A stretch of 63,943 bases of DNA, filler included. It is 6 parts of 6 records of this genome, joined end to end, with 100 filler letters (N's around TTAATTAATTAA, not from the genome) between each part and the next. Parts side by side here need not be neighbours in the genome. Positions count along the whole stretch, not along the records: positions 1 to 12,675 come from DRR723986_4875; 5 more parts are not named here. One strand, given 5' to 3'. The stretch's first letter is position 1; every line of letters begins with the position of its first letter. The position numbers were made by a program, and so were the translations under genes. Shown here piece after piece: positions 1 through 63,943 of this stretch. The notes beneath the pieces are model-generated. The model saw only the letters and a list, made by a program, of their open reading frames with translations. It was not told the DNA's origin and did no database searches.

Positions 1-270
1 TCGAGGTGGCGGAGGGGTGGTCCTCGGGGGCGGTGGTCCCCTGATCACGCAGAGCTACGTCCTGTTTTTTCAGCCTGCCCGTTAAACGCCTGACACCGCC
101 CGCTAATGCCGCCATCCAGCCCGCTCAGCCGAACCCTAGCCTCAAACCTCAAATCACTCACGAATTTATCTCTGGTGCCGGCCCCAAAACATCAAACCCA
201 GGACTCCAACCCACTATCCGCAGAGCCAAATATCCCCAAATCCCAAAGACAGCCACAATCATCTACGCCG

Positions 271-1962
271 TCAGCGAACAGACAGACAGGTCTCAGTCAG
301 CTCACAAACGTCAATCTCGGCGCGGCGCGGATGCCCCGCCCAGAAAGCGCGCCGAATAAACAGCACCCGGTCCAAATGCTCGTAGGGCGCATTAAGTACC
401 AACAAGTATTCACTCCCAAACAGCGGATGCTCCAGCATCTCAGTACACATTTTTGTGCGGTAGTCGAGCAGCTCCTCCAAAGGCACGCAGCGCGTAAGCT
501 CGGCCATCGAAAGATATCCTTCTATAAAGTCTGGACGGCGGCGCAGCACATAGTCCATGTCGGTTTTGTCGTCGACCGGACCGGTGGGGTCAAATTCTCC
601 ATTGCGCGCAATATGCAAATCATTTATTCCGAGCATATCGATATGGCGCGCATCCACAACATATGGCATCTCCCCCGCCATAATTCCAGCTATCAACGTT
701 TGCGCGCTGCTCATGCTCTTCAGCCACAAAAAGTATGGGTTGAACGCCGCATTCTGCAGGCGCGGAAACTCGGCCGCAGCAGCGCGCGTCTGCCTCAGAA
801 ACTTGGCATTGCGCACCATTAAATACTTACCATTCATCGCAGCCAGCAGAATCAGCAAAAGAAGCACTCGCCCCCAGCGCAAACGCGGCATGATAAAACA
901 GAGACCGGCTGCAACGCTGACAGACCAAAACGGCAAGAGATGCAGCATGTGCCGCCACAGCGGAAAAGCCGTGTCATCATCGCCGCCAACCATTAAGATG
1001 TAAACACCGTGCAGCAGCGGAAACAACAAACAGAACAGTCCAAAGACACTGCCGCGCAGGCCGGCATCACGCCGCCGCAGAAACAGCTGCAGACCAAAAA
1101 CCACCACCACCAGCAGCACCGGCACATGTGAAGTCAGCCAGCGGTACACATATTCAAAGCCTAACAGCAGCTGCCGGGAGCCGCCACCGCTCACAGTGAA
1201 ATATGTATTCGGCAGCCATTCGCCATAATGCCACAGCCGCAAAACGGTCAGCAAAACAATGCTGACCAAAACCATTAGCAGAGCCGCGCGCCACAGTGCG
1301 AATTCACGCGCGCAAGCGCGGGAGCGCCACATGTGCAGCAACACAATCAAGAGAGCAAAAACGAAACCTTCCGGGCGCAGCCAGACGAGTAAACCAGCAC
1401 CGCCAATTACAGCCGGTCGCAGAAGCCTGGCTGACAAGCGCCCACGCGCCTCCAGCCCCGGAGCCAAAAACAAAAAGGCACTCAGACAGATAAAACTCGA
1501 AGTCTCCGTGCCGCCGGCGGCGTACCAGGCAAGTGGCAGATTAACACTCAACAGTACCGCCGCAAGCGCAAAAACATCACGCCCGGCCGGCAAGTCCTCA
1601 AACGCCGAATCCAAACTTGTGCCGCGGCCATACGCCAACGCCAAAAACAGATGCACCAGCATTAGATGCGCGAATATACCGCTGACTTTTGCAGTCGTCA
1701 ACCCCTGCATTCCGAGCCAATCGGCCGCCGCTAAAAACAGCATCCAAAGCGTTGAAGAGTACCCCTCCACACGCTCACCATCCAGATTCCAGGCCCCCAT
1801 ACCATGCCCCTCAGCCAAATGCTCAGAGTATCGCAATGTAATGTACGTTGCGTCCTGCGTCGGCGGAAAGTACAGCAGTCCCAGCGCCAACACCACCACA
1901 CTCAGCAGCATGCCGATTAGACGATGTTCACGGTTTGTAGATACTCTGCTGGAGTCTGACAC
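271..1962 (-). CDS. Multi-pass membrane protein, GT-C-like glycosyltransferase family
   Basis: 563 aa with about 11 hydrophobic segments; N-terminal loop DATYITLRYSEHLAEGHG...WN.DGERVEGYSSTLW, plus RPEG and PNTY motifs typical of uncharacterised GT-C-fold proteins. Confidence 0.65.
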   Translation of the reverse strand: MSDSSRVSTNREHRLIGMLLSVVVLALGLLYFPPTQDATYITLRYSEHLAEGHGMGAWNLDGERVEGYSSTLWMLFLAAADWLGMQGLTTAKVSGIFAHLMLVHLFLALAYGRGTSLDSAFEDLPAGRDVFALAAVLLSVNLPLAWYAAGGTETSSFICLSAFLFLAPGLEARGRLSARLLRPAVIGGAGLLVWLRPEGFVFALLIVLLHMWRSRACAREFALWRAALLMVLVSIVLLTVLRLWHYGEWLPNTYFTVSGGGSRQLLLGFEYVYRWLTSHVPVLLVVVVFGLQLFLRRRDAGLRGSVFGLFCLLFPLLHGVYILMVGGDDDTAFPLWRHMLHLLPFWSVSVAAGLCFIMPRLRWGRVLLLLILLAAMNGKYLMVRNAKFLRQTRAAAAEFPRLQNAAFNPYFLWLKSMSSAQTLIAGIMAGEMPYVVDARHIDMLGINDLHIARNGEFDPTGPVDDKTDMDYVLRRRPDFIEGYLSMAELTRCVPLEELLDYRTKMCTEMLEHPLFGSEYLLVLNAPYEHLDRVLFIRRAFWAGHPRRAEIDVCELTETCLSVR

Positions 1963-2076
1963 TCTGGATCCGGAGAGAGAAAATGATGACGGAGGCGGAA
2001 TAACTCATTCCATTAACAGCTTAGGCACCTGGCAACAGGTCCACTACCCTATACTCAAAAATAACAGTAGTCCGGC

Positions 2077-2802
2077 TTACTTCCTTACTCCACGTGCCAA
2101 CTCAATCATGGCACGGCGCGCATCCTGACTATTCTGCACCTGACTCAAAAACTGGATACGATGGTGTTGTGGTCCACGCCGTATCACAAATCCTTCAGCG
2201 TCAATTGAAACCATCTGCAATTCTTCATCCTCGGCGACTTCAGTTCCAGCGTAGGCATGCATATACTGCCGCAAATTATGCTGATGATCTTCGTTCATGT
2301 GCTCCACAATTGCGCGCTCAGCATCCTTATCAAATGGATTGGCGCGGCAGACCTCGGAAGCCTCCAGCCAGTGAATCCGCCCAAAGCCACCGATGTAGCG
2401 GATGGCCGTCGGCTGAATCTGGTAAAACTCAAAGTTGTGCGCCGTAGCATATCCGCGCGCCTCGGGAAACACGCGTAAATAACGATCCGCACCATCTGCA
2501 GCAACGGACTCAAGGCGATGTGCCTGCCCCACAATCGTCAGGCGCGCCGCCGCCTGTACGTCTGGATTGGCAACATCATAACACAAGAGCGAGACCTGCG
2601 GATGTTTCTGCACATTCTTGCGGTGCTGTGCAATCGTCGCCATCATCACAATCGGCATGCCCTGCGCGTCAATCGCATATGGCGTCAAAGACCCAAACGG
2701 GTATCCACCTTCGATCTCAACTGAAATTGTTGAGAGAACTCCATGCGACTGCGTTAGCAGCAAACTGCGCCCCTCAGCGTGGGCAGCCATGTCCAATTCC
2801 AT
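2077..2802 (-). CDS. HugZ/PNPOx-like split-barrel heme-utilisation protein with DUF2470 C-terminus
   Basis: GVLSTIS..GYPFGS, RYIGGFGRIHW and HMNEDH motifs; ATG at 2802 preceded by a GGAAGAGGA SD. Confidence 0.85.
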   Translation of the reverse strand: MELDMAAHAEGRSLLLTQSHGVLSTISVEIEGGYPFGSLTPYAIDAQGMPIVMMATIAQHRKNVQKHPQVSLLCYDVANPDVQAAARLTIVGQAHRLESVAADGADRYLRVFPEARGYATAHNFEFYQIQPTAIRYIGGFGRIHWLEASEVCRANPFDKDAERAIVEHMNEDHQHNLRQYMHAYAGTEVAEDEELQMVSIDAEGFVIRRGPQHHRIQFLSQVQNSQDARRAMIELARGVRK

Positions 2803-2957
2803 ACTTTGAGTCCTCTTCCTGACAGGTTGCATCAGTAATATGTGTCGGTTATGCGATGAGAATATCTCGGATCTTTTGCGGCTACTCACCGTGCCGACAA
2901 GCAGAATCAGGCCAAATTTTGCCCAAAATTTGAGTAGTGTTCTGCAATACTCAGGTA

Positions 2958-3920
2958 TTAGTCGGCAATCAATTCGATTTCAAACAGCTTCGGCCAATTT
3001 TTTCCGGTTACGAACAGACGCTCATTGTCTGCATCCCAGGCAATGCCGTTGAGCACTTCGGCGCGGCCGGTCGGGTCTGCGGATGGAGCTAAAATGCCAT
3101 GCATTTTTATCAGTCCCGTCACGCGCCCTTTTGCGGGATCGATCCGCGCTATCATGTCAGTTGTGTAGACGTTCGCCCAAATTTCACCGTTAATATATTC
3201 CAGTTCGTTCAGGTTGTTCAGCGCAGTGGCACCATCATGTACTTCAATGCTGCGGCGCACGCTAAAGTCCTCCGGATCGCGGAACTCCAGCCTGGCCGAT
3301 CCATTACTCATTATAAGGTCAGTACCATCAAAAGTCAGCCCCCAGCCCTCACCGTTATAGCGCAAAGTGTCAATTGGAGCAAAACTTTTGCGGTCATAGA
3401 CAAAACAAAGGCCCGAACGCCAGGTCAATTGATAAATTCGCTGCCCTACAACGCTAAGACCTTCGCCAAAGTAGCGACCTGCCAGGTTGTGCTGCTGCAA
3501 TACTTCACCGCTCTCCAGCTTCACACGCCGCAAACTGGACTGGCCCCACTGCCCCGTGCTCTCAAACAACTCACCATCGATTACTTGCAGGCCCTGCGTA
3601 TAGGCGAACTGGTCGTGCGTAAAAACATTTAGAACTTCATAGCGGTAATTCCTGACAAATGCAGGTTCCTCTGCTACTTCTATCGGCTCAGGGCGGTCCG
3701 GCAGCGGGTTCTGGCCCGGCCGGGCCTCAGCAACAGGATTGGTGGTTTTACTGTCCGGCGCGGCAGCTGTTGATTTGCCACTTTCCTGCCCGCCACCACA
3801 GGCGAACAGCAACACGCTGCCGGCTGTAAGCACAAGTAAAAACAGTTGTGAGCGCCATGCCTGCGCAACATTACAAGTCTCAAAAGGCCGTGCCTGGCGT
3901 ATTTCTGGTGTCAGCTTCAT
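2958..3920 (-). CDS. Glutaminyl-peptide cyclotransferase (type I, beta-propeller), lipoprotein
   Basis: YTQGL, FESTG, FGEGL, EGWGL, LNELE, VLNGIA and TGKNW motifs; LFAC lipobox; exact start uncertain. Confidence 0.92.
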   Translation of the reverse strand: MKLTPEIRQARPFETCNVAQAWRSQLFLLVLTAGSVLLFACGGGQESGKSTAAAPDSKTTNPVAEARPGQNPLPDRPEPIEVAEEPAFVRNYRYEVLNVFTHDQFAYTQGLQVIDGELFESTGQWGQSSLRRVKLESGEVLQQHNLAGRYFGEGLSVVGQRIYQLTWRSGLCFVYDRKSFAPIDTLRYNGEGWGLTFDGTDLIMSNGSARLEFRDPEDFSVRRSIEVHDGATALNNLNELEYINGEIWANVYTTDMIARIDPAKGRVTGLIKMHGILAPSADPTGRAEVLNGIAWDADNERLFVTGKNWPKLFEIELIAD

Positions 3921-4350
3921 GTCATTATAATATGGGCCATTTTACAGAGGCAATCTGTGGCATACACTTGAGCTGCATTGCCACAGGTTCTTCGTTATTG
4001 ACAGCAGGAGATTTAGACGCAGATGTGCACCGCCAAATTTGAGCCGCCTGAACTTGGTGCCAAACTGCACAAGACCGTACTCTCAAGCAGGGCTGCAGGC
4101 CCCAGGCCGTCCTGGATTCAGAAACACAAGGCAGCGCCGGTGCAGTCGGGTTTTGCAGTCTGAAGAATTGAAGGATTACAATCGGCTTGAGAATACCCGC
4201 TGGAAGCGGCTCAAGGAGCGTTTAGTAGCAGCTTAAATAGTTCAAATCTCAAGTGTTCGCGGCTTCTGCGTTCGCCATGGTGGTTCAGACGTAAAAATGC
4301 AAGCTGATACCCTTATAAATATTTGAGGCATGTGTACTTTTTGGTACAAA

Positions 4351-4565
4351 TCGGCGAATTTAGGACGCAAACACTGAATTGCGTCCTATAATTCATCGAA
4401 AAAACACCGTGTGATTTCCTTATTGGCGTGAAATCGTACGATTCCCTCGGATACGCTTCTCTCAGAATTTGGCAGAGACTACATCCGACAGTATATTTAC
4501 GACAAATGAATTCGGCGGCAGGGTTTGTTTACACTGCCAAAATCTTGCACGCCGAATTCATTTTC
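4351..4565 (+). ncRNA. Candidate structured non-coding RNA (four consecutive hairpins ending in a U-tract)
   Basis: Stems at 4361-4388, 4408-4440, 4447-4488 and 4504-4563; mismatches in the second and fourth stems read as G-U pairs on the + strand; no ORF. Confidence 0.35.
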
Positions 4566-4679
4566 TTGATCAAAGTGGTGAGTTGACCTAAGTGTCCGCG
4601 CTGATATACCAATCTTGCTGACGCCATTTTGTTACCAACATATCCGATGACACTGCCATATTTTCGGTTTGGTAACTGG

Positions 4680-4892
4680 TCATTCTTCGTTTTCATCAAG
4701 TCCCAAGAGATGAATGTACTCTGTTTGCGGACCAAAATGGGTTGTAACGTCCAGGAGCAATTGCTGATCTGAATGTACCGCCTGAATTTCAGGCTGATGA
4801 TCTTGCTCCATGATACGGATTTCGTCGATGTGATATTCGCCTGGGCTAACAATTACTGTCAAGTAAAGAAGGATGCTCAATAAGACTGTCAT
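4680..4892 (-). CDS. Small 70-aa protein with hydrophobic N-terminus and acidic, His-containing C-terminus
   Basis: MTVLLSILLYLTVIVSPG leader; AGGA SD upstream; hairpin 4631-4676 directly after the stop codon. Confidence 0.7.
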   Translation of the reverse strand: MTVLLSILLYLTVIVSPGEYHIDEIRIMEQDHQPEIQAVHSDQQLLLDVTTHFGPQTEYIHLLGLDENEE

Positions 4893-5068
4893 GGCGTGTA
4901 TTCCTGAAAAAGATTAGGACTGTGAAAAAGTACTTGCTACGAAGCTACACTGCTGCTTCAAAAAAATGTACCGAAAAGTACGGCCGCAATACCGCTTGTC
5001 ATTCAAAAATGTTATCTTAACCGAAGGCAATAACTTGTCATCAGTTGTCACTATCCGGCAGTGGTCTC

Positions 5069-6649
5069 ATGACTATCATCAGCGAAATTTTTGCGTTTAT
5101 CAAAACGAAATCCAGCCGCAAGCACCCGGCGCTGCGCTATTTCTTTAAATCTGACGCCAAGTACACCAAGTTGCTCGAAGGATTTACGAGCGGTGCATAT
5201 CGCGATGATAATGACGCGGCACTCGATTTGTACGGCACCGATGCCTCAGATCAACGTTATACAAACACGAAACATCGACTGATGAATCAGTTGATTTCGA
5301 CCACCTTATGTCTGAACATAGAACAGCCGGCCCACTCCGAATACCTCACAAATCTTTACAACGCTAAACGTGAACTTTTTGCAGCCGAAGTTTTTCAAAG
5401 CTTCGCAATGCATGATTCTTACTATTTCGTTATCCGCCGAGTACTGCCCAAGGCTATCAAATATCAGACTACGGATATCCAGTTGCGCTGCCACGAGCTC
5501 CTGCGCGACTACTATTCGATGTACGGCCCGGCGCACAAAGCCGGCGAACATGCCAAACAAGCCATGCAGCTCGCGGAAGTGCGTGTAGAGGAAATTCACG
5601 CTGCCAATACTCGCAATCGCATCATTGCTGAGTTTTCGCACAAAACGGAACCGCGCCCGGAACTGGCCAAGGCCCTGGAAGAAGATTGTGAACGCATTCA
5701 TACTGCAATTGAGAAAACTCAGTCGCGCGCGCTCATTCTCAGCGGCACTTCAACGCGCGGATTCCTGCTGCAACTTTATGGACGCTGGGAAGAAGCCCGC
5801 GAGGTCTTCAAAAGCCAACTGGCGTACCTGGATGAAAATCCACATCTCTCCGGCCCCAATCGGCGCACCCCGGCCTGCCTGAACATCGTCGTCTGCTCAT
5901 TATTTTTGCGCGACTACGAAACCGGCTTCAAGTATGCTGAGGAAGGTTTTGACAAACAGCGCAAAGAATCGGCTAACTGGTACAACTTTGCCCAGTGTTA
6001 TTTCCTGCTGGCCATGCATGCCGGAAATCATGCAAAAGCCGCCGAAATTTTCCGCCTCGTCATTTCACGCTCCAAATTCAGACGCTCCGCCACCCGCGTA
6101 GAGCTCTGGCAGGTCTTTGAAGGGTACCTGCGTTTTGCCTTGGGGCCACTGGAAGAGACGCAGATGCCGGAACACATCACCATCTACGGACGCAAATATA
6201 ATATTCATCGCTTCCTGAACGAAGTCCCAACCTTCCAGCAGGATAAACGCGGTGTCAATATCGCCATTCTTATCGTCCATATTCTTTTCCTCCTGCGCGA
6301 CCGCAAATTTGAACCGCTCGACAGCCGCATCCGCTGCATACAGGAATACATGAGCCGTCAATTGCGCCGTGACGATGGTTACCGCATCTACTACCGCACC
6401 GAATTGTTCATGCGCATGTTACGCGTCATGAAAAACAAGGAATATAATTACGCCGCTACCAAGGCACGCGCAAAACGCTATCTCGATAAACTCCACGAAA
6501 CTGCTGCGGTTGACCCTCAGGGTGATCCACGCGCATTGGAAGTGATTCCCTACGAGCAAATCTGGGACGGTATTATACGCGAACTCAAGGCCATTGAGCA
6601 GGAAGGTTGCCTGGTTCAAGCCCATTCCGATCGCCTCGAACACGCCTGA
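5069..6649 (+). CDS. Uncharacterised all-helical protein, putative N-terminal winged-HTH plus TPR-like repeats
   Basis: Long ORF with helical repeats (GRWEEAREVF, RDYETGFKYAEEG, GNHAKAAEIF); N-terminal DDNDAALDLYG..YTNTKHRLMNQL resembles a wHTH; ATG at 5069. Confidence 0.6.
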   Translation: MTIISEIFAFIKTKSSRKHPALRYFFKSDAKYTKLLEGFTSGAYRDDNDAALDLYGTDASDQRYTNTKHRLMNQLISTTLCLNIEQPAHSEYLTNLYNAKRELFAAEVFQSFAMHDSYYFVIRRVLPKAIKYQTTDIQLRCHELLRDYYSMYGPAHKAGEHAKQAMQLAEVRVEEIHAANTRNRIIAEFSHKTEPRPELAKALEEDCERIHTAIEKTQSRALILSGTSTRGFLLQLYGRWEEAREVFKSQLAYLDENPHLSGPNRRTPACLNIVVCSLFLRDYETGFKYAEEGFDKQRKESANWYNFAQCYFLLAMHAGNHAKAAEIFRLVISRSKFRRSATRVELWQVFEGYLRFALGPLEETQMPEHITIYGRKYNIHRFLNEVPTFQQDKRGVNIAILIVHILFLLRDRKFEPLDSRIRCIQEYMSRQLRRDDGYRIYYRTELFMRMLRVMKNKEYNYAATKARAKRYLDKLHETAAVDPQGDPRALEVIPYEQIWDGIIRELKAIEQEGCLVQAHSDRLEHA

Positions 6650-7144
6650 CCTCATAATACTTTAATCAGTCCATGCCGCCATGTCATGCAGTTGCATTGT
6701 GTAATTATTACCATGCAGCGATTGCCTGTCAAACGTTCGCGCTACAGTTTCAGCCAAAACCCCCTGACTAACTCTTGGACTAACTCTCTGTCTAATCATG
6801 AGCGCCGCGCCTTCTCTCCGGCTACACCGGATTCGCATGCTAGCTTCTTTTTCTTTTGTTAATAAACGCTCCACAAGACTCAAACAATCCAGCCTGCCCC
6901 ACTCCACACAGGCACAAAACCACCAGCCTATACAATCAGTGATTAACAAGAAAATCGCACAAGCCTGAGACCATCAAACGACCAGCGGGAAGTGACTGGG
7001 CTCAAAGCGCCAATCCCAGACTTCAGATTCGCGTCAAATAGTAAAATACGGCAGCATAAACTTCACAAGCGCAAATCAAACGAATCTCCGCAAAAGCCGG
7101 CACACAGCTTAACAAACGCTAATCCACACAGACGGCTTAACAGC

Positions 7145-7174
7145 CACAAACTTAACAAGCACAAACTTAACAAA
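7145..7174 (+). repeat. 15-bp tandem repeat CACAAACTTAACAAR x2 with degenerate upstream copies
   Basis: cacaaacttaacaag-cacaaacttaacaaa; related cttaaca words near 7108 and 7136. Confidence 0.6.
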
Positions 7175-7176
7175 CA

Positions 7177-8460
7177 TCAGTCAGAATAGGTAACGGTCAA
7201 AGTGACAACTAAAAGTTGGCCGGAGTCAGTCTGGAAAACCATCACAGAATCAGCGGCGTAGTCTGCGATATTTTTCTCAACAAAATCAACAGCCGATTTC
7301 TTTTCTTCCATCATTAACGAAGAACGCTCAAACGTGGCACGCAGCTTGCCGCCAATCGTGCGGACGAGTTCGCCAAACAGCTCAGCACAATCACTGCGCG
7401 AAGGGTTGGCGCCACCCAGAACCAAGGTAGTTAAGTCGTTGGCATCTACGCGCGAAGTAGTTAACAGCAAAGCCGCGCTAACGCCTTTACCACTATCTTC
7501 CAGAGTCATCAAGGCTTCCAGCTCCAGCAACACATCGTTGGCCAAATCCGATTTGGCAATACGCACTTCAGACTGCGCCATCACACCAATCGTCTGGTTA
7601 ACTGCCTTGTAAATTTCCTGCGGCAACTGCTCGGTCAGGAATTGACGCGGATTATCGGCCGTATCCTCGCCGTCACCCGCAAAGGTGTTAAAACGCTCCA
7701 GAAAAGTCTCAGGCACAAAAGTCTGGGCAATGTGTCCGTTAAAAAGTTCTTTATTATACTCGGTGTTATTATCGCGACTTAACAAAACGATGCGCACATC
7801 GGCACCGGCACTTTCGCGCAGTTTCTGCGCCAGCATTTCTTCGTTAAGCAAAGGCAAATCTTCGCCAATGAGCACCAGACGCGGATGTTCAGAAAGGAAA
7901 ACTTCAAGTCCCTCAGCACCGCTCTGCGCCATTAACACGCCAAACCGTTTTTCGAGCAAATTAGAACAAAACTTCAGGAAGTTTTCATCGGCACAGGCCA
8001 CCAGGACCTTGTCGCGATTCGTAAAACGCACCGTCATACGTTTATGTCCGCGCGCCTCACTTTTAATATTATCGATTAACAGGCTAAAGCGGGTGAGCGC
8101 AAAGTCATAATCGAGCGGTTTAAGAATGTAGTCGGAAACACCAAATTCCGTCAGGTCCTGAAATACGCGTTTGGATTTAGCGGCGGTCAGTACTATGACG
8201 GGCAGATAGGAAAATTGGGGGCAGCTGCGCAGGGCTTCCAGAACTTCACTGCCGCCCATGACCGGCATGTTTAAGTCCAGAACCACAAAGTCCGGCGCAT
8301 CGCGTTCGATAGCCTGCAGGCCTTCCAGCCCATTACGCGCTTCGGAAACCAGCACGCCAAACTTTTTTTTGAGCAAGGCGCGCAGATACGTACGATCCGC
8401 TTCACCGTCATCAATCACTAAGGCGCGCATGGCACGTTTTTGCGCTCCACTATCTCTCAT
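7177..8460 (-). CDS. Response regulator: REC + pseudo-REC + CheX/CheC-like domain
   Basis: Canonical REC (VIDD, VLDLNMP, LTA, KP); second REC lacks the acceptor Asp; C-terminal FGELVRTIGG resembles CheX. Confidence 0.8.
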   Translation of the reverse strand: MRDSGAQKRAMRALVIDDGEADRTYLRALLKKKFGVLVSEARNGLEGLQAIERDAPDFVVLDLNMPVMGGSEVLEALRSCPQFSYLPVIVLTAAKSKRVFQDLTEFGVSDYILKPLDYDFALTRFSLLIDNIKSEARGHKRMTVRFTNRDKVLVACADENFLKFCSNLLEKRFGVLMAQSGAEGLEVFLSEHPRLVLIGEDLPLLNEEMLAQKLRESAGADVRIVLLSRDNNTEYNKELFNGHIAQTFVPETFLERFNTFAGDGEDTADNPRQFLTEQLPQEIYKAVNQTIGVMAQSEVRIAKSDLANDVLLELEALMTLEDSGKGVSAALLLTTSRVDANDLTTLVLGGANPSRSDCAELFGELVRTIGGKLRATFERSSLMMEEKKSAVDFVEKNIADYAADSVMVFQTDSGQLLVVTLTVTYSD

Positions 8461-8514
8461 CTTCGGGCTCCGCTCTCACTCAGGAATACGTGATGCATAC
8501 TGGAAATGGCATTT

Positions 8515-9699
8515 TCAGGACAAGTGCGCGGCATGCAACTGTGGCTCTACTCCGGGCTGCTCACATTCAACGGGGCGGACGTGCATGCCTGGCAGTCTAA
8601 AACTGAAACAGCTACCGGCACCGGGTTCGGCTGAACTCTCAACTTGCACTGATCCGCCGAGTTTTTCAACAATTTTCTTAACAATCGAGAGCCCCAGGCC
8701 ATGCCCATGAGCATTTAAACGTGCGCCATTGTTGCGTGTACTAAAGATATGCGCCTGATCCTCAGGCCTTATGCCGTCGCCGTTATCACGCACCCAAAAA
8801 CAAACCTCACCTGACTCTTCGCTTGTAGCTCCCAGCTGAATCTGCGCTGGATTGCCGCCGTAGTTGATTGCATTGGCAATATAGTTTATCCAAACTTCTT
8901 CCACCCAGGGCGCATAACCGGCGGCGGCGGGCCAGGACTCCGGCCGCGAGATCGTAGCACCGGACGTGCTAATCTGATGTTCCAGACTCTGCAGCGCCTC
9001 GTGTACAATTGCGCCCATATCCAGCACCATGCGCGGTGGAGCCTGATGATCCATCGTCGCCAGCAGTAAAATTTCTTCAATCACGCGGTCCAGCTTACGG
9101 CCGCCACGCACCACCGAGTCCAGATAACGCTTTGACTCTGATTCCGAGAGCTCTCCACCTTCTTCCTGCATGATGCGGGCGATGCCGATGATGCCGTTGA
9201 GCGGTGCTTTCAGATTGTGTGCCACGGTGTGCGCATAATCTTCCAGGTCCATATTTTGCTGGAGCGTAGCCCGGTGTGTTAGCTCGGCGCTGCGCGCGCG
9301 TCCAATTTGGCGGACGGCACGTGCTACCTGGCGCGCCAGGTTAGGATACTCATAGGCTTGACCGCCCAGCGTTACCAGACATAAAGGTGCACGAAACTGT
9401 GCTTCCAGAGCTGGATCAATGCGATTTTTCTCGGCATCCGCCGGTGCGATTACAAAGATTTGCACGGCATTCGGGTCATAGTCGGGACCGAGCACAAATT
9501 CGCGCACGTCTTCGGGTAGTTTCTCAGCGGCAATCACAACGGCAGAGGTCCGGCGATGCTGGACAATCGCCAGCAGCTCTCCTGGATCCTCCAGCAAGAG
9601 CGGCGGCAAACCGAGGTCAACTTCGTTAAAAGCCTTGAGTAATTTAGACTGATGCGCTTCTGTGATCGCGAGCAAAACCTGACTGCTAAAAACCTGCAT
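8515..9699 (-). CDS. Cytoplasmic sensor histidine kinase (HisKA + HATPase_c)
   Basis: H-box AHNLKAPL, N-box NYIANAINY, G1 DNGDGI, G2 GHGLGLSIV; likely ATG at 9699. Confidence 0.9.
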   Translation of the reverse strand: MQVFSSQVLLAITEAHQSKLLKAFNEVDLGLPPLLLEDPGELLAIVQHRRTSAVVIAAEKLPEDVREFVLGPDYDPNAVQIFVIAPADAEKNRIDPALEAQFRAPLCLVTLGGQAYEYPNLARQVARAVRQIGRARSAELTHRATLQQNMDLEDYAHTVAHNLKAPLNGIIGIARIMQEEGGELSESESKRYLDSVVRGGRKLDRVIEEILLLATMDHQAPPRMVLDMGAIVHEALQSLEHQISTSGATISRPESWPAAAGYAPWVEEVWINYIANAINYGGNPAQIQLGATSEESGEVCFWVRDNGDGIRPEDQAHIFSTRNNGARLNAHGHGLGLSIVKKIVEKLGGSVQVESSAEPGAGSCFSFRLPGMHVRPVECEQPGVEPQLHAAHLS

Positions 9700-9948
9700 G
9701 TGGTTATGAACCTTTATCCACCGGCCTGCCGCAGCACTGCTTTCGGGGCAATTAACACATTCCGCCCTAGTCAGCTTACCTGCAGACAACCAGTTCAACA
9801 CGTCTAAAAAAAATACGAGACCACATAATGCCGCTGCATGGCTGAATCCTACCATGGGCATTCTATATTAAACTAATTGTACTCGTTAACTTGCCTTGAA
9901 AACTTCTGGATCGCTACCAATAAGGGCAGCTGGGCTGTGAATGTAAGC

Positions 9949-9979
9949 TGCTTCAACTCAACGACCTTAGGTTGAAGCA
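9949..9979. promoter_or_regulatory. Inverted repeat TGCTTCAAC-N13-GTTGAAGCA in divergent promoter region
   Basis: Perfect 9-bp arms between the kinase and lipoprotein genes; a TAnnTTTG-like element (TACCTTTG) lies at 10028-10035. Confidence 0.35.
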
Positions 9980-10198
9980 AACTCCCAGGTTTCATTAAGG
10001 CTTATCCGCGAATATCTCGTCTCGTTGTACCTTTGAAATCTTAAGCCGTTCAAGATAAGAAATATTATGCTAGTGCCGCAAGCAAGCTGTATTTTCGGCT
10101 ACAGGAAAGTGATGATTTGTGTGCCGCGGCTGTATATTCGTAGCGACATGTGTGTTGTAAACTTCCGAACACAGTACAACAAATTTGATGATGAGCTT

Positions 10199-12088
10199 AT
10201 GATGACGGCCAAGACTTTTTTCCGCAGCCTCGCCGCAGCGGCACTCTGCTTACTGTTCAGCGCATGTGATAGTGGATCTCCTGCTGAGGATGGCGGTCCG
10301 GCAGGAGGAGATATTCCCCAGCAGACCGCGTATATCAGCGGGACGGCCGGCCTGTGTAATGCCGACTCACAAAGCCCGATGCAGTTGCATGTGGTACTTC
10401 CACGCCTGGACGCCGGCGACTCGGTCTTGCAGTCTTTTGATCTTAAGGCCGGCGAAACATTTACCGTCAAGGTCGATCATATTGGAGTAGTCTGCCTGGA
10501 CATTACCGCGCCTTCCTACCAGCGCGCACGGATTTATCCAATTTTGCTGCGCAATTCCGATACCATTCAGATTTCAAGCGAACTACGCCCATACTTTGAC
10601 GACTCCAAAAAGCTGGCCGGCACACCCGCCGTCATTGGCGACTTCAACGCCTGGAATTGGGATTCGGCGCTGGTGATGCAGCCAAACGGTTCCGGAACGT
10701 GGCAAGCTTCAATTCCACTGCCGCAAAATCAGGCTCAGGGGCCCAGGCGCTATCAGCTGATTGGTGTAGTCGCAGACCGCAGCATCAACGGCACACAGTC
10801 TGCAGGCATCGAATACGACGGTGCCGGTGATTATTATTCCGTGCTCGACGTTCCGGCCGGCGCGCAGGAAATCTCAGTCGAATTTGATGAGTCGCAGCTT
10901 CCCTTTGGTAGCTGTGAGGCAAAAACAGAACAGAGTGACGCCGCTTCACAACTCTTGCTTTTTGAGTTGGCCGCTGCGCGCAATCTGGAAAAAGATCTGC
11001 GCCTGGCGCGTCAACAGAGTTTGATTGCCGGCCCCGGCGAGGAAGTTCCACAGCCCTCCGGCGATGTTGCCGGTATTCAAAACGCTCTTAAAAAACTAAG
11101 CGGTCTGGAAGCCAATATCAAACGCATCGGCTTGCTGCATGCCGGAATGTATTCCAGGGAAAACCACGCAGAACTCATGCGCAGCACGATTCAGGCCATC
11201 GGCGCAAGCTCCCCATTGTGGACAATTGACGGCCGCAGTGATATTGGCCACGTCCTCCCCTATCTGATGTATCTGGGCGGCATGCAGAAAAGCACCTGGA
11301 ACTTTGTTAAGTCAATCGCCCGCAGCCATCCCGTTGACGATGTACGTGCACGTACGCTTTTCCACTTGTTAACATATGCGAACCGTTATCCAGAGAGCAA
11401 GGATGACACCAGTAGTGTTCCCGTACGCATTACGCGTTCCGAAGCACGCGATTTATACAGCGACTTACTACAGAAACACACCAACAGCCCCTGGCTGTTA
11501 AAAGCACGCGATGTTAACCCCGACCGCAAAATCAGTCCACGCGCACCGGCTCCGGCATTTGCGCTCCCAGCCTTGCAGGATAGCAGTGTCACTATCACGG
11601 TTGACACTGTCCAAACACCTTATGTTTTATTTCACTTTTGGGAGCCCACAAATCAGTCGTCCATACGCAGCGTATCGGCCGTAAGTGATGTTCTGCGGAT
11701 TGTTGGTAGCGACTCACTGATGATTATTTCGGTGGCCGTCGGAACCCAGCCGGAGGCGGTCGATCAGATTCGCAGGACGGTGCACCCCATGCCCTGGACA
11801 CACAGCTTTGTTAACAGCCGCAGTTCCTGGGCAATCGAAACTTTATTTAACATTGGCAGCTATCCAAACTACTTATTGGTAGCACGCGACGGAACGATTA
11901 TGGCGGACAATGCACAGTTCCGCAATCGCGGCGTTTCCGATATTGTGCGCAATATTGTGCCGGGCTCAGATCCGGTTAACACTATGCGCGAGCAGGAAAA
12001 TGTTAACCCTGGACCGGGTTCGGCCCCGAGTCAATTTTCACCGTTTAACATTCAACGTCGTGGCACACCGATGCCGCGCAGGCGTTAA
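10199..12088 (+). CDS. Lipoprotein with CBM48/X25-like domain and C-terminal TlpA-like thioredoxin fold lacking CxxC
   Basis: FSAC lipobox; VIGDFNAWNW...GTWQASIPL; APAFALP...VLFHFWEPTNQSS...YPNYLLVARDGTI. Confidence 0.7.
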   Translation: MMTAKTFFRSLAAAALCLLFSACDSGSPAEDGGPAGGDIPQQTAYISGTAGLCNADSQSPMQLHVVLPRLDAGDSVLQSFDLKAGETFTVKVDHIGVVCLDITAPSYQRARIYPILLRNSDTIQISSELRPYFDDSKKLAGTPAVIGDFNAWNWDSALVMQPNGSGTWQASIPLPQNQAQGPRRYQLIGVVADRSINGTQSAGIEYDGAGDYYSVLDVPAGAQEISVEFDESQLPFGSCEAKTEQSDAASQLLLFELAAARNLEKDLRLARQQSLIAGPGEEVPQPSGDVAGIQNALKKLSGLEANIKRIGLLHAGMYSRENHAELMRSTIQAIGASSPLWTIDGRSDIGHVLPYLMYLGGMQKSTWNFVKSIARSHPVDDVRARTLFHLLTYANRYPESKDDTSSVPVRITRSEARDLYSDLLQKHTNSPWLLKARDVNPDRKISPRAPAPAFALPALQDSSVTITVDTVQTPYVLFHFWEPTNQSSIRSVSAVSDVLRIVGSDSLMIISVAVGTQPEAVDQIRRTVHPMPWTHSFVNSRSSWAIETLFNIGSYPNYLLVARDGTIMADNAQFRNRGVSDIVRNIVPGSDPVNTMREQENVNPGPGSAPSQFSPFNIQRRGTPMPRRR

Positions 12089-12309
12089 TGCCGTAATCCG
12101 GCAGTTATTCCATAGCGAGCACCGGTCAGCGGTTGCAGGTTTAACTTTAACGCCAACTGCAGCGCCAAACGCAATCTTAGGTACCTGCGGCTTACATGCA
12201 CGGACTAGACCTTGGGGAGTCCGCCTGCCGATCTGAGCGCTTTGAGTCCTGGCTTCTCCTGCGGAGTCAGCTGCGGCCTCAGGCTTATTGATTTTTATGT
12301 TAGGCATTG

Positions 12310-12352
12310 AGGCTTGAGACTCGGGTATTTGAGTCTTGAGCCTATTTGGTTT
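12310..12352 (+). terminator. Probable terminator hairpin
   Basis: aggcttgagactc / gagtcttgagcct stem (with G-U pairs) followed by a T-rich run. Confidence 0.4.
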
Positions 12353-12654
12353 GTGGACCGGCGCGCGTTCAGCCGCGAGTGGAGTTTGAGGCTGAGAGCG
12401 CGCAGCTGCGAGTGGAATTGAACCGCCGAGCGGGCAGCAATGACATTGGGCGGGCTGGATTTCCAAGAATTTGGCGCATGACAGGCACATTGCTTGAGCC
12501 TGGATTCCGTGTAACAGAAAGAGCGCGTCTCCAAGTTCATGTTTTTTTGGCAAAGTCAAGGTAAATGGGCTGTGTGGCTGGTGGTTTGGGGTTAGTGGGC
12601 TGGGAGGCTGTTTTTGGGGTCTTGGGATTGGAATCGCATCTAAGCGTCACCCGG

Positions 12655-12675
12655 GTCGAGCCCTAAGGGCTCGAC
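12655..12675. repeat. REP-like palindrome at contig end
   Basis: gtcgagccc-taa-gggctcgac perfect hairpin exactly where the assembly breaks. Confidence 0.45.
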
Positions 12676-12775
12676 NNNNNNNNNNNNNNNNNNNNNNNNN
12701 NNNNNNNNNNNNNNNNNNNTTAATTAATTAANNNNNNNNNNNNNNNNNNNNNNNNNNNNNNNNNNNNNNNNNNNN
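12676..12775. other. Artificial contig spacer
   Basis: N-run, TTAATTAATTAA (stops in all six frames), N-run. Confidence 0.99.
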
Positions 12776-14408
12776 CTTCATCCTGATGGACTATGGCACC
12801 GGCGCCATCTTTGCCTGCCCGGCACATGACCAGCGCGACCTGGACTTCGCCCGCAAATACGGCCTGCCTGTCACGCCCGTCGTGCTGCCGAAGGATGCCG
12901 ATCCGGCAACCTTTGATGTAGCCGACGAGGCTTTCACCGACGATGGCACCATCTTCAACTCCGACTTCCTGAACGGCCTTTCCATTCCGGACGCCAAGGA
13001 AGCGGTGGCCAAGAAGCTGGAAGAGATCACCGTCGACGGCGCATCCCAGGCAGAACGCCAGGTGAATTACCGGCTGCGCGACTGGGGCATTTCGCGTCAG
13101 CGCTACTGGGGCTGCCCGATCCCGGTCATTCATTGCGACGATTGCGGTGTGGTACCGGAGAAGGACGAGAACCTGCCGGTCCAGCTGCCGGACGACATCA
13201 ACTTCGACAAGCCCGGCAATCCGCTCGACCGTCACCCGACCTGGCGCAACACGTCCTGCCCGAAATGCGGCAAGCCTGCCCGCCGCGAATCCGACACCAT
13301 GGACACCTTCGTGGACAGTTCCTGGTACTTCGCCCGCTTCACGGCGCCGGACTGCGATCAGCCGACCGACCCGGAAGCCGCCAACGGCTGGCTGCCGGTG
13401 GACCAGTATATCGGCGGTATCGAGCATGCCATCCTGCACCTGCTCTATTCCCGTTTCTTCACACGGGCGATGCAGAAGGTCGGTGCGCTTGATCTGAAGG
13501 AGCCGTTCAAGGGCCTGTTTACACAGGGTATGGTCACCCACGAGACCTATCGCGTCGGCGAAGGTGCGAACGGGCGCTGGATTGCCCCGTCCGAGATCCG
13601 TATCGAGGATGTCGACGGCAAGCGCCGCGCGGTTCTTGTCGAAACCGGCGAAGACGTTGCCATCGGCTCCATCGAGAAGATGTCGAAGTCGAAGAAGAAC
13701 ACTGTCGATCCGACCGACATCATCGACACCTACGGCGCCGATACCGCCCGCTGGTTCATGCTCTCCGACAGCCCGCCGGAGCGGGACGTGATCTGGACCG
13801 AGGACGGCGTGCAAGGTGCCTGGCGTTTCGTCCAGCGCGTCTGGCGCCTGATCGGCGACATTGCCGAGAAGATCGAACCTCGTGGCGGCAAGGCACCGGA
13901 AGTCGACGGCAAGGCGCTTGATCTGCGCCGGGCCAGCCACAAGACCCTTGCGGCCGTTTCCGCCGATCTGGAAGGCCTCGGCTTCAACAGGGCCGTCGCC
14001 CGCCTCTATGAGCTGGTCAACACCATCAGCAAGGTCTTCAACGAAGGCGACGCCGATGCCGGCACCGAATATGCCGTACGTGAAGCAGCCGACTACCTCG
14101 TGCAGATGATGGCTCCGATGATGCCGCACCTGGCAGAAGAATGCTGGTCTGCACTCGGCCACGACAATCTGATTTCGGAAGCAAGCTGGCCGCAGGCCGA
14201 CGAGGCCCTGCTGTCCGACGACACCGTCACCTACCCGATCCAGATCAACGGAAAAAAACGCGGTGAACTGACGATTGCAAAAGAGGCTTCCAAAGACGAG
14301 GTCGAAGCGGCTACCTTGGCCCTCGACGCAGTCAAGAAGGCTCTTGAAGGCAAGGCGCCGAAGAAGATTATCGTGGTACCGCAAAGGATCGTGAATGTCG
14401 TTGTTTAA
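12776..14408 (+). CDS. leuS: Leucine--tRNA ligase (5' truncated)
   Basis: [32 protein letters not shown]. Confidence 0.99.
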
Positions 14409-14970
14409 CAACCTCTTCCAGAGCAGCGGCGCGTTGCGGCGTGCTGCCCTTTGCGCCGGACTGGCAGCTGCCATGGCTCTGGGCGGATGTCAGGTCCGCC
14501 CGCTTTACGGCAGCAGCACGGGCGACTTCGGTTCCCAGCCCTCTCCCGTGGCGGCGGAACTTGCGGCGATCGATCTGGAATCCATCTCCAGCCAATACGC
14601 CAACGACGATGCATCGCGTGTTCTCTACAACGAACTGACCTACCGGTTCGAACGTGGGGCCGGCTCTGGTGCCAAGAAATATCGTCTCAAGGTATTGATG
14701 GACATCGGCAGCTCGGAAGTCGGTGTTGAACAGTTCTCCGACGTGCCTTCCGCCTACACGACCACTATGAACTCGACCTTCGTCCTGAGCGATCTGGCGA
14801 CCGACGAGACCCTGATGACCGGCCGGGCGTTCAAATCCGCTTCCTACGACTTCTCCAACCAGCGTTTTGCCAACACCCGTGCCTATCGTGATGCGCAGGA
14901 ACGTGTTGCCAAGGCAGTTGCTGACGATATCGCAGCCCGGATTGCCGGCTATTTCGCCAGCCAGTCGTAA
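14395..14970 (+). CDS. lptE: LPS assembly lipoprotein LptE
   Basis: LGGC lipobox followed by QVRPLYG; conserved leuS-lptE-holA order. Confidence 0.9.
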
Positions 14971-14994
14971 CACTGACCCCGGAGGCAAACGGCC

Positions 14995-16035
14995 GTGACC
15001 GTCCTCAAAGCCGCGGAGATTGACCGTTTCGTCGCCAATCCCCCGGAGGCTGGCGGCGTTGTCCTGATCTTTGGTCCGGATACCGGACTCGTATCGGAAC
15101 GCGCCACCCGCCTCGTTAACAAGGCCTCCGAAGGCGAAAGCGATCCGTTCAATCTGGTCAAGCTTGATGCGTCTGATCTCGGTTCGGATCCGAATCGGCT
15201 GATCGACGAAGTTCTGACCGTTCCGCTTTTTGGTGGCCGCAGGATCGTCTGGGTGAAGGATGCTTCCTCCCGCAATCTCAATCCTGCAGTCGAACCCGTT
15301 CTGAAGCTGGACGACTGGCAGACGCTGGTGGTCCTTGAGGGCGGCGACATCAAGAAGGGCGTCGGCCTCAGAAAGCTGATCGAATCGCACAAACGCGCCG
15401 TTGCGCTGCCCTGTTATGCCGACAATGACCGGGGCATCGACCAGTTGATCGACGAGGAAACCCGCGAAGCCGGTCTTTCGGTTACCCGGGAAGCCCGGGC
15501 AGCACTGCACAGCCTGCTGGGCGGTGATCGCATGGCCAGCCGCGGTGAGCTGAAAAAACTCTGCCTCTATGCCCTCAACAAGGGCCGCATCGACAGCGAG
15601 GATGTCGAGGCTATCATCGGCGATGCATCTGCCTTCGAAATGTCGGAGCTGATTGATGCTGCAGCATCGGGAGACCTTGCCTTGCTGGACCACGGGCTGG
15701 AACGGCTCGCGGAAGCCGGCTCCAAGGCCTCGGTGATCGCCAACCAGACATTGAAGCATTTTCAACATTTGCATCGGATGCGAATCGATATCGAACAGGG
15801 CAAAAACGCCCAGGCCGTCGTCGATGGACAGCGACCGCCTATCTTCTTCACCCGCAAGCCGAAATTCACCCAGCAGTTACGGATCTGGTCCCTGACGGAT
15901 CTGGAACGCGCGATGGACATTCTAAGCGAGGCTACACGCATTTCCCGCCTCAACGATGCCCTTGGTGTACCCGTCCTCTCCGAAGCCCTCCTGAAGCTCG
16001 GCAGAGCCGCCAGAGCGCGGCAACAGAGGCGCTAA
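14995..16035 (+). CDS. holA: DNA polymerase III subunit delta
   Basis: LIFGPDTGLV, LFGGRRIVWV, SRGELKKLCLY; synteny. Confidence 0.95.
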   Translation: MTVLKAAEIDRFVANPPEAGGVVLIFGPDTGLVSERATRLVNKASEGESDPFNLVKLDASDLGSDPNRLIDEVLTVPLFGGRRIVWVKDASSRNLNPAVEPVLKLDDWQTLVVLEGGDIKKGVGLRKLIESHKRAVALPCYADNDRGIDQLIDEETREAGLSVTREARAALHSLLGGDRMASRGELKKLCLYALNKGRIDSEDVEAIIGDASAFEMSELIDAAASGDLALLDHGLERLAEAGSKASVIANQTLKHFQHLHRMRIDIEQGKNAQAVVDGQRPPIFFTRKPKFTQQLRIWSLTDLERAMDILSEATRISRLNDALGVPVLSEALLKLGRAARARQQRR

Positions 16036-16096
16036 CGAGGTTACCTGCTCCTCTCCCTGAGTCTCTTTGTATTCTTTGCGTTCACTCACACACCTC

Positions 16097-16204
16097 CCTG
16101 ATCCTGAGGAAGCGCGCAAGCGCTGTCTCGAAGGATGAGCGGCAACCACCGGGACATGTGGGCCATTCTGCGAGACGGGCCTGATGACAGTCCTCAGGAT
16201 GAGG
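16097..16204. repeat. Rhizobiales REP/RIME-like palindromic intergenic element
   Basis: ATCCTGAGGA..GTCTCGAAGGATG ... CGAGACG..TCCTCAGGATGAGG inverted arms between convergent genes. Confidence 0.75.
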
Positions 16205-16237
16205 AATGTTGGGATTACAGGCCGGCAAAATCAAAAC

Positions 16238-16267
16238 AAAAAAGCCGGAGCAATAATCGCTCCGGCT
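16238..16267 (-). terminator. Rho-independent terminator of parB
   Basis: agccggagc / gctccggct stem with adjacent A6 (U-tract on the - strand). Confidence 0.8.
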
Positions 16268-16293
16268 GTAAAATTTAAAATAAATTCAATATC

Positions 16294-17199
16294 TTAGCGC
16301 GTCTCAACGCCCAGCTTCTTGCAGATCTCGTCGAGCTGTTCCAGCGACGTGTACTTGATCTTCAGGTCGCCCGATTCCTTGCCCGGCTTGTGGCCGACGG
16401 TGACTTTCAGACCGAGCGTGTCGGTGAGGCGCTTTTCCAGAGCCTTGGTGTCGGCGTCCTTCGGGGCCTTCTCGGTCGGGGTCTTCTGGCCCATCAGTTT
16501 GGCGAGAGCATCCGGGTCCTGAGCGATCTTTTCGGTCTCGCGGACGCTGAGGCCTTTTTCGACGATCAGATCGGCAAGTGCACTCGGGTCATCGATGGTG
16601 ATCAGCGCCCGGGCGTGGCCGGCCGTGAGCAGGCCTTCGTGCAGATAGTCCTTTACCGAATTCGGCAGCTTCAGCAGGCGCATGGTGTTGGCCACGTGAC
16701 TACGGCTCTTGCCGATCACCTTGGCGAGTTCGCCCTGGCTGTAGCTGAACTCGGCGGTAAGCTGCTCATAGCCCATCGCTTCTTCGATCGGGTTGAGATC
16801 GGCACGCTGGACGTTCTCGATAATGGCGAGCTCAAGCGCTTCCTGATCGGTCACGTCCCGAATGATGATCGGTGCTTCGTGCAGCCCGGCCCGCTGTGCG
16901 GCCCGCCAACGGCGTTCGCCGGCGATGATCTCGAAACGATTGGCCTTCCCTGCTGCCGGACGTACCAGGATCGGCTGGACGATGCCTTTTGCCTTCAGGG
17001 ACTCGGAAAGGTCCGCAAGGTCCTTTTCGGTGAAGGTCTTGCGCGGGTTGCGCGGGTTGGGCTCCAGATGTTCGATCGGCACCCTGCGGGAGTCGCGAAT
17101 GATCTTTTCCGGCGGTGCGGCCGCTTCGGGAGCCGAATCCCCGATCAGCGCCGCCAAACCACGGCCCAAACGCTTGTTCTTGACGTCTCTTTCCGCCAT
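16294..17199 (-). CDS. parB: Chromosome partitioning CTPase ParB
   Basis: LGRGLAAL, IIAGERRWRAA, IIENVQRADLNPIEEA, HTH. Confidence 0.99.
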   Translation of the reverse strand: MAERDVKNKRLGRGLAALIGDSAPEAAAPPEKIIRDSRRVPIEHLEPNPRNPRKTFTEKDLADLSESLKAKGIVQPILVRPAAGKANRFEIIAGERRWRAAQRAGLHEAPIIIRDVTDQEALELAIIENVQRADLNPIEEAMGYEQLTAEFSYSQGELAKVIGKSRSHVANTMRLLKLPNSVKDYLHEGLLTAGHARALITIDDPSALADLIVEKGLSVRETEKIAQDPDALAKLMGQKTPTEKAPKDADTKALEKRLTDTLGLKVTVGHKPGKESGDLKIKYTSLEQLDEICKKLGVETR

Positions 17200-17305
17200 A
17201 CCGCACCTTTTTCTTCTTATATTTCAATAGGATATAGCATGGCGACTGTGCCTCTTCGCCGCCATGCATCAAGGCTCGCCAAAACGGAGCCGAATCGATC
17301 GGGCT

Positions 17306-18130
17306 TTATGCCGCGACGCGTCGCAGTTCGCGCTCACGCTGGATGATTTCAGACGCAAGCCGCAGATAGGCCTGGCTGCCGGCACATTTCAAATCGTAAA
17401 GCAGCGCCGGCTTGCCATAGGACGGAGCTTCCGAAATGCGAACGTTGCGCGGAATGATCGTTTCGTAAACCGCATCACCCATGGTTTCGCGCACATCGGC
17501 GACCACCTGGCTGGAGAGGTTGTTGCGGCTGTCGTACATGGTCAGAACGATGCCATGGATGCTGAGTTCAGGATTAAGCGCGTTCTTGACCTGCTCAACC
17601 GTGCTGAGCAACTGGCTGAGACCTTCAAGCGCGAAGAACTCGCATTGCAGCGGCACCAGGATGGAGTGCGACGCGGACAAGGCGTTGATCGTCAGCAGGT
17701 TCAGTGACGGCGGGCAGTCGACCAGCACGTAGGTAAAGCCGATCTCCTGGAACAGACGCGAATGGGTCAGGTTTTCGATGGCACTGCGCAGGCGGAACGC
17801 CCGGTCACCCGTGGAGGCGATTTCCAGTTCGAGTCCCAGCAGATCCATTGTGGACGGCGCCACCCAAAGACGCTGCACCGCTGTTTCGCGAACGGCCTCT
17901 GCAAGGGAGCAGTCGCCGCTCAGAACTTCATATGTCGACAGACCACGGTCGCGATGCTCGATACCCAAACCCGTTGAAGCGTTACCCTGCGGGTCGAGGT
18001 CAATCACCAGAACTTTTTCGCCAATCGCCGCAAGCGCCGTGCCGAGGTTAATGGCGGTCGTGGTTTTGCCCACCCCACCCTTCTGATTCGCTAGCGCGAG
18101 AACGCGCGGCATTTCGGGAAGCATGCTCAT
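17306..18130 (-). CDS. parA: Chromosome partitioning ATPase ParA
   Basis: NQKGGVGKTTT, DLDPQGNAS, DCPPSL. Confidence 0.99.
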   Translation of the reverse strand: MSMLPEMPRVLALANQKGGVGKTTTAINLGTALAAIGEKVLVIDLDPQGNASTGLGIEHRDRGLSTYEVLSGDCSLAEAVRETAVQRLWVAPSTMDLLGLELEIASTGDRAFRLRSAIENLTHSRLFQEIGFTYVLVDCPPSLNLLTINALSASHSILVPLQCEFFALEGLSQLLSTVEQVKNALNPELSIHGIVLTMYDSRNNLSSQVVADVRETMGDAVYETIIPRNVRISEAPSYGKPALLYDLKCAGSQAYLRLASEIIQRERELRRVAA

Positions 18131-18149
18131 TGCTACAACACCTTCCTGG

Positions 18150-18806
18150 CTACTCCGGCCGGGCTGAAATATTCGAGAAAAGAAGCATCCGGCTCATTGG
18201 ATCAACAAGACTGTCTTTTTCTATCATGTCGAACTGCCAACGGGCAGTAGCTTCGTTAACTTCTCGCTGAAAATCCTGACCTTTGTGGAAAACAGCCTTT
18301 GCGCCGGCTGCCGTAAACGGCTCTGAAAGCTGAAAAAGCAGATCCAGCGACGCCAAGGCGCGCGCAGAAACAGCGTCCACCTGGCCGAGCTTCCAATCTT
18401 TCGCAACCGATTCGATCCGGCCAGGATGCACTGTCCCCTTGGACCCTGTCTCCCTTAAGGCCGTTCTGAGAAATGCCACCTTGCGCTGGTTGCTCTCGAT
18501 CATGTGCACATGTGCGTCCGGCTCATCGGCGAGCAGGATTGCGGTCACCACACCGGGAAACCCGCCGCCACTGCCGATATCAACCCAGGTCCGCGCTTCC
18601 GGATAACACCACTGGGTTTGGAGGCTATCCGCCACGTGACGGGTCCAGATATCCGGGATGGTCGACGGTGCAATGAGGTTTTGCGCAGGCTGCCATTTCA
18701 GAACGAGGTCGACGTAGATCTGGAGTCTATCCAACGTTTCACGTGAAACATCCCCAAACTTATGCACAACCTGTCCAGAGGTATTCAACATCACCGGGCG
18801 GCCCAT
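18150..18806 (-). CDS. rsmG: 16S rRNA m7G527 methyltransferase RsmG (GidB)
   Basis: RHVADS, DIGSGGGFPG, VSARA. Confidence 0.97.
   Translation of the reverse strand: MGRPVMLNTSGQVVHKFGDVSRETLDRLQIYVDLVLKWQPAQNLIAPSTIPDIWTRHVADSLQTQWCYPEARTWVDIGSGGGFPGVVTAILLADEPDAHVHMIESNQRKVAFLRTALRETGSKGTVHPGRIESVAKDWKLGQVDAVSARALASLDLLFQLSEPFTAAGAKAVFHKGQDFQREVNEATARWQFDMIEKDSLVDPMSRMLLFSNISARPE
18735..18750. promoter_or_regulatory. parS site (perfect 14-bp core, inside rsmG)
   Basis: cGTTTCACGTGAAACa. Confidence 0.92.
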
Positions 18807-20692
18807 CAGGCAGCCCCTTTCTGGCTCTGGCGCTTTAGATGCGACAGGATCAGCGTGAGCGCGGCGGGTGTCATGCCATCCATGCGAGAAGCCTGGCCAA
18901 GAGTGGCCGGGCGAATGTCGATCAGTTTCTGGCGCACCTCATTGGAAAGACCAATGATCGCTTCGTAGTCGAAACCATCCGGGATCGACAAGGCTTCATC
19001 GCGTTTCAAGGCTTCGATATCTGCCATCTGACGATCGAGATAAACGGCATAAAGCGCATCTGTCGCAACCTGCTCCGCGATCGCCGGATCAATATCTTTC
19101 AGTTCGGGCCAGATGTCCGTCAGGCCCTCGAAGGTGACATTGGGATAGGACAGCAGATCGAAGGCAGACCGGCGAATGCCATCCTGATTTACAGGCAGGC
19201 CCTTCTTCTGAGCTTCGGAAGGCGTCACGGTCAGTGTCGTCAGAAGTTCCCGCGCAGTGGCGATCCTGGCCATCTTGTCTTCAAAGGCTTCTCTACGTGT
19301 GGAGGAGACGCACCCGATGCCGATGCCCAAAGGGGTCAGGCGCTGGTCCGCATTATCCGCCCGCAGAGACAACCGGTACTCTGCACGCGACGTGAACATG
19401 CGATAGGGTTCGGTGATGCCCCTGGTGATCAGGTCATCGATCATGACACCGATATATCCCTCGGACCGATCAACCACGAACGGCGCCTTGCCGGCAGCCT
19501 TCAGAGCGGCGTTGAGCCCGGCCACAAGTCCCTGTGCCCCAGCTTCTTCATACCCGGTCGTACCGTTGATCTGGCCGGCCAGGTAAAGACCCGAGCACCG
19601 CTTGGCTTCCAGTGTCGGACGCAGCTCGCGCGGGTCGACATGGTCATATTCAATCGCGTAACCCGGCTGCAGCACCACCACATCTTCCAGACCCGGAATG
19701 GTCTTCAGAAACGCTAACTGCGCATCTTCCGGCAACGATGTGGAAATGCCGTTCGGATAGACGGTGTGATCGTCCAGTCCTTCCGGCTCCAGGAAAATCT
19801 GGTGCCCGTCCCTGTCACCGAAGCGAACGATCTTGTCTTCGATTGACGGACAATAGCGTGGCCCCCGACCCTTGATCTCGCCTGAATACAAAGCGGATCG
19901 AGAAAGGTTCTCACGAATGATGCGATGGGTCTCGGGCGTCGTGCGTGTGATGTGGCACGGGATCTGAGGTGTCTCGATCCTGTCCGTCAGAGTGGAAAAC
20001 GGAATCGGGTCGTCATCGCCCGGCTGCTCTTCCAGCCTGTCCCAGTGGATCGTCCGGCCGTCCAGCCGCGCGGGCGTACCTGTCTTGAGACGCCCAAGAT
20101 CGAAGCCGATTTCCTCCAGTGATTCAGACAGCCCGAGTGCCGGCGCTTCGCCGGAGCGTCCTGCGGGTATCTTCCTGTCACCGATATGAATGAGGCCCCG
20201 GAGAAATGTACCGCTCGTCAGCACGATGGCGCGGCAGTTGATCACCCGGCCATCGGCCAGTTCGATACCCGAGACAGAACGTTTCTCGCTGTCACCCGCA
20301 AACCGAATCTTGTGGGCTTCACCTTCAACGACGCTCAGACCTTCGACAGCGGCAATCTCACGCTGCATCGCTTCCCGGTAGAGCTTGCGATCTGCCTGCG
20401 CGCGCGGACCACGCACCGCCGGTCCCTTGCGCCGGTTAAGCATGCGGAACTGGATCCCGCCCTTGTCGGCAACACGCCCCATCAATCCATCAAGCGCATC
20501 GATCTCGCGAACGAGGTGCCCCTTCCCCAGACCACCGATGGCAGGGTTACAGGACATCACACCGATGGTATCGAAGCGATGCGTGACCAGAGCAGTCGCG
20601 GCGCCAGCGCGTGCCGATGCCGCTGCAGCTTCACAGCCGGCATGACCGCCACCAATCACCACCACATCGAATGTCAGGTCCAGTTCGTTCAT
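18806..20692 (-). CDS. mnmG: tRNA uridine modification enzyme MnmG (GidA)
   Basis: [45 protein letters not shown]. Confidence 0.99.
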
Positions 20693-20919
20693 AGTCTCTA
20701 CCGCTCACGAAACCCGACAGCAGAGCCTCGGGTCCGGGTTTTTCCGGTTCGGTTTTCGGGATCTTTCTCCAGCCTAGGCCAGACTATCACAGGCCGCGCA
20801 AACCGGCACTTGTTCGCCGAGACTTATACGTGTGACGCAACTGAAGGTCAAAGCGGAATTCCGGTCAGCAGGCAAATCGTCTGGTGGCGTAAGTCATTTT
20901 GCACTTACGGCAGAGAAAA

Positions 20920-20935
20920 TGATTCACGTGAAACA
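20920..20935. promoter_or_regulatory. parS site (GANTC variant)
   Basis: TGATTCACGTGAAACA. Confidence 0.85.
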
Positions 20936-20972
20936 TGTTCCGGTAGAGAATCGATCCGCAGTTCGCCTGAGA

Positions 20973-20988
20973 TGATTCACGTGAAACA
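20973..20988. promoter_or_regulatory. parS site (GANTC variant)
   Basis: TGATTCACGTGAAACA. Confidence 0.85.
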
Positions 20989-20990
20989 GG

Positions 20991-22340
20991 TCATTTCCCG
21001 ATGCAAAAATCCCGGAAGATCACATCGAGCAAATCCTCGACATCGATCCTCCCGGTGATCCGCCCGAGAGCATCCGCAGCCCGGCGAAGGTCTTCCGCTC
21101 GCAATTCCGCCGGCAGGTGCACCATATCCACGGCAGCTCTCAGGCCGGACAGACAATCCTTGAGATAGTGACGGTGCCGTTCCCGGGTGGCCAGTGGTGC
21201 TTCGCCGACAGATATCGTTTCCTCGGCAAAACGGGTAAGCCGGGAAAAAAGCGGGTTCATACCTTCAGCGCTTTTGCTGGAACAAGCAATTTCCTGGATC
21301 GTTCCGGAAGAGTCTTGTTCCGGAAGAGTCTCAAGATCAGCCTTCGTTCGAACGGTCCAGACAGGCACGCTACGGCGAAGGTCTTCCGGAAGGCCGGCGA
21401 CGACATCGTCCTGTTCCACCCCACCAGGCTCCACCGCCCACAGGATGAGGTCCGCTCCCCGGCCCCGTTCCTCCGCCCGGCGTATGCCTTCCTTCTCAAC
21501 CAAACCCTCCGCCTTCCGGAGGCCGGCGGTATCGACAAGCGTCACGGGATACCCTGAAAGATCCAGATGAACCTCGATCACGTCCCGGGTCGTTCCGGCT
21601 TCTTCCGTGACGATGGCGACCTCCCGTCCTGCGATGGCATTCAGGAGACTGGACTTGCCGGCATTGGGTGCCCCCATCAGCACCACCTGCAAACCGGAAC
21701 GCAGACGCTCGCCGCTGCGGGATTTCTCAAGATGATCTGCAATCTCGTAATGCAGCTGGGTTGCTTCCGCCCAGACTTCATCGGCCACGCTGCCAGGAAC
21801 ATCCTCTTCATCGGCAAAATCGAAGTCTGCCTCGATCATTGCGCGCATATGGATGAGACGCTTTCTCCAGTCGTCGTAGAGCTTGCCGAGGGCTCCACCC
21901 ATCTGACGGACTGCCTGCTTACGCTGGCTCTCGGTCTCTGCAGCGATGAGATCTGCCAGGCCCTCGACTTCCGTCAGATCCATGCGGCCACGATCAAAAG
22001 CGCGGCGCGTGAACTCCCCTGCCTCGGCCGGACGGCAATTGGAAAAACGGGAAAGCACGGACAGGAGGCTTGAGACAACGGCACGTCCACCATGGCATTG
22101 GAACTCGGCAACGTCCTCTCCGGTGAAGCTGGAAGGTCCTTCGAAGTAGAGTACCAGAGCCTCGTCGAGAACGTCCTTCGTTTCCGGATCCCGGAGCTTG
22201 GCCAGCATCGTCTTCCGCGGCTGTGGCACCTTGGCAGCCAGTGTCTCAACGATCTCCCTGGTATCTGGACCAGACACACGGATCACCGCAACGCCCGAAG
22301 GCACAGCTCCACTGGAGAGCGCAAAGATCGTGTCAGCCAT
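20991..22340 (-). CDS. mnmE: tRNA modification GTPase MnmE (TrmE)
   Basis: SFTGEDVAEFQCHGG, GAPNAGKSS, GTTRD, DTAG, FCIGK C-terminus. Confidence 0.99.
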   Translation of the reverse strand: MADTIFALSSGAVPSGVAVIRVSGPDTREIVETLAAKVPQPRKTMLAKLRDPETKDVLDEALVLYFEGPSSFTGEDVAEFQCHGGRAVVSSLLSVLSRFSNCRPAEAGEFTRRAFDRGRMDLTEVEGLADLIAAETESQRKQAVRQMGGALGKLYDDWRKRLIHMRAMIEADFDFADEEDVPGSVADEVWAEATQLHYEIADHLEKSRSGERLRSGLQVVLMGAPNAGKSSLLNAIAGREVAIVTEEAGTTRDVIEVHLDLSGYPVTLVDTAGLRKAEGLVEKEGIRRAEERGRGADLILWAVEPGGVEQDDVVAGLPEDLRRSVPVWTVRTKADLETLPEQDSSGTIQEIACSSKSAEGMNPLFSRLTRFAEETISVGEAPLATRERHRHYLKDCLSGLRAAVDMVHLPAELRAEDLRRAADALGRITGRIDVEDLLDVIFRDFCIGK

Positions 22341-22459
22341 GGTATCTTCCGGATCGTGGTCGGGTCGTGGACCGCCTCTTTATCAACTCTCGTCACCGCG
22401 GAAAAGAACAAGCCTCGCCATTCCGCCGCCGAATCGAAGTGACCGGTGAGACGGCGATC

Positions 22460-22475
22460 TGTTTCACGTGAATCA
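22460..22475. promoter_or_regulatory. parS site (GANTC variant)
   Basis: TGTTTCACGTGAATCA. Confidence 0.85.
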
Positions 22476-22770
22476 ATTTTCAGAAAAATACCTGTCCTGA
22501 ACAGGAGCGGCTTTCCTTTCCGACGCGGTTCTCGTCTCTCACACACGCAGCCTCCGACAGTATCTGTTCCCCTTCAAATCGGATCCAGGACGGAAACACA
22601 CTGAATGAGGGGATCGCATTTCATTTGGCGAGACTACGTCACAGCCTCACAATCTGTTCGAAAGCCCGGGATCGAGGTCTTTCACCCATGTCGTCACACG
22701 ATGTAAGTGGAGGCAGTTAAGCTCCTGAACCCAACAGTAGGCGATGAGTTCGGAGCCGATTCAAAACAGG

Positions 22771-22786
22771 GGATTCACGTGAAACA
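22771..22786. promoter_or_regulatory. parS site (GANTC variant)
   Basis: GGATTCACGTGAAACA. Confidence 0.85.
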
Positions 22787-22814
22787 AATTCCGACCCCGG
22801 CATGACCCTGTTTC

Positions 22815-22830
22815 TGTTTCACGTGAATCT
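22815..22830. promoter_or_regulatory. parS site (GANTC variant)
   Basis: TGTTTCACGTGAATCT. Confidence 0.85.
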
Positions 22831-22863
22831 TTGCTCGCATTTATCTCCAGCTCCGATAAACCC

Positions 22864-23433
22864 TTACCCAGTCCGCATCTGCCAATCGTCATACATCATC
22901 CTGTAAAGCAGGTGCCGCTTGAAGGCGTGTCCCTCTGGAAGTTTCGGGTGCTGGAAGTCACCCCTCTCATCGTGCGTCATGCCAATTCGTGTCATGACCT
23001 TCTGCGAGGGAATATTGCCGGGAACAGTGAAGGCAACAATCTCTTCGTAGCCAATGGTTTCAAAGCCGAATCGAAGCCAGGCGCGAGCAGCTTCGCTGGC
23101 AAACCCCTGGCGCCATGCTGACCGTTTCAGCCTCCAACCGATATCGACACAGGCACCAATGGGCAGCGCCTTTTCATCGTGTACATCAAGTCCAGCAAAG
23201 CCGATGAACTCGCCTGAAGCCTTCAGTTCAATCGGTGCGTAAAAAACACCGTGCTTTTCAAAACAGTCCCGGAACATGCCGATCAGCTTCAAGGTTCGAT
23301 CACGGGTCAGTACGTCGGGAAAGTACCTCATCACCTCCGGGTCCGCGCAAAGCTCCGCACATGGATCGACATCATCTTCCTGCCAGGCTCGCAATCGCAG
23401 CCGCTCCGTTTCGATTTCAAATGCATCGAACAT
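22864..23433 (-). CDS. RimJ/RimL-type GNAT acetyltransferase (paralog 2)
   Basis: IETERLRLRAW, DIGWRL..AWRQGFASEAA, NIPSQKVM. Confidence 0.93.
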   Translation of the reverse strand: MFDAFEIETERLRLRAWQEDDVDPCAELCADPEVMRYFPDVLTRDRTLKLIGMFRDCFEKHGVFYAPIELKASGEFIGFAGLDVHDEKALPIGACVDIGWRLKRSAWRQGFASEAARAWLRFGFETIGYEEIVAFTVPGNIPSQKVMTRIGMTHDERGDFQHPKLPEGHAFKRHLLYRMMYDDWQMRTG

Positions 23434-23599
23434 TGAGCGTGTTTCGCTGTCTTACGAGAATTTGTCTACGGGTGCTGTTTATAGGAATCCGCGGTAGTTG
23501 CGGTTCGTTCATTCAAGTCCGCCTTGGTCTACCGCTAACAATATATGGGCAGATAGCCAGAGGCCGACGATTGGACTTCATACTTTTCAGGGTCATTCT

Positions 23600-23902
23600 C
23601 TAAAATGCCTTCATAAGATTGGCGACCAGAACTAGGATCAGGCCGACAAAGAGAAAAACATGCATCCAGCCATACTTTTTCATAGGCCGATTATTAAACG
23701 CATCCTCAAATTCTTTTGGCGGTCTATTTTCTTTTATTATGCGAGCACCAAATCCTCTGACTCCTTCTTCAACCCATCCTTTTTCTTTGGCATTCCATTT
23801 TTGTACCAATCTATCTTGCGCAAGATTGCAGATCAGAATGAAGGTTGACCACCCAAAAACTAGGACAACACCGGCCATTCCAAGATACTTTTCGATACTC
23901 AT
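23600..23902 (-). CDS. Hypothetical 100-aa two-TM membrane protein, AT-rich
   Basis: Two hydrophobic segments; GAGAGGA SD upstream; composition differs from neighbours. Confidence 0.7.
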   Translation of the reverse strand: MSIEKYLGMAGVVLVFGWSTFILICNLAQDRLVQKWNAKEKGWVEEGVRGFGARIIKENRPPKEFEDAFNNRPMKKYGWMHVFLFVGLILVLVANLMKAF

Positions 23903-23909
23903 CGTGTCC

Positions 23910-23973
23910 TCTCACGCCAGGCTCGCAATCGCAGCCGTTTCGTTTCAGTTCGATTTCAAAGGCGTCTTGTATC
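23910..23973 (-). pseudogene. Frameshifted remnant of a GNAT 5' end
   Basis: Reverse strand reads GACGCCTTTGAAATCGAA[CTGAA]ACGAAACGGCTGCGATTGCGAGCCTGGC, near-identical to the start of the 22864-23433 GNAT with a 5-bp insertion. Confidence 0.75.
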
Positions 23974-23998
23974 GAGAATGATCTCCACAGCGTTTCGC

Positions 23999-24014
23999 TG
24001 TTTCACGTGAATCT
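23999..24014. promoter_or_regulatory. parS site (GANTC variant)
   Basis: TGTTTCACGTGAATCT. Confidence 0.85.
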
Positions 24015-24036
24015 GATCGACACACCGGAACAGAAG

Positions 24037-24618
24037 TCAGACTTGTTTCGGGACGGATATCCAGTCCGTCTTCTTAAGGCGATAAAGCACATGCTTCGCG
24101 ATCGGATGATCTGCCGGAAGACTGGGGTGAAGAAAGTCTCCCTCCAGATCGCGGGTCATGCCGATCTTTTCCATGACCCTTTGCGACGGCAGATTGTCCG
24201 GGATGGTGAAAGCCACGATCTCTTCAAGACCGATGGTTTCAAAACCAAATCGAAGCCACTCCCGCGCAGCCTCGCCTGCATAGCCCTTCCCCCAGGCAGT
24301 CCGCTTCAGGCGCCAGCCGATTTCGACACATGGCTCGAATGGGAGGGGTGCCGCATAGGACGGAACGTTCAAACCGACAAAGCCGAGAAATTCTCCCGTC
24401 TCCTTGGTTTCAATCGGCGCCATGCTGAAACCGTCCTTCACCGTCTTTTCCCGGCACCGTGCAACCAGCAAGTCGGACTTCTCCTGCGTCAGCACCTCAG
24501 GGAAAAATCTCATCACCTCGGGGTCGGCACAGAGCCTGGCAAACGGGTCCAGGTCTTCATCCTTCCATGGACGTAGCAGGAGCCGGTCAGTCTCTAACAG
24601 GAACGAAGCTTCAGGCAT
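24037..24618 (-). CDS. RimJ/RimL-type GNAT acetyltransferase (paralog 1)
   Basis: LETDRLLLRPW, VEIGWRL..AWGKGYAGEAA, NLPSQRVMEKIGM. Confidence 0.93.
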   Translation of the reverse strand: MPEASFLLETDRLLLRPWKDEDLDPFARLCADPEVMRFFPEVLTQEKSDLLVARCREKTVKDGFSMAPIETKETGEFLGFVGLNVPSYAAPLPFEPCVEIGWRLKRTAWGKGYAGEAAREWLRFGFETIGLEEIVAFTIPDNLPSQRVMEKIGMTRDLEGDFLHPSLPADHPIAKHVLYRLKKTDWISVPKQV

Positions 24619-24646
24619 CAGAACGGGTCCGATTCAACAAAAGGCA

Positions 24647-24662
24647 GGATTCACGTGAAACA
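24647..24662. promoter_or_regulatory. parS site (GANTC variant)
   Basis: GGATTCACGTGAAACA. Confidence 0.85.
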
Positions 24663-24688
24663 CGGTGGTGGGGTGTTTAATTCTTAAC

Positions 24689-24725
24689 AAAAAGTAAAGG
24701 CGCGAACCCTCGCGGGCCGCGCCTT
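24689..24725 (-). terminator. Terminator after rho
   Basis: aaggcgcg / cgcgcctt stem with A-rich run on its left. Confidence 0.6.
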
Positions 24726-24749
24726 AAATAGAACCCGATCCGTTTGGGA

Positions 24750-25026
24750 TCAAGTGTTCATGCTGTCGAAGAAATCGTCGTTCGACTTGGTCTGCTTGAG
24801 CTTGTCGAGCAGGAACTCGATCGCATCCACCGTCCCCATCGGGTTGAGGATCCGGCGCAGCACGAAGGTCTTCTTGAGACGTTCGGCCGGTACCAGAAGC
24901 TCTTCCTTACGCGTACCGGAGCGCTGGATATCGATGGCCGGGTAAACACGCTTGTCGGAGATCTTGCGGTCCAGGATGATTTCGGAGTTACCCGTGCCCT
25001 TGAACTCTTCGAAGATGACTTCGTCC
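24750..25026 (-). CDS. rho: Transcription termination factor Rho (3' fragment)
   Basis: Reverse frame reads [44 protein letters not shown]...FFDSMNT*; missed by the ORF track. Confidence 0.97.
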
Positions 25027-25126
25027 NNNNNNNNNNNNNNNNNNNNNNNNNNNNNNNNNNNNNNNNNNNNTTAATTAATTAANNNNNNNNNNNNNNNNNN
25101 NNNNNNNNNNNNNNNNNNNNNNNNNN
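25027..25126. other. Artificial contig spacer
   Basis: N-run, TTAATTAATTAA, N-run. Confidence 0.99.
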
Positions 25127-25250
25127 TCTTGGTTTTGCCATAGAGCCCGGTCATTTTCTTTCGCAGGAGTTCGAAAGCGCCCTGAAGGCTGATTTTGGGC
25201 CCTCATCACCTGTCTCTTATTCCAAATAATAGTTAAGCGCAGATGATAGG

Positions 25251-25664
25251 GTGACCTGGCCCCAGAACCGTCCCAATGACCGTGGCAATCCAGAGGCCAG
25301 ACGTCACCTAAATGGAAGATACACGGGCCGCATTTCACGAGCGCAGTTGCAAGGCAAGCCCAGCCTTTGCCCGCTTGACCATCCGCAGCGCCAGAACGAG
25401 GCGGCAGATGCCGCGCTGGAATTCGTAACCTTGGGCACAAGCTGGCAAGTCGTGCTGCAAGATAACGGCGGCGCCGAGGTGCGTTTTGCAAACGAGGCGC
25501 CCGTGCTGGTTAACCTTGGGCCAAAGGCACCCGCAGGCCGGCGCGAGCGCGCGATACTAAGCTTGCTCGACGCCAAGCGCGAAGCCCCCGATTTGTTTGG
25601 CGCCGAATTTGCGCAATGGGCACACCGCATTGCCACTGGGGTTTCGATTGCCCCGGTGATGTAG
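25251..25664 (+). CDS. Hypothetical protein
   Basis: 137-aa ORF filling the gap, convergent with the next gene; no motif recognised. Confidence 0.5.
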   Translation: MTWPQNRPNDRGNPEARRHLNGRYTGRISRAQLQGKPSLCPLDHPQRQNEAADAALEFVTLGTSWQVVLQDNGGAEVRFANEAPVLVNLGPKAPAGRRERAILSLLDAKREAPDLFGAEFAQWAHRIATGVSIAPVM

Positions 25665-25668
25665 CGCT

Positions 25669-26604
25669 TTAGCCCGCCATACTGGCCAGCGGATCGGGCG
25701 CCAGATTGGCACCGCACAGCAAAACCGCCACATGTTCGGTGGGCGCGGGGCGGTAGTGACCTGCCATCAGGGCCGCCAGGGCAGCGGCGCCCGCAGGCTC
25801 GACCAGCAGGCGGGCATTGCGCCACAACCATGTTTGCGCGTGCAAAATTTCCTCGTCGCTGACCAGCAGCGGGGCCAGGCCCTGCTGCTGCGCCAGATCA
25901 TAGCAAATACGCCCAATTTGCCGTGCACCCAGCGCATTGGCCGCCACGCCGCCCACCTCTACCTGCGCATCAGCCCCTTGGCGCAGGGCGGTGTGCAAGG
26001 TAGGCGCGCCGGTGGGTTCAACCGCAACGATGCGGCGCTGCCCCTGAAACCAGCCCAATGCACCAGCCACCAAACCGCCGCCACCAACCGCCACAAACAG
26101 CGTATCAGCGCGCAAGCCTTGGTCTAAATGCCATTCGCGAAACAGCGTGCCTTGGCCGGCCACGGTGGCGGGTGCATCATAGGCGTGAATTTGCATCGCG
26201 CCGGTGTTTTTCTGCCACTCTAACGCCTCGGCCGCGGCCTGGGCATAGGCGCCGGGCACCACCACCAGATCTGCACCCAAATCGCGGATCAGGGCAATTT
26301 TTGCAGGCCCTGCAATTTCTGGCACATAAATGCGGGCCGGGTGGCCCAGGTGCCGCGCCGCATAGGCCACCGCAGCCCCATGATTGCCCCCCGATGCCGC
26401 CACGATACCGGCCTTGGGCACCGGCCCCGAAAGCAGGGTGTTAAACGCACCCCGGGCCTTAAAGCTGCCTGTGTGTTGCAAATGTTCCAGCTTGAGCGAA
26501 ACAGGGGTTTTCACCCCCGGCAGATCAATCTGCATCACAGGTGTTTGGCGCAGATATCCGCTGATGCGCTGCGCGGCCTGTGTGATTTGCGTTGGCCAAT
26601 CCAT
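25669..26604 (-). CDS. Threonine/serine dehydratase family PLP enzyme
   Basis: LKLEHLQHTGSFKARGA, ASGGNHG, VGGGGL, VEPAGA. Confidence 0.93.
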   Translation of the reverse strand: MDWPTQITQAAQRISGYLRQTPVMQIDLPGVKTPVSLKLEHLQHTGSFKARGAFNTLLSGPVPKAGIVAASGGNHGAAVAYAARHLGHPARIYVPEIAGPAKIALIRDLGADLVVVPGAYAQAAAEALEWQKNTGAMQIHAYDAPATVAGQGTLFREWHLDQGLRADTLFVAVGGGGLVAGALGWFQGQRRIVAVEPTGAPTLHTALRQGADAQVEVGGVAANALGARQIGRICYDLAQQQGLAPLLVSDEEILHAQTWLWRNARLLVEPAGAAALAALMAGHYRPAPTEHVAVLLCGANLAPDPLASMAG

Positions 26605-26726
26605 TCTGGCGCCCCCCTGCCCATTTGCCCCTAGCCTAGACAGCAGCGCAGGGCGGCACAAGCGCCTCGCCTAGGCCATAAAAATGGCTTAGCCTTAACG
26701 CAACCGCCCCCAAACAGAGGCCCGCC

Positions 26727-27566
26727 ATGACAGACCGCCGCAACCCTTTTCGCGATGCACAGGCAGATCGCAGCAGCGCATCAGATGTGCCTGATACGCC
26801 ACAAACGCGCGCGCCCGCCTATCGGCTGGCCTTTGCCGATGATGATTTTCTCTGCGCCGAGGCCTTGCGGCCCGTGCGGCTGCAATTGGAATTGCTGAAA
26901 CCGCAGATGTATCTGGATGATTACGGTGTCACATCAACCGTGGTGCTGTTTGGTGGGGCGCGCATCCCATCACCCGAAACCGCCGATCAGGCAGGCACAG
27001 CCACGCTGGCCGGCCTGGCGGGCTATTATCACCAAGCGCAGGTTTTGGCCGAAAAGATCACCACCGCGTCGCTGGCCAAGGGGGGGCATGAAAACATCAT
27101 TTGCACCGGCGGTGGCCCCGGCGTGATGGAGGCGGGAAACCGCGGCGCGGCATTGGCGGGCGGCGTCTCGATCGGGCTGAATATCGTGCTGCCGCACGAA
27201 CAGGCGCCCAATGAATATGTAACGCCAGATTTATGTTTTAACTTTCATTACTTTGCCATTCGCAAAATGCATTTCCTGATGCGCGCCAATACCATTTGCG
27301 TGTTTCCGGGCGGTTTTGGCACGCTGGATGAATTGTTTGAAAGCCTCACCCTTATTCAAACAGGGCGCATGCGGCGGGTGCCGTTTTTGCTGTTTGGCCG
27401 CGCGTTTTGGGACAGTATCATCAATTGGCAGGCCCTGGCCGATGCCGGCACCATCAGCCCCGAAGACCTGCAGCTGTTTCGCTATGTTGAAACCGCAGAC
27501 GAGGCGCTGGAGATTATCGCAAACTGGGGCAGCACCGAGGCCCGCGCCGATATTCCGGGGCGTTAA
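26727..27566 (+). CDS. LOG family (TIGR00730) nucleotide phosphoribohydrolase
   Basis: TGGGPGVMEAGNRGA, FHYFAIRKMHF, PGGFGTLDE. Confidence 0.93.
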   Translation: MTDRRNPFRDAQADRSSASDVPDTPQTRAPAYRLAFADDDFLCAEALRPVRLQLELLKPQMYLDDYGVTSTVVLFGGARIPSPETADQAGTATLAGLAGYYHQAQVLAEKITTASLAKGGHENIICTGGGPGVMEAGNRGAALAGGVSIGLNIVLPHEQAPNEYVTPDLCFNFHYFAIRKMHFLMRANTICVFPGGFGTLDELFESLTLIQTGRMRRVPFLLFGRAFWDSIINWQALADAGTISPEDLQLFRYVETADEALEIIANWGSTEARADIPGR

Positions 27567-28147
27567 TCGCGCCCCTTTTGACCAAACTTGCGCATTTTTC
27601 GCATGATGATCATCAGCACGAAAAACAGCGATAGCGTGCCCAGAATATCGCCCATCAAGAACACCAGCAGCTGGGCCAATTCATCGCCCAGATCCACGGT
27701 GCTGCGATAGGCCAGAATATGGCCAAAGGAATTTAACACCGATCCAATAGCCCCCACCAGCATCATCACCCGCCACGATGGCTGGGTGGTGCCGCTATCG
27801 TAAAAGTAATCATGCCCCGCCAAGCGCAGCAGCTCGAATGCCAGCCAGCATGAAATACCGCCCGCAACCGATCCCAAGATCACCCCATTTGCGTTAATAT
27901 CCGGCTGCCAAATCAAAAACGTTGCCAGCATTTCTGCCAGGGCCAGCGGGGCAACGGCGCGCATGCCAAACAGCCAAACCGAAAGCACCCGCACACCATG
28001 GGCCATAAACAGCAAGCTGCCCAGCAAAGTTGGGCCAAAAATCAGCGATTGCAGCGGCAAAATGACGTAATTAGACATAGAAAAGGCGACGATATAGGCC
28101 GTGAAAATAATGAGCTCGGGTGCAAAAGCCCCAATCGCCTGTTTCAT
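27563..28147 (-). CDS. Hypothetical membrane protein (MASE1-like)
   Basis: About six TM segments; HGVRVL and GDILGT motifs. Confidence 0.6.
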   Translation of the reverse strand: MKQAIGAFAPELIIFTAYIVAFSMSNYVILPLQSLIFGPTLLGSLLFMAHGVRVLSVWLFGMRAVAPLALAEMLATFLIWQPDINANGVILGSVAGGISCWLAFELLRLAGHDYFYDSGTTQPSWRVMMLVGAIGSVLNSFGHILAYRSTVDLGDELAQLLVFLMGDILGTLSLFFVLMIIMRKMRKFGQKGRD

Positions 28148-28490
28148 GCCCGCTCTATTCTCCAAGACCCAAAAGCACATGCATGCATGCCGATCGCTGC
28201 GCTTTAGGAGCAGCTATGGCAGATGCATTGGGCCTTTTGGGGCGGTTTGTTTTAAGTGCCACAGCCAAAATTAGCATTTGATATAATCGCTTGTTTGACG
28301 GTTAAGTGACATTCTAGCGCAAAATTTCCACAATGCGGGATATTTTAATTCTCGCATTACCGAAATTCCCTGCCTTTTTGCATGCAAAGCCTGCATATAA
28401 ACCCCAGCATAAAACCAAAGCGGGAATTAATGCCTAATGCTGAGGCTGAAATTTGGCCATTTGGCCAAGGGCAGGCCGCAAATTGCGGGG

Positions 28491-29678
28491 CTATTTGGCC
28501 AAACCAGCCTCGGCGGCGATGGCTGCACGCGATTTGCGCGCGCGTTCGGTGGCAGATTTCAATTGCCCACAGGCCGCCATAATATCTTCGCCGCGGGGCG
28601 TGCGAATGGGGCTGGCATAGCCCGCTTTGTAGATAATATCTGCAAAAGCCTCGATCTGCGCCCAGTCCGAGCGCTGATAGGGCGAGCCGGGCCATTCGTT
28701 AAACGGGATCAGATTGATCTTGGCGGGAATGCCCTTGATCAATTTCACCAGGCGGCGGGCATCTTCGGGGCTGTCATTCACCCCTTTCAGCATGACATAT
28801 TCAAATGTAATCCGCTCGGAATTGCTGGCCTTGGGATAGGCGCGCAGCGCATCCAGCAATGTGGCAATATTCCAGCGTTTATTGATGGGCACCAGGCGGT
28901 CGCGCACCTCGTCGGTGGTGGCGTGAAAACTGACGGCCAGCATACAGCCAATTTCCTGCGCACAGCGTGCAATTTCAGGCACCACACCGCTGGTTGACAG
29001 GGTAATACGGCGGCGCGACAGGCTGATACCTTCGCCATCCATGGCAATTTGCATCGCGTCGCGCACATTGTCGAAATTATACAGCGGCTCGCCCATGCCC
29101 ATCAGCACGATATTCGACAACAGGCGGGGCCGCTCGCCCATGCCTTCGCCTTTGTTGGGCCATTCGCCCAGATCGTCGCGTGCCAGCAAGATCTGGCCAA
29201 CAATCTCGCCCGCTGTCAGGTTGCGCACCAGTTTTTGCGTGCCTGTGTGGCAAAACGAGCATGTCAGCGTGCAGCCCACCTGGCTGGAAATGCACAAAGT
29301 GCCCCGATCTTCTTCGGGGATATACACCGTTTCCACCTCGTGCCCGCCAGCGATGCGCACCAGATATTTGCGCGTGCCATCCATACTGACCTGTTTTGAA
29401 ACGATCTCGGGCAGGGCGATGGTAAAATGCTGGGCCAATAGCGCGCGATAGTCTTTGGCCAGGTTGGTCATGGCGTCAAATTCCCGCACGCCCCAAAAAT
29501 AGACCCATTGCCAAATCTGGTTGACCCGCATTTTGGCCTGCTTTTCAGGGGTTCCAACGGCAATCAGCGCATCGCGCAGGGCATCGCGTGTCAGGCCCAC
29601 AATATTTGTGGGGCCTTCGGGCAATGTGCGGGGCAATGTCAAAACATCTTGTGTGATCGGTGCCGATGCGGTGGTCAT
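28491..29678 (-). CDS. rlmN: 23S rRNA/tRNA C2-methyltransferase RlmN
   Basis: [18 protein letters not shown] radical-SAM motif, MGMGEPL, AACGQL. Confidence 0.98.
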
Positions 29679-29822
29679 GCGCGTGCTCCTGGGCCAGGTC
29701 AGGTGGCCAAAATGGGGGGCCAAGCCGGGCCAATACACCAGATCGGCGCGCATGACAAAGGTTTCAAGCACCCGGGCGCCATACTGTGGCCGCGACGCGC
29801 CAGCAAACTGGCCCCGCCGCGC

Positions 29823-31151
29823 CTATGCCAGCGCGGCTTCGGCAGCCGCGGCCATGCGCAGCAGCCGGTCTTCGCCCATGGCTTGGCCCATCAGCATAAT
29901 GCCGCAGCTGGGCACACCTGTGGGCAAGGTCACGGCGCTGAGGCCCAGCAAATTGCCAATACGGGTGTTGCGCAGGGTCAGCAGGTTTTCGGTAACGAAA
30001 TACTGCGCATCCGATTCCAGCCGCGCCACATCGGGCGGCAGGTTCGGGGTGGCAGGCAACAGCACAGCATCAAAGCCTGCCACGCGCGCGGCCCAGGTTT
30101 GGCGCAACTGATCCAGCTTTAGCCATGCAGAAACAAATTCGGGGCCCGAAACAGTGGCGCCACCGCGGAACCGTTCCAGCACTTGTTGATGCATCAGGTG
30201 GGGGGCGGCCTCGATCTGTTCGTGCCACTGGCCATAGGCTTCGGGGGCGAAAAGCGTGGGCGCCAATGCCATGGCCTCGGCCACCTCGGGCGCATCCAGC
30301 ACCACAATCTCGGCGCCCGCCGCGCGCAACCGATCCAGGGCCGAACGATAGGCCGCATCGGGCGCATCGCGCAGATCATCCATTGCCACAGTGTTCAGCG
30401 CGGCAAAGCGGCGCCCTTGCAGGCTGGCACCGCGCAGATCAGGCGCGCGCCGCCCTTCCAAGGCGGCAAAAATCAGCGCGGCATCTTCCACCGTGCGGCA
30501 GAGCGGCCCCACCGTATCAAAGCGCGCACACAGCGGCACCACCCCCTGCAACGACACCCGACCAGCCGTGGTTTTCAACCCCACCAGATCATTCCACGCC
30601 GAGGGCACCCGCACCGAGCCGCCCGTATCGCTGCCAATGCCAGCCGCGGCCAAACCAAAGGCCACCGATGTGGCCGCCCCCGAGCTAGACCCCCCCGGCG
30701 CCAAGGCAGGGTTGTGCACATTGGGCGGCGTGGCTGTAACCGGGTTTACCCCCAAACCGGAAAACGCCAGTTCGGTCATGTGGGTTTTGCCCAGGCAAAC
30801 CAGCCCCATTTGCGTGGCATTGCGCAGCACCAGCGCATCAGCAGCAGGCATTCGCCCCGCCAACAATGCACTGCCCGCCTCGGTGGCGGTTCCAGCGGTA
30901 TCAAACAGGTCTTTCCAGCTGATCGGCACACCATCCAACACCGACAGCCGGTGGCCAGTGGCGGCACGCTGGCGCGCGGCATGGGCCTCGGCCAAGGCGC
31001 GGTCTTGGGTGGTGCGGGCATAGATGCGGTCGCGCTGCGGGTGTTCGGCAATGGCTGCCAGATAGGTTTCCGCCAATGCCACAGGGTCGATCTGCCCGGC
31101 CCCAATCGCGCGGCCCAAATCTGCGGCGCTTTTCCACAACCATTCCTGCAT
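29823..31151 (-). CDS. Amidase signature family protein
   Basis: WKDLFD, PGGSSSG, GSDTGGSVRVP. Confidence 0.95.
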   Translation of the reverse strand: MQEWLWKSAADLGRAIGAGQIDPVALAETYLAAIAEHPQRDRIYARTTQDRALAEAHAARQRAATGHRLSVLDGVPISWKDLFDTAGTATEAGSALLAGRMPAADALVLRNATQMGLVCLGKTHMTELAFSGLGVNPVTATPPNVHNPALAPGGSSSGAATSVAFGLAAAGIGSDTGGSVRVPSAWNDLVGLKTTAGRVSLQGVVPLCARFDTVGPLCRTVEDAALIFAALEGRRAPDLRGASLQGRRFAALNTVAMDDLRDAPDAAYRSALDRLRAAGAEIVVLDAPEVAEAMALAPTLFAPEAYGQWHEQIEAAPHLMHQQVLERFRGGATVSGPEFVSAWLKLDQLRQTWAARVAGFDAVLLPATPNLPPDVARLESDAQYFVTENLLTLRNTRIGNLLGLSAVTLPTGVPSCGIMLMGQAMGEDRLLRMAAAAEAALA

Positions 31152-31238
31152 TGCCAGCTCCCTTTGGGTGATGTTTGCACAGACGGTAGCGGCACGGCGG
31201 CACATGGACAATCCCCACAATTCCACCATATTGGGCCC

Positions 31239-32459
31239 ATGACCTATGACAGCGATCTTTTGATTATTGGCGGCGGGCTGAACGGGCCCGCCATGGCACT
31301 GGCGGCAGCCCATGCAGGCCTGAGCGCCACGGTAATAGATGCACAGCCCGCAGCCGGGCTGCTGCGCGACGATTTTGATGGCCGCGCCTATGCGCTGGCC
31401 TTATCCTCGGTGCGCATGCTGCGCGCCTTAGGCCTGTGGGATGAGCTGGCCCAGCACGCCCAGCCCATGCTGGAAATCAAGGTCAGCGACGGGCGCGCGG
31501 GCGAAGGGCCGTTGATGCCGTTTTTCCTGCATTTCGACCATGGTGAAATCGAAGAAGGCCCGATGGGCCACATGATGGAAGACAGGTTTTTGCGCCGCGC
31601 CCTGAATGCGGCGATGCAAAAAAGCGGCGCCATCACGGTTTTGAATGGCGAAACCGTAACCCAGCAAAATACCACATCAGGCCATGCCGAGGTTACGCTG
31701 GCCTCGGGGCGGCAGCTGCGTGCGCGGCTGCTGGTGGGCGCAGATGGGCGCAGATCGGGCACAGCCAGCCGGGCAGGCATTGGGCGCATGGGCTGGGACT
31801 ATGGGCAAACCGCCTTGGTTTGTGCCATCCAGCATGACTTGCCCCATAATGGCGTGGCGCATCAGTTCTTTATGCCCCCCGGCCCGCTGGCCATTTTGCC
31901 CCTGCCGGGCAACCGCAGCTCGATCGTGTGGTCGGAAACCCACGAAACCGCACAGCGCTTTATGGGTTTGGATGATGCGGCGTTTTTGCAGATGCTGCGC
32001 CCCCGCTTTGGCGATTTTCTGGGCGATATTTCCCTGGCTGGCCAGCGCTTTAGCTATCCGCTGGGGTTGACCGTGGCCAAGGCTTTTGCAGCCGCCAACC
32101 TGGCGCTTGTGGGGGATGCGGCCCATGGCATGCACCCGATTGCCGGGCAGGGGCTGAACGCCGGGCTGCGCGATGTGGCGGCTTTGGCGCATGTGCTGCG
32201 CGACGCGCGCCATTGCGGCGAGGATATCGGCAGTATCGCGGTGCTGGAACGCTATCAACAGTGGCGGCGTTTCGATACCGCCACCCTGTCGCTGACCACA
32301 GACCTGACGAACAAGCTGTTTTCCAACGATAACCCCCTGTTGCGGGCGGTGCGCGGTATTGGCATGGGGGCGGTAAATGCCCTGCCCGCCCTGCGCCGCG
32401 GCCTGATGCGCGAGGCCGCCGGCCTAACCGGCGATCTGCCGGCGCTGATGCGCGGCTAG
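31239..32459 (+). CDS. UbiH/UbiL family FAD-dependent ubiquinone hydroxylase
   Basis: IIGGGLNG, GADG, GDAAHGMHPIAGQGLNAGLRD; true start MTYDSD at 31239. Confidence 0.93.
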   Translation: MTYDSDLLIIGGGLNGPAMALAAAHAGLSATVIDAQPAAGLLRDDFDGRAYALALSSVRMLRALGLWDELAQHAQPMLEIKVSDGRAGEGPLMPFFLHFDHGEIEEGPMGHMMEDRFLRRALNAAMQKSGAITVLNGETVTQQNTTSGHAEVTLASGRQLRARLLVGADGRRSGTASRAGIGRMGWDYGQTALVCAIQHDLPHNGVAHQFFMPPGPLAILPLPGNRSSIVWSETHETAQRFMGLDDAAFLQMLRPRFGDFLGDISLAGQRFSYPLGLTVAKAFAAANLALVGDAAHGMHPIAGQGLNAGLRDVAALAHVLRDARHCGEDIGSIAVLERYQQWRRFDTATLSLTTDLTNKLFSNDNPLLRAVRGIGMGAVNALPALRRGLMREAAGLTGDLPALMRG

Positions 32460-32554
32460 GGTCGATCTAACGCTGCGTCATAAGCGCTGGAATTTGCCTG
32501 CACGTTGGTATTTGCTGCGCGCAGCGACAACGCGCAAACAGCAGGGAGAACGCG

Positions 32555-33139
32555 ATGTATCAGGTAATTGGCAGCACGCAAAGCCGTGCCTTCCGGGTGA
32601 TGTGGGCGCTAGAGGAGCTGGGCCAAGACTACGAACATATTGCCGCCAAGCCCCACACGCCAGAAGCTTTGGCTGTGAACCCATCGGGCAAGATTCCCGC
32701 GCTCAAGGTGGGCGATGATGTGCTGACCGATTCCAGCGCCATCCTGACCTATCTGGCCGATAAGCATGGCGCGCTGACCTTTGCCGCCGGCACGATCGAA
32801 CGCGCGCGCCAAGATGGGCTGACCCATATGGTGCTAGACGAGCTGGATGCCGTGCTGTGGACCGCCGCGCGCCATTCGTTCATTTTGCCCGAAGAACATC
32901 GCGTTCCGGCGGTGAAAGAGTCGCTGAAATGGGAATTTACCCGCAACGCAACGCGCCTGGCCGACTGTATCAAAGGCCCCTTCTTGATGGGCGAGACGAT
33001 GACAATCGCCGATATCATCGCCGCGCATTGCCTGAATTGGGCCTATAATGCCAAATTCGAAATCACCGATCAGCGGCTTTTGGATTATGCCAAATCCATG
33101 CGCGCGCGCGATGCGTTCAAGCGGGCAGTCGCCCGCTAA
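32555..33139 (+). CDS. Glutathione S-transferase family protein
   Basis: SRAFRVMWALEELG, NPSGKIPAL, TIADI. Confidence 0.95.
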   Translation: MYQVIGSTQSRAFRVMWALEELGQDYEHIAAKPHTPEALAVNPSGKIPALKVGDDVLTDSSAILTYLADKHGALTFAAGTIERARQDGLTHMVLDELDAVLWTAARHSFILPEEHRVPAVKESLKWEFTRNATRLADCIKGPFLMGETMTIADIIAAHCLNWAYNAKFEITDQRLLDYAKSMRARDAFKRAVAR

Positions 33140-33174
33140 ACCGCGGCCATCCACTGCGGGGGCTACTGCGGGGG

Positions 33175-34380
33175 CTAGGGGCGGTCTTGCCCCTGCCACC
33201 AGGCTGCGGCATGCCGCCCGGCCCAAAGGCCCGTTGCAAAACAGGCGGTTAACAAATAGCCGCCTGTGGGCGCCTCCCAATCCAGCATTTCGCCCGCGGC
33301 AAAGATACCTGGGGCGTCTTTCAGCATAAGCCCGCCATCCAGCGCATCGCGCCGCAGCCCGCCTGCGGTGGAAATAGCCTCGTCTATTGGGCACAGGCCC
33401 GCATGGGCCACAGGCAGGGATTTCAGCAACTCAGGCCAATGCGCAGGCGCAGGTGCCGCCCCCCCTGCCAGATGTTCCAACACCAAAGCCACCTTGGCCG
33501 GGGGCAGGCGCATGGCCCCGCGCAACCACTGCGCCAAACGGGCCTTGCGCAGGTTTTTGGGCAGGCGCGCGCGCAGCGCATCTATGGGCAGATCTGGCAC
33601 CAAATCTACCCACAGCGGCGCCCCTGCGCGCAACGCCGGGCTCAGCGGGTAAAGGCCCCCGCCCTCTAGGCCCCGGGCCGATAAAATGGCCTCGCCACGC
33701 GATAGGGTATCGCCCGCCCGCCAGCACACCGATTTGATCGGCGCGCCAAAATGCCCGGCCATATGCCCCGACCAGCGCACCTGCAGCGCCGCATTCGCCG
33801 GGGCAAAGGGCGTGACCGGCCCCAGCCATTCAGCCCAGGCGCCATCAGATCCCAACCGCGCCCAGCTGGCGCCCCCGCAGGCAACAACGGTAACACCGGG
33901 GCGCAGCTGCACCGGGCCATCAGGGGTGGCAAAGGCCTGGGCCCCGCCCGCACTGCCCTGCCAGCGCCATTGGCACCGCAGATCAACACCCAAACCCGCC
34001 AATTGCCCCAGCCAGGCCCGCAACAGCGGCGATGCTTTCATGGCCACCGGAAATACCCGCCCGCTGCTGCCCGTAAACACAGGCTGGCCCAGCGCCATGG
34101 CCCAGCGCTGCACGGCATCGGCATCGAAGGCAGAAATCATCGGTGCCAGCCAGTCGGCGGCCTGGCCATACTGGGCCAAAAACGCCGGCCGCGGTTCTGC
34201 CTTGGTCAGGTTCAGGCCAGATTTACCCGCCATCAAAAATTTGCGCGCGGGGCTGGGCTTGGCCTCGGCCACCAGCACCTGCAGGCCGGCCTGCGCCATG
34301 GCCGTGGCGGCCATCAGCCCGGCGGGGCCTGCGCCGATAACCAGCGCGTCTGGGTTAGGGGGGTGGGGCTGCGGGGGCAT
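33175..34380 (-). CDS. HI0933-like flavoprotein (TIGR03862 family)
   Basis: GAGPAGLMAA, RKFLMAGKSGLNLT, GEMLDWEAPTGGYLL. Confidence 0.93.
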   Translation of the reverse strand: MPPQPHPPNPDALVIGAGPAGLMAATAMAQAGLQVLVAEAKPSPARKFLMAGKSGLNLTKAEPRPAFLAQYGQAADWLAPMISAFDADAVQRWAMALGQPVFTGSSGRVFPVAMKASPLLRAWLGQLAGLGVDLRCQWRWQGSAGGAQAFATPDGPVQLRPGVTVVACGGASWARLGSDGAWAEWLGPVTPFAPANAALQVRWSGHMAGHFGAPIKSVCWRAGDTLSRGEAILSARGLEGGGLYPLSPALRAGAPLWVDLVPDLPIDALRARLPKNLRKARLAQWLRGAMRLPPAKVALVLEHLAGGAAPAPAHWPELLKSLPVAHAGLCPIDEAISTAGGLRRDALDGGLMLKDAPGIFAAGEMLDWEAPTGGYLLTACFATGLWAGRHAAAWWQGQDRP

Positions 34381-35710
34381 GGGTGATGGCTGCTTGGGCT
34401 ATGGGGCTGCGCAGTTCAACCACGCGGTGGGGATAGGGTATCTCGATACCATTGTCCTTGAGCGCGTTCCAGATCGCAAACAGCACTTGGCTGGTATAGC
34501 GGTTTTTGCCGTCATCGATGCCATTCACCCAAAACTCACATGCGAAATCTACCCCCGATTCGCCAAAACCGCGCAGCTCGCAATCGGGTGGATCGGGCTG
34601 CTGCAGCACAAAGGGCAGGGCCGCCACGGCTGCCTCGATCAGGGCGGGCACACGGTTGATATCGGTGTCATAGGCCACGGAAAATGGCGCCTCATAGCGC
34701 TTGGCACTGCCCGCATCTGAATAGTTCACAACCCGGGTGACAATGAAATCTTCGTTGGGCACCACCACCCATTTGCCATCAAAGGTTTCCAAAATCGCGG
34801 CGCGTGCGGTCATTTTCACGATTGTGCCAGCCTGCCCGCCATCAAGCTCGACGTAATCACCGACGGTGGTTTGCCCCTCGAGCAGCAAAATCACCCCCGA
34901 GATAAAATTCGAAGCAATCTTTTGCAGGCCAAAGCCCAGCCCAACACCCACAGCGCCCCCCAGCACCGCAAGCGAGGTCAGCGACACCCCCATGATGTTC
35001 ATCGCAATCAGAAAGGCGGCGCCAAAAATAGCCACTTCGGCTGCCTTTTCGGCCAGTTGCCGGGTGGCGGGGCGCAGCTGCTCTTGGGTTTGCAGAAACT
35101 GGGCAGATTGGCTGTTTGACCAGCGGCCAAGCCAAAACAGCCCCGCCCCAACTACCACAAACTGTAGCAACCACAGCAGGTTAAACGACAGGTTGCCCAA
35201 GGGCACAGTGGTGTTTTCCAACACATTAGCCAGCGGCAATAGCAGCCCCAGCACATAAAGCGCGGCCACCGGCAACACCACAAAGCGGCCCATCGCGCGG
35301 GGCAGCGGGCCGCGCAGAATATCGCGCACCAAGATACGTGCCGCCACGAATAGAAACACCCGTTTGCCAAAGGCAATGATGGCGCCGCTGTCAAACATGG
35401 TGCGGGTGATGGTTTCGCCCAGCGCCGTCAAGGCATAGGCCAGCAACGGCAGAAGCAGCGGCAAGAACATCAGCGCAAAGCGGCGCAGCTTGGCCAGCGG
35501 GCCTGCATGATCGGCAGGGGGCGCCAGCCATCGGCCAAGGGCCGGGCCCATGCGCCGCACAGCCACCGCAGCCACGGCATAGGCCAGCACCAACAGCGCC
35601 AGCTGCGACCAGGCCGCCGGGCTTTGCAGCCAGTCGCGCGCCAGATCAAATGCCTGTAACGCAAAGTCGCGGGCGCCTTGGCCGCCCGGCACCAGTGTCG
35701 ACAAACCCAT
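34355..35710 (-). CDS. Small-conductance mechanosensitive channel (MscS family)
   Basis: GAVGVGLGFGLQKIASNFISG, VVVPNE, IEIPYP. Confidence 0.95.
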   Translation of the reverse strand: MGLSTLVPGGQGARDFALQAFDLARDWLQSPAAWSQLALLVLAYAVAAVAVRRMGPALGRWLAPPADHAGPLAKLRRFALMFLPLLLPLLAYALTALGETITRTMFDSGAIIAFGKRVFLFVAARILVRDILRGPLPRAMGRFVVLPVAALYVLGLLLPLANVLENTTVPLGNLSFNLLWLLQFVVVGAGLFWLGRWSNSQSAQFLQTQEQLRPATRQLAEKAAEVAIFGAAFLIAMNIMGVSLTSLAVLGGAVGVGLGFGLQKIASNFISGVILLLEGQTTVGDYVELDGGQAGTIVKMTARAAILETFDGKWVVVPNEDFIVTRVVNYSDAGSAKRYEAPFSVAYDTDINRVPALIEAAVAALPFVLQQPDPPDCELRGFGESGVDFACEFWVNGIDDGKNRYTSQVLFAIWNALKDNGIEIPYPHRVVELRSPIAQAAITHAPAAPPP

Positions 35711-35782
35711 ATAACCACCTACATTTTCTCACATGCGCCACGCCAAAGGCTGCGCCCCACTGTGATAGCCAAGGACTGGCCA

Positions 35783-35875
35783 ATGGACCATCCCTTTTGC
35801 GCCCTATGCGGGCGCCCCGTGCCCCCGCATGCACGCCAAAGCCGCCATCATCTGATCCCCAAGCTGAAGGGCGGC
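35783..35875 (+). CDS. Small HNH endonuclease-like protein (3' truncated)
   Basis: CALCGR...HHLIPKLKGG. Confidence 0.7.
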
Positions 35876-35975
35876 NNNNNNNNNNNNNNNNNNNNNNNNN
35901 NNNNNNNNNNNNNNNNNNNTTAATTAATTAANNNNNNNNNNNNNNNNNNNNNNNNNNNNNNNNNNNNNNNNNNNN
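35876..35975. other. Artificial contig spacer
   Basis: N-run, TTAATTAATTAA, N-run. Confidence 0.99.
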
Positions 35976-36164
35976 GTAATAAAACCCTTTGCGATCATCG
36001 ACATGGAACGAGGCTGATTTTTCGTGATGAAATGGGCATGGCGCCCACATGTCGCCCTTGCCTTGATTGGACTTGCGCGGATCCCACATGACTTTGCGCC
36101 CTACAACCTGTGACAGGCTAGAGCGGCTCCGCAGTTCATCTAAAAATCCGGGGGGCAATGACAT
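35976..36164 (-). CDS. dnaG: DNA primase (5' fragment)
   Basis: CPFHHEKSASFHV zinc-binding domain. Confidence 0.95.
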
Positions 36165-36248
36165 GGCGCTAATCTGTCAGAAACAAAGACGCGCGCCAAG
36201 AGAGGCACGCGTGTTGTCCACAGGTCGTCCACAATAAATTGGCGACAC

Positions 36249-36560
36249 TCACTGTTGCAGGCACAGCTCCAACCAAGCAGCCGCCATATCCTCGTTGCGC
36301 ACCACTTTCATTTTTTGGTCAAAGACCCACGGGGCCATCAACGGGATCGCGGCGTTGTAATTGTCAGGCCAGCTTGGGTTGGTGGCGGCAATTGCTGCCG
36401 GCACCTCTCGTTCTTTGACCCGATCCAAACGCGCCTTTTGAATAGCGGCCACCACCTGTGATTGGTATTCACAGCTTTGTTTTTTGCTGTCTGCAGCAAA
36501 AGTAGGCGCAGCCATCAGGACAGCAGCAGTGGCAAGACAAGTAAGGCGGATCATGGGCAT
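36249..36560 (-). CDS. Hypothetical secreted protein
   Basis: Signal peptide ending APTFA; two Cys. Confidence 0.7.
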   Translation of the reverse strand: MPMIRLTCLATAAVLMAAPTFAADSKKQSCEYQSQVVAAIQKARLDRVKEREVPAAIAATNPSWPDNYNAAIPLMAPWVFDQKMKVVRNEDMAAAWLELCLQQ

Positions 36561-36591
36561 CGGCTCCGGAATCAGTTTTGTTGCACGCAGA

Positions 36592-37137
36592 CTACCCGCG
36601 TGCAACAATAGCTTCCATCGCCGTTTTCACATCATGCACAAGCGTCTCAGCCATCGACCGGAACACCATGATCTCAAAGGTGTCCGCATCGACCCGCGTG
36701 ACCGAACCGGACATGTGCATCACTAGGGTGCGCGCCGTCTGTCCAACTGCAAACTCCGATAGACGCACATCCACAGGCACCAATCGCGACAACACCGCCT
36801 CGACAGATGGCCCGTTCAGACGCACAACGCTCCAAGCATCGGATTGATCCACCAGTGCTGCATGGGCCGACAGCCCCGCATCCGCGACCGGACCAATCAG
36901 CAATGCTTGTCCATACCCGAACCAGACAGCGCGCGCGCCATCCCCCTGCGTAGCGGTGCCGGCCTCAGGATAGGCAACGCCATGCGTGCCCTCCATGGCT
37001 TTGGACAACGCCCCCTGCTGGCCTTTGTAAGGGGCCAGCGACGTCAGACTGCCGGGGGTCTCTTCGTTCAGCGACATCTTGCCGATTGTCAGGGGCAACA
37101 GGCCCGCACAGGGGCTCTTGGCTAGCAAATTATCCAC
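36592..37137 (-). CDS. soxG: Sarcosine oxidase subunit gamma
   Basis: VDQSDAW, IMVFRSMA; last gene of soxBDAG; GTG start overlaps soxA. Confidence 0.9.
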   Translation of the reverse strand: MDNLLAKSPCAGLLPLTIGKMSLNEETPGSLTSLAPYKGQQGALSKAMEGTHGVAYPEAGTATQGDGARAVWFGYGQALLIGPVADAGLSAHAALVDQSDAWSVVRLNGPSVEAVLSRLVPVDVRLSEFAVGQTARTLVMHMSGSVTRVDADTFEIMVFRSMAETLVHDVKTAMEAIVARG

Positions 37138-40063
37138 GCACTCGCCCTCCGTCGCGGTCAAAGAATACAGGATCAACCACTTCGCACAGAGTTTCCACCC
37201 CGCGCAGCCCATCCACCAGTTTCACGATTTCGCCATGGCGATCCCGACCATCTCCCAAGAACCCAAGCCCCAAGGCATGGCCCATAGTTGGTGAATGACA
37301 CACCGAGGTGACATAGCCCTGATCATTGGTCCGCACAGGCTCGTCACCCTTCTTGTAAAGATGCGCACCCGCTAGAATCTGGCCCTCGGCCTCGACTGGT
37401 TTCAGACCTACCAACACTTCGCGCCCCGGCTCTTCCAATCCGGGCCGCTGGGTCATGGTTTTGCCCATACAGTCCTTCTTGGCCGAGACCATCCGCCCCA
37501 TGCCAATATCATAGGCCGTGATCCGTCCATGAATTTCCGAATGGGTGATGAACCCCTTCTCAATCCGCAGCACGTTCAGCGCTTCCATCCCATAAGGACC
37601 GCCGCCCAACTCTTCTGCGCGTTGCACCAGCTTGCGGAACAGGCTGTCGCCATAGCGGGCCGGAACAGCAATCTCATAGGCATGTTCGCCCGAGAACGAG
37701 ATACGGAACAACCGCCCATCAACACCCAGAACCTTAACATCGCCACAGGCCATGAACGGCCAGTCTTCGTCGGTCAGCGGCTCGGACAGGATTTCGTTCA
37801 ACAATCCGCGTGCCTTTGGACCCGCGACCGCAAACTGCGCCCACTGTTCCGTCACCGAAGTAAACGTGACATCCAAATCCGGACGCAACGCCTGAGAGAC
37901 GAATTCCAGATGCTTCATCACTTCGCCAGCACCCGCCGTGGTGGTGGTCATCACATAGTGATTTTCCCCCAAACGTGCCGTGGTACCGTCATCCATGACA
38001 TAGCCATCTTCACGCAGCATCAAGCCATACCGCACCCGGTTCACTTTGAGCGTGCTGAACATATTGCAATAGACGAAATCAAGAAACGCAGCCGCGTCTG
38101 GCCCCTGAATGTCGATCTTGCCCAGCGTCGATACATCCGCGACACCCACGGCGTTGCGCACATAGCCAACCTCACGATTGCAGCTTTCCTGCCAGGTGGT
38201 TTCACCCGCCTTGCTGAAATAGCTGGGGCGATACCACAGACCCGCCTCGATCATAGGCGCTTTGCGCTCGACCGTGGCCTTGTGCGAGGTGGTGAACCGC
38301 TCGGGCGCAAAACCTTTGCCAGTGCCCCCGGCCCCAAAGGCCGCAATGGCCACCGGGTTGAACGGCGGACGGAAGGTGGTTGTCCCGGTTTCCGAGATCC
38401 CCCGCCCCGTCGCATCCGCCAGCACCGCCAAGGCCGCAACGTTCGAGTTCTTGCCCTGATCGGTTGCCATGCCTTGGGTCGTGTAGCGCTTCATATGCTC
38501 AACCGAGCGGAAGTTTTCGACCGCCGCCTGTTTCACATCCTTGACCGTGACGTCGTTCTGGAAATCCAGCCAAGCGCGCCCTTTGCCCGGAACCGCCCAC
38601 ATCGGTGCGATTTCATAGGGCATATCCTCGGCATGCGGCTGCGCCACATCTGGCGCACTCTGTCCCAACTCGCCCAGCGCTGCGGTTGCCGCCGCCGCAC
38701 CATCGCGCAGACAGCCCGCTGTTGAGAATGTTCCGTTACAAGACCCGGCCACATGCATCCCCGGCACAGACCCCGGAGTCGGCACAAAGGCCGCAATATC
38801 ACGCCGCCACGTCGGGCGCCCATTCATGTGACACGTCAGGTGCACCGATGGGTTCCACCCGCCGGTCATCGCCAGCACATCGGCCTGCACTTTGGTTTCG
38901 CCGCTGGCGCTGCGGATGGTGATGCTTTCCAAGCCTTTGCGCCCGGAACTGTTGCACACCTGTGCCCCACGATAGACGCGATAGTCATCCGTCATCGGCG
39001 CATCATGGCGGCTGTCGACAACCGCAGATACATGCACACCGGCAGCCAACAGATCCCGCGCCGTGCGATGCACATCATCGGTGTTGCCAAAGATCGCGAC
39101 ACGTTGCCCAGCGCTCACGCCCCAGCGGTTTAGATAAGCCCGCACAGCGCCAGCAGTCATGATCCCCGGACGGTCATTGTTGCGGAAGGCAACGGGACGC
39201 TCCAAGGCACCGGTGGCCAGCACCGACCGCTTGGCCACGATCCGCCAGAATGTCTCAAGCGCGCCGCCCTTGGGGCGGTCGCCTGTGTGATGCAAAACGC
39301 GTTCCAACGCTCCATATGTGCCGTTGTCAAACGCGCCGACAATCGCGGTGCGCGACATCAGACGCACATTGTCCATCGACTTCAGCTCGCTCAGAACCTC
39401 ATCCGCCCAGACATGCCCCGGCTTGCCGTCGATCTCATAAGTTTCCGCCAACAAGCGTCCGCCCATGCGGCTGTCTTCGTCCGCCAGAATGACATCCGCC
39501 CCGGCACGACCCGCGACCAGCGCCGCCATCAGGCCCGTTGGACCGGCCCCAATCACCAGCAGATCGCAGAACGCATAAGCCTTGTCATAGATATCGGCGT
39601 TCGGCTTGCCCGACAGCGCGCCCAGCCCCGCTGCCCGACGGATAATCGGCTCGTATAGTTTTTCCCAGAACGCGCGCGGCCACATGAAAGTCTTGTAATA
39701 AAACCCAGCCCCCAGAAACGGCGCGGCCAGATCGGTGATCGCCATCGGATCGAACTGCAACGACAGCCCGCGGTTCTGACTGCGCGCATCCAAACCGTTG
39801 AACACTTCTTGCACCGTGGCCCGCACGTTAGGCTCTTGCGAGCCCCCCGCACCAACAGTCATCAACGCGTTTGGCTCTTCGCTGCCAGCAGTCAGCACAC
39901 CGCGCGGACGGTGGTATTTGAACGACCGCGCCATCAGACGCACATCATTGGCCAACAAAGCCGAGGCCAGCGTGTCGCCTTCAAGCCCGGCATAGCGCGT
40001 GCCATCAAAACTGAACGACACCGATTTGGATCGGTCTAACAGACCTTTTCCTGCGATCCTCAT
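37130..40063 (-). CDS. soxA: Sarcosine oxidase subunit alpha
   Basis: GDTLASALLAN, RSFKYHRPRG, KRYTTQGMATDQGK, GcvT-like C-terminal half. Confidence 0.98.
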   Translation of the reverse strand: MRIAGKGLLDRSKSVSFSFDGTRYAGLEGDTLASALLANDVRLMARSFKYHRPRGVLTAGSEEPNALMTVGAGGSQEPNVRATVQEVFNGLDARSQNRGLSLQFDPMAITDLAAPFLGAGFYYKTFMWPRAFWEKLYEPIIRRAAGLGALSGKPNADIYDKAYAFCDLLVIGAGPTGLMAALVAGRAGADVILADEDSRMGGRLLAETYEIDGKPGHVWADEVLSELKSMDNVRLMSRTAIVGAFDNGTYGALERVLHHTGDRPKGGALETFWRIVAKRSVLATGALERPVAFRNNDRPGIMTAGAVRAYLNRWGVSAGQRVAIFGNTDDVHRTARDLLAAGVHVSAVVDSRHDAPMTDDYRVYRGAQVCNSSGRKGLESITIRSASGETKVQADVLAMTGGWNPSVHLTCHMNGRPTWRRDIAAFVPTPGSVPGMHVAGSCNGTFSTAGCLRDGAAAATAALGELGQSAPDVAQPHAEDMPYEIAPMWAVPGKGRAWLDFQNDVTVKDVKQAAVENFRSVEHMKRYTTQGMATDQGKNSNVAALAVLADATGRGISETGTTTFRPPFNPVAIAAFGAGGTGKGFAPERFTTSHKATVERKAPMIEAGLWYRPSYFSKAGETTWQESCNREVGYVRNAVGVADVSTLGKIDIQGPDAAAFLDFVYCNMFSTLKVNRVRYGLMLREDGYVMDDGTTARLGENHYVMTTTTAGAGEVMKHLEFVSQALRPDLDVTFTSVTEQWAQFAVAGPKARGLLNEILSEPLTDEDWPFMACGDVKVLGVDGRLFRISFSGEHAYEIAVPARYGDSLFRKLVQRAEELGGGPYGMEALNVLRIEKGFITHSEIHGRITAYDIGMGRMVSAKKDCMGKTMTQRPGLEEPGREVLVGLKPVEAEGQILAGAHLYKKGDEPVRTNDQGYVTSVCHSPTMGHALGLGFLGDGRDRHGEIVKLVDGLRGVETLCEVVDPVFFDRDGGRVRG

Positions 40064-40335
40064 GACGGGTCCCCCGCTACGGCATCTGTGACCCAGGTCG
40101 TGTCCGTAATTTCATGTGTAATGGTATTGCGCGCCACCACGATCCAAGCACCACAGCCTGCTTCGTGCTGCCACAGATCCCGCGTTTCACCTGCCGGGTT
40201 TTCGCGCAGATAGACATAGTTGTCCCAAGCCTCGACCCCAGCATCCGGTGCCGGGCGATCCAAAGCAACAGCATGCCCTTTGTAGTAAAACTCGCGACGA
40301 TCACGTTCCCCGCAATGTGGACAGATGATCCTCAT
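40060..40335 (-). CDS. soxD: Sarcosine oxidase subunit delta
   Basis: CPHCGER, WQHEAGC zinc motif. Confidence 0.96.
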   Translation of the reverse strand: MRIICPHCGERDRREFYYKGHAVALDRPAPDAGVEAWDNYVYLRENPAGETRDLWQHEAGCGAWIVVARNTITHEITDTTWVTDAVAGDPS

Positions 40336-40394
40336 GATCCCTCTCCCATCTTCATCTTTTCAACAATTCTCAAATCCAACATCAGTCCCGCTCC

Positions 40395-41648
40395 CTAATG
40401 CAGATTGTGCTGAGAGCCTTTGCCCTCTTCATCGATAATGCCACGCCCGGTGCGGAACCGATCCAACTGGAACCGTGTCGCATTCTCGTGATACCGGTCC
40501 GTCGCCAGCAAGTGCGCGAACACGTTGCCCGACCCCGGTACGGCCTTAAAGCCACCGTAGTTCCAGCCGCAATTCACATAGAGCCCGTCAATATGAGTCC
40601 GGTCGATGATCGGTGACCCATCCGGTGACATATCCATGATGCCGCCCCAGCTGCGCAGCATCTTGGCCTTACCAATCATCGGCATCATCGCCATGCCGGC
40701 TTCCATCACATGTTCCGCCGTCGGCAGGTTGCCCCGTGCGGCGTAAGAGGAATAGAAATCCAGATCGCCCCCAAAGACGAGCCCGCCCTTGTCCGACTGA
40801 CTGATATAGAAATGGCCCATGCCAAAGGTCACGACATTGTCGATCACAGGTTTCAGACCCTCGGTCACAAAGGCCTGCAAAACGTGGCTTTCAATCGGCA
40901 AGTGCATCCCTGCCATCGCCGCAACCTGGCTAGACCGCCCGGCCACAACCATCGCGACCTTCTTGGCCTTGATCGCCCCGCGCGAGGTTTGCACGCCGCG
41001 CACCTGACCATCTTCGATATCGATCCCGGTCACTTCGCAGTTCTGCAACAGATCCACACCGCGCTGGTCCGCCCCTCGTGCAAACCCCCACGCCACCGCA
41101 TCGTGGCGCGCCGTGCCGCCGCGTGGGTGATATAGACCGCCATAGATCGGGAACCGCGCATTGTCGAAATCGAGATACGGTAGCATACCGCGCAGCTCGT
41201 CCCGACCCAACATAACCGCATCATCGCCTTGGCTGATCATCATGTTGCCCTGACGCGCCCGCGCATCGCGCTGGCCGTCTGAGTGGAACAGGTTGATGAT
41301 ACCCCGCTGGGAATGCATCACGTTATAGTTCAGGTCTTCTTCCAGACCCTCCCACAGCTTTAGCGAATGGGAATAGAATTCCGAATTCCCCTGTAGGAAA
41401 TAGTTGGCCCGGACAATCGTGGTGTTCCGGCCAATATTGCCGCCCCCGATATATCCCTTTTCCAACACCGCAATATTGGTCAGACCGTGTTCTTTGGCCA
41501 AATAATAAGCCGTGGCCAGCCCGTGACCCCCGCCGCCAATAATCAGAATGTCATATTCAGCTTTGGGTTCAGGATCGCGCCAATGAGGTTTCCACCCCTT
41601 GTTGCCAGTCAACCCTTCCTTCAGAACACGAAGGCCTGAAAATCGCAT
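40395..41648 (-). CDS. soxB: Sarcosine oxidase subunit beta
   Basis: GGGGHGLATAYYLA, GRNTTIVRANY, ARHDAVAWG. Confidence 0.97.
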   Translation of the reverse strand: MRFSGLRVLKEGLTGNKGWKPHWRDPEPKAEYDILIIGGGGHGLATAYYLAKEHGLTNIAVLEKGYIGGGNIGRNTTIVRANYFLQGNSEFYSHSLKLWEGLEEDLNYNVMHSQRGIINLFHSDGQRDARARQGNMMISQGDDAVMLGRDELRGMLPYLDFDNARFPIYGGLYHPRGGTARHDAVAWGFARGADQRGVDLLQNCEVTGIDIEDGQVRGVQTSRGAIKAKKVAMVVAGRSSQVAAMAGMHLPIESHVLQAFVTEGLKPVIDNVVTFGMGHFYISQSDKGGLVFGGDLDFYSSYAARGNLPTAEHVMEAGMAMMPMIGKAKMLRSWGGIMDMSPDGSPIIDRTHIDGLYVNCGWNYGGFKAVPGSGNVFAHLLATDRYHENATRFQLDRFRTGRGIIDEEGKGSQHNLH

Positions 41649-41822
41649 GATGTCTTTCCTTTTGCGTGGGTCACAGTGAACCCGTTGCCAGAAACGTAAC
41701 AACGCCCTCTTACCACGCCATCCCCCTTTTCGACAAAATGCTGCCCATCTGCGACCAGCGGTTAAGCAAGCGCGACGTGATCACTGCAATCGGGCAAATT
41801 CCTTAGGTGCAAGAAGTCAGCC

Positions 41823-42722
41823 TCAGAACCGCACGCGCATTGCTATTCCTGCAATCGGTGCGGTGCTGTAGCTTTGGTTGCTGATTTCTACACCCGCCGC
41901 CGACTCCAGCGTCAATTGACCATTCAGCTCCGCACCCACAAACGCATTCAGGCTGACTCCGGCGTTGGGTGTATAATCAACGGACAACACGATGGGGATG
42001 CTACTGTCTTCGCCAACGCCCCCCGGGGCAAGACCTGCATTATCCAACCGAAAGCGCACGCGCTCTGACCGGGCGGCAAGGGAAAAACTGAACTGGTCGT
42101 TGTGCTTGTATCGCAGCGACACCCCCGGGCCCTGAGTGGCCCCCAACCCGGTGCCTGTGCTCAGGTTCCATTGATCGGCGATGTCCCAATCCACCAACAG
42201 TGCAGGAAACACTTCGGTCTCACTGATGCCCAATTCAGAAAATGCCCCGAACGCCGGGCCGATGCGCAGCGATTGGTTCATCTGCCAACTGACGCCTGCG
42301 AATACACCATAGGTACGCCCATCTGACGCGCTGACCCCTTGCTCATAATCCCACCGGACCTGCGGCGACACAAACAAATCGGCATTACCACCCAACTGAA
42401 ATCGCATCGGTGCCGATATCCGAATGTCACGAATATCACTCCAAGGCTGATTGCCACCTGAACTAAAGTCATATGAAAACTGCCCATAACTCACGAACAG
42501 CCCAGCCGAGGTGCCATTCTCGAACCTGTACAGCCCCCCCGCCCTCAAGAAGGCACGGTTCGCACTGAATTCGCCACCACCACTCAGATCCGAATTGCCC
42601 TGATAGACGGCCAAACCGTCCACAACCGTGAACCAGCCGGTGCGTTGTTGGGCATATCCGGGCGCAGCTATAACACTCGTCGCCAACACGGCAGCAGTGA
42701 CAGATTTGATATGGCGCGGCAT
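41823..42722 (-). CDS. Outer-membrane beta-barrel protein
   Basis: Signal peptide, alternating amphipathic strands, C-terminal Phe. Confidence 0.75.
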   Translation of the reverse strand: MPRHIKSVTAAVLATSVIAAPGYAQQRTGWFTVVDGLAVYQGNSDLSGGGEFSANRAFLRAGGLYRFENGTSAGLFVSYGQFSYDFSSGGNQPWSDIRDIRISAPMRFQLGGNADLFVSPQVRWDYEQGVSASDGRTYGVFAGVSWQMNQSLRIGPAFGAFSELGISETEVFPALLVDWDIADQWNLSTGTGLGATQGPGVSLRYKHNDQFSFSLAARSERVRFRLDNAGLAPGGVGEDSSIPIVLSVDYTPNAGVSLNAFVGAELNGQLTLESAAGVEISNQSYSTAPIAGIAMRVRF

Positions 42723-42824
42723 GGCTTACTCCGACTAAGGTCCGCTCAAACTTAGCGCGCTCCGGTCAAACACCCAGCCACAGCTCAACACTTTTCTCGC
42801 AAAGCAGTCACAGGAGCAACACTC

Positions 42825-43766
42825 ATGCCCTCTCGCTTGGAACTCTCTTCCCGCTATGTGGACCCGAATTGCTACCCCCACGGTGTCGCGTATATGGATG
42901 GGCAATACCTCCCCATGAGCGAAGCCCGGATTTCAGTATTGGATTATGGGTTTCTGCATTCAGATGCGACTTATGATGTGGTCCACGTTTGGAAGGGTGC
43001 ATTTTTCCGACTGGACACTCACATCGACCGGTTCCTGAATGGGCTCGACAAATTGCACATGTCGATCCCCTATGACACTGGTCAGATTGCAGCGATCTTG
43101 CACAACTGCGTGGCCCTATCGGGATTGCAAAACGCCTATGTGGAGTTCATCTGCACCCGCGGGACATCGCCCACTTTCAGCCGTGACCCCCGCGACGCGG
43201 TCAATCGCTTTATCGCCTTTGCCATCCCCTTTGGATCTGTCGCAAATCCCGACCAGATGCAGCGCGGTCTGCATGCCGCGATTTCTGACGTGGTGCGTAT
43301 TCCCCCGCCCTCGGTCGATCCAACGATCAAGAACTATCACTGGCTTGATTTGATCACCGGCCTTTATGACGCCTATGACAAAGGCGCGGAAACGGTGATC
43401 CTGAAAGATGCACATGGCAATCTTGCCGAGGGTCCGGGATTCAACCTGTTCGTGATCAAGGATGGGTGCGTCACAACACCGGATCACGGCGTACTGCTGG
43501 GGATCACCCGGCAAACAGTCTTTGATCTGTGTGCTCTGCACCAAATCCCCTGCTGCACCGCCGCCGTGTCTGTGCACGCCCTGCAAACCGCTGACGAGGC
43601 GTTCATCACATCAACCGCTGGAGGTGTTATGCCCCTGACCCGGATCAATGGCGACCCCATTGGTTCAGGCGCTGTCGGCACGATCACGAAACAACTCATG
43701 GATGCCTATTGGATCAGCCATTCAGACGCGTCATCCCGGTCCGCCGTATTGTATCCCGCCCCCTGA
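42825..43766 (+). CDS. Fold-type IV aminotransferase, (R)-selective amine transaminase-like
   Basis: GFLHSDATYDV, FFRLDTH, YVEFICTRG, KNYHWLDL, EGPGFN, LLGITR, STAGG. Confidence 0.85.
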   Translation: MPSRLELSSRYVDPNCYPHGVAYMDGQYLPMSEARISVLDYGFLHSDATYDVVHVWKGAFFRLDTHIDRFLNGLDKLHMSIPYDTGQIAAILHNCVALSGLQNAYVEFICTRGTSPTFSRDPRDAVNRFIAFAIPFGSVANPDQMQRGLHAAISDVVRIPPPSVDPTIKNYHWLDLITGLYDAYDKGAETVILKDAHGNLAEGPGFNLFVIKDGCVTTPDHGVLLGITRQTVFDLCALHQIPCCTAAVSVHALQTADEAFITSTAGGVMPLTRINGDPIGSGAVGTITKQLMDAYWISHSDASSRSAVLYPAP

Positions 43767-43885
43767 TTGGATCAATCACGGCCACTGACCATAAAATGAC
43801 ATCGCGCAAACCCCGTGACGCATTCCCGGCGATGGGACGCGAAAAAGGTCGCTGTGTGAAAGGCTATGTTATCCACATCAAGACT

Positions 43886-43912
43886 AAAGGCGGTGCGCAA
43901 ACCACCGCCTTT
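43886..43912. terminator. Bidirectional terminator
   Basis: aaaggcggtg / caccgccttt between convergent genes. Confidence 0.7.
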
Positions 43913-43945
43913 CCAAACCTTCACAACACAAGCAACCCTGTCCCA

Positions 43946-44260
43946 TCAGCCGTATCTGCGAAAGGCTTCCAGTTCGAGGTCCAGCCTCAGTTGCTGATCA
44001 GCAATCTCTTTCATCAGGGATTTTCGTGTAGCCTCATCTGTTTCATTTTTTAGCGACTGATAAAGCGCGGAGATATTGCTCTTCAACTGCATAGCCAAAG
44101 GTTTAGCCTGACTTTCCTTCATGAGACGGTCAATTACTGCGTCCTTGGGCTTGGAGAGAAACTCCAGCGGCTTACCAGCTCCCGGAAGGCTCTTGAACTC
44201 ACCGGATTTTTCGGCTGCCTTCATCGCCATTTCGATTGCAGAGCTCAGTGGATGTCCCAT
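43946..44260 (-). CDS. DUF1992 domain protein
   Basis: GEFKSLPGAGKPL motif. Confidence 0.8.
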   Translation of the reverse strand: MGHPLSSAIEMAMKAAEKSGEFKSLPGAGKPLEFLSKPKDAVIDRLMKESQAKPLAMQLKSNISALYQSLKNETDEATRKSLMKEIADQQLRLDLELEAFRRYG

Positions 44261-44412
44261 AAATCACGCCTCTCATGTTTGCACAATTTAGATAGTGTCC
44301 TTTTGGCCTTTTGTAAGTCATCTCCCACAGATCCATGGGCATCCGCGCAACCCGCAAACGTAGTCCCCTGACAGACGTCACCTGGGAGAGAATTCAAAAA
44401 TTAGGGGCGCAC

Positions 44413-44446
44413 AAAAAAACGCTGCCGGAAATACATCCGGCAGCGT
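44413..44446 (-). terminator. Terminator of gdh
   Basis: acgctgccgga / tccggcagcgt stem with A7. Confidence 0.8.
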
Positions 44447-44516
44447 AATGCTACTGTTCCTGTCGGCGGCAATGCGTTTCAAACCCTGCGCGCCGTTTCG
44501 GATTTCCCGCTTCAGA

Positions 44517-45947
44517 TCACAGACCTTTGGCGCGATAGCTTGCGGCGACCTTTTCGATCGAAACCAGATAGGCCGCTGTGCGCAGATCCTCGACATCGTC
44601 ACGGCTGTGCCAGACTTCGCGCATCGACTGATAGGCAATCCGCATCGTGTCATCCAGACCCGAGCGCACCAGTTCCAGCTCGCCCGCACCGCGCAGATAC
44701 TTCTGCTTGAAATCAGGAGACATCGACCATGCATCACCTAGATAGTTATCCAACCGCTGTAATTCGTCGATCACCAACTGGTGGCGCGCTTCTTCTTGAC
44801 GGCGCTGCATCCGGCCAAAGCGGATGTGGCTCAGGTTTTTGACCCACTCAAAGTAGGACACCGTCACACCACCGGCGTTTGCATACATATCCGGAATGAT
44901 CACACAGCCCTTTTTGCGCAGGATCTCATCGCCACCGGCCGTCACCGGACCATTCGCGGCCTCGATGATCAACGGCGCTTTGATGCGCGCAGCGTTGGAC
45001 AGGTTGATCACCCCCTCCATCGCAGCCGGAATCAGAATGTCGCACTCTTCTTCCATCACCGCTGCACCATCCGCCACATGGGTCGCATCCGGGAACCCGG
45101 CCACGCCGCCATGCTTGACGATCCAGTTGTGCACCCCTTCGACATCCAGACCGTCCGCGTTAAACAACGCCCCGTCCCGTTCGATGATGCCGATGATCCG
45201 CGCGCCGTCTTCCTCGCTCAGGAACTTGGCGGCGTGATAGCCCACGTTGCCCAGCCCCTGCACGATAACCCGTTTGCCATCGAGCGTACCGGTCATCCCG
45301 GCCTTTTCCATATCACGTGGATCGCGGAAGAATTCCTGCAACGCATATTGCACGCCGCGCCCAGTTGCCTCGACCCGACCCGAGATACCGCCCGCATTTA
45401 GCGGCTTGCCCGTCACACAGGCGCGCGCATTGATATCCGTGGTGTTCATCCGGGCATATTGGTCCGCGATCCAGGCCATTTCCCGTTCGCCGGTGCCCAT
45501 ATCAGGCGCAGGTACGTTTTGGCTGGGATGGATCAGGTCGCGTTTGGCCAGCTCATAGGCAAAGCGCCGGGTGATCTGTTCCAACTCATGTTCGTCGTAC
45601 TGACGCGGATCAATGCACAGGCCGCCCTTCGAGCCGCCAAACGGCGCCTCAACCAAGGCACATTTGTACGTCATCAGTGCCGCAAGAGCTTCGACCTCAT
45701 CCTGATTGACGGACGGCGCAAAGCGGATGCCGCCCTTGACCGGTTCCATATGTTCGGAATGCACCGAACGATATCCGACAAAGGTTTGCATCTGGCCACG
45801 CAATCGCACCCCGAACCGAACGGTATAAGTTGCGTTACAAACTCTGATCTTTTCTTCTAACCCCGGGGGCAGATCCATCAGGGCAACCGCCCTGTTGAAC
45901 ATCAGATCAACACTCTCACGAAAGCTTGGCTCATTACTGCGGGTCAT
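44517..45947 (-). CDS. gdhA: Glutamate dehydrogenase (Glu/Leu/Phe/Val family)
   Basis: KGGIRF, PFGGSKGG, VPAPDMGT, QGLGNVG, NAGGVTVSYFEW. Confidence 0.95.
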   Translation of the reverse strand: MTRSNEPSFRESVDLMFNRAVALMDLPPGLEEKIRVCNATYTVRFGVRLRGQMQTFVGYRSVHSEHMEPVKGGIRFAPSVNQDEVEALAALMTYKCALVEAPFGGSKGGLCIDPRQYDEHELEQITRRFAYELAKRDLIHPSQNVPAPDMGTGEREMAWIADQYARMNTTDINARACVTGKPLNAGGISGRVEATGRGVQYALQEFFRDPRDMEKAGMTGTLDGKRVIVQGLGNVGYHAAKFLSEEDGARIIGIIERDGALFNADGLDVEGVHNWIVKHGGVAGFPDATHVADGAAVMEEECDILIPAAMEGVINLSNAARIKAPLIIEAANGPVTAGGDEILRKKGCVIIPDMYANAGGVTVSYFEWVKNLSHIRFGRMQRRQEEARHQLVIDELQRLDNYLGDAWSMSPDFKQKYLRGAGELELVRSGLDDTMRIAYQSMREVWHSRDDVEDLRTAAYLVSIEKVAASYRAKGL

Positions 45948-46280
45948 TAATTTCCTCCATGACCAATACGACTCATCTCATGGCGTTTTGTCGCAGCCCT
46001 ACTATGGCCTTTCCGTTAACAAGTGCGACAAAATTAAGCACTTTACAAAAATCTATTTTTTTCATTGATCCGATTCGACGCCCCAACACCAACAAAAATG
46101 GCTATTGTCCCCAGCCCGGAAACAGCGGCGGCTGATCCCCGGCCAATGTAGCCAATCTCCAAGCAATCTCCCTTATTTCGCGCGGTTTCTGCCCCATTCT
46201 CGCCACCTTCGCCCTGCAGTTTTACGGAACAGAACTGTGTCCTGCGAACTGGATTCCAGTGTCGAGGAAAGAGGTAAAAA

Positions 46281-47996
46281 ATGAGCCAATGTTCCAAATT
46301 CACCCGTGGGGGCTCCCAGCCCGCACGTTCCTGGGTCACCACACGCCTGTTGCGTTTTCGCGACACCGAAGATGGTGTTTTGACCATTTTTGCCCTGTTC
46401 TCATTCCTTCTCATTCTCATGGTCGCAGGGATCGGCATCGATCTGATGCGCTTTGAACGGGATCGCACCCGACTGCAATACACGCTGGATCGCGCAGTTC
46501 TTGCCGCGGCTGACCTTGATCAAACTCTCGATCCCAAAGCAGTCGTGCGCGACTATTTTGAAAAAGCCAATCTGGTTGATTTTCTAGAAGATCCGGTGAT
46601 CACGCCGGGCATCGGATACCGGATCGTCTCGGCCAAAGCCAAGGCGACCTTCCCAACGCAGTTCATGCACATGACCGGCATTGACACCCTCACCGCTCCT
46701 GCTTCGGCCAGCGCCGAAGAAAGCGTCGGCGGCGTTGAAATTTCTCTTGTCCTCGATGTGTCTGGCTCGATGAACTCTTACTCTCGCCTGAGCAAGCTCA
46801 AGGTCGCGGCCAAAGAGTTCGTCCAGCAAATGGATGACAATACTGTTGACGGCAAGCTGTCGATCTCGATCGTGCCATATTCTTCACAGGTTTCTGTCCC
46901 CGACTACCTGATGAAACACATGACAACGACCGGTGAAAACCGTCATGCGAACTGCATCAACTTTAGCGAAGCAGATTTCAACACCGTTAATCTGGACCCC
47001 GATATCAGCCGTCCACGCACACTGAACGGATCGATCTGGAGCCACCAGAACTACGACAATCGCTCTTCAAACCAGCCGATCACCAGCTGGGTCGATTGTC
47101 GCAACCGCCCTGAACGCGACATCCTCGTGATGCAGAGCGATAGCGAAAAAATGAAGACCTACATCGGCAACCTGACCGCCAGTGGCAACACCTCTATCGA
47201 CATCGGTATGAAGTGGGGCGCAGGCTTGGTCGACAATTCGACGAACAAGTTGATCAAGCGCTTGATTGTTGACGAAAACGTCGCCGACACCTTCACCGAC
47301 CGCCCCTACACACGGGATTCAGGCGAGACCCTCAAAGTGATCGTATTGATGACAGATGGTCAAAACACCAGTCAGGGTGAAATTCTGCCACCCTACCGCG
47401 AAGGCAATTCCCCCGTATGGTGGAACGCCAATGCACGGGTCTATTCGACCTATGACCCTGCCCGCGAAGAGTACTTCTGGCACAACAACCGCACCTGGAA
47501 CGATCACCCCTATGGCAATGGCCAATACACTGTGACCGAAACCACCGGGCAATGGGTCTGCCGCGATAGACGCTACAACGGCTGCTATGACTGGGACTAC
47601 CAAACCACCACCACAACAACAACCAAAGATGAACCCGGAACGGCCGTCAATCTCTCCTTCCCAGAGCTGTGGGACTACACCACCGTCCAGTGGCACAAGA
47701 ACCTGCAGGCCCAGCGTATCGGCTCTTACAAGGCGCAGGATCTTTGGTTCAACAAAGTCGGCAAAGGGTATGGTGGCACAGAAAAAGACACCCGCTCGCT
47801 GGCGATCTGCTCGGCCGCCAAAGATGCCGGTAACATCGTCTACACCATCGGCTTCGAAGCCCCGTCCGCAGGCCTGAACATCCTCAAGAAATGCGCCAGC
47901 TCTGACAGCCATTTCTATGATGTAGAAGGTCTCGAAATCGAAGATGCATTCACGTCCATTGCCTCTTCCATCCGCAAATTGAGGTTGACCCAATGA
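46281..47996 (+). CDS. tadG: TadG-like Flp pilus protein with vWA domain
   Basis: Prepilin-like N-terminus, GIGIDLMR, LVLDVSGSM MIDAS motif, MTDG, YTIGF. Confidence 0.88.
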   Translation: MSQCSKFTRGGSQPARSWVTTRLLRFRDTEDGVLTIFALFSFLLILMVAGIGIDLMRFERDRTRLQYTLDRAVLAAADLDQTLDPKAVVRDYFEKANLVDFLEDPVITPGIGYRIVSAKAKATFPTQFMHMTGIDTLTAPASASAEESVGGVEISLVLDVSGSMNSYSRLSKLKVAAKEFVQQMDDNTVDGKLSISIVPYSSQVSVPDYLMKHMTTTGENRHANCINFSEADFNTVNLDPDISRPRTLNGSIWSHQNYDNRSSNQPITSWVDCRNRPERDILVMQSDSEKMKTYIGNLTASGNTSIDIGMKWGAGLVDNSTNKLIKRLIVDENVADTFTDRPYTRDSGETLKVIVLMTDGQNTSQGEILPPYREGNSPVWWNANARVYSTYDPAREEYFWHNNRTWNDHPYGNGQYTVTETTGQWVCRDRRYNGCYDWDYQTTTTTTTKDEPGTAVNLSFPELWDYTTVQWHKNLQAQRIGSYKAQDLWFNKVGKGYGGTEKDTRSLAICSAAKDAGNIVYTIGFEAPSAGLNILKKCASSDSHFYDVEGLEIEDAFTSIASSIRKLRLTQ

Positions 47997-48529
47997 AGCG
48001 CCACCTTACACATTACCTGAGAAAGCTGCGCTATTCCGAAGCGGGCAACGCAACCGTCGAATTCGTTATCGTGTTTCCGCTGATGATCGGTCTGCTCTTG
48101 TCCGGTTTCGAATTGGGATTTGTCTCCCTACACCAGGGCATGCTGGAGCGCGCGGTCGACATCACCGTTCGTGACATCAAGCTGGGAACCGGCGCCCAAC
48201 TGCAGCACGATGCCATCAAACAAGTGATCTGCGAACGCGCTCAATTCATCAAAAACTGTGATGAAAACATGCGCCTCGAAATGATCCAGCAGAATCCGCG
48301 CGTTGGCATCTCAATTCCAAGCACGGCGGATTGCACCGACAAATCCGAAGAGGTGAAGCCCGTTCGCAGTTTCGAAAATGGTCAAAGTAACGACCTGATG
48401 ATCCTGCGTGCCTGCGTCAAGATTTCACCTATCTTTCCAACGTCGACATTGGGCCGCAAGATCAGCGACAATGCCGATAAACAGTACGCTCTCGTCGCCA
48501 TGAGCGCATTCGTTCAGGAGCCGCGTTAA
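47993..48529 (+). CDS. tadE: TadE family pseudopilin
   Basis: G-NATVEF prepilin cleavage motif; FVQEP C-terminus. Confidence 0.88.
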   Translation: MKRHLTHYLRKLRYSEAGNATVEFVIVFPLMIGLLLSGFELGFVSLHQGMLERAVDITVRDIKLGTGAQLQHDAIKQVICERAQFIKNCDENMRLEMIQQNPRVGISIPSTADCTDKSEEVKPVRSFENGQSNDLMILRACVKISPIFPTSTLGRKISDNADKQYALVAMSAFVQEPR

Positions 48530-48532
48530 CCC

Positions 48533-49087
48533 ATGAAACAGTCAAGATTTTCCCGCTTCATCAAATCCTTTACCCGGGATACAGACGGCTCAGTTTCTGT
48601 CGAATTTGTGATCCTGTTTCCGATGTTGGCCTGGGCTTTGATGGCAAGCTACACGTTCTTTGATGGGTATCGTCAGAGTGCCGCCAACCTGAAGGCCGCC
48701 TATACGATCAGCGACCTGATCTCGCGCGAAACCCAGGGGATCGACGATACTTATATCGACTCGATGGAAACCCTGCTCACGGTGATGACGCGTAACCCCA
48801 CCGGGACCAAAATGCGCATTTCAGTGATCAAATGGAATGGGCGGAAAAACAAACACGTCGTCAAATGGTCCAAGGTGCGTGGTGATTTCGGCAATCCGCT
48901 CAACAACACCACTGTGCTGGATATCAAAGATCAGCTGCCGAAAATGCCCAACCAAGACAATATCATTTTGGTTGAGACGAAAGATTTCTACGTGCCGCCC
49001 TTCAAAGTGGGTATCACGCCAAAATCTCTCGACAACTTCGTGTTTACCCGCCCCCGCTTTACCGATCAGGTGGCTTGGGCAAGTTAA
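48533..49087 (+). CDS. TadE/TadF family pseudopilin
   Basis: G-SVSVEF motif; AAYTISDLISR; FTRPRF. Confidence 0.85.
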   Translation: MKQSRFSRFIKSFTRDTDGSVSVEFVILFPMLAWALMASYTFFDGYRQSAANLKAAYTISDLISRETQGIDDTYIDSMETLLTVMTRNPTGTKMRISVIKWNGRKNKHVVKWSKVRGDFGNPLNNTTVLDIKDQLPKMPNQDNIILVETKDFYVPPFKVGITPKSLDNFVFTRPRFTDQVAWAS

Positions 49088-49572
49088 CCGCGATGCGCCA
49101 TCAGTGCCGATAGGGTCTCGGACATGAATTTCGTCTGAGACCCCGGCGCGACACCGCCAATCCCAATCCGACGCCCCATACGCCACCACAGGCCGGGCTG
49201 CCATGTGCGGCCTTCTGCTGTTTTCGTACGCAGCAAAAAGCCATTGGATGGCTTAAAGGCAAACACCCCCCGATCCATCGCTTCGATATCCTCGACCAAG
49301 GCCAGCCGCACGCCCGCGCTCGAGCGCAGCTCGGTCATGGTCAACTCCAGACGATGGGTCGTGGCCTGATGCATCCGATGCGCGGCCCACAGCGCCACAC
49401 CACCCACAACCACCAAGAACGCCTGCCAGTGCAATTCCGGCGGCGTGGCAAACGCCACATACAACACCAGCGCCCCAAGGGTTCCCAACACACCAATCCC
49501 CATCCAGCGACGCGCGGGCGAAGCCTCGACCACGGCCAAAATCTCTTCTTCTGCGGGATTATCTTGTGACAC
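49084..49572 (-). CDS. Conserved hypothetical membrane protein
   Basis: Two TM segments; FAFKPSNGF, WQPGLWWR. Confidence 0.75.
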   Translation of the reverse strand: MSQDNPAEEEILAVVEASPARRWMGIGVLGTLGALVLYVAFATPPELHWQAFLVVVGGVALWAAHRMHQATTHRLELTMTELRSSAGVRLALVEDIEAMDRGVFAFKPSNGFLLRTKTAEGRTWQPGLWWRMGRRIGIGGVAPGSQTKFMSETLSALMAHRG

Positions 49573-49755
49573 GGGCGTACTCTCCAGTTTTGTGGCAGAC
49601 TGCGCTTATCCTGAATTCGCCTGCGGGGACACCGCTTTTCTATTCAACCGCTTCGCCACTGCGCAAATTCGCACAATCCACGTGCCGATACGGCAATTGT
49701 GAATATGATTGCACAGACTAGATTGATCGCATCTTCAGGCAACAGGAGGCAAACC

Positions 49756-50592
49756 ATGTCCCTTCGACCCATTCTTGAAACACGCCCCGCCACCCCAACT
49801 CTCGAAGGGGCTGGCGTCAAACTGCACCGCGCCTTTGGGTTTCATGACCCAAGCGAACTGGACCCGTTTCTGCTGTTCGATGATTTCCGCAACGAACACC
49901 CCGCGGACTTTGCCAAAGGATTCCCATGGCATCCCCATCGCGGCATTGAAACCATCACCTATGTTTTGTCTGGCACCGTCGATCATACCGACTCGCTCGG
50001 CAACGAAGGGTCACTGGGCGCGGGTGACGTGCAATGGATGACGGCTGGGTCCGGCATCCTGCATCAGGAAATGCCACAGGGAAACGCAAACGGGCAAATG
50101 CACGGGTTTCAGTTGTGGGGCAACCTGCCGGCTGATCAGAAAATGACCGCACCGCACTACCAAGATATGCCCAGCACCGAAATTCCGGTCATCACCGACG
50201 ACGATGGCACCCGTGTCAAAGTCATCACCGGGTCCTTTTGGGGCAAAACCGGCCCGATCAGTGGCATCGCCGCAGACCCACAATATCTGGACATCCAAAT
50301 CCCGGCCGGGGTGAAACGTACCTTTCCCGTCGATACCTATCGCCGCGCCTTTGCCTATGTCTTTGAAGGTCAGGCGGCCTTTGCGGATGCTTCGGCCCCC
50401 TCGGGCGTTTTACTGGAAAAAGAGGTCGCCGGTCAGGATGTGAACATTCGCGATATGTCCGGAGATCGTACTCTGGTCCGGTTTGGCACCGGGGACGAGA
50501 TCACCGTCCAGGCTGGCCCCGACGGCGTCCGGTTTCTGCTGATTTCCGGCGCGCCTATTAATGAACCCGTCGCATGGCACGGCCCCATCGTG
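49756..50592 (+). CDS. Pirin family protein (3' truncated)
   Basis: DPFLLFD, GFPWHPHRGIETITY, WMTAGSGILHQE. Confidence 0.96.
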
Positions 50593-50692
50593 NNNNNNNN
50601 NNNNNNNNNNNNNNNNNNNNNNNNNNNNNNNNNNNNTTAATTAATTAANNNNNNNNNNNNNNNNNNNNNNNNNNNNNNNNNNNNNNNNNNNN
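50593..50692. other. Artificial contig spacer
   Basis: N-run, TTAATTAATTAA, N-run. Confidence 0.99.
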
Positions 50693-50926
50693 GACCTGCT
50701 GGATTTCGACATTCAGGAAGTGCGGGTGGCGCATGCGATCCTGCAACAGGCGCGGCAGGCGATACTGGTTGCGGATCAGGGCAAGCTGACGCGCGCAGCA
50801 CCGGTGCGAATAGGGTCACTGACCGATCTGGATATCTGGGTGACCGACACCGCCCCGCCCGCGCCGCTTTGCACCCTGTGTTCCGATGCGGGAACCGAGA
50901 TCAGGGTTGCCCAACCCGCGCGATAA
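50693..50926 (+). CDS. DeoR/GlpR family regulator (3' fragment)
   Basis: LLDFDIQEV..ILVADQGKL..APVRI..VTD. Confidence 0.85.
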   Translation, partial: DLLDFDIQEVRVAHAILQQARQAILVADQGKLTRAAPVRIGSLTDLDIWVTDTAPPAPLCTLCSDAGTEIRVAQPAR

Positions 50927-51557
50927 GTGCCTCGACCTCGGGGCCGAGCGCATCGACAATCAGCGCAACGCCCGCCGCATTGGGGTGAATGCCATCGGCC
51001 TGCATCAAGACACGCAGATCCGGGGCAGCGGTTATCGGCGCAAGGAAGCTTGCCGCGTAAAGCGTGCCGAATTCCGCCGAAAGGTCAGGGTAGATCGCAT
51101 CAAACGCCGCCTTGTAGTCGGGGCCGTAGTTCAGCGGTGCCTCCATGCCGATAAGCAAAACCGCGACACCGGCCTCCTCTGCCGCTTGCAGGATGCCCGC
51201 AAGATTCGCCCTCGCGGCCTCTGGCGGCAGACCGCGCAGCAGGTCATTGCCCCCAAGAGTCACGATCAGAGCCTGAACATCCTCCGTCAGCGTCCAGTCG
51301 ATGCGGGCCAGACCGCCCGCTGTGGTATCGCCCGACACGCCAGCATTGATCAGCCTGACCTCATGGCCCTGCGCCTGCAACCATGTCTCCAACTGCGGCA
51401 CAAAGCCCTGATCCGCGGGCAGTCCGTAGCCTTGCGTCAGGCTGTCACCCAAGGCCGCGATCACCACCTCATCGGCCCATAATGGTGCGGCAGAAAGCGA
51501 CACCGCCAGCACAACCGCCTTGCCGATCCCAACCATACCCCCATATCCAAGGAACAT
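50901..51557 (-). CDS. tesA: SGNH arylesterase/thioesterase TesA
   Basis: GDSLTQGYG, NAGVSGDTT, GGND, DGIHPN; start approximate. Confidence 0.92.
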   Translation of the reverse strand: MFLGYGGMVGIGKAVVLAVSLSAAPLWADEVVIAALGDSLTQGYGLPADQGFVPQLETWLQAQGHEVRLINAGVSGDTTAGGLARIDWTLTEDVQALIVTLGGNDLLRGLPPEAARANLAGILQAAEEAGVAVLLIGMEAPLNYGPDYKAAFDAIYPDLSAEFGTLYAASFLAPITAAPDLRVLMQADGIHPNAAGVALIVDALGPEVEALIARVGQP

Positions 51558-51576
51558 CCGCGCCCGGAGCTTTTTC

Positions 51577-52251
51577 ATGACGTCCCCCATTCTGTCCCTT
51601 ACCGATGTGACCCTGACGCTCGACGGCAATGCCGGGAAGATCGAAATCCTGCATGGCATTTCCCTGTCCGTCGCAGCGGGTGAAACGGTGGGTCTGGTGG
51701 GGCCGTCTGGATCGGGCAAGTCGTCTCTCCTCATGCTGCTTGGCGGGCTGGAACGGGCAACGGGTGGCGTGGTCTCGGCCCTTGGCAAAGACCTTACGCC
51801 GATGACCGAGGATCAGCTTGCGCGCTTTCGCAGGGACAATATGGGCGTGGTCTTTCAAAGCTTCCACCTTATTCCCACGATGACCGCTCTGGAAAACGTG
51901 GCAACGCCGCTGGAGCTGGCCGGGCGTAAGGATGCGTTTGACCGCGCCAAACAGGAACTGGCCGCCATGGGGCTGGCCGACCGGATGCACCATTATCCCG
52001 GTCAATTGTCCGGCGGTGAACAGCAGCGCGTGGCCCTGGCCCGCGCCGCCGCGCCGCGCCCGCGCATCCTGTTGGCGGATGAGCCGACGGGAAATCTCGA
52101 CGAGGCCAACGGGCGCACGATCATGGATCTGCTGTTCGACCTGCGCGACCGCCACGGTGCGACGCTGATCATGGTCACCCACGCCGCAGACCTGGCCGCG
52201 CGGTGCGACCGGGTCATTCGCCTGCGCGACGGACGGTTGGACGCTGCATGA
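51577..52251 (+). CDS. ybbA: ABC transporter ATP-binding protein (YbbA-like)
   Basis: GPSGSGKS, LSGGEQQRV, ADEPTGNLD; divergent from tesA. Confidence 0.9.
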   Translation: MTSPILSLTDVTLTLDGNAGKIEILHGISLSVAAGETVGLVGPSGSGKSSLLMLLGGLERATGGVVSALGKDLTPMTEDQLARFRRDNMGVVFQSFHLIPTMTALENVATPLELAGRKDAFDRAKQELAAMGLADRMHHYPGQLSGGEQQRVALARAAAPRPRILLADEPTGNLDEANGRTIMDLLFDLRDRHGATLIMVTHAADLAARCDRVIRLRDGRLDAA

Positions 52252-52604
52252 TCCGGATCGAGAAATTTCCGGTAATCGGGCAAGTCACCCGCAACGCCGC
52301 CGGGCGCTTGAGCCTGAAGCCCGAACAGACCCTGACGCGAGAGGGGATTCTCTATCTCGTCGAACGCATGACCCCGACCGACCGGCGCCTTGCCGTGCCC
52401 GGCGGCATGGTGCGCTTTGCGGAAAGCGGGCGGCTTGTCGCGATGCTGGCCCGCGCCCTGCCCGAATGCCACGCGGCGTTGGATGAGGGCGCGATCATCG
52501 ACGCCCGTTTTCGCGAATGGTCTGATCCGATGGCAGTCGCCTTTACCGTGCAGGAAGTACAGGACCGCCTTGCACCGCCATGGAACCGGGGTACTCGCAG
52601 ATGA
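52248..52604 (+). CDS. Hypothetical 118-aa protein coupled between ybbA and ybbP
   Basis: ATGA start/stop overlaps at both ends. Confidence 0.7.
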   Translation: MIRIEKFPVIGQVTRNAAGRLSLKPEQTLTREGILYLVERMTPTDRRLAVPGGMVRFAESGRLVAMLARALPECHAALDEGAIIDARFREWSDPMAVAFTVQEVQDRLAPPWNRGTRR

Positions 52605-55120
52605 GCCCCATCTTCCGCATCGCATGGCGCGACCTGCGCGGGGGCTTGCGCGGTTTCCGCATCTTTCTGGCCTGCCTGACCCTTGGCGTCGCGGCGATTG
52701 CCGCCGTGGGGTCGGTTCGGCAGGCCGTGCAGATCGGACTGGAGGAAGAAGGCGCGGTGATCCTGGGCGGAGATGCCGAGATGACCTTCGTCTATCGCAT
52801 GGCAACCGAGGCCGAGGCCGCGTGGATGGATCGGGTCGCCTTGGCCGTGTCCGAAACGGTCGATTTCCGATCCATGGCCGTGGCTGAAGTGGACGGAGAA
52901 ACCGTGCGCGGCCTTACGCAGCTGCGCGGCATTGACGGCCGCTATCCGCTCTATGGCACGGTCGGGCTTGATCCGGCGATGACCATCGAAGAGGCGCTAG
53001 CCACCACCGACATGCCCGGCGCGGTCATGCACCCGACGCTGATCGCTCAGATGGGGTTGCAGATTGGCGATACCGTCAGTTTTGGTCTGCAAGCCTTCGA
53101 ACTGCGTGCCGCACTGACGCTTGAGCCCGACATGGCGGGCGGCAATTTCGGCCCGGGTCCGCGCACCCTTGTGCGGCTCGACGCGCTGAACGGTTCTGGC
53201 CTTCTTGGTCCCGGCACGCTTTTCAACAGCCAGTATCGCCTTGCCCTGCCCGAAGGAACCGACCTCGCGGAACTTGAATCAGAGGCGCGCGCACTATTCG
53301 CCGAGACCGGAATGCGCTGGAAAGATGCGCGCAACGCCGCCCCCGCCCTTGGCCGTTTCGTGGAAAGGATCGGGGCGTTTCTGGTGCTGGTGGGGCTGGC
53401 GGGGCTTGCCGTGGGGGGCGTCGGTATTTCCGCCGCTGTGCGCAGCTATCTGGCGGGCAAGACCGAGACCATCGCCACGCTAAAGACGCTCGGGGCCGAA
53501 CGGCGCACCATCTTCACCGTCTACGTCCTGCAAATCGGCGCGATGACCCTGCTTGGCATTGCTCTTGGGCTTGCCTTGGGCGCGGTCCTTCCCTTTGCCA
53601 TTGCGCCCTTGATCACCGCAAACCTGCCAGTGCCCGCAGAGATCCGACTTCATCCCGGCCCGCTGGCGGAAGCCGCGCTCTACGGCGCGCTGACAGCGCT
53701 GATCTTTACCCTCTGGCCGCTTGCGCGCATCGAACAGGTCCGTGCCGCCGCCCTGTACCGAGAGGCTGCGGGCCTGTCCCGCCACTGGCCACGCTGGCCA
53801 TTCCTGTTGGTGATCGCAGGGCTGGCGGGGCTGCTTATCTCTTTGTCCGCGTGGCTGTCTGGCATCCCGCGTCTTGCGCTATGGTCCGCCGCTGCGATCC
53901 TGTCCGCACTGCTGATACTGTCGCTGGCCGCCAGCCTGTTGCGCCTGCTGGCCCGCAATCTGGCCCGGCGCGCGCGCGGCCGCCCGGCGCTGCGCCTTGC
54001 GCTAGGGTCGATCGGCGCGCCGGGGTCCGAGGCCGCAAGCGCCATCCTGTCGCTTGGGCTTGGCCTGTCCGTTTTGGCCGCTGTGGGCCAGATCGACACC
54101 AACCTGCGCGCCGCCATCCAGCAGGATCTGCCAGAGGTCGCCCCCGCCTTCTTCTTCGTCGATATCCAGCCCGACCAGATCGCGCCGTTTCTGTCAGCCA
54201 TGGAGACCGATCCCGACGTGACACGGGTGGACAGCGCCCCGATGCTGCGCGGCGTCATCACCCGGATCAATGACCGCCCGGCGGCAGAGGTGGCAGGCAA
54301 CCATTGGGTGATCCGGGGCGACCGGGGCCTGACCTACCGCGCCGACGCGCCGCCCGAGCGGGAAATCATCCAAGGGACATGGTGGCCCGAGGACTATGAC
54401 GGCCCGCCGCAAATGGCCTTCGCTGCCGAGGAAGCGCTGGAAATGGGCATCGGACTTGGCGATACGATGACGGTCAATGTGCTCGGCCGCGACATCACAG
54501 CAACGATTGTCGCGCTAAGGGAAGTCGATTTCTCCAATGCAGGGATCGGCTTTGTCATGACCCTGTCGCCCAATGCCCTTGCCGGCGCCCCCCACACGCA
54601 TATCTCCACCGTCTACGCCGACCCGCAGGCCGAAGCCCGCATTCTGCGAGAGGTCGCCACCATAGGCCCCAACATCACCGCGATCAGTGTCCGTGACGCG
54701 ATCGACCAGGTGGCCCGCGCGCTGTCTGGCATTGCTGCGGCCACGTCCTGGGGCGCGGCGGCAACTCTGCTGACCGGTTTCATGGTGTTGATCGGCGCGG
54801 CGGCAGCGGGTGAACGGGCCCGCGCCTATGAAGCCGCCATACTGAAAACACTCGGAGCCAGCCGCGCACGGATCTTGTTCAGCTTTGCCCTGCGCGCTGC
54901 CCTTCTGGGGGTGGCGGCGGGCGCGGTCGCGGTGGCAGCGGGGGGGCTGGCCGGATGGGCCGTTACCCGTTTCGTGATGGAAACCGCCTTCGCTTTTCAC
55001 CTGCCCTCTGCCATCGCCATTACCCTCGGCGGGGCGCTGGCCACGCTTCTGGCAGGGCTCGTGTTTGCATGGCGACCGCTGGCCGTGCGACCCGCAACGA
55101 TCCTGCGCAGCGATGGCTGA
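52601..55120 (+). CDS. ybbP: ABC transporter permease (YbbP/FtsX-like)
   Basis: Two FtsX-like halves; IATLKTLGA, FFFVDIQPDQ, AILKTLGA. Confidence 0.9.
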   Translation: MSPIFRIAWRDLRGGLRGFRIFLACLTLGVAAIAAVGSVRQAVQIGLEEEGAVILGGDAEMTFVYRMATEAEAAWMDRVALAVSETVDFRSMAVAEVDGETVRGLTQLRGIDGRYPLYGTVGLDPAMTIEEALATTDMPGAVMHPTLIAQMGLQIGDTVSFGLQAFELRAALTLEPDMAGGNFGPGPRTLVRLDALNGSGLLGPGTLFNSQYRLALPEGTDLAELESEARALFAETGMRWKDARNAAPALGRFVERIGAFLVLVGLAGLAVGGVGISAAVRSYLAGKTETIATLKTLGAERRTIFTVYVLQIGAMTLLGIALGLALGAVLPFAIAPLITANLPVPAEIRLHPGPLAEAALYGALTALIFTLWPLARIEQVRAAALYREAAGLSRHWPRWPFLLVIAGLAGLLISLSAWLSGIPRLALWSAAAILSALLILSLAASLLRLLARNLARRARGRPALRLALGSIGAPGSEAASAILSLGLGLSVLAAVGQIDTNLRAAIQQDLPEVAPAFFFVDIQPDQIAPFLSAMETDPDVTRVDSAPMLRGVITRINDRPAAEVAGNHWVIRGDRGLTYRADAPPEREIIQGTWWPEDYDGPPQMAFAAEEALEMGIGLGDTMTVNVLGRDITATIVALREVDFSNAGIGFVMTLSPNALAGAPHTHISTVYADPQAEARILREVATIGPNITAISVRDAIDQVARALSGIAAATSWGAAATLLTGFMVLIGAAAAGERARAYEAAILKTLGASRARILFSFALRAALLGVAAGAVAVAAGGLAGWAVTRFVMETAFAFHLPSAIAITLGGALATLLAGLVFAWRPLAVRPATILRSDG

Positions 55121-55191
55121 ACCGGCGAACTGTCGCCAAAGCTCCACCATACCCTCTTGTTTTTCATGTTCTTCCGGCGCAAGTGCTACAC

Positions 55192-55989
55192 ATGATCCGC
55201 CGCCTCCGCAGCATATTGACCCGTCCAAGCAGCGCCCACCCCCCCGCCCCCGTGCGGGATGCCCTGCCGCACCCGGAATTTGCGACTTATATCGTTGGCG
55301 ACCTGCACGGGCGCGCCGATCTGCTGGAACGCGCGCTGGACCGGATCGACGAACATGTCGGCAAGACTGGCGCGCGCAATCCGCAGGTGGTGTTTGTCGG
55401 CAACTATATCGACCACGGACCCGAAAGCGCCGCCACCCTGACCCGTGTCTGGGAATTGTCAAAGGAACTGCCGCAGAACGTGACCTGCCTGATGGGCAAT
55501 CACGAACGGATGCTGCTGGATTTCCTGTCTGATCCCAAGACACGCGGCCCCCGCTGGCTGCGCTCCGGCGCGCGCCCGACACTGGAAAGCTTTGGCCTGC
55601 ATACCAGCCAGCTGGAACCGGGCTGCGCGCCAGATCTGTTCCGGCAAGAGGCTCTGGCGCTGCGGGCGCAAGTGGCACCGGCCCTGCTGAACTGGCTGGA
55701 AGAACTGCCCCTGTCCTGGAATTCCGGCAATCTCTGGGTGGTCCATGCCGCCGCCGATCCGCAGCATTCCATGGACGACCAATCCTCTCGCGTACTGCTG
55801 TGGGGGCATCCGGAGTTTGACACCCGCCCCCGGTCGGACGGCGTCTGGATTGTGCATGGCCACACGCCCGCCAATGCCCCGGTTTGCACTGAAGGCCGGA
55901 TCTGTGTCGATTGCGGGGCGTGGGAAACCGGGCTGCTCTGCACGGTCGCCGTCTTGCCGGATGGCCGCTTCGAATTTCTCTACGCCTGA
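55192..55989 (+). CDS. Metallophosphoesterase (PPP/PrpA-like) with altered motif II
   Basis: GDLHG, GNYIDHG, GNHE, VHGHTP, VDCGA. Confidence 0.88.
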   Translation: MIRRLRSILTRPSSAHPPAPVRDALPHPEFATYIVGDLHGRADLLERALDRIDEHVGKTGARNPQVVFVGNYIDHGPESAATLTRVWELSKELPQNVTCLMGNHERMLLDFLSDPKTRGPRWLRSGARPTLESFGLHTSQLEPGCAPDLFRQEALALRAQVAPALLNWLEELPLSWNSGNLWVVHAAADPQHSMDDQSSRVLLWGHPEFDTRPRSDGVWIVHGHTPANAPVCTEGRICVDCGAWETGLLCTVAVLPDGRFEFLYA

Positions 55990-56095
55990 CGCAAACGCGG
56001 TTTTCTTAACCTTGAACAGGTCTGCGGCGTGGACAGATACGCCCTGCTGTCTCTACACTCTGAAAACCTTGGTTCCAGAGTAGTGAGTAACGCCG

Positions 56096-56842
56096 GTGAA
56101 AGACATTGGCGAACATGATGTCCTGACCCCCGGCGATATCGAAGCGCTGGTCAGGGATGTGTTGGCAAGAGCTGGCCTTTCAAACGCCAGCGCTGCTTTC
56201 GTTGCCCGATCCATCCGCCGTGCCGAGATCGCTGGCCTGCGCAAGCTCGGGTTGGGGCTGGTGCCGCATATGGTGGAACACCTGCGCTGCGGCAGGGTCA
56301 GCGGCGCTGCCCGCCCGCACCTGACCGAAACCAGCACGGCCGCCCTGCTGGTTGAGGCCGATGGTGGTTTTGCCTGCCCCGCAATCGAAACCGGGCTGAC
56401 AGCGCTTGGCGACCGCGCACAGGATCTGGGCATCGCGGCTCTGTCGGTCCGCAATGCCTATCCCGTCGGGTCAGGTCTGCCATTCCTTGACTACTGTTCC
56501 GCGCGGGGACTGGTCGGCATCGCCAGCATCGCCGGGCTGGTCACGCGCGGCGGGGCCAGCGGCACGCTCATGCTGGAGATCGAGCGGCGCAGCCTCGGCT
56601 TTTCCCGGACCTCTCTGGCCACCGTGCTGCCGATCCAGCCTGACCCCGCTATGGCCGCTGCGGCACTGCCACCGTTCGAAGGTCCGCTCGGGGCGCCCTT
56701 CGGGCTGCATCACTGCTTCGTCGCCATTCGCGCTGACATCTGGCCAACCGGGCAAAGCCATGCGCCGCTGCCCGACACCGTGATCCAGAATTCCGGTATC
56801 GCCGTATCCGCTGGACTGCTAGAAAAGATCATCAACGCCTGA
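56096..56842 (+). CDS. Ldh_2 (YiaK/DpkA-like) oxidoreductase homolog, short and degenerate
   Basis: N-terminal helices, VEADGGFACPA, GIAALSVRNA; lacks SHG. Confidence 0.65.
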   Translation: MKDIGEHDVLTPGDIEALVRDVLARAGLSNASAAFVARSIRRAEIAGLRKLGLGLVPHMVEHLRCGRVSGAARPHLTETSTAALLVEADGGFACPAIETGLTALGDRAQDLGIAALSVRNAYPVGSGLPFLDYCSARGLVGIASIAGLVTRGGASGTLMLEIERRSLGFSRTSLATVLPIQPDPAMAAAALPPFEGPLGAPFGLHHCFVAIRADIWPTGQSHAPLPDTVIQNSGIAVSAGLLEKIINA

Positions 56843-56878
56843 GGCACCCGCGCCCCGGGCACAAGGTGGCAAGGACCA

Positions 56879-57847
56879 ATGAGCGGCGTTCTGAAAGGTG
56901 TTTCGATCCGGGGGCTGGAGGTGTTCGAAGCCCTCGCGCAGACCGGTTCGGTGGGCGAAGCCGCGCGCCGTCTGGGAATGAGCGCGCCGGCCGTGTCGCA
57001 ACAGCTCAAGAACCTCAACTCCGCTGTGGGCATCCCGCTGGTCGATCAAGGCCGTCGCCCCATGACGCTCACCCCCGGAGGCCGCCAGTTCCTGCGCCAT
57101 GTCGAGGCTGCGCTTGGGGCACTGCGCACCGGGCAGCGCGACCTGACGACACTGGACCTGTCAGAGGTCTCGTCCCTGCGCATGGGGGTGATCGAGGATT
57201 TCGAGAACGAAGTCACACCGACCCTGACCGCCCGACTGGCCGAAACCATGCAAAGCTGTGTCTTCGTGCTGAATACCGGTGCCAGTCATACCCTGCTGAA
57301 CCGCGTGACCCGGAACGAACTGGATCTCGCAATCTGCGCCGAAGGGCGGGAAAACCCACCCTCTGCCGCGGTCCACCCGCTGCTGGAAGATCCTTATATC
57401 CTCGCCATCCCCAAGGGCACCAGCCTCTCGAACGGGTTGGAGGGGCTGTCGCACCTGCGGTTTCTGCGCCGAGATCAGGCGCAGGTCATGGGACGTCAGA
57501 TCGAGGACATGCTGATGCGGCAAGGCCTGTCCATTCCCAACCGGTTCGAGCTGGACTCGAACCAGTCGATCAGCGCGCTTGTGGCCGGTGGCCACGCCTG
57601 GACAATCACCACACCGCTCAGCCTGCTGCGTGCGGGGCGCTTCCTCGACGGGATAGACGCCCGGCCCCTACCGTTCACTGGCACCTCGCGGCGCATCGTG
57701 CTCTGTGCGACTGGCGATTGGTCCGGCGATATTCCGCGCCAGATCGCAGCCATCGCCCGCGACCTGATCGAGCAGCATTTCACCGAACGCGGTCTCGACA
57801 TGATGCCCTGGCTGCGGGGCACATTCCGCATCTTGCCGGAAGTGTAG
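56879..57847 (+). CDS. LysR family transcriptional regulator
   Basis: GSVGEAARRLGMSAPAVSQQLKNL HTH plus substrate-binding domain. Confidence 0.95.
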   Translation: MSGVLKGVSIRGLEVFEALAQTGSVGEAARRLGMSAPAVSQQLKNLNSAVGIPLVDQGRRPMTLTPGGRQFLRHVEAALGALRTGQRDLTTLDLSEVSSLRMGVIEDFENEVTPTLTARLAETMQSCVFVLNTGASHTLLNRVTRNELDLAICAEGRENPPSAAVHPLLEDPYILAIPKGTSLSNGLEGLSHLRFLRRDQAQVMGRQIEDMLMRQGLSIPNRFELDSNQSISALVAGGHAWTITTPLSLLRAGRFLDGIDARPLPFTGTSRRIVLCATGDWSGDIPRQIAAIARDLIEQHFTERGLDMMPWLRGTFRILPEV

Positions 57848-58020
57848 GCAAGACTGATTCCGCATGAATTCGGGTCCAGCGGGGCCATGGCCCTTGCCGT
57901 GACGCCGCCCTGATGGGGTGAATTCGGGCCTTGCAGAAAAGAAAGCCACTGGATTTCATCTGCCCTCACCTTTTCCATGATCTGGCATGTGCTTGATATG
58001 CATATTTTTTTCACAACTTC

Positions 58021-58036
58021 TGTAAACATTTTTACA
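58021..58036. promoter_or_regulatory. Palindrome TGTAAA-N4-TTTACA upstream of acs
   Basis: Perfect 6-bp arms in an AT-rich intergenic region. Confidence 0.35.
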
Positions 58037-58396
58037 CCTTACACATCACCCCTTGAAAGTCAGTTACAGAACCCTACGAAAGCAGCAGCTAATTGTTCTC
58101 GACTTCACGAAATTTTGTAAGGTTCGTGCAGGGGTAAACGCAACTTATGCACCCTCTTCGGCACATGCCCGACGGACCGGCAGGAGGACGCCCGGACCGC
58201 AAGGAAACCGCCGGAGCAACGGTTGGGGGAGGCTAACCAGATCATTCAGCCCGATATCGGGCCCGAGCAACAGCAGCCGCGCAGCAGCTGTCTTTTGCCC
58301 GAACATGCAGGACACGTGGAAAGCGTTCGTTTTCCGCTCCGGTTCACCGTGTCTTCTGTCTGGGACGAGAACCGGCACTCTTTAAGGGAGAGAACA

Positions 58397-58837
58397 TTGC
58401 CCAACGATACGAACATGATGCCTGATCTTCTGCCCGGCGCTCATATTGATGCCGCCAAGTATGAAGAGATGTATGCCGCCTCGATCAACGACCCGGAAGC
58501 CTTCTGGGGTGAACACGGCAAGCGCATCGACTGGATCAAGCCTTACTCCACGGTCAAGAACACCTCTTTCGCGCATGACGATGTTCACGTTCGCTGGTAC
58601 GAAGACGGCACCCTGAACGTTGCCGCCAACTGCATCGACCGTCATCTGGCCACCCGTGGTGATCAGACCGCGATCATCTTTGAACCGGACGAGCCGGGCG
58701 ATGAGGCGCAGCACATCACTTATAACAAGCTGTCCGAGGAAGTGGGCCGCTTTGCCAACGTTTTGAAGGAATGCGGTGTCACCAAGGGCGACCGCGTCGT
58801 TCTGTATCTGCCGATGATCCCCGAGGCCGCCTATGCG
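58397..58837 (+). CDS. acs: Acetyl-CoA synthetase (5' fragment)
   Basis: [41 protein letters not shown] start after AAGGGAG SD. Confidence 0.95.
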
Positions 58838-58937
58838 NNNNNNNNNNNNNNNNNNNNNNNNNNNNNNNNNNNNNNNNNNNNTTAATTAATTAANNNNNNN
58901 NNNNNNNNNNNNNNNNNNNNNNNNNNNNNNNNNNNNN
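58838..58937. other. Artificial contig spacer
   Basis: N-run, TTAATTAATTAA, N-run. Confidence 0.99.
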
Positions 58938-58938
58938 G

Positions 58939-59097
58939 GCGGCGCGGTGGGGGGTGAAGCTGGCCTTGATGCGCGACCCCGCGCTGACCGGCACCACCTT
59001 CGAGATGGACCGCGAGATCCTGCCGCCGCGCAGCCTGAAGCGGAAGCTCAAGGACGCGATGCTGATGCGCAGGCCCCGACCGCGGAGCCTGCGGTGA
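58939..59097 (+). CDS. 3' fragment of an unidentified gene
   Basis: GC3-rich frame AARWGVKLALMRDPALTGTTFEMDRE...SLR*. Confidence 0.5.
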   Translation, partial: AARWGVKLALMRDPALTGTTFEMDREILPPRSLKRKLKDAMLMRRPRPRSLR

Positions 59098-59099
59098 TG

Positions 59100-59873
59100 T
59101 CAGCCTTCCTGACGCGACAGCCGCAGCGCCGCGGCGCGGGCCATCTGCCGGGGCAGGATGGCCATGCACTTCAGATAGCGCTTGGTCATCCGCTTGGGAT
59201 TGGAGAGCATCCGCCAGAGCCACTCCATCGCCACCGCCTGCACCCATTCCGGCGCGCGGCGCTGGCTACCGGCGAAGAAGTCCAGCCCGGCCCCGATCGA
59301 GGCAAAGCCGACGCCCGGCGCCACGCGACGACCCAGCGCGGCAAAGATCTCCTGCTTGGGCGCGCCCAGCGCCACGAAGCACAGGCCGGCGCCCGAGGCT
59401 TCGATCTGACGCAGCATCGCCTCTGCCTCTGGTCCCGCCGGGTCGAAGCCCATGGGCGGCGCGATGCAGCAGACGACGTTCAGGCCGCGCAGTTCCGCTT
59501 CCATATGGGCCTTGGCCTCGGCCAGCGACTCTTCGGTGGACCCGAACAGCGCCACGGTCACGCCCACGTTCGACGCCATGCGCGCCAGCGGGATGATCAT
59601 GTCCGAGCCGGGGATCAGCTTCACCGGACGCCCCGCAAGCCGCGACATCCAGACGACGGGGTTGCCGTCGGCGGTGATGAAGTCCTGCGCCGCATAGGCG
59701 TCGCGGAAGGCGCCCGGCTCGCGCAGCTTCACGAGATGGTCGAGATTGAGCGTGGCAAGGGCAAAGCCCTCTCGACGCTCCATACGGGTCACGACATTAT
59801 CCGCCAGCGCGTACCAGTCCGGCACGTTCACCTGGATCGGTTGATTATCGAACGAGAACAGCATTCCCTTCAT
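59100..59873 (-). CDS. WecB/TagA/CpsF (GT26) glycosyltransferase
   Basis: ADGNPVVW, GSD, VALGAPKQE, RAPEW..MEWLWR; AAGGAGG SD. Confidence 0.95.
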   Translation of the reverse strand: MKGMLFSFDNQPIQVNVPDWYALADNVVTRMERREGFALATLNLDHLVKLREPGAFRDAYAAQDFITADGNPVVWMSRLAGRPVKLIPGSDMIIPLARMASNVGVTVALFGSTEESLAEAKAHMEAELRGLNVVCCIAPPMGFDPAGPEAEAMLRQIEASGAGLCFVALGAPKQEIFAALGRRVAPGVGFASIGAGLDFFAGSQRRAPEWVQAVAMEWLWRMLSNPKRMTKRYLKCMAILPRQMARAAALRLSRQEG

Positions 59874-60099
59874 GCGACCTCCTTGGCCTACGCAGAAAAC
59901 GGTGTTGCGGGCAGTCCTCGTCCATGCGCCAAGATGACGTTGGACCTGCTTCCCAGCCCCGTTTCCAAATTGCGCCCCCCCAGCGCCAAATTCCTGCCTC
60001 ATTTCTCTGCCTTTTGCGGGGTTATTCCAAGGTGGAAAAAATTCGACCGTACGTCAGAGTCGGGAAACAGTCTGTCCACGCTGGCCGGGGGATTTGGCC

Positions 60100-61227
60100 G
60101 TGCATGACGAAATTATCCTTTTGGGCTGCGGGTTTGTGGCCGATTTGTACATGCACTCGCTCCGCGCGACGGGGGGGATCCGGGTTTCTGGCGCCCACGA
60201 CCGGAACCCCGAAAGGCAGAAACAATTTTGTGATGCGTGGGGAATTGTTCCGCGCGACTCGATAAATGCCCTTTTGACCGAGTCGCCGGGCGCCTTGGTG
60301 CTGAACCTGACCAACCCGTCAGAGCATTTCGCGACGACTCGGACCTGCCTCGAAGCGGGGCATCCGGTCTATTCGGAGAAGCCTCTGGCCATGACGCTGG
60401 AGGAGGCGAAGGCGCTGCACGCCTTGGCGGCGGAGAAGGGGCTGGCGCTGGCCTCTGCGCCCTGTTCGGCGCTGGGCGAGGCGGCGCAGACGCTGGGCCA
60501 CGCGCTGCGGAAGGGCCTCGCCGGCACCCCGCGCGCGATCTACGCGGAACTCGACGACGGTTTCATCCCGCAGGCGGCCCATGACAAGTGGCGCTCGGAC
60601 ACCGGCGCGCCCTGGCCCGCCGAGGACGAATTCCGCGTCGGCTGCACGCTGGAACATGCGGGCTACTACCTGACGTGGCTGATCTCGTGGTTCGGGCCGG
60701 TGCGCCGCGTGGTGGCCGCCAGCGCCGAGACCATTCCGCCCGCCGACAAGGGCGGCGGCGGCCCCTATGCGCCCGACGTCTCTGTCGCGGTGCTTTATTT
60801 CGAGAACGGGCCGGTGACGCGGCTGACCTGCTCCATCGTCGCGCCGCATGACCACGGCATCCGCATCGTCGGGGACAAGGGCGTGCTGTCCTGCAAGGCC
60901 GCGTGGGACAACGAGGCCAAGGTGCGCTTTGCCCGCCGCCTGACCCTGCGCCGCCGGTTGATGGAGCATCCGTTTCCGTCCCGCGTGAAGCTGCCCGGCC
61001 CGACGCACCCCAAGGTGAAGCGCTGGGGCGCGGCGGCGATGAACTTCATGCTCGGCCCCGCCGATGTGCTGGAGGCCGCGCGGGAGGGCCGGCCCTGCCG
61101 CCTGTCCAACGATTTCGCCCTGCACCTGACCGAAGTCACGCTGGCGATCCAGAACGCGCGCGAGGGCGCGGCGGTGGACATGACCACCCGCTGCGAGGCG
61201 ATGGAGCCGATGCCATGGGCGACCTGA
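60100..61227 (+). CDS. Gfo/Idh/MocA family oxidoreductase
   Basis: LGCGFVA, NLTNP..H, YSEKPLA. Confidence 0.92.
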   Translation: MHDEIILLGCGFVADLYMHSLRATGGIRVSGAHDRNPERQKQFCDAWGIVPRDSINALLTESPGALVLNLTNPSEHFATTRTCLEAGHPVYSEKPLAMTLEEAKALHALAAEKGLALASAPCSALGEAAQTLGHALRKGLAGTPRAIYAELDDGFIPQAAHDKWRSDTGAPWPAEDEFRVGCTLEHAGYYLTWLISWFGPVRRVVAASAETIPPADKGGGGPYAPDVSVAVLYFENGPVTRLTCSIVAPHDHGIRIVGDKGVLSCKAAWDNEAKVRFARRLTLRRRLMEHPFPSRVKLPGPTHPKVKRWGAAAMNFMLGPADVLEAAREGRPCRLSNDFALHLTEVTLAIQNAREGAAVDMTTRCEAMEPMPWAT

Positions 61228-62225
61228 GCGATGTCCCCATCGCCGTCACCGGGGCGAACGGCTTTGTCGGACGGGCCTGCGTGGCCGAGGCACGGCGGCG
61301 CGGGCATCCGGTGCTGGCACTCTGCCGCAGCGCACCGCTGTCGGAATGGGCAGGGGACGCGGGCATCACGGTCGCGCGGATCGACCTTGCGACCGAGGCT
61401 GACCGCCTTCCTGCGCTGCTGCAACCGGCCGGGGCGCTGATCCATGCCGCCGCCTTCATGGGCGACGACCCGCAGGTTCTGGCGCGCGACACGCTGGCCG
61501 CCACCGGCGCGGTGCTCGCGGCCTGCCGCGCCGCCGATCTGCGGCTGGTGTTGGTCTCGTCCCTTGCGGTCTACGACACCGATGCCTTGTCCCCGGGCGA
61601 TGCCGTGACGGAGGCCAGCCCGCTGATCGCCCTGCCGCCCGATGCGCTGTCGCAGCCAGAGACCGGCCTGCGCGGCGCCCGCGACCCCTACGCCGGGGCC
61701 AAGCGCCTGCAAGAGGCGATGATGGCGGAGGCCGGCCCCCTCGATGGCTGGATCCTGCGCCCCGGCGCGGTCTGGGGGCCGGGGCGGTCGTGGCACGCGC
61801 TTCAGGGGTTCTGGGCGTCGAAGCTTTTCGTCACCATCGGCTCGGACGGGGAGCTGCCGCTGGCCCATGTGGACCACGTCGCCCGCGTCGCGGTGGATTG
61901 CGCGCGGACCGCTCCGCAGGGCGTCTCGGTCCTGAACGTCTTCGACGACGACCGCCCGACGCGGGCGCGGTTCCTGAAGGCGCACCGCCGCTGCTACGGC
62001 TGGCCGCGCCTGAACGTCACCGTGCCCTTCGGCGCTTGGCTGGCGCTGGTGCGCCTGCTGAAACCCGCAGCGCATCGCCTGCCGGGCCTCTTCCGGGAGC
62101 CGATCCTGCGCGCCCGCATGATGCCCCTGCGCTACCCGAACACCGCCCTCCGCAGCGCCTTCCCGGGCGAGGACCGCGACACCTTCGAGGGCCTGATGGC
62201 CCGCACCCGCGAGGCCGAGACATGA
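61215..62225 (+). CDS. NAD-dependent epimerase/dehydratase (extended SDR)
   Basis: VTGANGFVG, VSSLAVY, YAGAK, LRPGAVWGPG. Confidence 0.9.
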   Translation: MGDLSDVPIAVTGANGFVGRACVAEARRRGHPVLALCRSAPLSEWAGDAGITVARIDLATEADRLPALLQPAGALIHAAAFMGDDPQVLARDTLAATGAVLAACRAADLRLVLVSSLAVYDTDALSPGDAVTEASPLIALPPDALSQPETGLRGARDPYAGAKRLQEAMMAEAGPLDGWILRPGAVWGPGRSWHALQGFWASKLFVTIGSDGELPLAHVDHVARVAVDCARTAPQGVSVLNVFDDDRPTRARFLKAHRRCYGWPRLNVTVPFGAWLALVRLLKPAAHRLPGLFREPILRARMMPLRYPNTALRSAFPGEDRDTFEGLMARTREAET

Positions 62226-63466
62226 GCCTGCCGCACATCGCCTACCTGACCGGAGAGTATCCGCGCGCCTCTGACACCTTCATCCAGCGCGAGGTCGCCG
62301 CCCTGCGCGCGCTTGGGCACCCGGTCGAGACCTGCTCGATCCGCACCACCGGCGCGGAACACCTCGTCGGGCCGGAACAGCGCGAGGAACATACGCGGAC
62401 CTTCAAGGTGCTGGCGGCCTGCACGTCGCCCCGCCGCTTCCTTTCGGCCCACCTGCGCTGGATGCAGCAACCGGGCCGCTACCTGCGGGCGCTCGCGCTG
62501 GCGTGGCGGACGGCACCCAAGGGGATCAAGGGACGGCTCTACAACCTCATCTACTTTGCCGAGGCCGCCGTGCTGGCCGACCACCTCGCGCAGCGCGGCG
62601 TCGAACATCTGCACAACCACATCGCCAAGGCGTCCTGCACCGTGGCCATGCTGGCCTCGGAACTGTCCGGCATCCCCTACAGCTTTACCATCCACGGCCC
62701 CGACATCTTCTTCGAGCCGCACCATTGGCGGATCGACGAAAAGGCCGCGCGGGCGCGCTTCGTCGCCTGCATCAGCGACTTCTGCCGGTCGCAGCTGATG
62801 TGCTTTGCCGTGCAGAAGCACTGGGACCGCTTCCACATCATCCACTGCGGCGTCGATCCGGCCCGTTATCGCCCCGCCGCGCACGAGGGGCAGGAGTTGC
62901 TCTTCGTCGGACGGCTGGCGGCGGTGAAGGGCGTGCCGGTGCTGCTGGAGGCCGTGGCCGCGCTGAAGCCACAGTTCCCGGCGCTGCGCCTGACCCTGAT
63001 CGGCGATGGCCCCGACCGCGCCGCGCTCGAGGCGCAGGCCCGCGCGCTGGGGCTGGGCGAGACCGTGCGTTTCCTCGGCTACCGCAGCCAGTCCGAGGTC
63101 GCCGAGGCGCTGTCCGAGACCGATGTCTTCACCCTGCCCAGCTTTGCCGAGGGCGTGCCCGTGGTCCTGATGGAGGCGCTGGCCTCTCGCGTTCCGGTGG
63201 TCACGACGCAGATCGCGGGGGTGCCGGAACTGGTGCGGGACGGCGCCAGCGGGCGGCTGGTGCCGCCGGGCGACACGCAGGCGCTGGAATGGGCGATCGC
63301 ATCGCTCTTGCGCTCCGGCAGTCTGCGGCAGACCATGGGCGCCGAGGGCCGCGCCCGGGTCGAAGAGGCCTATGACGTGACCCTCGAGGCCGCGCGCCTC
63401 TCGTCCCTGTTCTGCGGCTATATCGACGGCAGACCCATGCCGCGCCGCCCGGAGGTGCCGCAATGA
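62222..63466 (+). CDS. GT4 glycosyltransferase (WcaL-like)
   Basis: SDTFIQREV, FVGRLAAVKG, PSFAEGVPVVLMEA. Confidence 0.95.
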   Translation: MSLPHIAYLTGEYPRASDTFIQREVAALRALGHPVETCSIRTTGAEHLVGPEQREEHTRTFKVLAACTSPRRFLSAHLRWMQQPGRYLRALALAWRTAPKGIKGRLYNLIYFAEAAVLADHLAQRGVEHLHNHIAKASCTVAMLASELSGIPYSFTIHGPDIFFEPHHWRIDEKAARARFVACISDFCRSQLMCFAVQKHWDRFHIIHCGVDPARYRPAAHEGQELLFVGRLAAVKGVPVLLEAVAALKPQFPALRLTLIGDGPDRAALEAQARALGLGETVRFLGYRSQSEVAEALSETDVFTLPSFAEGVPVVLMEALASRVPVVTTQIAGVPELVRDGASGRLVPPGDTQALEWAIASLLRSGSLRQTMGAEGRARVEEAYDVTLEAARLSSLFCGYIDGRPMPRRPEVPQ

Positions 63467-63943
63467 CGCCCGTGGATGTGGTCCTGATCGGCCGGAACGA
63501 GGGCGCGCGCCTTGTCGCCGCGCTCGACTCTGTGCGGGGCAAGGCGCGGCAGGTGGTCTATGTCGACAGCGGCTCCACCGACCGCTCGGTGGCAGAGGCC
63601 GAGGCGCGCGGCGCCACGGTCGTCCGTCTCGACATGTCGGTGCCCTTCACCGCCGCCCGCGCCCGCAACGCCGGTTTCGACGCGCTGGAGGATCCGCAGA
63701 TCGTGCAGTTCATCGACGGCGACTGCGCGCTGGTGGAAGGCTGGCTGGACGCCGGGCGGGCGTTTCTGGAAACCCACCCCGAGGTCGGCATGGTCACCGG
63801 CTGGCGGTCCGAGATCCACCGCGATGCCAGCATCTACAACCAGCTCTGCGATTTCGAATGGCGCCGTCCCGCCGGAGAGATCCTCGCCTGCGGCGGTGAC
63901 ATGATGGTGCGGGCCGAGGTCTGGCGGCAGGTCGGCGGCATGA
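63463..63943 (+). CDS. GT2 glycosyltransferase (3' truncated)
   Basis: MTPVDVVLIGRNEG, YVDSGSTD, ARARNAG, QFIDGDC; ATGA overlap; missed by the ORF track. Confidence 0.92.
   Translation, partial: MTPVDVVLIGRNEGARLVAALDSVRGKARQVVYVDSGSTDRSVAEAEARGATVVRLDMSVPFTAARARNAGFDALEDPQIVQFIDGDCALVEGWLDAGRAFLETHPEVGMVTGWRSEIHRDASIYNQLCDFEWRRPAGEILACGGDMMVRAEVWRQVGGM

Follow-up and report, generated by a model that had tools for sequence, protein, structure and literature searches.

Within the 63.9-kb window, by which we mean the whole stretch of DNA that was analysed, a large gene on the + strand (5069-6649) and a small open reading frame (ORF) on the − strand (4680-4892) face away from each other, with 177 nt between their starts. 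The large gene, an ORF call, encodes a putative receptor-regulator (hereafter receptor) of 526 amino acids from its ATG, which is taken as the start as homologs align from it; an alternative TTG at 5045 would extend the protein to 534 residues. The small ORF, supported by ORF calling, a hidden Markov model (HMM) of the peptide family and alignments, encodes 70 amino acids and is a candidate pro-peptide gene. The two are separated by a divergent intergenic region (4893-5068) with blocks that are conserved in orthologs, presumably a promoter/operator region, and the 3' end of the small ORF points towards a conserved noncoding element of 240 nt (4330-4570), which is tentatively assigned here to the + strand. 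The other neighbours of the pair are ordinary chromosomal genes, with no phage context. The initial annotation had described a 526-residue helical-repeat protein, a divergent 70-residue ORF with a hydrophobic leader and an acidic C-terminus, and hairpins on the opposite strand into which this ORF points, and all of these are present.

The AF2 model of the receptor is entirely helical (25 helices, pLDDT 81.5, pTM 0.79). Model and fold matches together suggest an N-terminal four-helix domain similar to the helix-turn-helix (HTH) domains of sigma region 4 and LuxR-type regulators (residues 1 to ~88), followed by a TPR-like superhelix (residues ~90-515) as the sensor part. Searches with the receptor yielded only sub-threshold TPR matches in Pfam and none in NCBIfam, the receptor profile recovered only designed TPRs among the PDB sequences (all E above 0.01), and Foldseek retrieved no PDB structure at E up to 0.001 with the full model. 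The caution in the initial annotation that no homology to RRNPP proteins had been demonstrated thus still applies to the Pfam, NCBIfam and PDB profile searches. In a VIA fold comparison of the full model against 48,161 chains, for which a best Z of ~14 is usual with helical repeat models, RapI ranked first (Z 17.9, 302 aligned), followed by Rap of pLS20 (17.4) and by peptide-bound Rap of phi105 (16.9). Further RRNPP matches were NprR-NprX (16.4), RapH (15.2), AimR (14.7 and 13.8) and PlcR-PapR (11.6), with AimR 5zvv being the one that spans model residues 1-508. Generic TPR proteins score amid these matches (LGN 16.6, Pins 16.1, MalT domain III 14.9). According to the model, the receptor is therefore a TPR-type superhelix with RRNPP receptors among its top fold matches, alongside generic TPR proteins, and the fold prediction that had been suggested as a check did return an HTH combined with a TPR-type fold.

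The N-terminal domain was modelled as four helices (pLDDT 77.8) with no beta strand. DNA-binding domains of the sigma region 4 or LuxR type make up approximately 25 of its best 50 fold matches, for example EsrB (Z 5.8) and region 4 of SigE on DNA (Z 5.7), and several of the best sigma region 4 matches are complexes with anti-sigma factors. The best Z scores of only 5-5.8 are too low to exclude other HTH classes, including the XRE type. Foldseek found no match in the PDB for the domain model at E up to 0.001, and no HTH, sigma or LuxR family was detected when 36 N-domains were compared with Pfam. An hhalign comparison of the N-domain profile with one sigma factor aligned it to region 4 at a non-significant probability of 0.7%. 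The family alignment has the consensus ...LKSRxRxRLLN, which we take to resemble the recognition helix of region 4.2, and residues E175, W347, K393, G395, N397 and R443 of the receptor are invariant in the family. The domain looks like a sigma region 4 or LuxR-type HTH with predicted DNA binding. Of the winged HTH initially proposed for this N-terminus, the helical domain with HTH proteins as best matches is retained, but the wing is unsupported because the model lacks a beta strand.

The small ORF is both conserved and coding. It is equally long in the orthologous loci L001 and L002, which differ from each other by 4, 1 and 14 nt at the first, second and third codon positions, respectively, resulting in three amino acid changes; we read it as coding because the changes fall mainly at third positions. 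In the window it is the sole match of the peptide-family HMM (E 2e-17). Its product starts with a hydrophobic leader (residues 1-18), which is followed by an acidic middle part that is conserved, by a 'PQTEY' motif and by a variable tail (...IHLLGLDENEE). This tail, which differs between paralogs and is encoded by the last 11 codons of the small ORF (4683-4715, − strand), may be the ligand or specificity part. Residues 2-15 are hydrophobic and contain no K or R, and the remainder has 13 D/E against a single R. In the aligned peptides, the leader is atypical for a Sec signal. It lacks a basic n-region and frequently has an acidic residue at position 2 or 3. The small residues after the hydrophobic stretch (SPG, SSA, GG) are, in our reading, like the c-region recognised by signal peptidase. 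The peptides of Chitinophagales are only 21-25 aa long, are often encoded divergently from the receptor gene and mostly lack the hydrophobic leader; they have a basic N-terminus, an aliphatic C-terminal part and an acidic end (IVIIDxDEL), and their micro-ORFs vary synonymously. In Adhaeribacter or Hymenobacter, peptides derived from the tail would include ones ending in ...WDDxN. The short tail is the only part of the peptide conserved throughout the family; the rest vanishes in the 21-aa forms. Other readings of these proteins were rejected: a ClpXP degron, as only one clade has clpX in the neighbourhood; a prepilin-like leader, as no glycine precedes the hydrophobic stretch; and a lipoprotein, as a cysteine follows the leader in L050 and L051 only.

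The receptor family, whose related loci were searched for with seven sequences, holds ~3,900 clusters at 50% identity, nearly all from Bacteroidota. We found a small ORF on the opposite strand, at most 1.3 kb upstream of the receptor gene and matching either the peptide HMM or a C-terminal pattern, at 47 of 75 evaluable loci, a count that is not made up of independent cases because the loci are related to each other. The C-terminal pattern, which was written after the data had been seen, matches 39 of 1,969 frames in the upstream zone versus 23 of 22,471 elsewhere (odds ratio 19.7). The HMM detects 24 frames inside this zone and one outside, the latter at L031, where the gene start is misassigned, and in loci left out of its building it still gives E values of 1e-7 to 1e-14. 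Among 30 loci from five genomes, the peptide gene is upstream and divergent in 23, downstream in two and absent from five, and the 5.6-Mb genome G001 has a divergent upstream small ORF at 14 of its 16 paralog loci. The 28 evaluable loci with no peptide by these criteria belong mostly to Saprospiraceae, Lewinellaceae and Phaeodactylibacter, and inspection of Saprospiraceae-type loci by eye revealed no convincing small ORF. Thus, the survey of homolog neighbourhoods proposed at the outset links a homologous small ORF to the receptor gene across distant clades of the family. Within 142 neighbouring ORFs from 24 loci, there is no conserved exporter, protease or modification gene and no PptAB- or Eep-type gene. 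A gene for an SBP_bac_5 (OppA/DppA-type) binding protein follows the peptide gene on the same strand after 9-86 nt at all three Cytophagales loci, which is a hint of import.

Receptor genes can occur in multiple copies: the five genomes of relatives from which the paralog counts are taken have 17, 15, 10, 1 and 13 family matches. The peptides of the paralogs have the hydrophobic leader and middle part in common and differ in the last 8-11 residues; in an alignment of 14 peptides, which match each other from end to end, column conservation drops to 20-30% over the last ~8 columns. One of about seven ortholog pairs between G001 and G002 that were compared by eye, L095 and L096, has flanks of ~93% identity and a peptide gene that is 97-100% identical except for the last nine codons. 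Here, the intergenic region and receptor residues 1-390 share only 35-70% nucleotide identity, while receptor residues 391-521 are again ~100% identical, a pattern that appears pherotype-like in its switching. At two loci labelled as Kapaibacterium, three ORFs share a C-terminal nonapeptide within a genome, with a different nonapeptide in the other genome. A larger ORF also carries this ending, with 114 aa from the first start codon (132 between stops) at L057 and 117 aa between stops at L061. At the sequence level, paralog expansion and divergence confined to the tail fit a receptor-ligand pair.

The intergenic region is 65% identical to that of L001, compared to ~40% for the flanks. In a Chitinophagales member, three GTGAC sites are candidates for binding by the regulator. 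A 15-bp motif is present in two copies that agree at 14 of 15 positions, one at the 5' edge of the noncoding element (GTACTTTTTGGTACA, 4334-4348, + strand) and an inverted one within the intergenic region (GTACTTTTCGGTACA, 4967-4981, − strand), 75 nt upstream of the small ORF ATG and 88 nt upstream of the receptor ATG. With up to two mismatches allowed, the 63.9-kb window contains two matches versus 0.01 expected. The initial annotation had one such motif ahead of both units, and both copies are indeed in place, but neither L001 nor L002 has preserved the motif at the corresponding positions.

The noncoding element is better conserved than the small ORF (73% and 62% identity to L001, respectively, with ~40% in the flanks). 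It contains hairpin 1 (4361-4388, a perfect 10-bp stem), promoter-like boxes on the + strand found by a promoter scan (4469-4497), and hairpin 2 (4504-4563, a perfect 14-bp stem) followed by a T-run. Hairpin 2 extends to ~26 pairs on the + strand (dG −32.2, z −6.6; −26.7 and −4.5 on the − strand). Two G-U pairs and the T-run of hairpin 2 speak for the + strand and a single hairpin 1 position in L001 for the − strand, in a covariation sample of three sequences, two of them nearly identical, that is too small to settle structure or strand. A search of positions 3900-7300 against Rfam 15 gave no match at E up to 1, and five Chitinophagales loci gave none at the gathering score. By blastn against 80 loci, the element was found at L001 and L002 and at none of the 78 others, and whole-genome searches recovered one copy each in G001 and G002, at the orthologous locus, while G003 and G005 yielded no copy. 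When metagenomes were scanned with a conserved 17-mer of the element, 82 stretches (80 loci) were returned, all of them chance matches of 20-25 nt. A small RNA transcribed from the + strand, 65 or 215 nt long and ending at ~4570, is possible. Because these searches recovered it from no locus but the orthologous one in the two closest genomes, the element appears to be a lineage-specific neighbour, possibly with a small RNA as output, rather than a core part of the module. For the same reason, the three-part analogy to arbitrium drawn earlier does not hold for the family.

We favour, with a probability of roughly 55%, a two-gene cassette of cognate peptide and receptor-regulator that works in an RRNPP-like way. 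The large protein would be a cytoplasmic regulator whose sigma-4/LuxR-like HTH binds DNA, with the divergent intergenic region next to its own gene as the probable site, and whose ~420-residue TPR-like superhelix serves as the sensor. The small divergent gene would encode the precursor of the cognate ligand, with leader and middle part serving its production and processing and cleavage possibly occurring close to the PQ(L/V/T)E(F/Y) motif, which is conserved. The C-terminal 8-11 residues, variable in sequence and aliphatic then acidic, would be recognised by the TPR groove, thereby switching the regulator. In the favoured, RRNPP-like route, the protein would be exported, the tail peptide released and re-imported, and the regulator then bound. 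We infer DNA binding, tail-receptor binding, processing, export and import for this cassette. Small protein and receptor are probably direct partners through the tail, while action of the peptide from outside the cell is plausible at slightly less than even odds. Compared to the RRNPP-analogous circuit of the initial annotation, this reading keeps the fold class and the divergent small gene and gives up the wing and the RNA part.

Direct partnership does not require a signal between cells, and the small protein may instead act as an antagonist within the producing cell, either tethered to the membrane by its N-terminal helix, with its acidic tail on the cytoplasmic side, or free in the case of the 21-25-aa forms. 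It would sequester the regulator in the way that an anti-sigma factor holds sigma region 4. We consider this unlikely, even though the N-domain resembles sigma region 4 with several best matches in anti-sigma complexes, the leader is without the basic n-region of a Sec signal, no conserved exporter is nearby, and co-divergence of tail and receptor would fit it as well as it fits signalling. General tethering is impossible because most Chitinophagales micro-ORFs lack the hydrophobic helix. The small residues past the hydrophobic stretch, as in a signal-peptidase c-region, and the peptide genes placed ahead of the OppA-type gene at three of three Cytophagales loci also speak against an antagonist, as do up to 17 private pairs per genome; many private pairs per genome are the pattern of secreted-pheromone families.

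Divergent regulator-target gene pairs are common, and the HTH-TPR protein might simply control the small gene, with its TPR domain sensing something else and the small product being an exported or membrane effector, such as a bacteriocin-like or surface peptide. The conserved blocks within the intergenic regions would suit such a pair, and the Kapaibacterium nonapeptide that also ends a larger ORF (L057, L061) could make the tail a sorting or processing tag. Still, an independent target would not be expected to alter its last nine codons only, alongside sensor and operator, and the family conserves just the short tail, with the remainder shrinking to nothing in the 21-aa forms, so that this explanation seems quite improbable. 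Far less credible is a type I toxin-antitoxin-like unit, in which a hydrophobic peptide would be controlled by a convergent small RNA and the large protein would be a mere neighbour. The small ORF does have a hydrophobic N-terminus, and a convergent promoter-like site and terminator-like hairpin lie on the other strand, but element and ORF do not overlap (109 nt between them, 117 nt from the stop codon to hairpin 2). Moreover, the element occurs only at the orthologous locus while the pairing of ORF and receptor is family-wide, and type I toxins are unlike long acidic-tailed proteins such as this one. Just as slight is the chance that the peptide is a RiPP precursor and the large protein its TPR-type scaffold or recognition protein: leader and C-terminal 'core' give the short peptide the look of such a precursor, but the 142 neighbouring ORFs of the 24 loci include no conserved gene for a modifying enzyme, a peptidase-ABC exporter or another biosynthetic function, and the large protein has an HTH-like domain.

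The favoured cassette resembles RRNPP systems in its predicted TPR fold and adjacent pro-peptide gene and differs from them in sequence homology. With Rap-Phr, NprR-NprX and PlcR-PapR it appears to share the TPR-type fold of a cytoplasmic receptor, which gave the top fold matches of the model, an adjacent small gene whose C-terminal end is the proposed ligand, and numerous paralogous pairs in a genome, whose peptide ends diverge and show pherotype-like switching. In contrast to these systems, with which it has no detectable sequence homology, its receptor is longer (~510 aa), its leader lacks a basic n-region, its peptide gene is divergent and upstream, and its hosts are diderm Bacteroidota instead of Firmicutes. 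RRNPP proteins begin with an XRE-type HTH (PlcR, NprR, Rgg, PrgX, AimR) or the three-helix bundle of Rap, whereas the HTH modelled here resembles sigma-4/LuxR domains, at low Z. The 21-25-aa peptides of Chitinophagales are reminiscent of the short hydrophobic peptides of the streptococcal Rgg-SHP and ComR-ComS systems, which need no Sec signal, although the tail here ends in acidic residues and the receptor is not Rgg-like in sequence. Likenesses to arbitrium are AimR among the fold matches and the candidate small RNA beside the pair in the window, but the context is chromosomal and not that of a phage, gene order and strands differ, and the RNA is limited to one orthologous locus. In PrgX-PrgQ of pCF10, convergent transcription forms a switch, and a similar arrangement might arise here if transcription from the + strand promoter (4469-4497) continues past hairpin 2, which would produce antisense RNA across the peptide gene in the direction of the receptor gene. 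Sigma-70 region 4 and LuxR-type regulators are similar through the fold matches of the N-domain, and ECF sigma factors with C-terminal TPR extensions exist; unlike sigma factors, the receptor has no sigma region 2, and it gave no Pfam match to sigma or LuxR families.

Peptide signalling via TPR receptors in the cytoplasm is regarded as characteristic of Firmicutes and of their phages and plasmids. A large RRNPP survey analysed Firmicutes genomes only, and our literature search found no description of such a system in Bacteroidota. More speculatively, and with the odds somewhat against it, Bacteroidota, above all Chitinophagales, Kapaibacteria-like organisms and Cytophagales, may run a large undescribed form of RRNPP-analogous peptide communication between cells, with another kind of DNA-binding head, no detectable homology and up to ~17 private channels per genome. 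New pherotypes would arise by joint replacement of peptide tail, receptor sensor part and operator, and one channel in the lineage of the window would have gained a small-RNA output. If true, this would add a major mode of communication to a phylum abundant in soil, water and wastewater and would offer a natural collection of peptide-receptor pairs that are distinct from one another. As the ~3,900 receptor clusters are without annotation and have a candidate ligand next to the receptor, the question is directly testable in cultured species, and the family is found in the cultured Adhaeribacter terrigena, A. terreus and Hymenobacter profundi.

The large gene (526 aa, 5069-6649, + strand), encoding a protein with a probable HTH and TPR-like repeats, and the small ORF divergent from it (70 aa, 4680-4892, - strand) belong to a well-supported family of receptor and cognate-peptide cassettes that is without annotation. 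The 1.15-kb interval that separates the large ORF from the glutaminyl cyclase gene (2958-3920, -) has a G+C content of ~0.43 compared to ~0.53 in the surroundings. This interval contains the small ORF, whose start lies 177 nt from the large ORF, and further left two perfect inverted repeats (4361-4388 and 4504-4563). A 15-mer at 4334-4348 recurs as an inverted copy with one mismatch at 4967-4981; with ≤2 mismatches allowed, the 63.9 kb contain just these two matches (0.01 expected). Both ORFs, the inverted repeats, and the repeated 15-mer of the initial annotation are thus real features. Homologs of the large protein align from the ATG rather than from a TTG further upstream (5045).

Searches with the large protein yielded only sub-threshold TPR matches in Pfam, no match in NCBIfam, and only designed TPRs (E above 0.01) in a sequence-profile search of the PDB. 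Among the 30 nearest ESM Atlas clusters, 29 are unnamed "hypothetical proteins" with no common Pfam family and Bacteroidota as the commonest source. The AF2 model, built from a 17-sequence alignment, is all-helical (pLDDT 81.5, pTM 0.79), and Foldseek found no match to it at E ≤0.001. An exhaustive VIA search, in which a best Z of ~14 is typical for any helical repeat model, returned RapI (Z 17.9, 302 residues aligned), Rap of pLS20 (17.4), phi105 Rap with its peptide (16.9), NprR-NprX (16.4), RapH (15.2), AimR (14.7 over model residues 1-508; 13.8 for a second entry), and PlcR-PapR (11.6), together with the generic TPR proteins LGN (16.6) and Pins (16.1) and MalT domain III (14.9). The model is therefore best described as a TPR-type superhelix compatible with the architecture of RRNPP receptors, the Rap/Rgg/NprR/PlcR/PrgX-type peptide receptors of Firmicutes, the fold scores being no proof of kinship. 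Modeled alone (AF2, 36 sequences), residues 1-95 form a bundle of six short helices with zero strands (pLDDT 77.8); sigma region 4 and LuxR-type DNA-binding domains account for about 25 of the 50 best VIA matches (Z 5-5.8), and a weak Foldseek list points in the same direction, which makes an N-terminal HTH likely. From the original "wHTH-TPR" description, the probable HTH and the TPR-type superhelix can be retained, and a winged form is not supported by the strandless model.

A word-indexed search with the large protein found 17 relatives and a one-genome-per-species scan 112, with 80 loci kept. By record title, these come from Chitinophagales, Saprospiraceae, Lewinellaceae, Cytophagales (Adhaeribacter, Hymenobacter), and Kapaibacterium. 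The bins of L001/L004/L031 and L041 bear Hyphomicrobiales and Bifidobacteriaceae titles in a family otherwise confined to Bacteroidota; the first bin has 15 copies, and these labels are probably wrong. An exhaustive profile search gave 3,879 clusters at 50% identity (E ≤1e-3; 2,031 at E ≤1e-30), and nearly all of the 150 matches listed are 490-545 aa long. Five genomes contain 17, 15, 10, 1, and 13 family matches, respectively, and several loci have tandem receptor genes (L006, L017/L031, L053, L065, L067). The database protein P0062 (1032 aa) is of double length and was matched twice by the receptor-family profile.

The 70-codon ORF is kept at the same place in L001 and L002, the closest relatives of the window (receptor 73% identical to that of the window), and the two copies differ by 4, 1, and 14 nt at codon positions 1, 2, and 3, resulting in three amino-acid changes. 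Judged by its sequence, the small ORF is a coding gene that travels with the receptor gene. Divergent upstream ORFs of the first locus set can be aligned with it over the full length and have three parts in common: the leader (M..LL.A.L..LG or SPG), the acidic middle (H..EI...DP), and an end that is first aliphatic and then acidic. Under fixed criteria (HMM E <1e-3 or the C-terminal pattern), 47 of 75 evaluable loci have a small opposite-strand ORF no more than 1.3 kb upstream. A locus counted as evaluable if its upstream sequence was 400 nt or longer (too short in five loci; L077, where no family ORF was located, was dropped). Three further loci (L031, L035, L053) look positive by eye. By these criteria the peptide is absent from 28 of the 75 loci, mainly Saprospiraceae, Lewinellaceae, and Phaeodactylibacter, where visual inspection revealed no convincing candidate either. 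The C-terminal pattern, composed after examples had been seen, matched 39 of 1,969 frames in the upstream zone vs. 23 of 22,471 elsewhere; for the peptide HMM the numbers are 24 frames vs. 1, with 23 matches being its own seeds and the loci mutually related. In unseen loci, the HMM reached E-values of 1e-7 to 1e-14. Among the 30 loci of the whole-genome-search set, about ten of which are also in the first set, the peptide is divergent and upstream in 23, downstream on the same strand in two, and missing in five. With nine added loci, genome G001 has the peptide at 14 of 16 paralog loci.

Variability is concentrated in the tail, the last 8-11 residues of the peptide. Fourteen peptides (13 from G001 and that of the window) align end to end and are conserved through a PQ(L/V/T)E(F/Y) motif, with column identity falling to 20-30% in the last ~8 residues. 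In the orthologous loci L095 (G001) and L096 (G002), the flanks are ~93% identical and the peptide genes 97-100% identical save the last 9 codons (YIVISEEPED to YVNILQDPSD); nucleotide identity is only 35-70% over the intergenic region plus residues 1-390 of the receptor, and receptor residues 391-521 are ~100% identical. This pair thus contains two separate diverged patches, the peptide tail vs. the operator with the receptor HTH/sensor block, with a conserved stretch between them. Such a mosaic is the trace expected of a change in peptide-receptor specificity, here in a single case; the tail is unchanged in the remaining G001/G002 pairs compared by eye. In each of two Kapaibacterium-labelled loci, an identical C-terminal nonapeptide terminates two small ORFs upstream of the receptor gene and a larger one downstream of it (L057:5468-5866, L061:2815-3168; 114 aa counted from the first start codon in L057, 117-132 aa from stop to stop). 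The nonapeptide is IVIVDQNEL in one of these genomes and VVIIDHSEL in the second. Proteins of more than one type may carry this tail.

In the Chitinophagales cluster, the ORF comprises only 21-25 aa, either M(K/R)..LP.K.PV.AIVI(I/V)DxDEL or leader plus tail as in MDRVLYSILLALGFSNIVIIDMDEL, and is located 300-400 nt upstream with synonymous third-position variation. The tail is therefore the sole part kept family-wide. Just 3' of the micro-ORF stop is a 33-nt block, TCGTGAACCTAATTTATGAAACAAACCAACTGT (L007:3446-3478, 11 nt past the stop), also found at the same place in L008-L016, L018, L021, L023, L027, and L040. It is near-invariant in 14 of 17 aligned loci and followed by a hairpin and T-run on the micro-ORF strand; Rfam had no match to the block. 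This 3'UTR is better kept than the micro-ORF itself, which suggests a dual-function RNA. Three conserved GTGAC sites between micro-ORF and receptor gene (e.g. L007:3630-3955), one of them inside TAnnTTTGTGACA ~60-90 nt upstream of the receptor ATG at the expected place of the Bacteroidetes -7 box, are candidate operator half-sites. A Gp49/HigB-like and HTH_3 pair of toxin-antitoxin type is encoded between clpX and the micro-ORF (L007:2588-3233, -).

A core role in the cassette, as initially proposed for the structured RNA, was not borne out. The noncoding element (4330-4570) is 73% identical to L001, compared to 62% for the small ORF and ~40% for the flanks, and includes a conserved promoter-like TTGGCA-17-TATATT (4469-4497, +), which also fits the Bacteroidetes TTTG/TAnnTTTG pattern. 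Hairpin 2 (4504-4563) folds better on the + strand, its pairing in L001/L002 being preserved by two G-U pairs specific to this strand, and a T-run follows; one L001 position in hairpin 1 favours the - strand instead. Together, the promoter-like site and hairpin 2 make a 65-nt RNA plausible, with a candidate of ~215 nt if the TACTTTTT box of the 15-mer were the promoter. Rfam had no family match to the element. It occurs once each in G001 and G002, confined to the orthologous locus, and metagenomes yielded no further copies; it is therefore not a core cassette part. The 15-mer, described as preceding both units, is a statistically real pair in the window and is not kept in L001/L002, where the sequence at the orthologous positions has changed and an equivalent repeated motif is also absent.

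As far as sequence can tell, the cassette works like RRNPP systems, and we infer that the peptide is exported, imported, and bound by the receptor. The homology test does not place the family among RRNPP systems, from which it also differs in DNA-binding head, leader type, and host phylum. A literature search revealed no account of a system of this kind in Bacteroidota; the RRNPP_detector survey is reported to cover complete Firmicutes genomes only (PMC10075063), and passages on RiPP clusters in another study have no bearing on this receptor-peptide family (PMC10352776).

Pfam assignments for 142 ORFs from 24 loci revealed variable housekeeping neighbours and no conserved modifying enzyme, peptidase-ABC exporter, or protease. 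In all three Cytophagales loci, an OppA/DppA-type SBP_bac_5 gene lies 9-86 nt behind the peptide gene(s) in the same orientation (L068:1670-3647, L069:1325-3302, and L071:704-3019, the last with two peptide copies), with a permease gene next in L068. Response-regulator or histidine-kinase genes often lie near the receptor gene (window, L001, L022, L036, L053), also in several distant members of the family. In the window, a response-regulator gene, whose long C-terminal part has no assignment, and a histidine-kinase gene follow it at 7177-9861 (-), and such a pair also follows the receptor gene at L001:5847-8356. Elsewhere in the window, parA-like, rsmG (gidB), mnmG (gidA), and mnmE genes are clustered at 17309-22340 (-), a grouping usual near the chromosomal origin.
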